This document shows, piece by piece, positions 1 through 64,000 of a DNA stretch of 64,000 nt (positions are counted from its first letter, which is position 1; every line of letters starts with the position of its first letter). The position numbers and the translations under genes are program-made. The notes under the pieces are model-generated. The model saw only the letters and a list, made by a program, of their open reading frames with translations. It ran no database searches and was not told the DNA's origin. The DNA comes from Podarcis erhardii (taxonomy: Eukaryota). Location: assembly GCA_964252035.1 (NCBI GenBank), contig OZ176204.1; one strand, 5' to 3'.

Positions 1-829
1 AAATATTTGGAAGTCTCTGCAAACAATTTTATAGCTTCTTAGCGTGTACTTTAATGGCTCCAGCTTCATTCCCGATGTATATTTTATAAAGTGCAAAGGC
101 TAACGCGTCGTCCGCCTCCCAGGCTGGGGATTTGGAGTTCCCTCCTGCCACTAACCCCTCCACCTCTGTCCCTTGGCCTGCCCTGCAGAGCCATCAGTTC
201 AACTGGCGCAAGCTGGGCTGCTCCAGCTCTCCGATATGACACAAACGATGGCCAGGCAAGAAATGATATTCGGCTCTTCCCACCCCCCACCCCGTCTCTT
301 TTTCTCCCTCCCTCCCTCCCTTCCCCCCGCCCTTTCCACACCTTGAACTGGAATTAATAATTCAATGAGAAGAAGACAAAGAGCTTGCATCCACTCAGAG
401 ACTCTGCTGTCTCAGGTCACCTCGTTTTCCAAAGCCAAAAAAATACAATATATAGATATATTAAAAAATCGGCACGGATCTCCATAGTGTGTCCCAGAGC
501 GCAAGGGATTGTGGGTGCCCTAGCTCGGCAGGGTTCCGGTGTCCCAGACCTCGCTTATGAAATTTACCAACAATTCAATTACTAAATTAACAAAACTCGA
601 TTACGCCACTGGGAGGAGGAAATATCCGACACCCCCAGAGTAGAGGACGGGCAGCCGAAGATTCTGCCTTGCCCACTGCTGTTTATCTGAGCACCGTACA
701 ATATGTGGTTGCATCTCAAAATCGCTGCATTCAGCGCTCTTGACTTGGGCTGCAACGAGCTGGGGCAGTCAAACGTCCTGAATTGAGGCTTGCGGTATCC
801 TCTCCTAGTATCTGTTCATATCTCAACAT

Positions 830-1005
830 GAAAGGGCCCTGGTTCAGGGTTATAGAATCTGATTTGCATGCAGAAGATACCAGGTTCAATATCCCGCATC
901 TGCAGATAGGGCTTGGGGGGAAACACCATCAGTGTATTGACTGGGTTAGATAGAATAGATGAGTCAATGGTCAGACTCAGTAGAAGTCAACGTCATGTGT
1001 TCCTA
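830..1005 (+). mobile_element. tRNA-derived SINE (Squam2-like), internally deleted and diverged
   Basis: tRNA-like head with B-box-type GGTTCAAT (TTTGCATGCAGAAGATACCAGGTTCAATATCCCGCATC) and a LINE-type tail (ATGGTCAGACTCAGTAGAAG...TGTGTTCCTA). Family name from recalled squamate SINE consensus, not from a search. Confidence 0.65.
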
Positions 1006-1794
1006 CAGAAAGTGAGAGAGAACCTGCAGGTCAGAGACTACACTAATATTGGGACCAACGATCTGATTCATTTCAACCTCCTTCCTTGGAGGCTTCTAAG
1101 CAGAGGTTGAATGACCATCTGTCATGGAATGGATGCTTCAGCTGAGTGTGGGATGTATTATTTATTATTAGAGCAGTCAAGTACAACGTTTTCCTGTTGC
1201 CTAGAATGGACACACAGGGGAATGTGGCTCCAGACAGGGAGGACTTCCTGTCATACCTGCTCTGGAGCTTCCTCCCCCTGTGTGTGACCAGGTAGATGGG
1301 CATGACTCTAGCTGACCAGATAAAATGGTTGGCTACACAACCATCTCTCTCTTGAACTCTTACTCTTACTCTTGGACTCTCGGTCTCCTGACTCTTAACC
1401 AGTTCATGGCTTAACCTTCACATAGAATGGAGCCCACAAGCAAAAAGCCTGAAACGTAGCTCAGACTTCTTTTCACTGTAACCACAAGATAAAGCCTTTA
1501 GTGCTGTGAACTAAATGTGAGTAAATGTGAGCAAAACTTTATAATTACTTTTAAAGAAGACTGTGTTGTTGTGTTGATATTAGTAAGAGGGAAATAAAGG
1601 GAAAACTTACCAGGAACAATCCAGACTGGACAATCCAGACTGGATTAATTAATTAAAGGATTCTAAGGAACCATCAACTTGCTTCCAATAAGCTGCAGTG
1701 GGAATCTGCTCTGCTGTTTACTCACTAGCGTGAGTGAGGAGGGATAATATCAAAACAATATATCCTCTCCTGCCTTCCTTAACATTCCCACACT

Positions 1795-1858
1795 AAGAAT
1801 CCTGCATTTCAGGAGTTTGGACTTGATAACCCTTGGGTCGCTTCCAACTCTATGGTTC
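1795..1858 (+). mobile_element. CR1-type LINE 3' terminal fragment
   Basis: CTGCATT...GGACTTGATAACCCTTGGGTCGCTTCCAACTCTATGGTTC resembles the stem-loop plus ATTCT-like tail of sauropsid CR1 3' ends (recalled consensus). Confidence 0.65.
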
Positions 1859-2160
1859 CTCCCAAGTCATCTTCCTATGTTTCCGCAGAACAGTTGCAGT
1901 AATGCCAAAGCCGTCTTGAGAACCTGCTGGTGAGCTGCAACGGTGCACACAGCTAGGTTGCCTGGACCCCACAGAACTTCTTAGAATGTAAGCTCCTAGG
2001 AGCAGGTTTACAACCTATGCCTTTGAAGCGTGGTTGGCTAAGGGCTTGGCCCGAAATCCTTCCTATCCTAGACGTTCAAGTGTACATGTTATGTGTTAAT
2101 GAAGGTCCAACTCACAAGGGCGGAAGGGCCATTCCACCACTTTGGCTAAGCCGGATCATT

Positions 2161-2290
2161 AACATAAGGAGAAGAGCTTGCTGGATCAGGCCAGTGGCCC
2201 ATCTAGTCCAACATCCTTTGCTCACAGCGGCCAACCAGATGCCCGTAGGAAACCCGCAAGCAGGTTTCGAGCACAAGTGTATTGTCTCCT
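2161..2290 (-). mobile_element. CR1/L2-group LINE 3' terminal fragment
   Basis: Reverse complement reads ...GGATGTTGGACTAGATGGGCCACTGGCCTGATCCAGCAAGCTCTTCTCCTTATGTT, a reptile LINE 3' end with a CTTATGTT tail. Confidence 0.7.
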
Positions 2291-2957
2291 CCTGCGGTTA
2301 CCGGCTACTGATACTCACTAGATTCATTGTCTTGGTGACTTTTGGGTAATGCTGGGCATGCAGGAGGGCGGAGGCTAATAGTAGACAAGCTCATTGATCA
2401 AGGCCCGGGTGAATCAGAAACTTGGGTCCATGATAACAGGGCTGCAGTGGTGAGGGTAATTTTAGACACTGTGTTTAGCTGTTTTACGGGCGCCCCCACT
2501 TTAGGTGACAAAGTGCATGACTTCACTTACTTCAAAATATGCTATGTTTCTAAGCACCCACATCAGGAGGAGATTCAGTCAGACCAGGCGCCCTGCGGGT
2601 AAAATGGGCGTCGGCCTCCTATTGGCCAACGTGAAATGAATCAAGAGCTGCCTGCTCAATTTACCTTTACAACGCGGAGGTTCTTGAGATAAAATAAAAT
2701 ATTTCGGGTTATTGCTCCCCCCCAAAAAATTAAGGTTTCACTCCCCCCCCACCTCAGAATTTTATTTTTAAAAGAAAGCAGTAAAAAGAGTGCATTTGTT
2801 CTTGTACCTGAAGCAGGTGATGTTTATGTAGAGACATCTGAAATGACAGCAGGAGAGGAGGCCAAATCTAATCAAGCCTAATAAACCGTGCGAGTCGAAA
2901 TGTCATTAAACCTGATCAAGATGAGTCTCTGAATCGCCGAAAAAGGTAAATGCCTTC

Positions 2958-3097
2958 NNNNNNNNNNNNNNNNNNNNNNNNNNNNNNNNNNNNNNNNNNN
3001 NNNNNNNNNNNNNNNNNNNNNNNNNNNNNNNNNNNNNNNNNNNNNNNNNNNNNNNNNNNNNNNNNNNNNNNNNNNNNNNNNNNNNNNNNNNNNNNNN
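2958..3097. other. assembly gap (140 N)
   Basis: Run of N. Confidence 1.
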
Positions 3098-4056
3098 GTC
3101 TGCAAGATTACACACGAGGTCCCATCTATCTGCTCTCAAACTGTGCCTTCGCCTTTCCCCGCGACATATTGTGCGACTGACAAGTGAAATAGTGCAGATA
3201 AACCAATGGTTTAAAACGTAATAAAGACAACAGCTATTTGCATTTTTTACATTTTATTACAAAGGTAATTTACTATGACACATTTTCGGGATGTCATCTC
3301 TAGAAAACATTGCCAAGCAATTAGAGAAATGTATACAACACCGAGGAGCCCGGGGTGGGGTGGAGAGAAGTCAGATAAAGGAGAATATTATGGATCATCA
3401 GAGGTTTTCTTTTCATATCGTAACACTTGGATTGGGGGCGGGGGTTCGAGGAAGGGGACCAGTTCAGCGAGAACAGAGGCCAGACCTTAACACAGAGAGG
3501 GCATAATAAAGCAACTTGATTCCATGCGGAAGGAACGTGGAATAACTTTCTGGGTGGTTTAAGAAGCCTGTCTAGATGTCTCCAGGGAACTCTGACGAGG
3601 TGGTGGCCAGGTCTCTGGGTCGGGGTGAGCAACCTCCCGCCCAAGGACTCGCTCTGGCGCTGAGCCTATTCTCATGCAGGTGGCAAGGAAGAGAGTGGGG
3701 AGGGGAGAGAGAAAGGGGTGACAGAATGAGAGAGGGAAAAGAGGGCGCCTTCTCCACTCCTGGCTTTGGCCCTGCCCACTGCCCACTGCCCTGAAGAGAC
3801 AGAAAAGGGTCGTGGGCCGGTTGGCAGTATGACTCAGGGACTCCATCACACGAGGAGAGGACCACGAGAGGGTGAGAGCGCAGCTGGAGTAAAAATTTAG
3901 AAAGCAGCCGATCTCAACAGCAACTTTTCTGCAAATGGGGCTGCGTCTTCTCCACTCCAAGCTCTTCGCGTGTATCTGTGGCGTTGGCTTCTGGAATTGC
4001 TGTTTGTTTTACAGGAACGGTTGCTACCCCCAGGATATGGTGTCTTTACTTCTGTG

Positions 4057-4146
4057 AAGCCCGAGACTGTGAATGATTACTCGGAAACAAATCCCATTGT
4101 ATCCAATGAAGCTTCCTCCCAAGGAAGGGTCTATAGGATTACCCTG
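4057..4146. mobile_element. degenerate ~100-bp palindromic MITE-like repeat
   Basis: Core TACTCGGAAACAAATCCCATTGTATCCAATGAAGCTTCCTCCCAAG...ATAGGATT matches the family seen elsewhere in the window (for example 59970-60066). Confidence 0.5.
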
Positions 4147-5379
4147 GAGTTGCTAGCATGTGCCACTCCAATAAGTGTCAAAGGATGAATTCTAGGGGTT
4201 CAGTTAAAGCGACCAGCGTTCAGCAACTAAATCTTAATATCCTTCATTTCTACCTCCGCCCACTTCGCATTTCCATTCTTTGCTTAGAATATATAGTAAA
4301 ATCTCAGCCAGCCTATAAAAAGAGGTTTTATTACAGAATCTGTCCAGGTCTTTTAATCATGCATGATTTAGACAGGCGGGAAATCTTGGAGGCCGCCAGC
4401 AGATCTTGTTCCCTACTGAGAGACAGAGTGTCAGAACCCCCTTTCTTCACATCTATTAAATCCCTCTCTCCCTCTCCAAAATTTGTCACAAGTGGAATCC
4501 GATTTATTGGGGAGAGGGTGCGGTATGGGCTGCCTTGAACCTCAAATCTGGTCTCAAGAGTTTAAAGTATCAACTACCCTTTCCACCGAGGCTTTATAAA
4601 CTAAAGGAACTCCTTTGACATGCCTCCAAGTTTATAAGGGCTTACTTCCAGGGAGGCGTGTGCGCATGTTAACACAACTGACGCCGTCTAAATTTAAGCT
4701 TTCGGAGAAAGATTACGGAAAATCCCGAGGAAATTGATCTTTCAAATATTTTGTTCAGCAAGAGTTTGGTTTCCTTGCGGCAAATTCAGAAGGAGTTGAC
4801 CCCTCCGTGCTCCCTCGTTCTAAGGTTTTGTGGCTTTCAGCTAACATGCGAATCCAAACTATATATCCGGAGTAAAATCCCACTGATTTCAGCGGGTCCT
4901 GCTTCCCAGTGGAACCTGCTTAGGGTGGCAGGCCTCAGGCTGACCTTAACCCAGTGCCTTCGCCGCTTTCGGCTGCTACGTGTTTAGATATACACCTGAG
5001 ATGCTAAAACACATAACGTATGGAAAGGACATCCATGGGTTTACAAGCAGCTGTGTCACACAGGTACGCACTACAGGGAGAAATGTTTGACTGAAGCTCT
5101 TTTTTTTTTTTTTTTAAAAAAAAAAGGCTATTTGTCGACAAACTCGGGTATCCTTTTGCGTAACGTGTGAAGCGGCTCTTAGGATGGAGATTGATTTTTC
5201 TCTCCGGTCTGGTCCTCAGGGAAGATTGCCTTATACATCTTATGTGCAGAGGTCAAGACCCAAGAGCTTTTGACCAGCAAGGAATAAAGGGCATCTTGGG
5301 AAATGTGTCTCTCCTTGAAATATCCCTATTCCGCACCACCGCTCCAATTGTTAGTTTGCGTTTATGGATGAGATTAGGG

Positions 5380-6130
5380 AGGCTGTGAGGTCCTTACTCC
5401 TCTTTCTGCAGCATCTCCTCAGCGAGTCTCCCTTTCCCCGCCTCGGTCCGCTTGCAGCGCAGGTCCACCACGTGCAGCCTAAGGTCAAGGGAAGGGCGTT
5501 TCCTGGCTGGTCGAGTCTGATGCACCGGCTGCAGGACTTGGAGACTGGACAACTGGGCGGTAATAAAGAAGAAACACTGTGACTCTGGGAGGGGGGAATC
5601 TGGACTGTGGACTGGCCAAAGAACTTGGGTAAATCCCAGGAAGAAATCCCCCACTCCTCTTGAACACCGCCCATCCATCCATCCATTTATTCACTCACTC
5701 ACTCATTCATTCCTGGCCACCGAGCTTGCGCAAGAGAATTTCCCACTGGGCGGCCGGTACCTTCCTCGGCCAGCAGAGTCCAAGTTCGCCCCTTCGAAGT
5801 GGCCGGCGCCTTTGGAGGTTTACCGGACGTGTCAGCCCCGCCGGGCCGGCCAATCGCTGGGTAACAAATGGCCATGGTGAAAAGACCACATTGTCCTCTG
5901 GGCGCAGCAATCCATAAGTGGCCCCGCTTCTGGCTGAATGGCCGGTGTTTTGATGACTTATAGTATATGCAAAAACAAACTTTCCCGCGGTGGCCTTTTT
6001 AAAAGGGGGTGGGGAGAATCCGTCATGCTTTCCTTTCCCAAACAGCCCCGATTATTTTAAAAAGAAAAGGAGGGGGGCGAAAGAACACCCCGAAATGATA
6101 AATCGCGTGGCAAAGCTAATGGCTGGAGGG
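5380..6130. promoter_or_regulatory. CpG-rich distal element, putative enhancer or CpG island downstream of ZIC4
   Basis: Locally dense CpG (GGCCGGCGCC, CCCCGCCGGGCCGGCCAATCG) with CCAAT and Sox-like (CATTGTC) motifs; no convincing ORF. Confidence 0.5.
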
Positions 6131-6264
6131 CGCGTTTACCAATTCATAATCATTTATTCTTGGTGATGTATGACCCTTACTCTTAAATCTCAAAAGCTTC
6201 TATTTGAAGGTGTAAATAGCTTTTTTTTTCCCCCTTGCAGTAAACCTTCCTGCATTAGCAGTGA

Positions 6265-6412
6265 NNNNNNNNNNNNNNNNNNNNNNNNNNNNNNNNNNNN
6301 NNNNNNNNNNNNNNNNNNNNNNNNNNNNNNNNNNNNNNNNNNNNNNNNNNNNNNNNNNNNNNNNNNNNNNNNNNNNNNNNNNNNNNNNNNNNNNNNNNNN
6401 NNNNNNNNNNNN
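6265..6412. other. assembly gap (148 N)
   Basis: Run of N. Confidence 1.
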
Positions 6413-8245
6413 GCCGTTATTTTCTCTTAGACCCCCGCGGTTGTTATACATCGAATTAAAAAGTGGTCTTTTAGCATCATTTTTTTTTCTTCCAGTGGCA
6501 ACTAAACGCCATTTAATGGGAAAAACAAATGTTGACATGCCTCTTTGAAGGAAGTGTATTTCCTGGCAAGACATCAAAGTGTTTTAAACTGTATTGGCGG
6601 GCGGGGGCGGGAAGCGGGCTGGGCGAGATCTTAGCTTTCTATTAGTCCAAGCCTACGGTAATGTCAGAAAGAAACCGCTTGGTGTTCCTAGAGGGGAGGG
6701 GAGGGAAGACGAAAGAGAAAGGTGGAGAGAGGGGAAGCTGGCTGGAGGTTTTTGCTGGATCCACGTATACCTGGGGATTTGAGTCATGTTAGGTCACCAC
6801 CAGGCAGCGATGGCTGCTCAAATTCTGAAACCGCGAGTGCATGCCCCGAATTAGTGCATAGCAAAGGAAAGCAGTGCATGCAACGCGAGAAAGTTTGCCA
6901 ATGCAACTGGCACATGTCAGAAACCGGAAGGAGGGATTCCTGGGATGAGAGGGTCAAGGCCGCCCATTTCATTACCAACAGCATTTTGAATCCCCGTTGA
7001 TTTCAATGGTCATGAAATCTGGTGCCGCGGCTCTGGCTCTGTAATCGGTGAGAGCTAGAAGACGCTGAAGCTGAACCGCCAAGACACCTAGAAGAGGACC
7101 GCCGAGACAGGAGGTCTGCAGGAAGGGGAAGGAGAGTTCATGCTAACTCCCAGCAGCTTCTGTTGGATATGTTAAGGATTTGAGCGGAGTTGCTGAGTTT
7201 GAAGACCATTTGTTGCGTTCCGGGAATGATGGTCCATTAATAGCCAAGGAATATAGTCCTCAGTCCATCTGAGATCTATAATACATTTGGGTGAGTGGGA
7301 GTTAACCCTCCTCACTGCCTATGGTACAGAACATACCTCATTCCTAAGCTTTTGCAGGAAAGTCGATTGAAATGACCGACTTAGGCCTGTTCACACGTGC
7401 AAAGTGTGAAGGCATTCATTTTGTTGGGAAATATTTGTCTCACACGACGACATTTGTATAGTTGACGTCAGGGAGGCTCCCTCCCAGCCGAACTTCGGGG
7501 TGCCTATTGGAGTCTTTAATAAAGAAAATCCAGCAGGCATTTTAATTGAAGTCTGATTTTATAGTTTTAACCGAGTTTTACATTTTCTGAATTGTAATTC
7601 ATGCACACTGCTCACAGATGAACGTAGTTAAGCGGTATATAAATCATCTAATGAAACAAAATAAAGAGTCAAAGTGGCAGGACTGATTGCAGCTACGAGT
7701 TGAGCATCTCTACCGGTGAATCACCTGTGTTTGTTGCTGTCTAATGTGCGGGATGGCTCTTACCTGACGGGGGCGGTGTCATCTTGCAACAATCATAACC
7801 TGAGTTTATCTCAGCTGGAATGTCCAAGCCCTCTCATTTGAGAATGAGGACACGGTCGCAAGGAAGGCTCTGCTTCTGGAAGCTTATCCGTAGAGAATGT
7901 TGAGGAGGGGGCTGTAATAAGGACACCATGACTCCCTCTCCCACAAGAAGCTCAACCTCAGAGCACCCTTTTAAGATGGATCACTTAAAAGCGGAGAATG
8001 TCCCGTTTGTCTATCGAGAAATAAGAGAAGCATCTTTATATTAAGATTTTTCGGAATACAGACTTTTTTTTGGGGGGGGAAGCAACCAGTCTTCACTCCA
8101 AAAAACACATAATTGTTCCTCAGAGATGTTCAGAGAAAAATGTCCAGAGGTGCTGCTTCTTTTTAGATTCTATACATCCAGCCTGTTGTTGCTGTTATGG
8201 GATATGCCAACGACCTGTTTTGGCTTAATCCCATTAACTTCCACC

Positions 8246-8343
8246 TTAGAGAGCGATCTTACGCATGGCTCCTCGAAGGTAAACCCTGCTGTCTTCAATG
8301 GCGTTTACTCACGAGTGAGCGTGCTTAGAATGACAGCCTTAAG
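8246..8343. mobile_element. palindromic MITE-like repeat
   Basis: TTA-GAGAGCGATCTTA...CTTCAATGGCGTTTACTCACGAG...TTAGAATGACAGCC-TTA; TWA at both ends. Confidence 0.55.
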
Positions 8344-9003
8344 CAGGTCTTTTCTTATTCGCCTTTGACTATAGCTAATGTCCTCTCCTGATTTCCCACC
8401 CCACCCGCCTTGTCCCTCTGCTGTTTTATTGTTGGATTACGATTCTATTTGTATGGACAAATTTTAATTGTGCCCCGCTTCGGAAATCGATATGATTGAA
8501 AGGCGAGCTAAAAATAGAACTAAACAAACAAACAAGACAAACATGGCTACGTTAAAGAACCAGAGCAACAGCCACTGCCTGTTGCTGTCTGCTCAGATAC
8601 CCAAACATAAACAAACAAACCTCGCCACTCCGATAGCGCTCACCCTGTTCAACCTAAGCTTCTGTATGTTTGTTTACTCCTTTCCGCTTGCTTCAAAGGG
8701 ACTTACTTCCGGGTTAGTGTCCTTTGGGTTAGAGACTCGGAGTACAGTCCTGTCCATGTTTATTCAGAAGAACTAAGGCCCCTTGAATTCCATGGGATTT
8801 GCTCTCAAGTAAGTGCGATTAGGATTGCAAACCCAGTGACAAGGGTTGCGCCTGATTTGTGCTTTAAAAACAACAACAAGGTTTCGTGTTACACAGGATT
8901 CTTCAGCTACAGTTGATTGGATGATTAAAATAAAAAAGCAAATAAAGTAAATAAAATATATTCTCATTGTTGACCCCCAAGTTGCTTTTTAGAAAGTCAG
9001 GCA

Positions 9004-9105
9004 CTTCTTCTTCTTCTTCTTATTATTATTATTATTATTATTATTGCTGTTGTTATTAGTAGTAGTGATAATAGTAGTAGTAATAATAAAATAGCAGTAG
9101 TATTC
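9004..9105. repeat. compound trinucleotide microsatellite (CTT)n(ATT)n(AGT)n
   Basis: Read directly from the sequence. Confidence 0.95.
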
Positions 9106-10033
9106 TTACCCACCCTTCATCATAAGATTCCACCGAGGGTGGCAGCAGTGTAAAAGCCCACTATTGTTTGTGGCTGTGTATTCTGCGTATGTGTGCATGT
9201 GTGTACATGTACGCCTACATACACACCATATGTATACCCATTCCTCTGAGTCCTCGCCCGTCTCTAAGCAGTTGACTTTAATGCTAAGGTTTTCTTCCTC
9301 CTGAAAAATGTGCGGGTCTTTTATTGTTTCTGTAGAACTATAGAAAAGGAACTGAGAGGAAATCCCCCCTCTCCTCAAAAACAAAACAAAACACTAAACA
9401 AAAACTCAACTTGACCAAGGGGAAATAGCTGGGGATTATTTGCCTGGGACTTCCAAACAGCCGGTGGAGGTGAATGACCTCCCATCACAACGTAACATAT
9501 TTGCGTTTACTTTTTGTTTTTTGGTTTTTTCCCGCGGGCAGGGCAATGTATTCCCCCTTGAAGGAAAATGTGGTTTGGACACTTTTTCTTCTTTTATTTA
9601 AGAAGAGAGAGAGAGAGAGAATGAGACCTCAAAACGATGTTACAATGAAGAAGAAGAAAAAAAACCGGACAAATTAGGAGCCATTTTCCCTGATCAAAGG
9701 CAAGCAAGCGAAAACGAGTCTGGGCATTCAGCGAGCTTGACTTATTCAGACAACTTCTTTGGAGAGCAGGGCCAACAAGCGTGTCTTCCATTGAAAAGGA
9801 GCCTCTATTCAGGATGCAGGTGCGAAGTGGTGCGGCGCATCGGGCACATTATGCGGAGGTTGTTGGAGATTAGTGCACAGCCTTAATAACTAAAGCGCTT
9901 GATTTACATTGGGAGGCGGGGGGGGGGGGAGGAGAGAGAGAGAACTAAGACTCCTCATCCGTGAAAGCAAAATCATTGAACTCCGGATCATTTCGAGTGC
10001 TCCTGATATCCTAATACTTGGCATTGTTCTGTG

Positions 10034-10111
10034 GAAGAAGAAGAAGAAGAAGAAGAAGAAGAAGAAGAAGAAGAAGAAGAAGAAGAAGAAGAAGAAGAAG
10101 AAGAAGAAGAA
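10034..10111 (+). repeat. (GAA)26 pure trinucleotide repeat
   Basis: 78 nt uninterrupted; explains the poly-E and poly-K spurious ORFs. Confidence 0.98.
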
Positions 10112-10995
10112 AGTCTCAGAGCATTCCGGATTGATTCATTTACAGCCAATGAACTCTGCTCCGAACTGGGGCGGGAGGTGACGCGGGAGGTGGTTCTGGG
10201 ACAGGAAATGAAAGGGAGAGAGGGAGGTTTTCCATTTGAATAAAGAAGCCAACTCCAAAAGATCCCTTCCCTAAAATAAAAAAAGGACTCTCCCCCTCCC
10301 CACTATATTTGCATACAGTGCACCAAAGTCCAGCCGGTCTCTCCCCCACCCAGCCCCTACCCCGCCTCTTTCTCCTCCTATTAATATTCCTTCCAAGAAC
10401 CAAATAACAAACTTTGCCTTTCTTCTTGCAAATGCAATTAGTTGCAAAGACAAACTAGGCGAAGGAGGGAAAGAGAAATCGACCTCTGCCTACGCTGGAT
10501 CGAGAAGCACGTGGGCTCGATTCAGTCACTCGCTCACGCGCACACACATTATGGAGTGAATCTGGATCTGACCCAGGGAATTCCAAAATCCTTCGTGGAG
10601 CGATCCAACTGTCACCGATGAAGTCAGCGTCAAGAGCCCCGCTGCCCTAGGCAGAGGAAGACACAAATCAGTTTGGGATGTGGGGCTTGGACTTTTTAGG
10701 TGGTGGGAGAGCAAATGAAATGGAACGACCCAAATCCTCTTGTTGGCAGCCCAAGTCTCGAATTGAAGGGCTTGGGATTTCAGCCTTTGACAGTTCATTT
10801 CTATAGCGGTCCCACCGATTTCAGCGGAATTTCTTACCTGCGAGGAACGAGTCCTAAGAATACCTACACATACTGGGTAGGTTTAGGTGACTTACTTCCA
10901 AATAAACATGTTGAGAATCGGGTTTAAGTTAAGCTGCACTTGGGTTTCTCCCACACTGAACTAAAAAGGGTTGACACCCACATTACACTAACATC

Positions 10996-11129
10996 CCACC
11001 TTTCTTCCAAGGAGCACGCGGTGGCGTAGATAGTTCTCCCTGCCCTCATTTGATCCCCGCAACAACCCTGTGAGGTAGGCTAGGCTGAGGGACAACGACT
11101 GGCCAGGGTCACCTAAAGAACTTCATGGC
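10996..11129 (-). mobile_element. CORE-type tRNA SINE fragment (Squam3-like)
   Basis: CAACAACCCTGTGAGGTAGGCTAGGCTGAG...GACTGGCCAGGGTCACC...CTTCATGGC is the reverse complement of the recalled CORE-like SINE body; second copy at 11495-11727. Confidence 0.7.
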
Positions 11130-11494
11130 ATGTGAGTGCCTTCCTCCTCTCCTCCAGACTCTTCGTAACCAGACTCGTCAGGAGTTAGAGGGCGGGGCTT
11201 CGGTCAGGGGGCGTGACCAGGTGTGACACGTGATGCAGCTCCTTTGATGAAGAGATATAGCAGTGCCTAGAATGGAGACGCCCTGGGAATGCTCTTTAGG
11301 CCGCCTTCAACCCAGTCGAGGTAATGCCAGTCGAGTATCTGAAAGCCTTTCAGTGCTTTCCAGCATATACCACCAGAACAACCCTCAGTTTCTTGCATTG
11401 GAGAAATAATGACCACTGCTTGAGGTCAGATTTGCTGATATTTTGGTGCGGCCCAAGCCTGCGCACAGTAGAGATGGGTTGAATTGGCTTTATT

Positions 11495-11727
11495 TCATTC
11501 CATGTTTATGCCACCCTTCCTTCAAGGATCTAGAGGAGAGAGGGGCGCACATATTTCTCCATTTGCCTCTTACTGTTTAACAACAACCCTGTGAGTTAGG
11601 CTAAGCCGAGAGGAGGTAACCAGCCCAAGATGGTGCAGGGAGCTTCACAACTGGGTATGGGTGGAGAATCTGAACCTGGGTTTTCTTGAGTTGTAGTCCA
11701 ACAAGCAAAGAAGCTACACTATACTGA
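11495..11727 (-). mobile_element. CORE-type tRNA SINE (Squam3-like), near full length and diverged
   Basis: Shares CAACAACCCTGTGAG...AGGCTAAGCCGAG...CCCAAG with the 10996 copy and continues into a tRNA-like head (TGAACCTGGG...GTAGTCCAAC...CTACACTATACTG). Confidence 0.7.
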
Positions 11728-11734
11728 CGGGAAG

Positions 11735-12085
11735 AGTGAAGTGGACATAGGATTGCAGCAGCGTCAGTGTGGTGCAATGGTTTACTAGTTTACTCCCAAG
11801 TAAACGCCGTTGGACACAGCGGGATTTACGTTTCACTAAAAGTAGTTAGGATCACACTCTTAGAGGAGAGTGTTTAACTACAACTGGGCTTAACAATGAA
11901 AAGCATCTGATAACTCTCCTTTTTTAGAACTGCAGTCCTAAATTAATAGGTTTAAATCCTATTTATTTAGCTTGTGGGCAACCTTCAGAGTAGACTTCAG
12001 GGGCGATCCTAGCCCCATTTACCTGGGAGCAAGTCCATTTGATTTAACTACTTATGAGTAGACGTGGCTACTTTTGTGCTGTTAA
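11735..12085. mobile_element. several palindromic MITE-like repeat copies
   Basis: CATAGGATTGCAGC; TTTACTCCCAAGTAAACGCCGTTGGACACAGCGGGATTTAC...TAGGATCACACTC; GGGCGATCCTA...TTTACCTGGGAGCAAGTCCATT...ACTTATGAGTAGAC. Confidence 0.55.
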
Positions 12086-15000
12086 TCTGCTAAGGGCCTG
12101 TTTCAGAAACTTTATGTTTGAAAGTTGGAACATATAACTAAACACCAGCGATGCTTATTCCACAGCACCTCTTCCATCCTTACGCCAGGATTCCATCCAA
12201 AGGAAACATTTTTCTCTTTTTTAAAAAAAAGACAAATAATTAATGTTAGTGGCCATCGCTGATATCCACGTTGGCCACCCATTTGAGAATGTTAAGAGAG
12301 GAAGTAATTTCTTATAAACTACCTATCTATTATAATGGAAATATCTACGGCTTCCCTGCCTCCCACCCCTCAATTTAAGTAAGAATCTTATTGGCATTTC
12401 CATAAGTTCTCCACGAGTATAAAAGCCATATAATGGGAACAAGGTGAGAAAGCTGTTCAGCCTTGTTTCACCAAGAAAAGGTCGTAAGTCAGGCAATTGG
12501 TGTCTGACCTGTCAGGAGAAGGTATAAAGGCTTCTTTCATTCAGTCGCTCACAATTTTCTCAGCTCTCACAAAAGTGTTTTTATTATTCTGTTTTCTTAC
12601 CTCGTCCCTTAATTAAAAAGCTGAATGATTAGAATAGCACCTGCATAATGTCTGGACCACGGCTGCATACTAATTCGAGAGGCTTTACATCTCGTAATTA
12701 TAACATAAAATCAGAGATTGAATAAAACAGAAGGATTGTGCCCCTAAAGCCCTGCTAATCCCCTTTAAAAGAGTCTGCTGAAATAATTCAGAACACTTTC
12801 CGGAAGTTGGATTACCGACTCCCTTTTTAACTTTGCACAATGAAATGATATTTCACACTTAAAGGAGTGTCTGAATTTTTACAACTGTTTCCCCCCCTCT
12901 TAAATTGGACCGTTTCCTGGACGATTAAAAAAATAATCTGAGGTACTCCCTATCCCCAATCAAACGTTGTTGTTTTTCTTTTGTGTGCTTGTGTAACACG
13001 CACCCACACCCACACACCACCAACAACATTTTCAAGTTTAGGAAAAATACAAGCAGTTGTAATAGAGACCAGATTTATCAGGATGTTTAGCAGCAAAGCT
13101 AAAGCTATTGCTAAGGGAGAGAATAAAATTGTCACGGGCTACCTGGAGATATATTGTTCTAGCCATATCAATAAATAAATATGCTAAAGAGTGCTGTAAT
13201 ATCTTCAAACTCGACACTTGTGAATAGATACGGAGTCAATAAAACAATAGCACTATGTTGCATGGCTACATTTCCCCCCTCTTAAGTAGTTCAGTTGAGA
13301 TTAATGAGGTTGATTCAGATGAGGTGGGTTGTGGGGTTGTTTTCGACGTTTCAGTGAAGAACAACTTCACCTAAGCCTCGAGGTAGTCAGTTTTAAAGAG
13401 GAATAATATAAAGGGTTGGCTTATTATGTGAAAGCATCTGAGAATTCTGCCACCATTCAGTCAGACGAGAGTAAGTGTATTTAAACCGACTAAGCCACAC
13501 CGGAGGCCAATGAAACAGGTAATAAATGAAGCCCCTCGCTTAACTGGGCTGTGGATCGAGGTCCCCAACACTGCAAAACATACAGAGAGAAAAGGGACAA
13601 AAATATTGGGAGAGAATGTAGAAAGTCCTCACGGTTAAATAGAAATCTTTTTTAAAAAATGTATATACGTAACTAAAAAGTGATCAGGTTTCTTTCAAGA
13701 AGGGAAGGAGACGTTGGATCATTCAACAATTTTCCAAATTTATGCATTGATCGAGAGGTTTCTTCCACTCCCATGTTTAGGAAACGTCACATGAAATATT
13801 TTGAATCCATATCCCCCCCCGAAGAACTTGCTAGAAATTTTGCACGTTCTGCAATCTTCATCGATTTATTTGCTCTTAAGAGGAAGAAAGATGTGCAGAA
13901 ACAGTTTTGAAAAAGTAAACCTACCTTCTTCAAACTGCATTTTGAATGCTACTGACGTAGCAGTGGCGAAGGGATTCAGCCAAGGTTCAAAGGTTAGTTT
14001 GCAAAAGAAGGAACTGCTCTTTCAATATATCATTCAGGATATATCCGTGAAAATAAAACATTTATAATGATGCTGATCATTTTTACATTGTTTTCACACT
14101 CTCTCTCTGTGTGTTTTTTTTTAAAAGAACTAATTACCACATACTGTAGCTGCACAATTCTCAAACTTTCTTTAGTTCCTGAACATGCATAGAAAGAAAG
14201 GAAACATTTTGCCCCTTTGCAAAGGTTGCAGCAGTTCTTTTGAATAAACAAGTAAGAAGAAGGGAATAAAAAAATTCCGATGATGCATCATTTCTGCATC
14301 CTATCTCTATGGAATAGGGATTATATTATATCAAAATTCTTTTCTATCAAAAGAAGACTTACTCTTTGGTTAAGAGGTTGCATGAGGCTCAAAGGAAGAA
14401 CGTGCTTTAAATAGGTGTGTGCATGCCTCCATGCATTTTCGCCTTCATTTGGAAATCACCATTCTCAGAAGCTAACCTAAAATAATGTGAGTGTAAGCAA
14501 ATGAACATATGACCCAGATAACATGCTGAGATTTAAGTGAAACTGGGGATATTTCTGGTGCGCATGAGAAAAGTGGGGAGTGAAAGCAGGAGAGGACACT
14601 CGATCACCTTTAATTCCCTAATTTTACTCTGGTTTCTATTACTTCTTCCTTTGGTTATGACGCCAACAACAGGACTGATGTACGTGGGAACGCCACGATG
14701 CTAAGTTCACGCGACTGTGTGCACCAGTTGTAGCGTGTATCTATCTGACCTTTAATACCCAGTCATCTCATTGGACCCATCCTTTGAGCACATTACATGA
14801 AATCCAGCCTAGGCTTGCCTCCCAAATTCTTATGTGTGTGTGCTTAGCGGTCAGTACCACTTAGAAAGTTAAGCGTTAAGGTTTCGAATCTCTCTATTCT
14901 CATCGACATAATGGAATACTCTGGCTCTCAGAGTGCCTAGTCAGCATAGACGACATTGCCCCTCGTTTCCATTTGGTGTAGCTAGCTACTGGATGTGAAT

Positions 15001-16339
15001 ATACCGGGCTTGAAAATGTGTAAAACACAATCCATCGGAGGTGCCTCTTGTGCAAGCCCCATTGAATTGTATGGGAAGCAGGCAAGACGACGAGAGGGTA
15101 CTCCTTCACTCCGTAGTGACACGACCATGGCCTGTGACCCATCAACCCCTGGTAGATTTCAAGAGTTGTTTCGAACAAAGATTTCAGGAGAGCAATTCAT
15201 GGAAGTTATGTTGTATGCCTGCAAACGAACATGGCATTAATTTCTCTGGATCTCCACGTAACACACTATACATACATCGTTTCTTCGAACAGCGCAGAGA
15301 ACATTTAGCACAAAGTCAACTTAAATCGTGGCTCGCAACCTCTAACCCAAAAGTGTCCATTGTGTTCCTCCTGGCAAAACTTTCATTTCTGAAATATTCC
15401 TGGTCCTTTACTCGGAAAGCGGAAATGTCTTTCCAGGAACTGGACCAAGACCCGAGGGCCAGCTTCCGCCTGACATTCCCTGACACTACCTTCGAATCTA
15501 ACCGTCTCTACACGAGAAGCTGGGCGGCGAGAGCGGATCATCACCACCCCCCGGGTCATATACTTCTAGAGAGAAGCGCGGGCCATTCGTTTTTATGGGC
15601 ATTCAATTAAAGGAGGTTGCAAAGACCCCGAAGGTCCTTTCTTCTTCTGCCTGCCTCCCCCCCCCCCCAGCCCTTCTCCCTTGTATAGTGTGCCTGGGCG
15701 GAAACGGGGCTCGGCCGTCCTGATTCATATTTCTAATCTTCATTTCCTAAAGATACAAATGGCCTTTTGTGAAATGAATGGTCTTTAATTAATGCGTCCG
15801 CACAATGCAGGGGCTTGCATGGGGATCGATGCTAGAAAGCAACAGGGGAGGAAGCCATCCGAAATGGATTGTCAGCATTAAAGGAAGAAAAAGGCAGCAG
15901 CGTCTATAGAAAGAGCAGGGAAGCCTGCCCACACGTCTCTCCCCATGTTGTCCGAGGGAACCTTCCATGTCTTGCTGACTACAGCCGAGTGTAATGATGA
16001 TTACAGGGCTTCTGTCTGCGATTAGGGGCCATATAACTCTTGGCTTTAATAGTCACCGACTCTCCAGCGTTGGGTTGGGGTTAGGGGGCGTTGTTTTGTT
16101 TAGTTTTTGTCGTCGTGCTTCCTACTCGCCAACCTTGCCGTCTGTAGAACAACCCACATTCCCCTCACTTCCTTGAACTCCTTTCCCACGTTCCACTAAC
16201 CTGGTCTTCCTCTACCCCACCTTGGTCATATAGTTCGGCTTCTCTGTAGATGCATAGTAACGGGCCGGTTGTGAAGAATGCAAGCAAGGAGTGTGAGGAA
16301 CACAACTAAGGTGGGATAGAAGCTAGAGAGTAGCACAGG

Positions 16340-16630
16340 GGGACTTGCTTCCGAACACGCATAGGACAGGGCAGTCAACCAATCGCCCTATCCCAGCTTT
16401 ACTCAGATCTAAGCACCGTTTGTATAAGCACACCTTCTTTCCCAGCATAAAGGAAGTGCTGCAGACGCTAGCCATCACACACATTGACTTGGGTGTGGGT
16501 CTCGCTGATTTTAGTGACCTGTCCTTCTTTAGTGAATGATAGCCCGATCCTATATATAGCTTGCTTGCTCCAACTGATTTCGACGGGACTTACTGTCGAG
16601 TGAGCGCGCATAGGATTCCGGTCTTGCACT
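16340..16630. mobile_element. tandem array of about 3-4 degenerate MITE-like copies
   Basis: Repeated end motifs GCATAGGACAGGGC, CCCTATCCC, GCCCGATCCTA and GCATAGGATTCCG with internal CTGATTTCGACGGGACTTACT. Confidence 0.5.
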
Positions 16631-17099
16631 GATAATATTTCCAAGCAGGAGAAAGGCAAATCAACGACTTGCACAATGCGCATGTGCAGCAAAACGCAGT
16701 AGTAGGCATAGACAGCTAGCAGCGTTCGATAGATAGATATATACAGTTGTGGGAAGGCGGAGAAATTTGAGGGGATTCATTATGGACTATTCACATTGAA
16801 AAAGGGATTGATTACTATCTGCCAGTGAACTAACTTCTTAAAAACAAGACAATCCCACTCCCGCAGTTCTGGAAATATTTATAAAAACAAAACACTAGTG
16901 TAGTAGAAAGCAGATATTATTTTCCTGCGCCAAACCATTTCTTGGGCACCATAGCTTTCCAACCCTAACTTGAGAGAATCGTTTATCATTTTCAAGGGGC
17001 ATTGTTGAAACCACAACGGATACTTGATTTTCAAAGAATCAGATGGAAGGGGGAGGAGAGAAGAGAGAAAAGTAAAGACGAATTTAATCACAAAGAAGC

Positions 17100-20000
17100 A
17101 AGTTTTATATTTCTCATGGAGGGTTTTATTTTAAAAGTACAAATTATTTCTCCATAAGATTGAGTTTTCAGATAGCAATGATGTTTTCATCCAATATTCT
17201 TTTTTTATTTATTTAAAAATCCGTAACATGTCCATAATATTCCAACAACAATAATTGCCATTACATCGCATTAGAAACCGACCCAAATTATACATGGTTG
17301 CTGCGTAGAATTGATTTTTCCTTTTGCTGTTTAGTGTACAAGTGATAGGAGGGGATTGTTAAAAAAACACCTTTCAGAAATAGCACGGTAGGGCGAAAAA
17401 TAAAACATTTTAATTCATCTTTATAAAAAGAAGCACCGAAGCTTCGTAAATATTTAAAGATACAATAACACTACGCAGAATTTGTACAAATATCCTTTTC
17501 AAATAAAGAAACATTAAAACCCTGGGGGAAAACTGCATCTATTGGTAGATTGGGAACTGAATTTGGATTATAATGTTCCTTGTAAACGACACATGATTTT
17601 GAAATCAGTTTTTTAAAAAATGAGATACCCTTATCTACTGAAGTTCCTGTATTGAATCGTGAGGAATCATCCATTGTGTGTTTCCTTACCCATTCATCCT
17701 AGAAGATGTAACCTTAAATTTGGAAAATACCTAGGAGAACGTCTCCCCCCCGCTTTTTTTGACCTATACCATCTATGCAGAAGTAAGTGATTTACATTTA
17801 CTCCCGGGTAAATGTGTATCTGATTGCAGCCTTACAGCTCAATCCTCGTTTACCCGCAAGTCCCACTGTTTTCAATGGGGCTTACTCCCATGAAAGCGTC
17901 ATTAGGAGTCATCCTTACTCCGCTATCTTTTCCCACACTCCCTTTTAAGAATGATACCAACTCCACGATTTTTCTCTCCCCATCCACACTCCGTTTTGCT
18001 GAAGTCTCAACTTTTGGAGATCTCAAAAACTTTCTCACTATTTTGTGACATTTTTGTTGGCCTAATAAAAGTATTGCCCTAATACTATGGTGTGGGTAGG
18101 TGGGAGTTGCGTTGCGTTTCTTCTTTTGTCTATATTTTTCATTCTGATTAAGGCAAGTGCTATTTAAACCTCAATCCTGAATAAATGCCTAAATTTAAGA
18201 TGAATCTCACTTATTTCAAAGAAGCTTATTACTTCAGAAATTGTTTAGGACCACAGACTAGAGTCCCGCTGGAAACATTTCAAAACTAACCACGATACAT
18301 AGAAGTCATTATTATTTATTTCACTAGGACTTATTTCACATATGGATTGGAACTGATGATGTACAATTGGTTTAAACGACAAATCCTTCTGCTAACTGAG
18401 GTATAGACTGGGTGACTGCGAATTACACTTCCTAAGACAGCCTCCATAATGCAAGGCCCGGTATCTTCCAATAAACAGGCACCAGCTCTTCTTTCCTCAG
18501 CCTCTGAGCCAACAAAAACTTACTGGGATCACTGCCAATAGTTTACACTCAGCACTTGGCTGCGACAAAAGAGGGCCCAACAACGATGCTACCATTTCAT
18601 GGGGACCCAAAACTACCAGTGTGGCAGAAATGCTAAACTGGTGAGCAGTGTATTCTCCAAGCCACTATCTCATTCCCAAAGACATCTATGGACTCTAGAG
18701 TTTGGTGTTGTTGTTTTCTCCTCCCAATTGAGAGTACCAAGTTGCGGAGTGAGTGGAATGCTGTTACTTTTCTTTCCACTCGCTGACAATAAAACATTGA
18801 GACATATGGAAGCCATCGCTTTGAAGGCGTAACCATTTTAGTGCACTGCAGTAGAGAAACGTGTTTTTTGATAGGTAGTCTCAGCATCAACAGGAGCCGA
18901 GCCTGCAATAAAGGCATGTACGAGCTGTTGCATTCTTTATACTGGGATAATGGGATGGTAGCGAGGGTCTGCAGCTACAGACTTGGTGCTCATGGATGGC
19001 GTTCGTAGGAAGTTGGGTTTTGTGCAAAGAACAAAGGCTTGGGCAGAATTCCAGCAAATGAGTTCGGAATAGAAGATCCAGTCGGGCAGTTCCTCTGGGG
19101 CTGAGAAGTTCGGAAAGCAGAAGGGATCCTCTCTCGCTCTCGTTCTCTACCCCCCTCTCGTTTCCCCCTCCCACCCTCCCCACCCTAGAGCTACACGCCC
19201 CCCTCCACCTACAGAGAGACAGACATAGGCAGACAGACGTAGGTAGATGTATGTATCTGATTGTATACTGGGACATTTTCTGTCTCCATCCCAACGTTAT
19301 CTTTTAAGAAGTTTGGTTCCATCTCTTTAGAAACGGTCCCAGCTAACGGGGCAGAGGGAGTTTGACAGAGGGGAGAACAAATCGCTGACAAAGAACCTTT
19401 TTACGTTTCATCAGCGTTGTTAGGGCGACGAGGAGGAATTTCTCAGATAATAACTCCCACTTCAAAGATTTTTCAGCTCAATAGAAATTGGACCATCCTT
19501 TTTTATTCAGCCACAAGGGCTAGCACTAAAGACGACTCGACTGTTTGAATTTTTTTTTTTGTTCGGCGTGTTTATTTTTCCCCTATTCACTGGGGTACTT
19601 GGATAAAATAAACAAGAAGACAATTACTGGAACATGGACTTCTAACTTTCCCGGGACCGTGGCCCATCGCCCGTGGCCTCAGACTTGGGAGTGTCAACTT
19701 CTGTAGCCCTGGAAGGCATTAAACCCTAATTTCTTGGGACATGGTTTTTGCCACACACCTAGGATCTAGTCCTTGTTTGTTTCCGTGAAAGAGTCAAGAA
19801 ATTCAGAAGATTCCTCAGTCTTTGTTCTGGAAATGGTATCCCTTTCTAGTTCAGTCTCTATCTTCAGCAGTGTGTGTGTGTGTGTGTGTGTGTGGATGTG
19901 ACTGTGTGTGTTTACAAAGAAGGAAATAGTGTCAAAAAGCAACTTAAAGCCGCAGCATTCAGCAAGGAGCTGGACCCTAAGGAGGATGGAGTCAGACACA

Positions 20001-20968
20001 GAAATATCGAAATGTTACTTGCAAAGCAAAGATCAGCAAATGTATACATTTATGAATAAGAATATTGACACCAACCACTGTTGGGACCGTACTTGTAGGC
20101 TGTCTTAGGGTTAAGGCTTGGGGCGTGGAGACAAGAGTTTTGTGAGCTCACTAGTAAACAAAACTGGTCCACTACTGACTTGCTCCTGAGCAGTCCTATT
20201 CTAGCCAGGTGGGCTGCTTTGAACAAAAGTGGGTCCTCTACTATTGAGTCCCAGCCCCAGATTTCCATGGTGCAAAATTTCACTCGGCACTGGTAGCTCT
20301 TATAAAACCGCCTCGCCCCCCCCCGCCCCTACTTCTGTTTCTTAATCGCAGAGATCCAAGATGCTGCAACAAAAGCCCTCCTTAGAGAGTAAGCCAGCAA
20401 AGCAAGCCAAAGGGGACGAGATGGAGGAAGTCCATCTCTGAGGAAGAGCAGATTGAATGTATTAAGCTAGCATGAAACCAAAGGTCAGTGCAAATGTATC
20501 TTAATAGACTGTCTCGAATGGAGTGTGCCTCCTTTTCAAGGGCGCTTGCTATTGCTCTGCTCATTACCATAGCGATCCTAACGTGGCATGTTGATGCACC
20601 ATAAAGCTCACACTTTCAACCCCCACCCTCCAACCAAAAAAAATAAAATAAAAATCAGAGCCTTTGAACAAGGCCGGGCTTGATTAGACCTTTCTCCTTT
20701 TCTTTTCCCTCCTTCAAACCCATTTCCTCGCCTTTAGAAAAGTCGCCATCAAATCCCAAAGGCCGTCTCTGATCATGGCCCAGAAGGAGAGAAACAAAAG
20801 TGAACTGGCGGACGGCGATTCAGGCGGCCCCCTTTTTCTTCCTGACATTATTATCCATTCTGATTATGGGCTGGAACAAGGACCCCCATTCGCGTGGGGG
20901 TTTTCTTGCCCCGGAAATTCGGAGGGAAAATATGCATACTCCACGTCCATCACGAACACAACATACAA

Positions 20969-21002
<34 letters not shown>

Positions 21003-21347
21003 TGTAGTTTTGGCACTGTTGGGGTGTTTTCTTTTTATATATATATATACATCGGTGAGGATGGGAGAAAGAAACTGAGCCGCGAGGGGATGGGGAGAAA
21101 GAGAGAGAATCTGTTAGACCTAAATATTATGTCCTTCATGAAAAGACTGGACGGGCTCCAGACTTCGCTTTTCACTCTTTTTAAGTATGACTTGCCTATT
21201 GCTATAGAAATCTTAACTCACCATGAAGATTCACCGTTGCGAAGAAATACTTTCATTGTGAGAGACTGCTTTGATGTCTAAGGCATAAGATGCGGGGCTT
21301 TTCAGCTGCCTCTGTCTAGATTACCTTGAGAGCAACGGGATAGACAT
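17100..21347 (-). other. ZIC4: ZIC4 terminal exon (1 coding nt plus 3'UTR); 5' boundary well supported, 3' end tentative
   Basis: Minus-strand acceptor GGCTAATC (branch, ~31 nt upstream)...TTTTTCATTTGCTTGTTACAG|ATGTCTATCCCGTTGCTCTCAAGGTAATC at 21348|21347. Joined to GAA TG at 23908 it forms TGA. The exon start resembles the human ZIC4 3'UTR start as I recall it. AATAAA on the minus strand at 17204-17213 and 17125-17130 suggests the far end. Confidence 0.7.
17760..17917. mobile_element. two MITE-like copies sharing a central TTA
   Basis: ...GATTGCAGCC-TTA(17832-17834)-CAGCTCAATCCT...TCCCACTGTTTTCAATGGGGCTTACTCCC...TTAGGAGTCATCC-TTA. Confidence 0.65.
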
Positions 21348-23639
21348 CTGTAACAAGCAAATGAAAAATTAAAGGTGATTAGCCTACACATCCAAAAACC
21401 GCTTCTGCAAAGAAAGAAATCAAGAAGAAAAGGGAGAGGGAGGAGGAGGGCCGAGGGACGGAGCCGGGAGGGGGCAACCCAACTCCAGACAAGGTGGAAG
21501 CATCTTTCGCAGATGGCCTCCATCCATCCATCTCTACCTTCTCATTTCCACGACGGCTCCACTAGATCAGAGGGAGTAAACGAGCAGCAGCAGTAGTGGC
21601 AACGAATATCTTGTTTTGGTTTTTATCCTGAGAATCGGGACGGGATGGTTATTTCTTTGTTTGCTATGTTTCGTCCATTTAACTCGGCGATCTATTAAGG
21701 ATCTCTCGCTGAGGCAGTGAGAAGGAATGGGGAACCAAGTCATGCACATTGTTCAAAAGGTAGATAGGTGATAGAGGGATTGATACCCAGATAGGTAGAC
21801 TTTCTTCTATTTATTTTATTTTTTAAATTTAATGCGAATGCCTGAATGACATCAACCGCCCCATCTTCAGACGTAAGTACCACGGTGTTCACACTTCACT
21901 GGGATGTCCCAATGAACTCAGTGGAACTTACTTCCGAGTAAATAAGCATATGGTCCTGCTGCACAAGGAAGATAGAGAGAAAGAAAGAGTTCAGAAATGT
22001 GGGAATGTTAAGGAAGGTAGGAGAGGATATATTGTTTTGATATTATCCCTCCTCACTCACGCTCAGAGCACATTCCCTTTGGAGCCACATTCCCCTGTGT
22101 GTCCATTCTAGGCAACAGGAAAATGTTGTACTTAACTGCTCTAGTAATAATACCTCCCACAAGAAATAAGAAATTTCTGTTGGTGGTGGTGTGTGCATGG
22201 CTAACCCAAAGACTGGGCTGGACGTTTTGCTTCACTCTCCTTCACTGAACTGAAGGAAATGGCTTTGTAGAAGTGTTTTGGCTAAGATCTTAGAGCGCCT
22301 ACAGACAAATGGGCCTTTCCATAGTTTAAAAATCGATTAGAATGAACCACGCCCCCTCCCTCATTCCTAAATATACTGCCTGTAAATAAGTTTCATTGAA
22401 GTATATGGGTCTTACTACAAAGTGATGCGTTTAGGAGCTACAATCAGTAAATGAAATCCATATAATAATATTTCCACAAGCATTCCCCCCCCCCCGTCTG
22501 GGGAATTCGCTAGAGACAAGGACTCACATAGGGCTGATAAGAATCATATAGCTTTAAAGACCCCGACATATGTTCAAGATTTTAAAACCATTTTATTTTT
22601 ACCTTTACAAAAAATAATAATTAATATTTCGAATTGTTATTTTACATAACTACTGTTGTGCGTTTGAAAACCAGACCACCACTGGGTTTACACCACGGGT
22701 TCAGAAAAAATCGACACGTCGTGAATCCTTTTGGACAATCCAAGCAACTCAACACAATTACGTCACTCATAACAACTCCCCCCCCCCCTTCTCTCCAATT
22801 AACATGGATCTCACCTTCCATCCACTAAGGAATCACAAGAACTCACAATTCAACAGAAATAATGCGAGGGAGGGGGAAGAGAAAAGGAGAATATGTTTAT
22901 GCATTTAAATCCATTACTAGTGTAAATTAGAATGTACCATAAATCATTAAGCCACCCTTGGGTCTGTTTTATTAGTGACAACTGGGAAGAATATACTGGT
23001 GAAAAGGGGGCAGTAAAGAGATCCCCCCCCCGAAAAAAAAACGTCAACTGAACTGGTAAATTAATCAAAGTATTTAATTGATCGATTTGTTGTACAGTTC
23101 GGTAACAAATAATATATTTATAGATACTGATGTTCCTTTTTGGGAGAAAAAAAGCACACGCACACAGCCCCCCACCCCCGCCAAGAAACCCAATTAAAAT
23201 CCAGACACTGGGCTAATAAAACTGTCCAAGAAAAAACACCATCACAAGATACCAGCACCGACGATCGCAGCTGTACAGCTAGAAATCCGTATTAAAACAC
23301 TTTGGTTCATTGATACAAAAGGATGTTTCCATTCAAATCGAGGCCATTGTAAACGTATGGGAAGGAGTTGGTCCGCGGAGTCTGCCCTGGGAGGGTGTAA
23401 AATAAAAAGAAGAGCTCATGGAAAGAGGTGCGGGGAGGGGGAGGTGGCGGGAGGGGGGGTTGCTGTCCTCTGTGCCATAATAAATACAAAACGGGGATGG
23501 GGGAGAGAGGGAGGAGGTTTGTCCACCCCCCCCCCATGTATCTTCTCTCCGATAGCCTGTGCAGCATTTCTGATCGAAGGTGACTGACTGGGGGAAGAGG
23601 GAAGAGGCTGGGTAGGGGGGAGGGGAGGGGGAGGGGGCT

Positions 23640-24430
23640 TGCTCCCCAGGCCTGGGATCGATTTCCGCCCCTCCCCCAAGAACCGGGCCTTGCCGACCCG
23701 CCGTTCGTCCAGTTTGAGCCAAGGATCCACAGCACCCCGAAAAGAACAATGCAGTTTCGCCGCCGCCGGCGGGCCATCCTACCGTATTGACTTTAATAAG
23801 TGGGCCGGGGCTCGCAGTTCGTGTAAGCGGCCTCTCCCGGGTGAGGTGACGGAGAGTTACTGGGTGGAGTCGGGATGCCGCTGGCCCCTGAGCTCTGACA
23901 CACGTACCATTCGCTCAGGTTGGCTGCCGCCTGGGTGGAGGAAGCCGCTGCGGGAGGCGGTGGCGGTGGCGGCGGCGGCTGAGGGGGCTCCCGGCCGCAG
24001 TCCGACGACGGCGACACCAGCGACGGGGTGGACGACTCGTAGCCGGAGCTGGGAGGTGGGGACTTGCAGTGGACTTTCATGTGCTTCCGCAAGGAGCTGG
24101 GGTGCGTGTAGGACTTGTCACAGCCTCGCACTTTGCAGTTGTAGGGCTTGTCGCTCGTGTGCACGTGGGAATGCTTCTTCCTGTCGCTGCTGTTGGCGAA
24201 GCGGCGCTCGCAGCCCTCGAACTCGCATTTGAAGGGCTTCTCGCCTGCAAGGAAAAGAGGGAATCCAGGGAGACTTTGCGTAAAGGACCAGGGTGGGGAA
24301 AGGTGCGGGTGTGCGTGTTTTATTGGGGTGGCGTGTCTGCAGGTCACAGGTTATTGAGCGATGAGCTCTGTGTCGCCCTCGCCCCACCTCGCTTTCCCAG
24401 CAGTGGCCGTGGAGCCAAACCCAGCAGAAG
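23640..24430. promoter_or_regulatory. CpG island over ZIC4 coding exon 2
   Basis: Very high GC and CpG density. Confidence 0.7.
23793..24244 (-). CDS. ZIC4: Zinc finger protein ZIC 4, coding exon 2 (ZF4-ZF5 and C-terminus). Read-through form ends at TAA 23795-23793; spliced form uses the donor after 23908
   Basis: Acceptor CCCTCTTTTCCTTGCAG|GC at 24245|24244 completes the phase-1 Gly. Encodes [69 protein letters not shown] and the lack of an intron at HMK|VH are ZIC4/ZIC5-type features. Confidence 0.95.
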
Positions 24431-26716
24431 CGCCTAGCAGCACTGTATGTGAACAGGATTACAAGGGTGTGAGGAGAGATCTCTAAAGCTGTGGGGTCTT
24501 CTGAAATGACAAAGGGGGGAAGCTTCGTGTGTGAGTTTGTGTGTTCATTTCTATCAATGCTTGCCTTCCAGTGGAAGGGTGGAAATGTTCCAGGCCTTGG
24601 ATGAAGGGCCTGAGGCGAGGAGATGGGACAACGCTTTCTTTTCCCTAGGCTCCTTGCCCATCTCGCTCGCTCCTCTTTTCCGTAACGTGTCCGTATGGAC
24701 ACATATTTCCCATCTCACAAATGCCCCTCCAAGCTCTCTCACCTGACAACCCCTTTACATAACCTAGATTAGGATCTGAAACCCCAGAACCTACGGATTC
24801 GTGGCCTTGTGGTGCATAGCTTCTTACTAGTCTCGGGCACTTCCACATAAACAACTCCACATGCTGCAAGGCGCCTTCTTCTTGCGCGCGCACACAGAGT
24901 CGCACAAGAGCTCACATTTGACCTTGCCAATAGGCTTTGGAGGAAAGTGGGATTGCAGAGTAGGCTTTGGAGGAAACGATGAGCAAATGTCAGCAGCCTG
25001 CTCATTAAAACCATCGTTTAGATATACCACGGTTGAACCAGTGTTGCACAGGTTTAGAAATCTCTCTCTCTCTCTATCGTCTATCTATATCTATATCTAT
25101 CTATCTCTATCATCTCTTTCACCTCTCTCAAATTCATATGGAAATAACTAAATTAATACATAAGTTAACCTAAAGGCAGTTCTGGTAGTTTCTGGAGAAT
25201 AATCTACGATAGAGCATCTTTCCACTACATATCCTTGGTATAGATTAATAGAAGGATCTCAGTAGCATTCTGCTCGGAAAGCCAACGCCTTACTGAGTAG
25301 GCCAAGATTTCATTTGGCTATCAAGGAAAATCTGCAGAAACTAACAGACAGGGACATATTTAGCAGCGGAGAGAAAGAAAACCAACGACGCAGTCCATAG
25401 TGCATTGTCCATGGGAGAACTCATTGATCTGGCTAGATGATATGCATTGGAAACATATTAAACACCATATGCGGGATGAGATATTGGAAAAGTGAGGAGG
25501 GGTGAGAGACGGAAGGAAGCCAGATTCCCCAGGAAATCTACTGGAGATAGTCTGTACACCAAATGCTGCATGGGCGATTTTTCACCGATAAAGGAAAACA
25601 CGTTGAAGCCACGTGCTTTGATGTCTCTACGGGGCACGGATGCCTTATTCTGAAAAACCAACAGACAGAGACGCTTGCGTACGAAAGTCGGGCAAAAATG
25701 ATATAACGCATATTTGACAGGGATGGGAAATGAAGGTCAGGATACTATGTGTTTCTTAGAGGCAAATGTTGCCAAAATAGCAGGGTAAGTGCATATGTGT
25801 GTTAGTGTGTGTTTGTTTGTGTAGCATTTTAAAAACATGAGTTCCTTAAAGAGGCCATGTTGTATATTCAGACTTCAGCACAAAACATTTTTTTTAATTA
25901 AAAAAAGCTGTGTCTACTGAATATGCTAAGGCTAAAGCGTTCTTTAAGAAATGTTGGTGGGGAGCTAAGCAACTGCTACTCCCCCCCTACAAAAGCATTC
26001 TCTGTCGGTGTAATGATTCAGGGAAATCCGCCGTGCTGGACGGCTAGTTATTGCAAGGAGTAAAATATGGTTCCACATTTTAAAGAATATCGGTGGCAAA
26101 TACCAATATTGGTCTCAGGCCTGCGAGAAAACGACGTTTTTAGCAGGCTAGGCATGACAAGTGAGGCTCCGTGTGTACCTGCATCGGAAGGTATTTACTC
26201 ATTTTGCTTTGTTTTGGCGGGGAGAGAAAAGAAAAGGAAGGTCATCTGTATATTTTGACGGCTCTTTAAGTATTTTAATTATAGTTCCTTGTAAAGAAAC
26301 AGTTTGACCTTCCGCTACTCAGCTGAAATAACAAATCACGAGGATTGGTGTAGCACAGGCAAGCAGTATGTTAGGAGGCCCTGGGGAGAGGCCCCGTCAT
26401 AAACCCAGCGATCGGGCGGAGAGAGTTATATCGTGGTATAAGACCGGTCTTGTTTCTCGCGAGCAGCAACAAAAAATAAATAAATAAAAATGGCCAGCTT
26501 CTTTTACGCCCCCACCTTCCACACCTCGGCACCTTGACAGAGGTAAATAAAAGCCCCGGCCACAAGAAATGATTGCAGAAGGGGGCTCTTCCTTGTCGGC
26601 TGCAGCGCATTATCTGTGAATGGTTTCAGGCCTAGGGTTAATGTTAGAGTTCCGCGTTAAAAGGATAGGATTCCCTGCGCGTAAATATGTATCGGTCAAA
26701 AGGAAAGTGTGTGTTT

Positions 26717-26828
26717 GGGGGTGGAGAGATGCGGGGGGTGGAGAGATGCGGGGGGTGGGGAGGAAGAGAGGAAGCGAGGACTGAGGATGGATGGGGGCAA
26801 GGGCGCGCGCGCGCGCGCACACACACAC
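26717..26828 (+). repeat. 17-bp G-rich tandem duplication followed by (GC)8(AC)5
   Basis: GGGGG-TGGAGAGATGC-GGGGGG-TGGAGAGATGC-GGGGGG-T-GGGG at 26717-26760; (GC)8 at 26803-26818 and (AC)5 at 26819-26828. Confidence 0.9.
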
Positions 26829-28971
26829 TGCAGCGAGTCGACACCGCCATTTTCTACCCACACTTGTAGCTCTCACAGGACTCGCTGTGGAGAGCAGTAC
26901 GTACAGCTTGGAGATTTTAGCATAATCCTCCCAACTCTGGGACTGGATTAAAGTATTTGCAAAATTCTCGAGGGGGAGGGGAGGCGGGATATTGAGCTTG
27001 CCAGCGCCAGCACTATAAATTACAAGTTAAAACATACCTCTCTTACTGCGGCCTAAACACCACCTTGGTCACAATTGTCCCTTGGCCAGTTCTGATGGTA
27101 AGGAAGTGATTTTTGCTTTCCTTCTTTTGATACCTGTGCTACGTTATTGTGAATTAAGTTCGTCCTCCCTCCCTCCCTCCCTCTCTCTCATCTCCAGAAA
27201 CCCATTCCTGTCTGCCCAGGCTCAGGGAAACGCAACGTCATTAATATTTGAGAAGGCAATTATTTTCTCGTTTAAATCTAGAACTGTCTTCATGAATAAT
27301 TTGCAGGAAGTTCTATTGCCATTTCAGAAACATTTGGGTTTGAGAATTTAGGGCGGGGTGGGTCAATGGAAAACGCTGCATTGTAATAAGGCCTAAAGAT
27401 TCCACCTCCACCTCTCCCTCTCTCCACCCCAAGCCTAGCCCACCACCACTGCAAAAATAAATTAATTAAGCAGGGAAGTTCAAGCGAAACGACTACATAA
27501 TGTAGTACATTTTGAATGCTGAACTCCAAGCCCGCACCCTTCCCAGGCACTCAACTGGTTGCACTGATGTAGGTCAAATTTACCAAGAATCCGACCATTT
27601 TCTGCTTCATAGACTTCAAAGGAGAAGGCGGCTAAAGGGCAGTAAAAGTTTGTTTACTTAAGAAAAACACTGTAATTAAGGGATGAACTGTGCTCTTCAG
27701 TGCTTTCCTACCTAACACGAAGATGCCTTGGTGTCATTCGCATTATTAATATTTTAAATAAAATAAGTAACAAAATATTCTCCATCAAATGCACAGCTTT
27801 ATTTTAAACGTAGTTTTTGGAGGGGGGGGAGGGGACTAACCTAACCGTACTACAGTTAAGGCTACGACATTTTAGAACTGCAGAAAGAGAGAGAGAGAGA
27901 GAGTCGTTGGGTTGTAAGGATATCTTACAATAGGATTATGTCGTTTTCCTGGGAGTTTATAAGGCTGTGGAGTGTGTGTGCAAAAAAACTGCACAGTGGA
28001 ACGGATTTAATTTTCCAAAAGGGCTTATTTATTATCTTCTGGTGTGTGTGTGTGTGTGTGTGAGTGAGAGAGAGAGAGAGAGAGTCAGATAGGAAGGAGT
28101 GGAGTGGAGAAGGCAATAAAAAGCTAAGAAGACCGGCTGCTAAACTAACTCTCTACAACTTCACAGGCTGAATTTGGAAGTCTGAAAACTTTATACCGCT
28201 ATTTTCATTCATTCACCACAGATGCTTCTGTGAATTCCGAGGTCAAAGAGGGTGTTGGCAAGGTCTTCCCCTTCAAATAACTTTCCTTTCTGTGTTAACT
28301 AGAAATTGTTCCTATTTCTGACAAAATATTCCTTCATAATTCTGGCCAATGACCGTTCAAAGGGAACAGGCTAGGTAGACAAAATTAACTCCAAACACAC
28401 ACCACTACTCCCCTCTTTCCTTCCCAGGTTCCAAAAGAGCACCTTCCCATATTTCAATCTCCGTAGCAGTTTAAGAAGGAAAAGGCTCTTACGAAGACTT
28501 GGGATGAAACATCGCAGGGTTCCTCGTACAAAACAAAAAGAGGGGACCTTGCAGCTGTGCTTTTCTCACAAGGAAGGCGGCAGAAGCAGCATCCCAGCAG
28601 CATCACTCAAAACTGCCTAGACAAGTTGCAACTTCCATTGTTCGCTCCTAATTTGCGAGCTTGCATCAAGATTGGATGCTTTTCCGTCTCTATAGGGCTT
28701 TTTAACTCTCCCCTCTCCAGGAAATCCCGATCTAAATCATGGAAGACCCTTCTTGCATACGCACATACACATACACGTCAGCATTATGCATCCACACACG
28801 CCTCAATTCTTCAAACGAAAGACAACAATCAAAACAAACTATTGATCCGGTCTTCATTGGCTAGTATTAATTCTATGTAAAATTATAGCGGGCGGGGGTG
28901 GGGTGGGGAGATCGCACATGCAGCAGATAGTGGAACAAAACACGAATGAAGAAAGACCTTTCCATACTGAC

Positions 28972-30160
28972 CTGTGTGCGTCCTTTTGTGGATTTTGAGA
29001 TTTTCCGAGCGAGCGAAGACTTTCCCGCATCCCGGGAAAGGACAAGGGAAAGGTTTCTCCCCCGTGTGGACTCGGATGTGGTTGACCAGTTTGTATTTGG
29101 CCTTGAAAGGCTTCCCTTCCCTGGGACACTCTTCCCAGAAGCAAATGTGGTTGGACTGCTCCGGCCCTCCAACGTGCTCCACGGTGACGTGAGTCACCAG
29201 CTCGTGCATGGTGCTGAAAGTTTTCGAGCATAATTTTTTGGGAGTCTGGTCCAGTTCGATCCACTTGCAGATGAGCTCCTGCTTGATGGGCTGCCTCATG
29301 TAGCGGAAGAAAGCCCCAGGGCCGTGGTGTGGAGCTAAATTCACGTTCAGGTTCATGCCACCGTAGCCGTGGAAGGAGGAAGCAGCAAAAGGATCTGTCC
29401 TGGAGACTGGTACTGGCGTGAAAGGTTCAGACCTGGCATACATTTCTCCAGGTAGCCCCAGCCTTATCTGTCCGTTTAGATGGCCACCTGGAGCTGCATG
29501 GGGAGGTTGCTCATGGTGGAGTCCAGTAAAAAGCGAGGGAGTTCCGGCTTCTGAGTGGTGGTGGTGGAGGTGGTGGTGGTGGTGAGCATGGTGTCCGGGG
29601 TAGCTACCTGTTGTTGAGACAAACATTCCATGGTGAGAACCTGTAGCAGCAGAGTGTTGATAAGGGAGCCCTGGCATGACTGGGGCTGTCAGATCTCTGC
29701 GCAGGAAGAATTCCCTACCTGATGAAAGAGCATGACTTGGGTGAGGGACTGCGTAAGGGACTGTTGTTGACTGCGCTGGGCCAAATGCTCCTGCTGGACT
29801 GGGTACCACCTCGGCTTGGCCTGTCACAGGATGGTGGGGATGAGGCTGAGGGGCAGGGCTGAGCTTAAGGGCCGCTGAGTGATGAGGAGGATGAGAGTGG
29901 TGGCGGTGGTGATGATGATGATGATGGAGAGGATGGTGGTGCTGCCCCATGTGTTCTGACCGGAATGGACTCAGCCCGAGGCGGCTTTCTGCAGCGTACT
30001 CCCCAGGGTGCGTGGGAACCATGGAGTGGGGATGCCCGGCGAAGCCTGTCATGCTCTGAGGGGAGTGGTGATGGTGGCGGTGATGACGATGACGAGGAGC
30101 CCCTGCCAAGCCTAGTATTTTCAGCGCCGTGTTCCGTTTGGAGAGTGAAGCAGAGTCCAT
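28972..30160 (-). CDS. ZIC4: Zinc finger protein ZIC 4, coding exon 1 (His-rich N-terminus, divergent ZOC-like motif, ZF-NC, ZF1-ZF3)
   Basis: ATG at 30160. [14 protein letters not shown] (ZIC4/5-type SKRN motif)...[19 protein letters not shown]...KIHKRTHTG, then donor ACAG|GTCAGT at 28972|28971. Head-to-head with ZIC1, which fixes the identity as ZIC4. Confidence 0.95.
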
Positions 30161-30568
30161 TACTGGGCTCCCCCAAAGCCTCCAAGCTCTCCTGGTTCTA
30201 CTACAATTCTAAAAAGTCACCTGACGCCGAGGAGGGGGGAGCGAGGGAGAAAGAGGAAGAGGGAAAGAGCGGTGGAAAAACTTTTTTGAAAGTCCCCCCG
30301 CCCCACCCGCAAAGAAAAAAAGGTTTTCCCCTCCCTCTCTCTTGGTCTGGACTATTTGGCTTTGTTTTGTTTTTGCTCCCCGCTTCCCCCCCTTCCCCTT
30401 TCTTTTCTCCCCCTCCTCTTCCATTATTTTTTTGTGTGTGTGTTTTTCCTCCTTCCTTTTTTTTTTAATGCCTACGTGGAATCCCATACGCTTTGAGAAG
30501 CAGCAGCAGGACGCTGGGAGGCTACTGAATAGCGCTTCACAGACTAGGCTCCAACCCAGAGAGCTAAA

Positions 30569-30593
30569 CAATCAGGGCGGTCGCTGATTGGCC
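30569..30593 (-). promoter_or_regulatory. ZIC4 proximal promoter module: GC box plus CCAAT box
   Basis: CAATCAG-GGCGGTCG-CTGATTGGCC, about 410 bp upstream of the ATG within a CpG-rich region. Confidence 0.55.
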
Positions 30594-31312
30594 GAAGCTG
30601 CCTGACCGAAGTCAGCGCTGACAGGTCCCCGCTGAAGTCTGAAAAGATTTAGGAAGGGGTAAAGGGGCGAGGAGGGAGGAAGAGGACTCGGGAAGCAGTG
30701 CGCCTGCGCTGCGTTTGTGGCTAATCCCCCCCTCCAAAAGCTCCTTCCCTTTCTCCTCCTCCTCTTCCCCCTTTGCCCCCCTCCCTCTCTAGCCCTAACC
30801 AGTGCGCCGAGCTTGTCCGGTGTTTGCATTTACTCCCCGCATTTTGTTTTTATCTGCGTTTAACTGATTAAGGGCCGCTGGAACCGTCTTCCCCAGACGA
30901 AACGAGGGGTCCTCCGAGTCGTTTACGCGCTAATGAGCAGTGGTTGCCAAAGGAGGAACAAGGCCTTGAGCAAGCGGCGGCAGCAGCTCCTGGGAGCGCC
31001 TGGGAGGCGAGGCTGGCCGGCGGGTGGCTGTTGCTTTCTCCCCACCCCTTCCAAAGACGCTTTGGTTGTCCCCGATCATCTGCTTAGAAGAGCCAGGCGC
31101 TTGGAGGTATCCTGGGTGATCTCCTGACTCCTGCATGGCTTGGATCGTGGCTCAAGCCCCTTCTGCTTTCTGTTCTCCTGCTAACCATTTACTTTTACAC
31201 ACACACACACACACACACGTTCTTCTTCCACACCCAGCCCTGTCTCTCTTTCTCACTTAGCCTCGTAATGAGCAGACGATTTAATGGAGAGCTCAGATCG
31301 GTGTCTGCTTCG

Positions 31313-31333
31313 GGGCGGACTGCCTGATTGGCC
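31313..31333 (-). promoter_or_regulatory. second GC box plus CCAAT module
   Basis: GGGCGG-ACTGC-CTGATTGGCC, same layout as 30575-30593. Confidence 0.45.
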
Positions 31334-33009
31334 ACCGAGCAGCTCATTGTGGACTAACCAAAGTGCAATTCTCAACACCCTTCCAGTTTCCTTCCTGCAA
31401 GAGCAACAACAAAGATGGAGAAGGGGCGGGAGGGGAGGAAGGTAGCACACATCACACAGGGACTTTCACAAAACTTCCGCTCTCGAGGGACAGGGGAGGG
31501 GGGGGGGCAAATACGGCTAGGCCAAGCCACCGCAGAAATCAGCAGGGAAGGAGGTAGGGAGGAGAGAGACTGCCCGGAGAAGGTCTGCCGAGACGTAGCA
31601 AGCTCTCCTCCGTCCCCTTTCCCTGCCCTCACAATCGCCCAGATTATGAATGAATCCGAAAGACAGGAGACGCGCGGGGCTTTCTGAGACCGCCTCATAA
31701 ATTCCTTTGCCTACGACCCACCATTGTAGGAAGTAGAGAAGCGCGCAGGTTTGTTACCAAGCCTGTTTTGGGCCAGGAGCAAAAGTCTAGATTTTTTTTA
31801 AAAAAAAGCAACACAGCGATGGTGGTGGACCCCAAACCCCGGACCAGGCAAGATGCTTTCGAGGGATCCAATCCTACACACACACAACCTCCACCCTCGC
31901 TTCCTAACCTCCAGCCCAACCGCGCCATCAATTTGACTGCTGATTATTTATAGCACAGACAAATCTCCGGGACTCCCGTCCCCAACAGAAATGGGCACAA
32001 TGTAGAAGAGACAGGCTTTGTATACAGAAGTCGTCCTGGGAAGCGGAGCTGGGCAGCTAGGTATTTAGATTTCTGACACTTGTTGGCGGCCCAGAGAACC
32101 AGGCCTTTAAAACAACAACAACAAAGGCTAAAGTTCTGCCACATCTTTCATTTCCTACGATTACACGATATTTATGTAACCCCCCCTTTAAAAGTAATAC
32201 AAAAAAGTAATACCTAATACCTGCAATTAACTGGCGCATATAACCCAATCCAAATGTTGCAAATCATTTCATCGTGTTGAATCCCTTTGCCTCTCCCTGT
32301 CAAACGCAATCGCCCACATTCATTTATAAGGAGCAATTAAAAGATCAAGTCAATTTAAAAAGCAACCTGTAGATTAATAGATAAATCTATCGGACGTTAT
32401 GATGCTCACATTTGCTCATTGTCAAAAGGAAAATAAACCGATTGCAAGTGTATATCCGTGATGAAAATAAAAGTATAGGGTTTATTATTTTTACCCCCAC
32501 CAAAAAAAAAAAAAAAAAAAAAAGGCATTGAGAGCCCTTCCAATGAATGCTGGAACCCGATATTACTGAATTCAGGTAATTCTGTTCTCCTCCATTTAGT
32601 GGGATAATATCAAAATTCGGCCTTGAACTCTGGACATAAACTCCTAAACGTAAAAGTTACTTTAAGTATACCCACTTTCTGCAGAAGGGCAGCTTTCAAT
32701 TTTACTTAAAATCCAGTAAGAAACACGGCAATTTTGAGAATGTTTCCCCCCCATTGAACAAGCAGCATTTTTTTACTTTTAAATGACATCCGGCGAAAAG
32801 AGCCCTTTATTTTTATTTCATTTTAAAAAACTGAACCATTTGGGCAAAAGTAAAATGCAAAATCGACACATACTTTTAAAAATAATACTGTATTCTTTTC
32901 CGCTTTGTGTCCCGTGTTAATAGCTGCACAAGTGATGTCCTGAAACTGAAAGCCGCTCTTAAGTTACTTGTGGTAATGCCCTGAGTATTAGTGAGGTCAG
33001 TGTTATTAA

Positions 33010-33095
33010 AGATGCAATCACAACACTCACTTGAGAGTAATCCCAAATGAATTCAGTGGAAGTTCCGAGGAAACATGCATAGGGTGGGCTTTAAC
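33010..33095. mobile_element. palindromic MITE-like repeat
   Basis: GCAATCAC...CACTTGAGAGTAATCCCAAATGAATTCAGTGGAAGTTCCGAGGAAACATGCATAGGGTGGGC-TTTA. Confidence 0.55.
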
Positions 33096-34424
33096 TCATT
33101 TCAGATGCAAGACTATGTGATGAATTAAAAGTGGCCCCCCCCAAAGGAAGTCACATATTAAAGGAGAATAACATCATTTCTCGGGATACAGAACTTCAGT
33201 TTCAAGAGTAAATATTTCTTTCTCTCATCATCCCAAAATTTACATCCTGTCATACAGTAAATAAACTATCTGATGCCTCACTGAACACTTACAGCTTTTC
33301 CACCACTATCCCCTTCCCCCCAAAAAATATTTGAACTTTTTGTTTTTATTTTTTAAAAGCAACGTTTAGCTATACTGTGAAAACAGTTGCCAGTCACTGC
33401 ATTTTAGAAAAATCACCCCGGAGACGGACCTTAGCAAACATCAAAACAATTTCTTGGGATATTCTAAAGTTGCTAGCTAAATGTTGTTTTTGTATGCTTG
33501 GGAACAACAATTCCCGATTCAAGCAATTGCCAGTCAAATTTACGTAAAGCAGAAAATAGGAGCCTGCCTCCTATAAAATATTTTTGAATTGCTAAATCGT
33601 GGAATATTGCGTTCAAGATGTACGACATGCATAAATAATTATCTAAGAAGCATCTCATTACACTTTATACCATAGCGGGAGTTATATTCTTGTTTTTGAC
33701 CATTTTTGCACAGATCACAATACTGAGGATAAAATAAAAGGCAGCTAAATCGGTATTTATTATTGTATGAATGTAACGCGGGCGCACACATTGATGCCCC
33801 GAGGACCTGAAAAGTTACACACGCTGTAATTAACTAGCTCTCCTTACGTAACATGTTTATGTAGACAACTTAACCCCCCCAGTAGTTCAAGACGACCTTC
33901 CCTTGTCAGTTTCTTTGCCCTAAGCCAAAAATATTTCGTATTTTCCCTTCCTCCTCCCTGACCATCTCCGAAGGAGATCACAGAAAGAAAGAAACGTTAT
34001 CGGAAGCAGGACTCTGGAAGGCTGTTACTTACAAAGGTACTGAGAGCGTGACTTCCAAATAAAGCTGTTTTCCTCATCCCTCCTTACAACCACTTCACCT
34101 CTACACTCTTGACATCCTTCAGTCCTGACAGTCCTCAGTCAAGGGAGAAAACATCTGGAACAGTTTATCAATATATATATGTTACTATCGGTTGGCTTAG
34201 GCCATTCTAAAATATTGGCATGGCTTCTTGTCAAACGCTAATGGCTTTATCCGCTCTTACTTAAAACCCTGAGGTTCCTCACAGGGGTTTCCCCCCCTTG
34301 TTCCCCCCTCTGCTTGCATGAGTCCAATGGAAAAGAAATGGCCCATGGTGTCTCTCTCATTATATTAGGTGAAGTTAGTGCTCTCACTCCTAGCATTTGT
34401 TGTGTACCTTGGGAGACATATCTC

Positions 34425-34474
34425 TGTGCGTGTGTGTGTGTGTGTGTGTGCGCGCGCGCGCGCGCGCGCGCATA
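34425..34474. repeat. alternating pyrimidine-purine tract TGTGCG(TG)10(CG)10CATA
   Basis: 50 nt uninterrupted alternation; a second tract lies at 34656-34686. Confidence 0.95.
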
Positions 34475-37400
34475 AAGGAGACAGAGCAGACAAGTGAGGG
34501 AGGGTGGTGATGCAGATGGAGCTGTACACATGACCAGAAGGCGGGGGAAACAGAACTAGGAGGGCCTGAACAAAGTTGCAGAGGTATCCAGGAGACTTGC
34601 ATCTGCGATGCAGCTCTTACCTGTCTAATGTGCACTTTTCTTTGTGGTTCCCTCAGTGTGTGTGCGCGTGTGCGCGCGCGCGCACGGTTCATTTAGTAGT
34701 TCGTTTTGCCAGCAAAACATGTTCTATATATTGAGTAGATAAAACGACCAGAAGAGCAGAATAGCTCACCCTTCCACAAATAAACAAATCGGGATGGCAG
34801 GGACTCCCCGCCTTATATTTTAAAACTGTCATGGCCCTCATGGACGCATTCCACTTCTAATATAAATACTGGAGCTGAGGAACTTGATGACAAGGAGAGC
34901 TGCACTTTGCAAGAATAACGCCCAGCCCAGTTGCGTTAGCACGGCCACTAGCCAAAAGCAGAATCTAAACTCCCCAAAGGCAATAAGACTGTTTGGTTAC
35001 TAGCTCCATTGGACTGCTGCTGCTGCTGCTAATACTACTACTACTACTGCTATTAGCTTCCCACCGGAGGACCGCAGCCGCATAAGGCGTGGAAGAGACA
35101 ATTAGAAGTCCTTGCACGTTTGTCCACACAAAATGTTTTGCGGATCGCAGTTTCTCCCCCTACTGACTGCCCTGGACAATGCGGCCCAATTGTAAAGTAT
35201 TGGCAAAATGCCCTTTACTCACAGAGCCCAGTTAAGTCACCTATTGAAACGACTGGGACTATGTAAGCGGGCTTCAATGAGATTGCTGCGGCTTAAGTGT
35301 CTTGTGAACTGGTTTGAGGATCCTAACAACTTGAACACCGTGGCCCAGTGGTTTGGGGGGGGGGGGGAATCACAGACTTGCCCTGCCAGACAGTGGGTAG
35401 GAGAGAGATGAGGTTTGTTGAAGAAAAACCCTCTTATTACGCACACACAACCACATTGACAGCACCTACTAATAACCATTGAAAAGCTGAACAAATGACA
35501 ATTGACTTCTTCCGTTTCAGGTTTTGCTTATCATAGCCTAGGAAATAAATGCATACCAGAAAGTAGGCAGCAAAGCAGCCGTTCTGTCCTCTGTCTCCCA
35601 CTGACACCAGCGACAATTATGTCTGCTTAAGTGTCGGCAGGATTGCCGCCCAATGGCGTGTTCTGTTGCTTCCAGTGACCTCAGCCACCAACTGGAAAAG
35701 ATGTGGTTAAGATTTCTGCATAAGAGAAACCACAGTATTATTTCTGTAGGTTGGAGATTCAGCAGAAATCTGTTGTGGGAAGGAGATTTACACTTCCCCC
35801 CCAAAATACCTTCTCGATCAGTTCCAAGGATCAAAAGCCTAAGAGTCTGAGGTGCTTTTTTCCACTCTAAACCCAGATATAATCACATTTGTAGTTTATA
35901 TTATCCTATCTTCCTCAAGGAATAGATTACATTTCTGCATAAATACGACACTTGGCGGATTTCTCCAATAAATAAGTAAATACAGAGTGGGGGAGTGTAA
36001 GCTTTTTTTTTTTTTTTTTTAAAGCAAATAAATAAATAAACTTCCTAAACTTTAGAGCAATCATCTGGTCTTATACGCTGGGAGTATTTTCTTTACCCCA
36101 TCTCTTTAACATAGTTTATTAGGCTGTATCTGTTAGCAGAATCTGACCTTTAGCTTTTAGTTAAAACAGCCAGATTCTCTGGGCGATTGAGACCCCCAGA
36201 AACTTTTTTCGCGTTTTCTATGTCTGTCTCGCTGAAGGGTCATTGAATCAGTGTAGGGAAGTGGTGACCTTTCCGAAGAAGGTCTTCACTGCTTATGAAG
36301 AAGGAAAGTCTTGTGAATAAGGGATTTCTATGCAACTCTACCCCTTCCCACTTCAAAAATCGCCTGTAAACGCAAACCTTCAGGGTGCACTACGGACATT
36401 TTCGCCTTATTTCGAATAGCAGCGTAGGAATTCATAGGAAAAGGAACCAGCCCGATAAGAGGCTTCCTTAAGCTGAAATATACGGGTGCAAGACTTGTGT
36501 CGTGCACATGATTTCGAGGGAAACAATCCATTTAAAACCCAAGTTATCTGGGGGATTAACTGAGTTGTTGATGGGATGTAAGAGCATAATACAGGGGGAA
36601 GCCCGTGTTTCCTGATCACCCATTCAGCATTTAGGCAGCCGGGAGACTTAAGAGAAGGGAAGGAATTCACCAAAATCAAGAAGAGCCACGTGGAAGGATT
36701 GGCGAAGAATCGCCGCAAGATAATGATGAGAATTAAACGTGAACCCTCCCTTATATTCAGGAAGGTATTGGCTCAGAAAATATGACGGAAAATACTGACG
36801 GAAAATAAAGGAGAAATTCTGTATCTCCCCCCCCCCCTTTTATTATGCCCTGCCTTTTATTGCTGAAAACTAATGTCTAATTGGGCTAAGCTGCAGGAAA
36901 GGATGAGAAAGCAGGTAATAGGTAGAAGGTAATGACCAGTTGTGAAGATGGGATGGCTTCAAATCCTCTTCCTTCCACCAGTTCAGAACTTGAATTACTG
37001 AAGATCAACCCAATCAAATGTTTATTTCAAATGGAATACTTAATCTAGTGCCTCAGATTAAGGTATTCCTGTCAGATAAGATGTCAATCAATGCCCTACT
37101 TAACTCCTCGCATGGTGGAAGTTGGGTAGCCACCACATTGTGGAAAGCTGGTATACCGGGTAACGATGATACATATCATGTAGACCCCATCGCCAAGATC
37201 AAAGCTTTCTTCTTTAATAGGATCCAATACATGTCAAACCTCATTCCAATCAAATCGCCCGTAAATTAATGCAAGATGAATATGTCATAGAATAATGTGA
37301 CAATGCAATCACAGAGGGTCAGGGGTTGTTGTTTCAATGAGAGAGTTGTCAAATATTAATTCTAGAACCTCCAAATGAATAGGCAGAGAGCAGGATTAAG

Positions 37401-39756
37401 CACTTGCTGGTGGGACCTTGTGTGGCTGATTTGTGTTCATGCAAGCAAGTTAAACACTAGAGGGGAGGAATCATATATTGTCTTTGGGCTTTTTTTTTAA
37501 AGAAAGTCATATTTTAACTTACTTGACTGTCCCAGAAGGTTTCTGTAAAGTCGTTTTCTTTTCCTCATTACAAGGGGACCCTTGTGCCTTATTTTCTAAC
37601 TTGGTTCCTGTTCAGGAGAGAAAAGTGGCAATATTTTTTAAAGTGTCTAGTTTATATGCAAGTGATAAATAATTGAAGAATGGCGTGAAATCTTTTTCTT
37701 TTTTTTTAATACCCCCATCCCGAATAAAAACCTCAAATTGTTTTGGAATTCAAGTCTTTGTGTCGCCAAAATATGGCAGAAGTAAAGAAGGGGGGAGGGG
37801 GAGAGATGGAAGAGGTGGAATATATTTACAATAAAACATTTCAAAACTTCGTGCATATATTACAGAACAACCCTAGGGCTGATTTAGAGGAAGAGATAGG
37901 ACAGGAGATTTCCAGAATTCTGCTTTGATCTGACACATACCTCCTGGCTGAGCACTGAGAAGTGTTACCACCGACGACGCTGCATTGTTTATGGACTTTT
38001 CAGAGCTAATATTAAACTTTTCAGCGCTAATACCGTCGTGTTTGTTTGCAAGGCTCTTCCAACCAAAGATGGGATGCTTTAAAGCTGCCGCTTTTGCACC
38101 GTCCAACTCTTGCTTTCAAAGGAGAACCAATGGCCTGGCTGTGCCAAGAGAGGAGCTCTCAGTGCCGATACTAAGACTTAAGAGGAGACTTCAAAAAGCA
38201 ATAGATTCAGCCCTTGACTTAGTGCTAGTGGTCAATGTGAACAGTAAGGTAGGAATAATAGGAAGGAGTGACGATAACCCTTGTGCCAATTGCAGAGGAA
38301 GTAAATGACCAAGTCTAAATATTGTTGCAGGAGCTCTTTCTGGATATATATTCCTGAAAGGGAGATAGGAAGGAGAGGAATATATACTTTATATAATTCC
38401 ATAAGAACCAAATAATGCAAATATGTGAGCTCAAAGAGGGATTTCGTATAGCTTGTAGTTGTTGTTTTTATAAACAAACTATGTTAGAAAGATTTCCAAT
38501 GGGAGTGAAATAAATAAATAAATACTCTTAAAATGCTCAATGAAGTTATTGAATCAAGGAGGGGCTTTATATGGGATATCCAAACTTGACACTTTTGAAT
38601 CATTGTAAATTATTATGATGCTATTAATTATTTTTTTTATTCTGGAATACGTTTTAATTTTAAAAAATAAACAGATGTGTGGGGGGGGGGGCAGAGGCCA
38701 GATTTCCTCAAATACTATCAAGGTGGAGTGCAACGTCTCCGCACATCATATACAATTTGGGGTTATTATTAACACCGAAGTAGTGTTCTGACCTGAAGAG
38801 GGGGAAAGATAGGATTTCCCGTTTCTTTTTGGCTCGAAAAAAGGAGAGGAAATAGGTGCAAGGTCCATGAATGGGGAAAAACCCCCGGCATTATATACCT
38901 TAACCTCACTTATTAATACTTATTTTTTCCTAGTTCAAAGTTTGACACGCACTTCTCCCGAAATTTCAAAAGGGTTTAAGTTAGGGGGCACCATAAACAG
39001 CGTCTGTTTACAGCCCGAACTCTGTCTTATGTATTCCATTCCAGAAGTGCATGAGATTATTTTATTGTGTGAGATGCACTTCTGAGATGAGATGGAACAA
39101 GCCTGTGTATGTGTGCGTAGGGGTTTGTGCGCGCGCGTGTGTAGTATTTACATCCAGAAAGGCTGGACTTCTGCTGCAGGTCGGCTAGTCAACAGCCTCT
39201 ATTTCCATACTAAAAACAATTTGGCAGCACTCAAATCATGGCCGGTAACCCGACTCTCCATGCAGCCAGCCATTCTAATAAACTTCCAGCAAATCTTTTA
39301 CAGATCCAGCTGACTCTTTGGAATATCATGCGGAATTTGGGGGTTCTTCTTATGAACTATTTCCATCCTCAAACGGCCTAGTTAAGGCAAGGGAAGCTGC
39401 AATGAATCCACCTCCCCAACGCATATTGTTTTAAAAGCATAACATATATTTTTCAACGCTCTGAGACTGAGCATACAAGGCTCAAGGTAATCCTAAATGT
39501 CTATTACTCTTATAGAGCAACTAAGAAGACACTTGGACAGATCTTGCTTTTCAAGAGCTAGACAAACTGTTTGCGGAGAGCATTAGAGCAACTCTATTCT
39601 TGGACGGAGGTTAGGAAATCAGGTTGAGCTAGTCGTTCGAAACGGAAGGGCGAACCAATGTGCACAGAGGCGGGCGCGCGCGGGCGCGCGGGCGCGCGAC
39701 TACACACTCGAGTCATTGTCCCGGATACGGTGGGCCCGGCACATGTTCCCGGTCGC

Positions 39757-39769
39757 AGGTCAGAGGTCA
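39757..39769 (+). promoter_or_regulatory. perfect DR1 nuclear-receptor element AGGTCA-G-AGGTCA
   Basis: Exact consensus in a CpG-rich patch with CCAAT (39655-39659) and GCGC repeats between ZIC4 and ZIC1. Confidence 0.6.
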
Positions 39770-39918
39770 AGCTCCAGGGGTGTTTCCAAAGCCGGCCACT
39801 TCAAGAACTCAAGCCTTCAACACTTATCCAAACTGATTAACTACATGATCAACAGTAGCCAAGGAAATGCAACGGGCTTCACAGGTCTCGCCAATGCGAG
39901 AAATAGCCAGACCAGGAT

Positions 39919-39921
<3 letters not shown>

Positions 39922-40001
<80 letters not shown>
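39922..40001. repeat. (GT)16(GA)24 compound microsatellite
   Basis: Read directly from the sequence. Confidence 0.95.
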
Positions 40002-40006
<5 letters not shown>

Positions 40007-41521
40007 GTGGGGGAGATGTGACTTTCGTGGAAATCCTTCTCGATTCCCTTTAAGACTTGGATAGCCTAAAGCTCTGTCGCCCTCCTCCTTCTGATCCAGA
40101 TTTTACAGATATTCTCTTTAAAGAATAAAATAAAAATGCAGCAAAATAAATCAGCGAAAGGGTTTGTGGTGGTTGTTATTTTTTTTAAAAAAAACATGCA
40201 GGTTGGTAGACATTTTTGCACGAATTAAAAAAAAGAAACAAGGAGTTAAATGATGCTGGAGTGGGGTGTTTGTGTGTAAGGGAGGTGGGAGTGTCACCCG
40301 ATTACGGAGAGCTCCTGATCGAGATGGGAATGGAAGGTCCATTGTGAAAAGCTTACGAAGTCTTGGCTACTAGACCTTTAGCCACAGACATGGTTAACTC
40401 CTTCCTAACTGCGCAGGAGAGAGTGCCTGAAACAGAGAAACTGGCGCCGAGTTCTCAAGGGGGAGCAAGACCTGGGCTGACCAATCCCCGCCTCTCGGTT
40501 CCTCCCTGCACCTCGAGCCCAAAGCAGCGACTCAACTTCCACGGTTGGGAGGCTGGAGCAGAGGTGGACCGAGATAACCGCACTTCTCTAACGCTCGGCA
40601 CCCTAGGGCATTGTCTGCTTAGGATACACACTCTGATGTTCCCCGCCCCCTGTTCCCTCTCTTCCGAGGCAACCGCATCTCTTTCGTTGCCCTATCTTTT
40701 CCCCGTCTGCCCTCCTGTAGTGGGCGTTCAGATATAGGGCGCTTGTCCCAGCGGCACCATGGGAAGCACCTTGATCACAAACGCCCCGATCCACTGGCGG
40801 TGTGGACCTTCGGGTCGGGGAAGGGAAAGCCCTGCCCGCCTTTGGCGGTGGGGCCAGGTGCAGCTTTACCTCCCAGCAGTCTCCCGTGGAGGAAAGTCTC
40901 TGCCCACGTGCCTGAAAAGGTGCCAAACCACATCCGCAGAGTGTGTGCGAAGAGAGGGGGGGCTCCTAAGGTTCATTCATGCACATAACAAGCCTCTTGA
41001 AGGTGAAAGGTTGCTCCAGCGCTTGGCCTGACTGTGGCAGAAGGGAAGCCGCATTTCCTAGCCCGCCCCGCGTCTCCTACCCCTTGATCACCACTTCAGT
41101 CACTTACCCCACTCCACCTGTTGAAGCAGAGATCCCCTCATTTCTGCATAGCATGTCAGAACTGACCAAAAAAAGAGAAGAAAGTCGAAAGACAGAGGGA
41201 GAGGAGAGGAGAGGCTGGGGGGTGGGTGGGATAGAGGGGGTAGGGTGGGCAGCGGTTGGATCAAACAAAATCAAAACACCTCTTGGGCGACTTCATCGAG
41301 GCGGTCATCCTTCATTTCTTCTTTTCTTGCTTTCTGGGAGCAGCTGGGGATTGTATGGAGAGGCAGAAATGAGCCTTCAGGATGATATTTTAATGGCTTA
41401 TATGTCACGTTGGTGCATGTGGCTTTGAACTGGAGCAGCTTTCGTTTCCTGCAGAGAGCATGCCGCAAATCCCACTTGATAACTTCTGCAGCCCACAACA
41501 CTTGCACACAGAGCGCGCGCA

Positions 41522-41557
<36 letters not shown>

Positions 41558-42755
41558 TGGACTTTATATCTGAACATGTTCCCAACAGCAAACAAACAAA
41601 CAAACTTTGGACTGTACCCTTCCACGGTTGTTGACTCTTGAGATGGGGTTAAGTGTTGCTCTGCATTTTGGAGAGGCGAATCTATTCCCTTTTGCTAACT
41701 TCAAGTATGTGTAGATTATTCTCTCTGGAACCAAACGTTCCTGAGATTCTTGCCCGTCGCTCTGGGATTAGGCATACTAGAGTGAAAGGGCGAAAGAGCA
41801 AGATCTCATTACATATACCAAGTCGAACACATGAAAACTCTTTATATTCCTTATCAAGGGAAGATGCTTCAGACCTGTTGCTTTAGGACCTTAGATGTGT
41901 GCTTGTATGTATGTGTGTATGTGTTTGTATGCGTCTGTGTACACACACACACACACACACAACATTGTGTGTGTGCGTGCGTACGTTTGTGTGTGCAAGT
42001 CTTCTTTCATGCAAACAGCATTACCTGCGCTATCGGTCAGAAACTATGAAGCCGTGCTAATAGAACTGCCCCGAATATCCTCCTTTATGCATTGAACCTA
42101 CTCGGAAATTTGATATAATTTGGTATTACACTGCCGAATGGCAGTAAAAAGGTGGTTTTTGTTTTACTTAAACCAAACAGTGTGCCCCTCCCACATTTCA
42201 CTGAAATATACAGCTCTGAAATAGGAAATATTTTTCGTGCACTTTTATCTGCCAAGGGAATTGATTCCTAACTCCTTTAACAGAAAACAGGATAAATCAG
42301 GTTGGGGAAAAGTCATAGCGAAGTCACATAAAGGCTGGACAAAGGTTCAAAACCCGAAGGGCTTTGATTTCTAGTTAACATTTATTAACATCCCTCTCCC
42401 TCTCCGTCTAACACACAGGCTCACATTTTCTGTATTGGGGTTGGGGATGGTCCAGGTTAAAATATCATTATTATGGTGTTGTTGTTTTTTAAACCAAAAC
42501 TAAAAACACTGTTCTCAGCAAAACGCACCCTTTCTCAAAACTGCACGGGCATCACAGGGAATAACATACCCAAGTTGCTTTGCTTAATTGATTGAGTCAC
42601 AAAGATTGTCTCTTTTTAAGTAACCATACTTCTACATCTCGACAATCATTTTAATATATAGTCAATGGGTCTTTGTAACAGGAACAAAGAGGAACTATCC
42701 GTAGTTTTTCAATAGACTTGAGTTGGGTAAAGGCAGGTTAATCGAGGGGTTGCAT

Positions 42756-42895
42756 NNNNNNNNNNNNNNNNNNNNNNNNNNNNNNNNNNNNNNNNNNNNN
42801 NNNNNNNNNNNNNNNNNNNNNNNNNNNNNNNNNNNNNNNNNNNNNNNNNNNNNNNNNNNNNNNNNNNNNNNNNNNNNNNNNNNNNNNNNNNNNNN
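42756..42895. other. assembly gap (140 N) in the intergenic promoter region
   Basis: Run of N. Confidence 1.
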
Positions 42896-43799
42896 TCAGC
42901 AACAAAGGCGCCGCCTGCTTTTTCCACCGTCCTGGTGTGGCAAGTTGAGGAATTTCAATAAATGTGACAAGGGTGACTGATTTGTGAACTAGAAAAGGTT
43001 TGAGCGTCAGAAAATTTATATTGCTCCTATCTAGTGAGGATTTCAAATACATTATAAAACCCCAGGATCCAAAAGCTCCATGCAGCATAGAAGAGACAAA
43101 AGCAACTTTGGGGGGAAAAATACAGTCCTTTTTTTTTTTACCTGAATGAAAGAGGTCGCGTAAAAAAGAAAGAAAGAAAAACAAGAAACAAAGTGCAGGG
43201 AGATACAATAACAACACTACACTACACACACACACATACACACACACACACACAAACAAACAAACAAACAAACACACAGGCAGAAAGTTAAGCGCTCTCA
43301 CCCACCTGCCTTTTGATGGGTGCTAAAAAATAATTCAGAAAAAAAACAAAGTGATGGAACGTTACAGCCGTTTCCCCACAGAAATCACGCCTGCTGTTTT
43401 AAAGCAAAATCTAATGTAACCAACACATGCGTTTTGGAGAGCATCTGAAAGAAAACAAGGAGGAAGCCCAAATGGAAAAGGAGCAAGTCACAAAAGGACT
43501 TCCCCTGGGCAACTCCTTCAAAAGTTGGGTTGTTCAAAGATCTCTATCTCCAGGAACCAAGCATCACCATCACAAGAAAGAAGGAAAAGATAGGCACAGG
43601 AATAACATCTACATCTTTCTCTATCTCCATAAAGCAGCTATAGAAAAGAGAGCTTTGGAATATTGCCGAGCCGAAATATATATCTATTTCTATATATTAT
43701 ATATGTTTACGTATATAAAAAGTTGCTACTCCTGTACAAGCCTGTTTGTCAAAAGCGATGTCAATGCGCTTCACAATACCTGGGATTGATGAGCTGAGC

Positions 43800-43945
43800 T
43801 GGCCAATCAGGAGAGAAGGAAGGTTTTGCGCACCCTTAGTTGGAGAGGAAGGAGGGAGTTGCAAGCGAAAGTGGGAACCGCCAGGCACCAATGATCAGCG
43901 ACGTCGGTCTTTACGTAGCTCCTCCTCCTTCTCCCATTCATCAAG
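43800..43945 (+). promoter_or_regulatory. ZIC1: ZIC1 core promoter and probable TSS near 43935
   Basis: CCAAT at 43803-43807 and 43888-43892, GACGTC at 43900-43905, then CATTCATCAAGGGGGGACGGTGTCGTC, which matches my recollection of the start of human ZIC1 mRNA. Confidence 0.65.
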
Positions 43946-43986
43946 GGGGGGACGGTGTCGTCTTTTCAATTCATTTATCTGCAGGA

Positions 43987-44034
43987 ATGATTGCCGCTAT
44001 CAGTCTCGCGTTCACCGCCCGGCTGAGGAGGTGA
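43987..44034 (+). other. uORF1 in the ZIC1 5'UTR (MIAAISLAFTARLRR*)
   Basis: GGA-ATG-A start and TGA at 44032-44034, in the TSS-proximal part of the leader. Confidence 0.6.
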
Positions 44035-44379
44035 AAGTTTCTCCCCAGGAAGATAAACCGCAAAAGACAATATTGTGCATGATTTGCGCCGTTTTTTTTT
44101 TTTTTAACAAAGCAGGGGGAAAAAAGGAAAGTGAAGGGGGAAAAAAGCCCAAGGAGGGGGAAAAGAGACGGAAGGGGGAAAAGAGTGCAAGAACTGGAAG
44201 AGAAGAGAAAATTGCTCGCTAGTCCGCTACATTCCTCTAGCCTCTTTTTTTAAATTAAAAAAAAAAACCCAGAACTGAAGGAAGTTTAATTTTTGCTTTG
44301 CTCCCCCCTCCCCCGTCTGAGCCTGTTTCCTCCTCTCTCTTCACCATTGTTATTCGCGAGCGGAGTCTTCTGAATCTTT

Positions 44380-46009
<1,630 letters not shown>

Positions 46010-47007
46010 TAGGGAAGAAATATAAGGGTGGGGGCTCCTTTCTTAAACAAATCCACACCAAGAGCCGGGTTCAGTTCAGCTGGTGAATTAATTGGCAGTA
46101 TAAACCAAACATTGCTTTTCTTTTTATTTGTTTTTTTTTAAGTGGGGAAAAATCAAATGTACGGTAGGGCTCTAAATGTTTCAGGAAAAAAAGGGGAGAT
46201 TAGGGTGTGAGGTGGAGGGGAAAAGATGGCAGCGATCTGAATTGTTAAAATTTATTGGTTTTAATTAATTGGTAGTCGAGGGCACTGACTGTCTTACAGT
46301 GAGAAATCCTGCTAAATATATGGCTACCTAACCTCAGCTTTCCTTGCTATCTATTTCTCACCCTCTGTAAATATTTAATTATGTGGGGCTATTGTAAGTA
46401 ATCTGAGCTGTACGAGTTTATGTATTATTACAAGGAAACGTGGGGGTTGGGAGCGCTGAAATCACTCGCAAATCACCAGCTCCCTGTTCTAATATTTCTT
46501 GTGTTGTCTTTTCCTTCTCCCTCTCCTTTTGGAAAAAGAAATCCCACAACCTGTCGTGTGTTTATCTATTTTTATTTTTTTTTAATCTAAAGCTGGCGCT
46601 ATTGTGATTTGAACTGTTTAATCAGAAGTGTGCAATGCACTGCAAGTTTAATAACTAATACTACTGTGCAGCCGTGGAAGGTTATGTGTACACTACGTAA
46701 TAAATAAGGAAAGGAAGGGAAGGTAAACAAACCCCAAATTTAGCCATAAAAGTGGCAACAAACCTTCCCCTCCTTCCAAAACTGTGTGCAAATGTACTCC
46801 TTTGCCAGGCGTTCATTTTCTGGTGAGATGCCACAGTTCGCTGTTTAAAAAAAAGATAAATAAAATGGGGAAAGAAAACAGGCTTTGATTTAATTTACTC
46901 TTGTTCACTAAAGTGGGGGTTAGAATTGGCTGTAGGTGTTGCTCCATACTATAAAAATCTAGGTGCCAGATTTCCAATTAGGTCGACTTTGTTTGTTTTT
47001 GTAATAG

Positions 47008-47171
47008 GTGAAAAACCCTTTAAGTGTGAATTCGAGGGCTGTGACAGGCGCTTCGCCAACAGCAGCGATCGCAAAAAGCATATGCACGTCCACACTTCAG
47101 ACAAACCTTATCTCTGCAAAATGTGCGATAAGTCCTACACGCACCCGAGCTCCCTCCGAAAACACATGAAG
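47008..47171 (+). CDS. ZIC1: ZIC1 coding exon 2 (ZF4-ZF5, 164 nt)
   Basis: Acceptor TTTGTTTTTGTAATAG|GT; [54 protein letters not shown]; donor AAG|GTAAAT. Confidence 0.98.
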
Positions 47172-48079
47172 GTAAATGCTAGACGCAGTTTCCTCCCGCC
47201 CGCCCCCCCAAGCTTCTCTTTTCATTGGGATCTGCTTGGGCCGGGTGGCCTTCGCCTCTCTCCTTCCACCATCGACTTTGCACACCGCTATTTACTGGAG
47301 GAGGGGGGAGGGAAATAAACATTTATTCCTTATAAACAGTAGTTTATACAGTAGTGACGCGACGTTCCGGACAGGAAACTGGGAAACTAGCCCGTATTGT
47401 TCTGTCACTCTGGAAAGGTTTATTAAAGGAGAAGTGATTACGTTGCTTAAAGGCGTGGAAAGTCTTCGTTTCTGGAGACCCGGGATTCCAGTCCTTTACG
47501 CTGTAAATTGTCTCACAATGGATCCCGGTTTGGGCTAGCCTGGGGTTGTGCATTGCTTCAGGGGGAGAATTTAAAGAAAAAGACTCGATGGGGAGTCTGA
47601 AGGGACACAGGCAGGCATAGAAACTCTGGGTTTCTTGTTCAAGCCTCCGCTAGGATATCGTTCTTCTTTTGTGTATCCCAGGGCCGTATTTATCTTGCAT
47701 GGCAGTTCCCTGAAATTAGCTGAGAACAGGCGATCTCGGTGTATAGTTAAGTTAAGAGCTCGGCGTTTCTATGAGATCAGCCAACATCCTGATTAGCGAA
47801 GCAGTATTTCAAACTTCACGCTTCCCCCGCGCCGCCACCCTCCCCCCACCGTGGCATTTAGAGTTCAATCTATGAGCTCAGCTCCGTGATTTAGCATGTT
47901 GGGCAAGTAAACGGGCCAGATGCATACGTGCATATTGTTTGCATGGGTATAACAATATTTATATATTTATCTAGCCAGGGGTGGGTGGTTGTGTGTGCAC
48001 CCAGCGATACACGTATATCTATGTGTGAATCCACACACACTTCAAGGATTTCCCTTTGTTATTCATTTCTGTTTTCTAG

Positions 48080-48277
<198 letters not shown>

Positions 48278-49118
48278 ACAAACGAACAAACAAATGCAAA
48301 TCCAACCTATTTAAAAGACTCCAAAAATTAATGAACACTTTGAAAATCGATCTTTTTGTGCGTTTTGATTTTTTTTAAAATGCTGCCCATAGACCCAGGA
48401 CCGAATCAAATCAAGAATTCTCTCTCTCTCTCTCTCTCTTTCTTTCTCTCTCTCTTTCTATCTATCTCCCTCTCTTCTTCAATTTCTGTTGTTTTGTTTT
48501 GGTTTTGTCGTGTTTGGGGCAAAGGCTTGGAAAGCAAATGGTTTTTTTTCTAGAGTGCGTGAGAAGAGCAGGGTTATTGGGCCATCTTGCCGATGTGCAG
48601 GGCTTTTTAATGGAACCACTGACTGGAGTTCTTCAACTGCATGTCTCTTTGGGCAGCGCCTTGTTTTCTGTAAATACAGAAATACTAGCTTACAATGTAC
48701 TGTTTGATTTTGTAAATAGTTATACCACAAGTTGAATAAGGGGATACGTGGAATTGTGGTCTTTGCATATATATGTGGGGGGAGGGGAATAGGGGAGGGG
48801 GATAGGGGAGGAGGTTGAAAAGTGGGGGGGAAGGAGGGAGGAGGTAGCAAATCATCTATTTGTACTGAATGGCAAGGATGTTCTAGTAAATGTGTACCAA
48901 AATGTGAATTACTTTGTATTATTACAGTCTAAACGTCGACCTAACAGAATATTATTGGTATTAATGTGCTTTTTCTTTTGTATAAAGTGCAAACATTTCG
49001 TCCCAAAGTCCAGTCTAAGTAGTGCAGTAAAATGTTGTTACACGTCCTGTCAAGAAATTCGTATAGTGCAAGCCTGGATCTGCGTGTCAAACTGTTACAT
49101 TTGTTTATGTAAAGTGGT

Positions 49119-49326
49119 ATTAAAAAAAAAAAGCTATAAACTATAACCTGTCCATTGCTTTTGGCAAATACAACCACATACTGTATATACTTCCTAATTT
49201 CCATATTTATCCGCATGTAAAGGTCCGGTTATACATGTTACAGATATTCAATATTTATGGCTAGAAGAATTGGTATGTACAATTTAGTTTACAGAACTGT
49301 TTGGTAACATTTCGTACCTTATTAAA
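49119..49326 (+). terminator. ZIC1: ZIC1 candidate poly(A) signals ATTAAA (49119-49124 and 49321-49326)
   Basis: Variant hexamers preceded by TGTA motifs in AU-rich 3'UTR sequence; UTR-like sequence continues to about 50700. Confidence 0.55.
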
Positions 49327-50902
49327 GATTCTGAAATCCCATAATCCGTGGTAGGAATCCTTATTGACTAAGCCTGCTGCTCTGCTGCAACTTAGCTAGT
49401 TTTCAGGACAGTATACAGACTGGACCAAGAATCCTGCCCCATGACTTCCACTCCTCGTCCTACTACCATTATGTCATCACTAGACCAGCAACTTTGATAT
49501 TAATGTGATAAATTGATGTGCCCCTGCTGGCATTTAGGGTAGGATGTAATTAGTATTTATAGAAAACGCTATGAAACAAAAGTTTTTGGCTGCAATATAA
49601 TTTCAATGACCATTGCTGACTCCTAATAATAACAATAACAACAACTACAGCAGAGTAGCAATAGATTGCATACGACCATGCAAATCTTGTCAGGGGGAAG
49701 AAAAAAGGATGAGGTGTTGCCACAATATCGTAAAATGGATTTGCTACAGTCAGTAATTGCAAAAATAATTCATATGTTTAAATTTGAGAAGCTTTTAGGT
49801 ATCATTTAATCTGAGTCATTTGAAATCACAAGCAAAGTCATTTTTTATTCTTGCAAGGTCTTCTGCGATCCTCACCTCCTACCCCCAAAGCCACACCATT
49901 ATATTATATTCCTCTGTTTAGATGCTCCGTTCTGTGTTTGCAGTTGGTCTATTTTTTTACTATAATTTTGCCAGAGTTGTTCCTTACAACAGCAGCAAAA
50001 TAAAACAAACCCAGAGAGGGTGGGAGGGAGTTTATGTAGTTTGATTATCTCTTTTATTTCCCCCCATTTACTTAAGAAATTCGTTCCATTGGCTGGCGGT
50101 GATACAGTAAATTTGTAAATGAGAAGACAATATATATTAAAAAAAATCTAAATTACTTGTGCTTAATGACTGTGGCAGAACGCCTTTTTCTCTAAATCAG
50201 ATTGTCTTTCTTGCAGTTTAGTTTGATAGATTTGCAAGCTGTGGTGCTTCCGTTAACTTAGCGACGCTTGTAGGAACCGCTAGGCTTTGTTCCTTGGTGT
50301 AGGTTGCATGATCGCCCCATTAAGCAGACAACATATCAACAGACAACACAGATCATGAGCTCTCTGTGTTTGGGATATTATGTCATAGAGTGAATTGCAC
50401 CTGCTGACCTCTCTTGTAGGCCAAGATGGCATTTTAACAGCTTCTTTTAAAATATAGATATATAGATATTTAGAAGTTCAGCGAGTCAGCCGCAGCATCA
50501 ACGGCGATGAGGATTTGGGGATAGTGAAGCTGGTTTGGATCCCCAAGTTATATCAGTTCTTAATACGCATGTCTACTAGCTACTCACTGTATATATTGTC
50601 CTGGTATTTATTTATTATTTTGTGCAGGATTTTTGTAAACAGAGTCATGGGGGAAGGAGAAGTTTGTGTTTTGGTGTTTTGCTGGAATGTTTTACTTAAA
50701 TCTACATAGGCCTCTCTGGACCCTTAGGAAGCAGGATCTGGGCCGCGGAGGTGTGCTGCGATGTCTTATAGATCTTTTCAGTCGGAAAGAAACAGTTAAG
50801 AAATGGGAAAGCCTGTTTTGTGTTTTGTGTTTTTTTTAAACTTCACTTCCTAGAAAATGTTATTCTAATGAGAAGCTCATTTATCAGCTCTTCCAGTGCA
50901 AA

Positions 50903-50920
50903 GAGCGCCACCTTGCAGGG
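50903..50920 (-). promoter_or_regulatory. candidate CTCF site
   Basis: Minus strand CCCTGCAAGGTGGCGCTC versus consensus CCASYAGRKGGCRS; the AGGTGGCGC core is intact. Confidence 0.4.
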
Positions 50921-52227
50921 CCTACAGATACTGAAAGAAGTTCGAGAAAACCATAGAGGCTGAGGCACAAACCCGGAGGAACTGCGGCCGAAAGACACGC
51001 TGGGTATTCATTTAACCCTAAAGAAATGCAATGATAAAGTTTAGTCGTCTCCAGACCGTTAGCCTTAGCGGGAAAGTAGCAGTTTCAGCGATTTAGTATG
51101 CGACCCTAAATGGAAAAGGAAAGAAGATATAGGGCAATATACAATATTATCTTCCCTTACCCGCCCACCACCAGCATGATTGAAAGGAATCATCGGTTCA
51201 TTTTTACAAAATCTAGAAGAATCTTAAAAGATAAATGCCATAGCTTCTTTGGGTGTAGATTTTATTATTCTTCTCCAGTGGTAGTTTGTTTTAGAAATGT
51301 GTTTTATCTGAATGGATTGCTTGGCTACCAATACCGAGTATTCTGTCATTTTCAAATCAGACGATTTTGAACATCATTAAAACTAAGTTCTATCTATGCT
51401 TGAACTTGTATTGTAACACTCCCCCCGTCAAAAAAAACCCCCATAGTAACCCCACGACCTATAAAATAACATGTTTCTTGGAATAACCAGTCAGCCACAC
51501 ATATTTGGTTACACAACTCAGCGATGGGCGCTAGAATGTTTTAAAAGTTTAATACATTTAATTACAATATTGCATCTGTCTGGTTTTGAACAGATAAATA
51601 GACACGCACTATTTATATGTATGTGTGTGTTTATACACGCGCGCGCACACACACACTCGCACACACACTCACATATATATATGGAGAGAGATCGTGGCTT
51701 CTTGTAAGAATGCTTAATTAACTCTTTTACTGAATAAATCAATACCTGGCGAAGATCATTTTTTTAAAAAAAAAAAATACTTGACAAGAATGCTATTAAG
51801 AAGAGAGGTTGCATTAAATGGCCTTTTAAACTCCAACCCAGTCTCTCATTGTGCGGGTACTTTTAATGTCTGCTTCGTGAGATGTATATTTCATACTTTT
51901 CTTCATGGGCTATTAGGTATGGAAAGACGTGAACGCTGGCTGAGAAATATGAATTGTTAGAGTCTATTTAGCAGAAACTCCAGACAATGGAGAAGCGGGC
52001 TTGTGGGGCATGGAGAGCCGCGCGTTTGGATTATTGAGGCAGCAGCCTGTAGCTCAGATGATGTTGTTTTATTCCCAGACTCCGCGTCATCTTCCAAAGG
52101 ATGTAAGATTTCTGCACGCCAATGCGGAACCTTTGAAGACCACCCAGAAACACTGTCCAAAATGTGTGGATATGATTATGTTCGTGCGGGTTTTATAGGC
52201 ACACACACAAACCGCAGGTAGACTTCA

Positions 52228-52305
52228 CTGGCTGCAATCCTGTGTACATTTACTTGGGAGTAACACCCATTTAACTTAGTATAATTTACAGACGAGTAAA
52301 CACGC
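52228..52305. mobile_element. palindromic MITE-like repeat
   Basis: GGCTGCAATCCTG...CATTTACTTGGGAGTAACACCCATT...GAGTAAACACGCAATAG. Confidence 0.6.
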
Positions 52306-53891
52306 AATAGAAAAGATCATACTTTTATCATGCTTGCAGGCAAAAGCTGTCTGCAACCTGAAGTTTTCATAAATATTTACGTTTTAAACTATTTTTTCCC
52401 AATGCTATCAATCACCCTCCCATACTTTCTGTAAATAGAAAATAGGAGCCCGTACTTGCGAGATAGGGGATGTAATCAGAAGTAGACTTTGAAGTAAAAA
52501 CCACTGATGTCAATACGATTAACTTCTGAGTATACATGGTTCTGTTAAATCTTAAAATTAAGCTTTTTAAGAACGAGCTACATTCGGAATAAAGGGTAGT
52601 GCAAGATCACGTGGAATTTCGACAGTAGTAGAGTGGCCAATCTGTTGCATGCTTTACAACAGGAATAATTTTCTTTACAAACGTAAAACATAAACTACAA
52701 TTCTCTCTTGTTGTTGTTTAAAAAATAAATTTGCTTTGCTCGAGAGCATATTTATACCCCAATCCTAAATAATGCAGACTCTTGGTTTCCGCCTGACATT
52801 CCACTGAAACGATCAGAAAACGAAATTCCATTTTGAATTATTGATTTTTCAAGGAAATCTAACTGAAATTCCCATTTATTTCCCTGTAAAATTCAATTGA
52901 ATCTACTTCCAAGTAACTGTTTAGGATAGGAGACTAAGGGCAGGAGAGGGAAGAGGCAAATGCGAGGGAAAGCTGGCCTACAATGTGAGCTCTCCAAGGG
53001 AGGCGGGATGGGAAAGCAGGGATGGAATAGTTCTAAATAATAAACTTGACGCATGATTTTCTTTGAAGTATGACAACCCCCCGAAAATCTATATGGGAAG
53101 ATCTATATTTCTGGCAGAGGAGTGGTAGCTGGCATCTTTTTGTCGAAAAAGGGAATACAGTTGTATTTAAAGGAACTGAGCGCAAGAAATGGACCGGCAC
53201 TTTTACGCTGTTTCTACTTCATATACCTCCGCATAGCTACATTATCCATCTATACCCTCATTAGTGCCCTGTTCGGTGTATTTATTTACTTGGGTGTGTT
53301 TATGTAGCCTTTATGTGCACATTGATAGACCTAACCTGCTCGAATGATGTAAGAGTAAAAAGATATTGAGCCATTCACCAGTTACAAAGAGTTAAAGAGA
53401 GTCAGATAACATTTTGGAGAAGAAAGCAAAATAAGGCTATGAAGGTTTTGATGGCGAGTTGTGGACAAAGGGTGTTTGCAGAAATTAGATTTTTTTTTTA
53501 ATTTTAAAGTAGGCAGAGGACAATTTATATATCACTCAGAAATCCTGACAAACCCACTTTTTTTTACACCTGCTGAGATTCCTTTACATGGGTTTTCGAC
53601 AGGGCCTCCTAGTTATGGTTTCCCCTGTTTATATAAAACTTTTGTTTGGGAGCTAAAAATATACCAGATACATACATACCTGTTATATAATGTGCATCTA
53701 ATGGACAACTAGATGGCTTAGCTGTAAATTTCATGCATACTGGTTCAAATCACATATCCCTGCTTGTTTTGCATTTGGTAACTTCGCATTTTAATTAATT
53801 TTTATTTGGCTTTCCTCCCACATTGCCTTTGATGCTTTTTTTGTGTGGTCTTACCGTAGTACACTCTCCCCCTCCCCCTCTTTACTCTGTC

Positions 53892-53926
<35 letters not shown>

Positions 53927-55295
53927 CTCACTCTTAGACGTTTGCTAGTTACTCCACTTGTTAAGTGTGTGTACATGTATGATTATAAAGAGACCAATAT
54001 AATAAAATAAAAAAATGCTTACTTCTCTATTCATTTTAGAAAATAAATAGGATGTGCGCACGCACACACACACATTATGCTTCTTGTGTATAATTGTAAT
54101 ATGCCCATTTCTTAATTTTATTGTGTATATCTAAATCTATCTTTTCAATCTGTTTCCTACACAGTACATAACACAGTACATAAGCACTAGATGGTCAGGA
54201 TATAAATCTTTGTACAAAATAATAAACAAATAATAAACAATTCCAAAATAACAAGTCAATTCAATCTTTAAACCCACCCTTCCCCTTCTAGGTTCTGTAA
54301 GTCAGGCCTGCTTCATCCTCGATTAACAAGAAACAGGATCATGTGAAACCAGAGGGCTATTTTTACCGTGCAGCTGGAAGCTGTCATCAATTGGTAACAT
54401 TTATTTCAGCCTTAGAATGATAGTACAAAATAGCATGAAGTTTCCAGATGACACCCCTATTGGAGGCAGTGTTTTTGAAGAATAATAAATCAAATTAACT
54501 ACCCAATCATGCTGGCTTCTCCAAGATAATGTGTGTGTGTGTGTGTGTACACACGTTATCCTGGGAGAGTCTCTATTTATATATGTGTAGTGTGTGATAA
54601 TCTTGCTTGCTAGGACACGATCCAGCAAAATAAAGCACTTTGAAGTCACATTTATTTCAGTGGGAGTATGAAGCATGGGCTTATGCCCCTTCCCTTGCAA
54701 GCAATGTGCTTAATATTGCTATGCATAACAATTATTTAAATATGGATTATACAAGACAGACGTATTCAAAGATATACCTGTGCTTGTTTTTGTTTGCGAA
54801 TGTTCTTCTACGACCCATTTTGTTTGACAATACTTTTAATGATATTTATTATGTGTCACCCAATTCGGTTATTTCTCATGTGCGTGCGTTTTAAACCGTT
54901 GCAATTAAAAAAGGTAAAGGGCAACGACAGAGAAATAGGGAGGGAAAAATAAATAAACAAATAAATAAATTGCATTAAACACACACATACACACATCCCC
55001 CGCCACACAAAAAAAACAAACAAACCCACTGTAAGGCCACGTGGTTTCTTTTCGATGCTGCCTTTTTCACGAAAAGCGAATCTGGGAATTTGGAGATAGG
55101 TAACGTATTCTGCTTTGCTTTTTGTTAAGGAGAGTTCCTGGAAAACAAGAAAAGACCACGTTTTTAGAAGCTTCGCTGTGCTTTCTGGCTACATCGGGGC
55201 TGCCAGCGGTCTCTAAAAGAGTTTTCCAATGCCACACATGAAACAGGCTGCTCTCTTTAAGAACACACAACGCTTGGCGTTAGATGTAGACTCGA

Positions 55296-55354
55296 CGCGC
55301 ATGCGCCTTCCTCAAGCTCGGGCACAGCTTCCACGTGCTGTTGCATATTTATAA
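55296..55354. promoter_or_regulatory. NRF1 palindrome, E-box and TATA-like cluster
   Basis: GCGCATGCGC at 55297-55306, CACGTG at 55332-55337, TATTTATA at 55346-55353. Confidence 0.4.
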
Positions 55355-58300
55355 CTCTCAGCACTTCCTAAACTGTCTAGAGAAGGTAACCACACAGAGC
55401 CTAAATCATCGGGAAACCGTTGGCGAGGCTCCCAAAATAGTTTGGTAGGGGAATATGCACATGTTTGTTTTCAGACATCTATGGTTTAAGCAAGATCGTA
55501 ATACAACAAGGCACAGAAGGTTCATAAACCTTGACAGATAAACAACAAACATTGTGACACCCCCCCCAACCCGGAAAAAAACCCGAGAGGCTCTATAAGG
55601 CGACGGCAGCAATAGCAGCAGCAGCAACAAGACCATTCTCAAGGAGTATTCTGTGATCGCAGCCACTCCATGAAAAATCATTTCACATCGGTTGAACCAG
55701 GAAGCCCTAGAGTTGCCACGCAGTACTGTTTCTGAAAGAAAACTTTATTTTTCACTCTCCTCACGACCCCATATATCCACATCACATAATGTTATCAAAT
55801 GCATTTTATTCCACGGTTAGGTGGGCCCAACCACGCCTCTCGAATAGATCTTTCCTTAGGCCCCAGCGGTGGCTTTTTCGCTACAGAGTGAGACCCTAAC
55901 GCTTAGCTCTGGCTTGTCTGTCAAATATTCTCCAGTCTGTCCCTCCTCCCTTTCTCCCAAGCCTCTACACGTCGGACGAGCACAACCTATCGCGTTGAAT
56001 GAATCCTTTAGCTGGACTCCTCGGCACTAATAATTTTCAGATGAGATGTCTTCCTAGGCCAAAAGGTTTCTCTGGTCCTAGGTGCTGACCAGAGCACATT
56101 CTCTCCGCCATTCCATCTACACCGGGTGGGCGTAATTTACTTCTAGATCTTGTGGAATTAAAAGATAAACAGCGTGAAACATGACTGGAACCTCGGACCT
56201 GGAAGTGCAGTGATTTCAGTTGGTCTAACTTTCTAGGTAAATGTGTCATTTACAACTATTTAACGTGTGTGTGTTTAAAATGAGAAGAGAGCCACCCTAA
56301 CAGGCCAAGAGGGAGAAAAGCTGCATAAATAAAAGATGACTTTCTTTTTAAAAGAAGCTATTGTTTTCCAGCCCATTGTCATAATGAGGAAATCACGCAC
56401 CAGGTACGCAGCAGTGACTGCTCGAGCTATGTTTAGCCAGCCTTACAACTCGGTCAAAGCTCTTGGATTTCACCCCTCAGCGTGCCATTAAAGTCTGTAA
56501 GAGGGCACTGACTTAATGCTTAGCGGTACTTAAGCCTCTCTGAGTTATAGGTGGGACTAAAGGCGTGTAAAATAGATGGCACCTCATACAAGGCAGGGGA
56601 ACCTCACTCGGAGTCAGCTTTGTCTCTCTCTCCCCCCCTCCAATATAGACACACACACACACACACACACACACGAAATCACCAATTGTCGATGACAATT
56701 TCTTCTCACCCAGTTCACCTCAAGGTGACATCAGGTTCAGACTAGAGACTCATTTTCAAAGTTAGTGGCTGGGCTATTATGGGTGGAGTAAAAAGGCTAC
56801 AGGAATAGCCTTTGACCACATCTCATTTGTGGACACTCTCTCTTCCTCCTCCCATATTTCTTGCCCCCTCCTCCCGTAATAAAGGATCTGCCATTATCAA
56901 GATTATTTCGCTTTAAAAACAGCAACAAAATAAACAAATCTCTTCGGCGTTCCATTTCAGACCCCTGACATCTAAGCACTGTATGTGACAAGTAAATATC
57001 TCTGAGCCTGCAAATAGGAATAAAGACTTAAATCTACTGTCTCGACTCCAATATCATTTACAACCATTTGTTTACACCAGGTTGGAATTTAAAACTAGAG
57101 CCTTTTTAAAAAAATAAAATAAAATGTAGACTTCAACGACCGCAAATGTTTGTCGCAGTCCTACAACCCTGCGCCCACAGAGCATATTTTAGGCAGGATA
57201 ACGTAAGAGATTTTGGTGACTTTTAAAAAGAGGATTGAAGCATAGAGAACCACACGCGCACACACCTTGATCACGTGTCCAGTCAATGTCTGTGTAAACA
57301 GATGGATTCGTTTTGTTCAAAACGTGGGTGGAGAAACCTCCGCCCCCACAACTGTTGATCATCTTCCTTTTTATCTTCCTTATTTAAGATCACTGCATTC
57401 TAAAAACACGGTTGCAAGGTTGCTTTGTTTATGCACACTAAATTAGCCTATTAATCTATACTTCATAGATCCAGTTAAACCCCGGTTTCTTCTTCCAAAA
57501 TAAAGATGTTTAGATATTTTTTTTCGGGGGGGGGGGATATTAAAATGCTAGGGTAACAGAGAATAAAATGCAGAAACACAGAACAAGATCCATAGTTTGA
57601 TGTTTAGACCCTTCCCATTCAAACTATCTAGCCTATTTTAGTACAGTATCTCTTTCATTCTTTTGGCCAATAATTAACAAGCACCCCTCCAAAAAAAAAA
57701 CCACCCCCTACACTAGCCTGGAGCTTTGTTTGAAAGCTGTTTTGTTTACAAAATAATATTTATTGTCAGGAGATTTCCCCCTCCCGCCACATCTCTTACC
57801 TCCGGAGCGTTTACACTTTTCGCTTAGCTGGAGGGAATGTGGAACTGAGATTTGGCCCTGGATATAATCTCCCCGTCTCTTTCCCTCTCCCTCTCTCTCC
57901 CTCTCCCTCTTTCTGTATAGATCTGGCACGGCTTTGCTCTCTTAACTCCCAGATCTTTGTTTCGGTGGTGGCGGCCAGAAAGAGCAAGAGAGCGCTGTGC
58001 TCTCAACTTCCCTCTGGCTTCCTTTAAAAACAACAACACACAAGTCCTCTTCCAACTTTTCCTCCAGTTATTCACTTTTCAACCCTACTGACAGCATTTG
58101 CCGAAAATCTACACTCCAGCTTTGGTAAGTGATGCGTTGCTCCATTGCAAAATGGCACTGCTCGGATAGCCTCTGCGCGCGCGTGTGTGTGACGTGTGGA
58201 AGAGAGAGAGAGAGAAAGAGTGAGAGAGAGAGTGTATGTTTTGTTTTGTTTGCGAGCAGCGTTGCCCAAGTACTTTCACATCAAACAGGACAGAGTTAAA

Positions 58301-58805
58301 CTATTGTGGCGTTTGAAATCGCAACAGGAACAAGCATGATCACTATCTGTTGGCTCGGACAGACTTTATGGCACGAAAACTGAATCTGCCCAGCAACTTT
58401 TTGTTGCTGGTATTGTTTTTGCTGGAGCTACTTTGAGGAGATCGAGGCCATGACATTTACATATTTTTTTTATACCAGGGCGTAATAACAAAGCTGTCAC
58501 GGGGCTCTGAGATAATTCCTTTAGTATTTAAGGGCAATTTAATATTATTATTAATGTTCTTAATATTAATCACACTAGCACACTAGTATTATTGGAAATA
58601 ATGCACCTAAATATCCTTTTGCAATTTAAATGATATCTGCATAGAGCGTTTTCTAGCCTCCTCCAAATACACGTTTTCACGTGAACTTAAACTATTCTTA
58701 TGAATGGCTTCTTAATGCGCCCATTCTATTAAATTGTAACTCGGAGTGACTGGAACTCACAGGTATTTAGAAAAGGTTTAATTTGAATTCCTCCTTAGTC
58801 CCCCC

Positions 58806-58852
58806 CCCTTCCCTTCCCTTCCCTTCCCTTCCCTTCCCTTTTTTTTTTTTTT
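58806..58852. repeat. (CCCTT)7 plus poly-T; poly-A then (AAGGG)7 on the minus strand
   Basis: Read directly from the sequence. Confidence 0.95.
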
Positions 58853-59969
58853 AAGGAAAGGAAAGTGAACATAACTGCTGTGTAGAGTTGACCTTTCGTT
58901 GACACGACTTGGTAGGAGACAGTTTGCAAATGAGGACTGGATAAATTAGATACTAAAGTTAGCGGGGTTTAGATGGTACCCGGTGATAAATCCACTGGAA
59001 TTAGCCAGAGAAGTAGTTAGCCCTCGAGGTCTGAAAGTTTAACAAAGTTCAAGGGAGTCTGAACGGCATCTCGAGAGAGCCCTGGAAATTACAATGGAAG
59101 AGAAGATGATTCCCTCGGGTGAAAAAGCACAGGCAGTAGCACTAGCGGCGGCGGCAGCAACAACAACAACAGCACCTTCAAGTTCATTGCACTTTCCGCT
59201 TCTCGAAAGCTTTGGCTTTGGTTGTTCTCACTTTTCTGTAGTAGTTATAACAATAGCGTGGGCGCAGTGATTTCAGTTCTTAGAAAACCCAGCGCCGAGC
59301 AAGCGTGTGAAACAGTATGCTAACAGTTGTGCTAACAAGTGGTGTTACTTTCTTAACGCTGGAAGTGTGAACGTATTGCATTCCTCAAAAACAGCGTCCT
59401 TAAAAAAAAAGTGGGTCTAAATAAAGAACTTCGCGGTTTATAAAATTGCACACCGAGTTTACTCGTGGATTCAAATGGATCTCTACCACAGGGAGAGGGA
59501 GGGACTTTGGCTTCCGGAACAAAGCAAAAGCTGCACAAACAAACAAACAAACAAACATAACAATAAAAGCCATTACTCTTCTTGCCCGCTCTCCCCTCCA
59601 TTCTTCTTACTGTGTTTACACAGTTTAAAGGAGCTGGAGATCATCTCGCCCTTGAATGCTTGTTCGTGTTATTAAACTTTATATATTATAAGACCCTCAT
59701 ATCTTTGGGTAGGTCTTAGTATGTGCTTTGTTTTTTTTATAGCATTGGTGTTATATTAAAATCAAGCTGTTTGATTTGATACGGTAATACGAGACTTCCC
59801 ACTGTCTGAAGGGCGAAGACGAGGTTCAATGCTAGAAAATGTCAATATAACTGCAGAGGACCGCCCCCCCTTCCCTTCGCACACCTGCCCCCGGCTCTGT
59901 TAACTTGTCAAAGGTTACTTAGTGAAGTCGTGCCACGTACTGACAACTTTTGCAATGGACTAATGTCTG

Positions 59970-60066
59970 TAAGGCTACAATCCTATCGATACACACTTAC
60001 CTGAGAGGAAGCCCCATTGAATACATTGGGACTTAATTCTGAGTATCACACAGCAATGCACTGTAA
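59970..60066. mobile_element. palindromic MITE-like repeat (PIF/Harbinger-type by inference)
   Basis: TAA-GGCTACAATCCTA...CTTACCTGAGAGGAAGCCCCATTGAATACATTGGGACTTAATTCTGAGTA...TAA. TWA flanks and GGC-starting termini are Harbinger/Tourist-like traits. Confidence 0.65.
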
Positions 60067-63000
60067 GTTGCTTTCGGTAGGAATGTTCCCCTCCCCCTCC
60101 GATCAACATTTGGTGTGTGTGTGTGTGTGTGTAGACATTTAACGGTTTTCTTGCCCACCTAATAGACTTTCACCTAGCACCCTAGAATGGCAGATTCCAC
60201 GAAGTCCACGTTTTTAACCATTTTAACTAGCTAAAGTCTTCCTGCGCCAGGCACACGTCAACGAAACTCACTTTTATGCAATTTTGAACAAGATCTCGTG
60301 CCAAACTTACTGTTTCTTGGAAACAGAAATAAATGATGTTGACTAGGTAAGAAGCAGCGGGCGATTTTGCATTCTCTAAGCTGGCAAATTGTCTATTGTT
60401 AGACAAATTCTGGGGTGACTGGTGTAGAAGTGAACAGCCCCCTCCACCAAATGAATTATCAACGAGATTCTGCTTCGGTTAAGTCCTTACCCTGGTCGGA
60501 AAGAGATTTCAGCTGTACATAGATAGATCTCAATATACCCCCCCCAAAAAAAATAGGTCTTGGAGCCCATTCTTCCACACGCTTTTGGGGGAGACATTGC
60601 CAGTTAACCAAGAGTGCTGGGGAGCAAAGCCCTTTCATAATAAATGCAATGATCAAGGAATGACTTTAGGCTAGAGGGATGGTGGATGTCTGACAGAGAA
60701 GTGGAATCGCACTCAGGTCACATTCTTTGTAGTCAGGTTTTGGTAAAGTACCTGGCTTTCCATATGATATATACAGTGCAATATATATGTCCATAAAACA
60801 GCAGATACGCATCTGTTATTGCCCCCAGTCTTAGACTATGCTGACAAGGTCATGGCAATCTATGTGGAAGAACGGCATTTCGATGCTAAGTACATTAACG
60901 TAGTGCATTAGAGTGAAATCAAGGGGACTCGCGTCCAAGGAAGTGTACTTAAGAGAGGAGTATAAGATGTAGGAGTCTTAGTTGCAGCAGGTTTCCTTTA
61001 GTGGATGAAGCGCCCTCCCCGTCAAATATAAAGCAGGTCTGGCCCTGGAGGCGCTATCTTGAACACTCGTTTTGGCATATTGTCTAGCGTATAAGTAAAT
61101 GCGGAGTAAAAGGACAGAGGTATTGGAAACATATATTAAGTTTGGCGAAAGAGTAAGCCTCAAATCACAAACTGCAACCTTTCTTGATTTAGTTCTGACC
61201 GCCCAACCTTAGTTAGCGCAGCTACCTGGGTGTAAATCGATCTGAAGTGCATAGGAATGGCTACTCGATCCTAAACAGTATCTAAAGAAGCGTGATTGAC
61301 CTCATTGGGGCACAGGTACCGATAAGTGCTTTTCGGACAGCAGCTGCGATCCCATAGCTAGATCACATCACCTGAAAGTATTCCAGTCCAAACTGAAGTC
61401 CACGAGACTGGAGTTCTCATTGAAGTCAGCTGAGAATGAGGCTCACGCGAAAGGTCTTTCCGGTGGATAGTGCCCAGCGTGTTTAGGATTCGGGTATAAA
61501 CTGGTTCAAATCCAAGTATTGCAATGTATTTGCATTGGGAACAAGCTCAGATATCTGATTACATTGTTGATATTACAGAAATCTACCAATCCATGTTCAG
61601 GAGGGAGAGGTGCCAATATCGCTGTGCGCGCGTTCAGACCTCCACACACCCCACTACTTTCTTTCAGGTCGGATTTGAACTCTCTGAAATCAGTTCAAAT
61701 ATATATTTAACATAAACGGGGTTTCTATAAACACAGTTTGGTCGGAATACAGTTTGGCTTGCTGGGGGAAACATCACCTTAGGATGCTGTGCGTGTATAT
61801 AGAGCACTTGTGTAGATATACCACATGTGTATAAATTCGCCACCAACAGCCATAACCCGGGGAGAAGATGGAAACAAACTGGGGGTGGGTGGGTGGAATC
61901 AAAATAGAAAAATAATGGCAGGTTTAAAAATTGTCTTAGCAGAACAGCTCATCTAAAAGCGGAGTGGGTGGGTGTCGTCTGACAATATCCTGAAAACAGG
62001 CATATGTTGAAAATAAATTAGAATTGCTATCAGTTCTATTTCAATCCACTTTTTATTGCAAGGCACCACATAAAAGCAGTTTGTAAACACTGTCTATACT
62101 ATCTTCATCCTGCAGTCTGTCATTTTTAGACGGTTCTTTGTATCTGCAGAACATTTAGTTAATTAATCATGCTTGCGTTTTTCTTTTCTTGTCTGGAATC
62201 CACAGTTTAAGGAATGCGAAATGGTTCAGCGTAGCGCACGCTTTTAGACGACTGTTTACTGTCTACCGCTGTTATCTCTACTTTAGCATGCCGGCTGCAA
62301 GAGAGAACTACGACATACCTATATGTCTGGGCTAATGTAAAAAGGATAATTTTAGGAATGGGAAAATGAAAGATGGCCCATTCATGGAAAAAGGGCAACT
62401 CTTCTCCCCATAGCTAATGCCAGATTTTCTACAGACTACTCCAAGAATAAAGTATCACCTAAGTCCCATGGATTTCAGCATGATTTTCTTTCATATAACA
62501 AGGAAACCAAGATCGGTGTGCAAAGTTTTTATTTTATTTTATTTGGTAGACTCTTTAGCATCTTTCTGTTTCTTAGCCACCCCTGGGTTCTTTTTTTCGT
62601 TACTAAAGCCAGCTTGTTGGGGGGAGTCACTATGACGAGCCCCTCTTCCTCTTTAGCCTAGTGTTTGTGAATGAATTCCATTGTGTCTTTCTTAAAACGA
62701 AAATAAGTTGCTGTATGACGTAACTGTTTTGATGTAAAGTTTATGTAATCAGGAGGTGCAGAGGAGTCAACAGAACGTATTCTAAATTTGCACCTTTCTC
62801 ATATAATTAGTTTTCTCCCTCTAAAGGGAGTTTAACCCCCCCCCCAAATATCTTTAATTGTTGAACGTTCCTGGTTGCAAGTCATTGCAGCCAGAAAGGT
62901 TAGATGTATGATGGTGTGTTTTCAGAGACTTGAAAGGGGTTTCCCAATCCATGCACTCCATATTAAGTGGCTTGTGGATTGGGCTCACCACTAGCAGCAA

Positions 63001-63424
63001 GAGACAGAAAATGTTTTCAAGGTATTAACTTGCTAATAGCCATGAGGTGTGATCGCTAGGCTGTATTCATCTATCTTTCCTCTGAATCATTTGAGAGATT
63101 CCTGTTGTTTTATTGGGAACAGGATCAGACCTTAAACTGAAAGTGGGAAGGCAGTAAAATGATTGCACAGGTGCAGGGCTGCTTTTGATTATTATTAATT
63201 TTTTTATTGAGGACTTATTGTACCTGGTGGCACCAATTATTTTCTTGCAGTCACTAGCAAACATTTCATTTTAAAAATAAACATATTTGACTCCCCAAAA
63301 GACTGAGAAAGTAGAAAGTAAACACCTCCAACGCCAGAATTCATCAATTCTTTATCTACCTTTAAGGTAGAACCTTAACTAAATAAACACAACTGATTTC
63401 ACTGTTTGAAAAACAATCATATAT

Positions 63425-63503
63425 ATATGTTTAGTCAGAAGCAAGTTCCACTGTGTTCAGTGGGATTTACTCACTTGTGAGCATGTTTAGGATTGTAGCC
63501 TTA
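63425..63503. mobile_element. palindromic MITE-like repeat, right portion
   Basis: GAAGCAAGTTCCACTGTGTTCAGTGGGATTTACTCAC...TAGGATTGTAGCC-TTA. Confidence 0.65.
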
Positions 63504-64000
63504 GGGTTTTATAGGCCTGAAGGAGATCCTTAATAAGTACCGTAAGTGTTAACATAATAAAAACGCCATCAAAATAATACCTGCATAATGACTAATATTT
63601 CTGTTAATTGCTTTAAAAATAATTTCTGACACTGTACTACAGAATCAAAAACAGGCTAATATCATTCCACTACTATTATCTAATATTCAAAATACATGAA
63701 ATAATTTTAATTCACTTACCCCCTTTTAAATGATAACTTTATAAGAGGGTGTCAAACACCCCCCCAAAGAATTATGCATACCATAATTTTATGATTAAAA
63801 TCTTCATGCAGAAAGATTTCTTTTGAGTAGGATATCTCCTATATCACAAATTCAAATACTGCAATTCATATGAAAATGCATTCCAAAATGTTATATGGGG
63901 CTTTAATCTATCATACCAGGCCAAATCATTCCTTGTTACTGAAAAATAAATCTCATTGACATAAACTGTATTCTCTTATATCAGAATTGCAATTATATTT

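What the first reader, a model, noticed from the sequence alone, without database searches (positions are those of the whole stretch)
21347..23908. Two alternative ZIC4 C-termini: the conserved EWYV codons double as a splice donor whose junction creates a stop
GAA TG|GTACGT (23908|23907) lies within the open frame. Splicing across a 2560-nt intron to the acceptor at 21347 yields GAA TG|A, so the protein ends ...AAANLSE* (508 aa). Without splicing it continues [38 protein letters not shown] (546 aa). From memory, human ZIC4 ends ...ADLSE while fish and frog Zic4 keep a WYVC... tail, so this genome appears to retain both options. The splice would remove the family-conserved EWYV motif.
Basis: partly seen in the sequence, partly recalled or inferred. 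Interest (0 to 1): 0.7.

Follow-up and report, generated by a model that had tools for sequence, protein, structure and literature searches.

The report
Two ZIC4 protein endings, one splice
This lizard's ZIC4 brain-patterning gene can end its protein in two ways: read on into an ancient 38-residue tail, or splice inside the conserved EWYV codons and stop at once. Both forms are already annotated in other lizards, birds and mammals, so the finding is real but ordinary.

Summary
ZIC4 lies on the minus strand, with exon 1 at 30160-28972 and exon 2 starting at 24244. GAATG|GTACGT sits at 23908|23907 and ttacag|A at 21347. Joining them gives TG|A and a 508-aa protein. Reading on gives 546 aa.

The motifs alone prove little. 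The donor is forced by the Trp-Tyr-Val codons, and a crude filter found 13 other acceptor-like sites in the interval. Comparison singles out 21347:
- The tract before the acceptor, the CAG and the A are conserved in skink, duck, caecilian, toad, dolphin and catshark, but not in eel.
- The RefSeq coding regions of duck and caecilian ZIC4 end exactly on that A.
- Pogona vitticeps RefSeq carries both forms: X1 with the tail and X2 ending ANLSE.

The tail is under strong protein constraint (dN/dS about 0.04-0.055) and resembles arthropod Zic tails, so the unspliced form is probably translated too. A conserved ATTAAA at 23078 suggests that the read-through mRNA ends inside the "intron".

There is no RNA evidence from this genome.

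Verdict: real, probably used both ways, already known from annotation.

The parts
28972..30160 (-). ZIC4 coding exon 1: ATG at 30160, His-rich N-terminus, ZF-NC motif, zinc fingers 1-4. The donor is ACAG|GTCAGT at 28972|28971.
   Evidence: Pfam zf_ZIC, zf-C2H2_15 and zf-C2H2. Best hits are squamate ZIC4 at 82-88% identity.
23908..24244 (-). Part of exon 2 shared by both forms: the rest of zinc finger 4, zinc finger 5 and the region up to ...AAANLSE plus TG.
   Evidence: The acceptor is ttgcag|GCGAG at 24244.
23902..23910 (-). Internal 5' splice site ATG|GTACGT, which lies inside the Glu-Trp-Tyr-Val codons.
   Evidence: The same GARTGGTAYGT is present in skink, duck, caecilian, catshark, toad, eel and dolphin.
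23793..23907 (-). Coding sequence specific to the read-through form: (W)[16 protein letters not shown]...EPRPTY and the stop TAA at 23795-23793.
   Evidence: dN/dS is 0.041 against the caecilian and 0.055 against the toad. Arthropod Zic proteins carry a similar tail.
23792..23797 (-). ATTAAA hexamer overlapping the read-through stop codon.
   Evidence: TATTAAA is also present in the skink and caecilian, but not in the toad, shark or duck. Whether it is used is unknown.
23032..23078 (-). Candidate proximal poly(A) site inside the 'intron': ATTAAA at 23078-23073, followed by a GT/T-rich stretch at 23048-23032.
   Evidence: The hexamer and its flanks are conserved in skink, duck and caecilian. 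That it works as a poly(A) site is inferred, not shown.
21348..23907 (-). The 2560-nt interval that is an intron in the spliced form. In the read-through form it holds the coding tail and the 3' UTR.
   Evidence: The homologous interval is 2499 nt in the skink, 2221 in the duck, 1927 in the caecilian, 2702 in the catshark and 1488 in the toad.
21348..21385 (-). 3' splice site region: a CTAAT branch-like motif, the pyrimidine tract and CAG.
   Evidence: Alignments A1 and A3. The tract is nearly invariant from lizard to caecilian and dolphin and mostly kept in the catshark. Cross-species conservation starts about 40-50 nt upstream of the acceptor.
21111..21347 (-). Distal exon, whose first base A completes TGA, within a deeply conserved block. 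Two conserved donor-like sites lie inside it: AAG|GTAATC at 21325|21324 and ATG|GTGAGT at 21222|21221. The 3' end of the exon is unresolved.
   Evidence: Blast blocks that end at 21111 and start 35-150 nt upstream of the acceptor are 79-91% identical to the skink, duck, caecilian, toad, catshark and dolphin. The duck and caecilian coding regions end on the homologous A. Bat and swan protein models read into this exon.
20448..20919 (-). Second conserved downstream block. It may be distal 3' UTR or a separate conserved non-coding element.
   Evidence: 74-83% identity to five tetrapods; the catshark matches only 20616-20439, at 87%.
19410..19678 (-). Third conserved downstream block, containing AATAAA at 19576 and 19507. 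These are possible distal poly(A) signals.
   Evidence: for the signals.

Best explanation
This is the last coding exon of ZIC4 in a squamate; earlier notes of the scan call the animal a wall lizard. The exon can be finished in two ways.

(a) If the internal donor at 23908 is not used, translation continues through [17 protein letters not shown]...PTY and gives a 546-aa protein. The mRNA then probably ends at a conserved ATTAAA site near 23078, inside what would otherwise be the intron.

(b) If the donor is used, it joins to the conserved acceptor at 21347. TG plus A makes a stop exactly at the junction. The protein is 508 aa and ends ...ANLSE, and it carries a different, deeply conserved 3' UTR.

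By analogy with ZIC1, the tail that is removed includes a motif needed to hold the protein's activity down. The switch would then produce a tailed form and a tail-less form that is possibly more active or differently regulated.

Shown here: the sites, the frames, their conservation, their exact match to orthologous annotated coding ends, and the protein-level constraint on the tail.

Inferred: that both mRNAs are made in this animal, that the proximal poly(A) site is used, and any functional difference between the two proteins.
For: Sites and arithmetic.

Identity as ZIC4: Pfam zf_ZIC; best hits are squamate ZIC4; ZIC1 lies on the other strand and ends NFNEWYV* at 48263.

The spliced form is real in relatives:
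- Proteins ending ...NLSE or ...DLSE are annotated in Pogona X2, Laticauda, opossum, wombat, chicken, ducks, crows, a caecilian and many mammals.
- The annotated coding regions of the duck and caecilian end at L002:24597 and L003:17743. Each is exactly the A after the conserved CAG.
- Bat and swan models read into the same exon from other frames or donors.

Acceptor conservation: the pyrimidine tract, CAG and A are kept from lizard to catshark and dolphin. Conservation begins about 40-50 nt upstream of the acceptor, as expected for a 3' splice site.

The read-through form is real:
- Tail dN/dS is 0.04-0.055 with synonymous sites saturated.
- The tail is present in squamates, turtles, frogs, fish and sharks.
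- Arthropod Zic proteins carry a similar tail.

Both forms in one lizard: Pogona X1 is 561 aa and X2 is 522 aa with the same N-terminus, and an older annotation release has the same pair at 519 and 480 aa.

Proximal poly(A) site: ATTAAA with a U-rich downstream stretch, conserved in four tetrapods.

Function of the motif: in ZIC1, removing the last 11 residues, which include NEWYV, increases activity in a frog embryo assay. The same paper says the motif is present in all human ZICs except ZIC4 (PMC4564895).
Against:
- The runs that hold this stretch are probably DNA.
- The RefSeq and Ensembl isoforms of other species are models, and I could not inspect their transcript support.
- The acceptor sits inside a roughly 290-nt element conserved across jawed vertebrates, in a locus I know from general reading to be rich in conserved non-coding elements. 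Some of its conservation may therefore have nothing to do with splicing.
- The eel keeps only the distal half of the block, not the acceptor.
- By a crude pyrimidine count the acceptor is not the strongest candidate in the interval.
- If the distal exon ends at 21222 and is followed by another intron, the junction stop would lie 125 nt upstream of an exon junction. The spliced mRNA might then be a decay target rather than a productive message.
Confidence: 0.72

Rival explanations
1. Only the read-through (546-aa) form is made in this lizard. On this view the conserved block at 21400-21110 is a non-coding regulatory element, such as an enhancer of ZIC1/ZIC4, that happens to contain a CAG. The ...LSE isoforms in non-mammals would be annotation carried over from mammals.
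For: - The whole block is conserved, not only the splice signals, and the eel keeps only its distal half.
- Most squamate database entries show the tailed form.
- The tail is strongly constrained.
- There is no RNA evidence from this genome.
Against: - Conservation begins just upstream of the acceptor, at the branch-like motif and pyrimidine tract.
- The duck and caecilian coding regions end exactly on the A.
- Independent models in swan, wagtail, pigeon and bat enter the same exon from other donors or frames.
- Two successive Pogona annotation releases keep an ...LSE isoform beside the tailed one.
- An Ensembl sea-snake model also ends ...LSE.
Confidence: 0.12
2. Both splice choices occur, but the spliced mRNA is mainly a way to lower expression. 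On this view the distal exon is internal, ending at the conserved ATG|GTGAGT at 21222. The junction stop then lies more than 50 nt upstream of a later exon junction and the transcript is degraded, as with a poison exon. The tail-less protein would matter little in this lineage.
For: - Two donor-like sites inside the block are conserved. AAG|GTAATC is kept in tetrapods and shark, and ATG|GTGAGT in all species examined, including the eel.
- A pigeon model splices onward after the first 23 nt.
- From general knowledge, very high non-coding conservation around an alternative exon is typical of regulated unproductive splicing.
Against: - Bat, wagtail and swan models read straight through AAG|GTAATC, which suggests a longer exon.
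- Nearly all mammalian reference proteins fetched here end ...LSE, which argues that this mRNA is productive at least in mammals.
- If the exon were only 23 nt, the stop would be 22 nt from the next junction. That is too close to trigger decay under the usual 50-55-nt rule (established knowledge).
Confidence: 0.1
3. Only the spliced (508-aa) form is functional, and the open frame after 23908 is intron sequence that happens to stay open.
For: In birds and mammals the sequence after WYVCQ has decayed into Gly/Pro/Ala-rich text of no conserved sequence.
Against: In this lizard the tail matches the skink in 36 of its 38 residues, and other squamates, turtles, amphibians and a shark carry the same tail motif. 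dN/dS is 0.04-0.055 while synonymous sites are saturated. The motif is shared with arthropods.
Confidence: 0.03

Closest known systems
Mammalian ZIC4 C-terminus (...DLSE) and the annotated isoform pairs of other amniotes: Pogona vitticeps X1/X2, Anas and Aythya X1/X2, Cygnus olor
   Same: The donor lies inside the E-W-Y-V codons. The homologous acceptor's first base A completes TGA. The two products are the same: a tail-less ...LSE form and a WYVCQ... form.
   Different: In mammals and birds the read-through tail has degenerated, so only the spliced form looks meaningful there. In this lizard, as in Pogona, both the tail and the acceptor are intact.
Composite terminal exon with competing splicing and poly(A) site use, the class typified by immunoglobulin mu secreted versus membrane mRNAs (established knowledge)
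   Same: There is an internal 5' splice site in the last coding exon, and a poly(A) signal lies between that donor and the distal acceptor. The C-terminus and 3' UTR therefore switch together.
   Different: Use of the proximal ATTAAA at 23078 is inferred from conservation only. Here the distal exon adds no residues, only the last base of the stop codon.
ZIC1 C-terminal NEWYV region (Twigg et al. 2015, PMC4564895)
   Same: The family motif is the same. In ZIC1 its loss by truncation raises activity, which suggests what the ZIC4 splice might do.
   Different: In ZIC1-3 the protein ends right after NEWYV and the loss is pathological. In ZIC4 the loss would be a normal isoform choice, and it also removes a further 35 residues that ZIC1-3 lack. 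No functional test exists for ZIC4.
ZIC3 isoform A versus isoform B. PMC4564895 says only isoform A carries NEWYV; my memory is that isoform B arises by alternative splicing.
   Same: It is another family member in which one isoform lacks the motif.
   Different: As I recall, a different intron and a different alternative exon are involved. I did not examine this here.

Membership tests
ZIC4 (Zic family, subclass B) orthologue | Zic-type first zinc finger followed by C2H2 fingers 2-5 | tested here: met
   Pfam zf_ZIC (E = 1e-27), zf-C2H2_15 and zf-C2H2 on exon 1, and zf-C2H2 on exon 2.
ZIC4 (Zic family, subclass B) orthologue | Closest relatives are ZIC4 rather than ZIC1, 2, 3 or 5 | tested here: met
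   Nearly all of the top 100 hits that carry a name are named ZIC4. ZIC5 proteins first appear at 53% identity. The segment [21 protein letters not shown] is shared with ZIC4 of all vertebrate classes.
ZIC4 (Zic family, subclass B) orthologue | Divergently transcribed pair with ZIC1 | tested here: met
   A ZIC1-like C-terminus...NFNEWYV*, lies on the plus strand at 48263, with ZIC-like exons at about 47.0-48.2 kb. ZIC4 is on the minus strand. The duck, eel and dolphin loci show the same neighbour.
Junction-stop ZIC4 short C-terminus (...LSE*) | Donor TG|GTAYGT inside the EWYV codons | tested here: met
   Present in all seven other species examined.
Junction-stop ZIC4 short C-terminus (...LSE*) | Homologous acceptor whose first base is A | tested here: met
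   The duck and caecilian annotated coding ends fall on that base.
Junction-stop ZIC4 short C-terminus (...LSE*) | The junction is observed in RNA of this species | not testable with these tools
Composite terminal exon (splicing versus intronic polyadenylation) | Poly(A) signal and a downstream U/GU-rich element between the donor and the acceptor | tested here: met
   ATTAAA at 23078-23073 with a T-rich stretch at 23048-23032, conserved in skink, duck and caecilian. This is sequence evidence only.
Composite terminal exon (splicing versus intronic polyadenylation) | mRNA 3' ends mapped at the proximal site | not testable with these tools
   No reads could be laid.
Poison-exon or decay-coupled splicing | Stop codon more than 50-55 nt upstream of a later exon junction | tested here: inconclusive
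   It depends on where the exon opening at 21347 ends. The candidates are 21325 (stop 22 nt from the next junction), 21222 (125 nt) or no further intron. Models of other species disagree.

The most novel reading that the evidence does not exclude
The ZIC4 C-terminal switch is not an amniote peculiarity. It would be a device about 450 million years old, conserved across jawed vertebrates: the acceptor, its tract and the stop-completing A are already present in a catshark. It toggles an ancestral bilaterian Zic tail (EWY[VI]CQ...PTPPS, shared with arthropods) that acts as a brake on activity. Birds and mammals then let the tail decay and kept only the tail-less form. The unusually conserved distal exon would carry a further regulatory role, either mRNA control or decay-coupled splicing.
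Probability: 0.3. Interest if true: 0.5.

Novelty: already known. Interest (0 to 1): 0.3.

Why it matters
ZIC proteins pattern the neural tube and cerebellum. The C-terminal NEWYV region is the one part of ZIC1 whose loss causes a gain-of-function disease, craniosynostosis (PMC4564895).

ZIC4 is the family member that appears to shed this region as a normal isoform choice. Animals such as this lizard keep both the tailed and tail-less versions intact. That makes them a natural system for asking what the tail does, a question mammals cannot answer because their tail has decayed.

For the genome scan itself the result is modest. It confirms a correct reading of raw sequence, but the isoform pair is already in public annotation of related species.

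Tried and rejected
**RNA reads.** The look-up of sequencing runs listed four RNA raw-read runs of 'organism A' (X21-X24). It also listed many small runs that hold 25-45% of the stretch and are probably DNA capture data.

It served as the subject of an offline tblastn with bird and bat protein tails, and as the text for a poly(A)-hexamer scan. Nothing was taken from those places. Later scripts left them out or masked them.

**Spliced cDNA contigs.** I looked for spliced cDNA contigs of squamates through a fragment-length protein search with exon 2. It returned only genomic-looking or fish and mammal fragments, plus an Ensembl sea-snake model ending ...LSE. There was no squamate transcript contig.

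**Look-ups that found nothing.** Pogona X2 and opossum X3 loci were not on record, because only the longest product per gene is kept.

**Rfam.** No family matched window 19410-24300.

**Literature.** Four searches found no paper describing the EWYV codons as a splice donor in ZIC4. Only PMC4564895 discusses the motif.

**Acceptor at 21404.** This site would also give TGA, but I rejected it because its AG is absent in the skink and the duck.

**Joined model.** The joined (spliced) protein was never submitted to a search.

**Human sequence.** None was fetched or compared.
Full report
**What is in the sequence**

On the minus strand the window carries a ZIC4 gene. Exon 1 starts with ATG at 30160 and ends at a good donor, ACAG|GTCAGT, at 28972|28971. 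Exon 2 starts at 24244 behind ttgcag. Pfam finds the Zic-specific first finger and the following C2H2 fingers.

A word-index protein search with exon 1 returns ZIC4 of squamates as the best hits: Lerista 88%, Salvator 86%, Pogona 84%, Crotalus 82%. Earlier notes of this scan call the animal a wall lizard. I did not test that.

ZIC1 lies on the opposite strand and ends ...NFNEWYV* at 48263. This is the known head-to-head ZIC1/ZIC4 arrangement described in PMC7403390.

**The observation**

GAATG|GTACGT is at 23908|23907 and ttgcttgttacag|A is at 21347, exactly as reported. Spliced, the coding sequence is 1189 + 337 + 1 nt, giving 508 codons plus TGA. Unspliced, it is 1189 + 452 nt, giving 546 codons plus TAA at 23795-23793.

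**Is it more than chance?**

The donor carries no independent information. Trp-Tyr-Val must be written TGG TAY GTN, so every Zic gene with this motif has G|GTAYGT, including ZIC1 in this window.

Acceptor-like sites are common. A crude filter (YAG behind at least 11 of 14 pyrimidines) finds 13 in the 2.56-kb interval. It does not even list 21347, which scores 10 of 14. One of the 13, at 21404, would also give TGA.

The case therefore rests on comparison, not on the motifs.

**Comparative evidence for the splice**

I fetched the ZIC4 loci of a skink (L001), tufted duck (L002), caecilian (L003), catshark (L004), spadefoot toad (L005), eel (L006) and dolphin (L007).

- All seven have GARTGGTAYGT at the homologous place.
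- Between 1.5 and 2.7 kb downstream, every locus except the eel has the same element: a CTAAT-containing stretch, the tract TTTAATTTTTCATTTGCTTGTTACAG, then ATGTC... (alignments A1 and A3).
- The base after CAG is A in all of them.
- Cross-species similarity begins about 40-50 nt upstream of the acceptor and is weak or absent before that. This is the pattern expected at a real 3' splice site.
- The annotated coding regions of the duck and caecilian proteins that end ...ANLSE stop at L002:24597 and L003:17743. Each is exactly the A after the conserved CAG.
- A bat model, and swan and wagtail isoforms, read into the same exon in other frames or from other donors. The swan and bat tails were mapped onto it.
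- Proteins ending ...NLSE or ...DLSE are annotated in Pogona vitticeps, a sea snake, opossum, wombat, chicken, ducks, crows, hoatzin, a caecilian and many mammals, including non-human primates.

**Comparative evidence for the read-through form**

- Window and skink differ at only 2 of the 38 tail residues.
- Against the caecilian and the toad, synonymous sites are saturated (19 of about 27) while only 7-10 of about 90 non-synonymous sites differ. That gives dN/dS of 0.041 and 0.055.
- The caecilian is annotated only as ...LSE, yet it keeps an intact, conserved tail ORF.
- The tail is present in turtles, frogs, salamander, lungfish, coelacanth, ray-finned fish and sharks.
- A similar sequence, NLSEWY[VI]CQSAAGMPTPPS.EHSP, ends arthropod Zic proteins such as those of a tick and a barnacle. 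It therefore looks like an ancestral Zic C-terminal region.
- In birds and mammals the text after WYVCQ has decayed into Gly/Pro/Ala-rich sequence.

**Both forms in one lizard**

Pogona vitticeps RefSeq has X1 (561 aa, with the tail) and X2 (522 aa, ending ANLSE) with identical N-termini. An older release has the same pair at 519 and 480 aa. Ducks and swans show the same pairs.

These are database models and I could not inspect their transcript support.

**How it probably works**

Inside the 'intron', an ATTAAA at 23078-23073 is followed by a T-rich stretch at 23048-23032. The hexamer and its flanks are conserved in the skink, duck and caecilian.

I read this as the poly(A) site of the read-through mRNA, which would give it a 3' UTR of about 740 nt. 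Exon 2 would then be a composite terminal exon:
- Cleavage at the proximal site gives the tailed protein.
- Use of the internal donor removes the tail and the proximal site together, and attaches the distal, highly conserved exon.

This step is inferred from sequence only. A second ATTAAA overlaps the stop codon itself (23797-23792). It is shared by the skink and caecilian only.

**What the distal exon is**

The block 21400-21111 is 79-91% identical from skink to catshark, which is more than the coding exon. Two more conserved blocks follow, at 20919-20448 and at 19678 onward.

Two donor-like sites inside the first block are conserved. AAG|GTAATC lies at 21325|21324. ATG|GTGAGT lies at 21222|21221, and this one is kept even in the eel, which lacks the acceptor half.

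Bat, swan and wagtail models read through the first of these, while a pigeon model splices there. AATAAA signals lie at 19576 and 19507.

So the exon may be 23 nt, 126 nt, or a terminal exon of about 1.8 kb. In the 126-nt case the junction stop would sit 125 nt before the next junction, and the mRNA could be a decay target. I cannot decide this without transcripts.

**What it may do**

Twigg et al. (PMC4564895) showed that deleting the last 11 residues of ZIC1, which include NEWYV, raises its activity in a frog assay as much as larger truncations do. They also state that the motif is conserved in all human family members except ZIC4.

The present anatomy explains that exception: the ZIC4 splice cuts inside the motif. 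By analogy, the 508-aa form may lack a brake that the 546-aa form has. No ZIC4 experiment bears on this.

**What failed**

There is therefore no RNA evidence from this genome.

One offline script still used the whole window as the blast subject and as regex text. I declare this, and I took nothing from those places. Later scripts excluded or masked them.

I never searched the joined spliced model; exons were searched apart by reference. I fetched no human sequence.

**Novelty**

In four literature searches I found no paper that describes the motif codons as the ZIC4 donor. Even so, the isoform pair is in public annotation of a lizard, of waterfowl and of many other species, and the spliced form is the reference protein in most mammals seen here. 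It is an already known feature that was correctly read from raw sequence.

The less obvious points are three: the acceptor is conserved back to sharks, the tail is of bilaterian age, and a conserved proximal poly(A) site may exist. These are worth a note but do not change the class.

Noticed in passing
window 48263-48277 (+): ZIC1 in the same window ends ...NFNEWYV followed by TAA. It is written GAATGGTACGTTTAA, so the same latent GGTACGT donor is present but is followed at once by the stop.
   Followed up: partly
window 24133-24141 (-), around AAA|GTGCGA in zinc finger 5: Wagtail isoform X5 (...YNCK then MSTPLLSR) appears to splice from a GT inside finger 5 to the same distal acceptor. The lizard has that GT (tgcaaa|gtgcga) and would read MSIPLLSR followed by a stop. 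The distal acceptor therefore seems to be a hub for several donors.
   Followed up: partly
window 21180-21250 (-); L006:16002-16062: About 60 nt around ...CAACGGTGAATCTTCATGGTGAGTTA... is about 80% identical from lizard to eel, and almost unchanged in catshark and dolphin, although the eel lacks the acceptor half of the block. This core may have a role of its own, as a conserved donor, an RNA element or an enhancer.
   Followed up: partly
L002:22375-22410 and L007:21470-21500, compared with window 23907-23880: The duck and dolphin share the sequence GTACGTGTGTCAGGGCGCGGG just after the donor, with G-runs that the lizard lacks at that spot. G-runs downstream of a donor are known splicing enhancers. 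This would fit a shift towards the spliced form in lineages whose tail has decayed. It is speculation.
   Followed up: no
window 29590-30160 (-), exon 1: Several squamate and bird ZIC4 models (Pogona X3 at 403 aa, Phrynocephalus at 383 aa, Heteronotia at 384 aa, Anolis X2 at 397 aa) are much shorter than the 546-aa form. Pogona X3 and Phrynocephalus replace the long His-rich N-terminus with a short alternative start. The gene therefore also has N-terminal isoforms. Another note of the scan (s1-259161) concerns this.
   Followed up: no
window 20975-21045 and 19880-19905 (-): Short (CA)n and (TA)n microsatellites lie between the conserved downstream blocks.
   Followed up: no
runs X1-X14: Many small runs from five organisms hold 25-45% of the 3.2-kb stretch. 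These are probably conserved-element capture libraries drawn to the conserved blocks. The held share is also about what exon 2, the proposed proximal 3' UTR and the distal block together would make, so RNA cannot be excluded.
   Followed up: no
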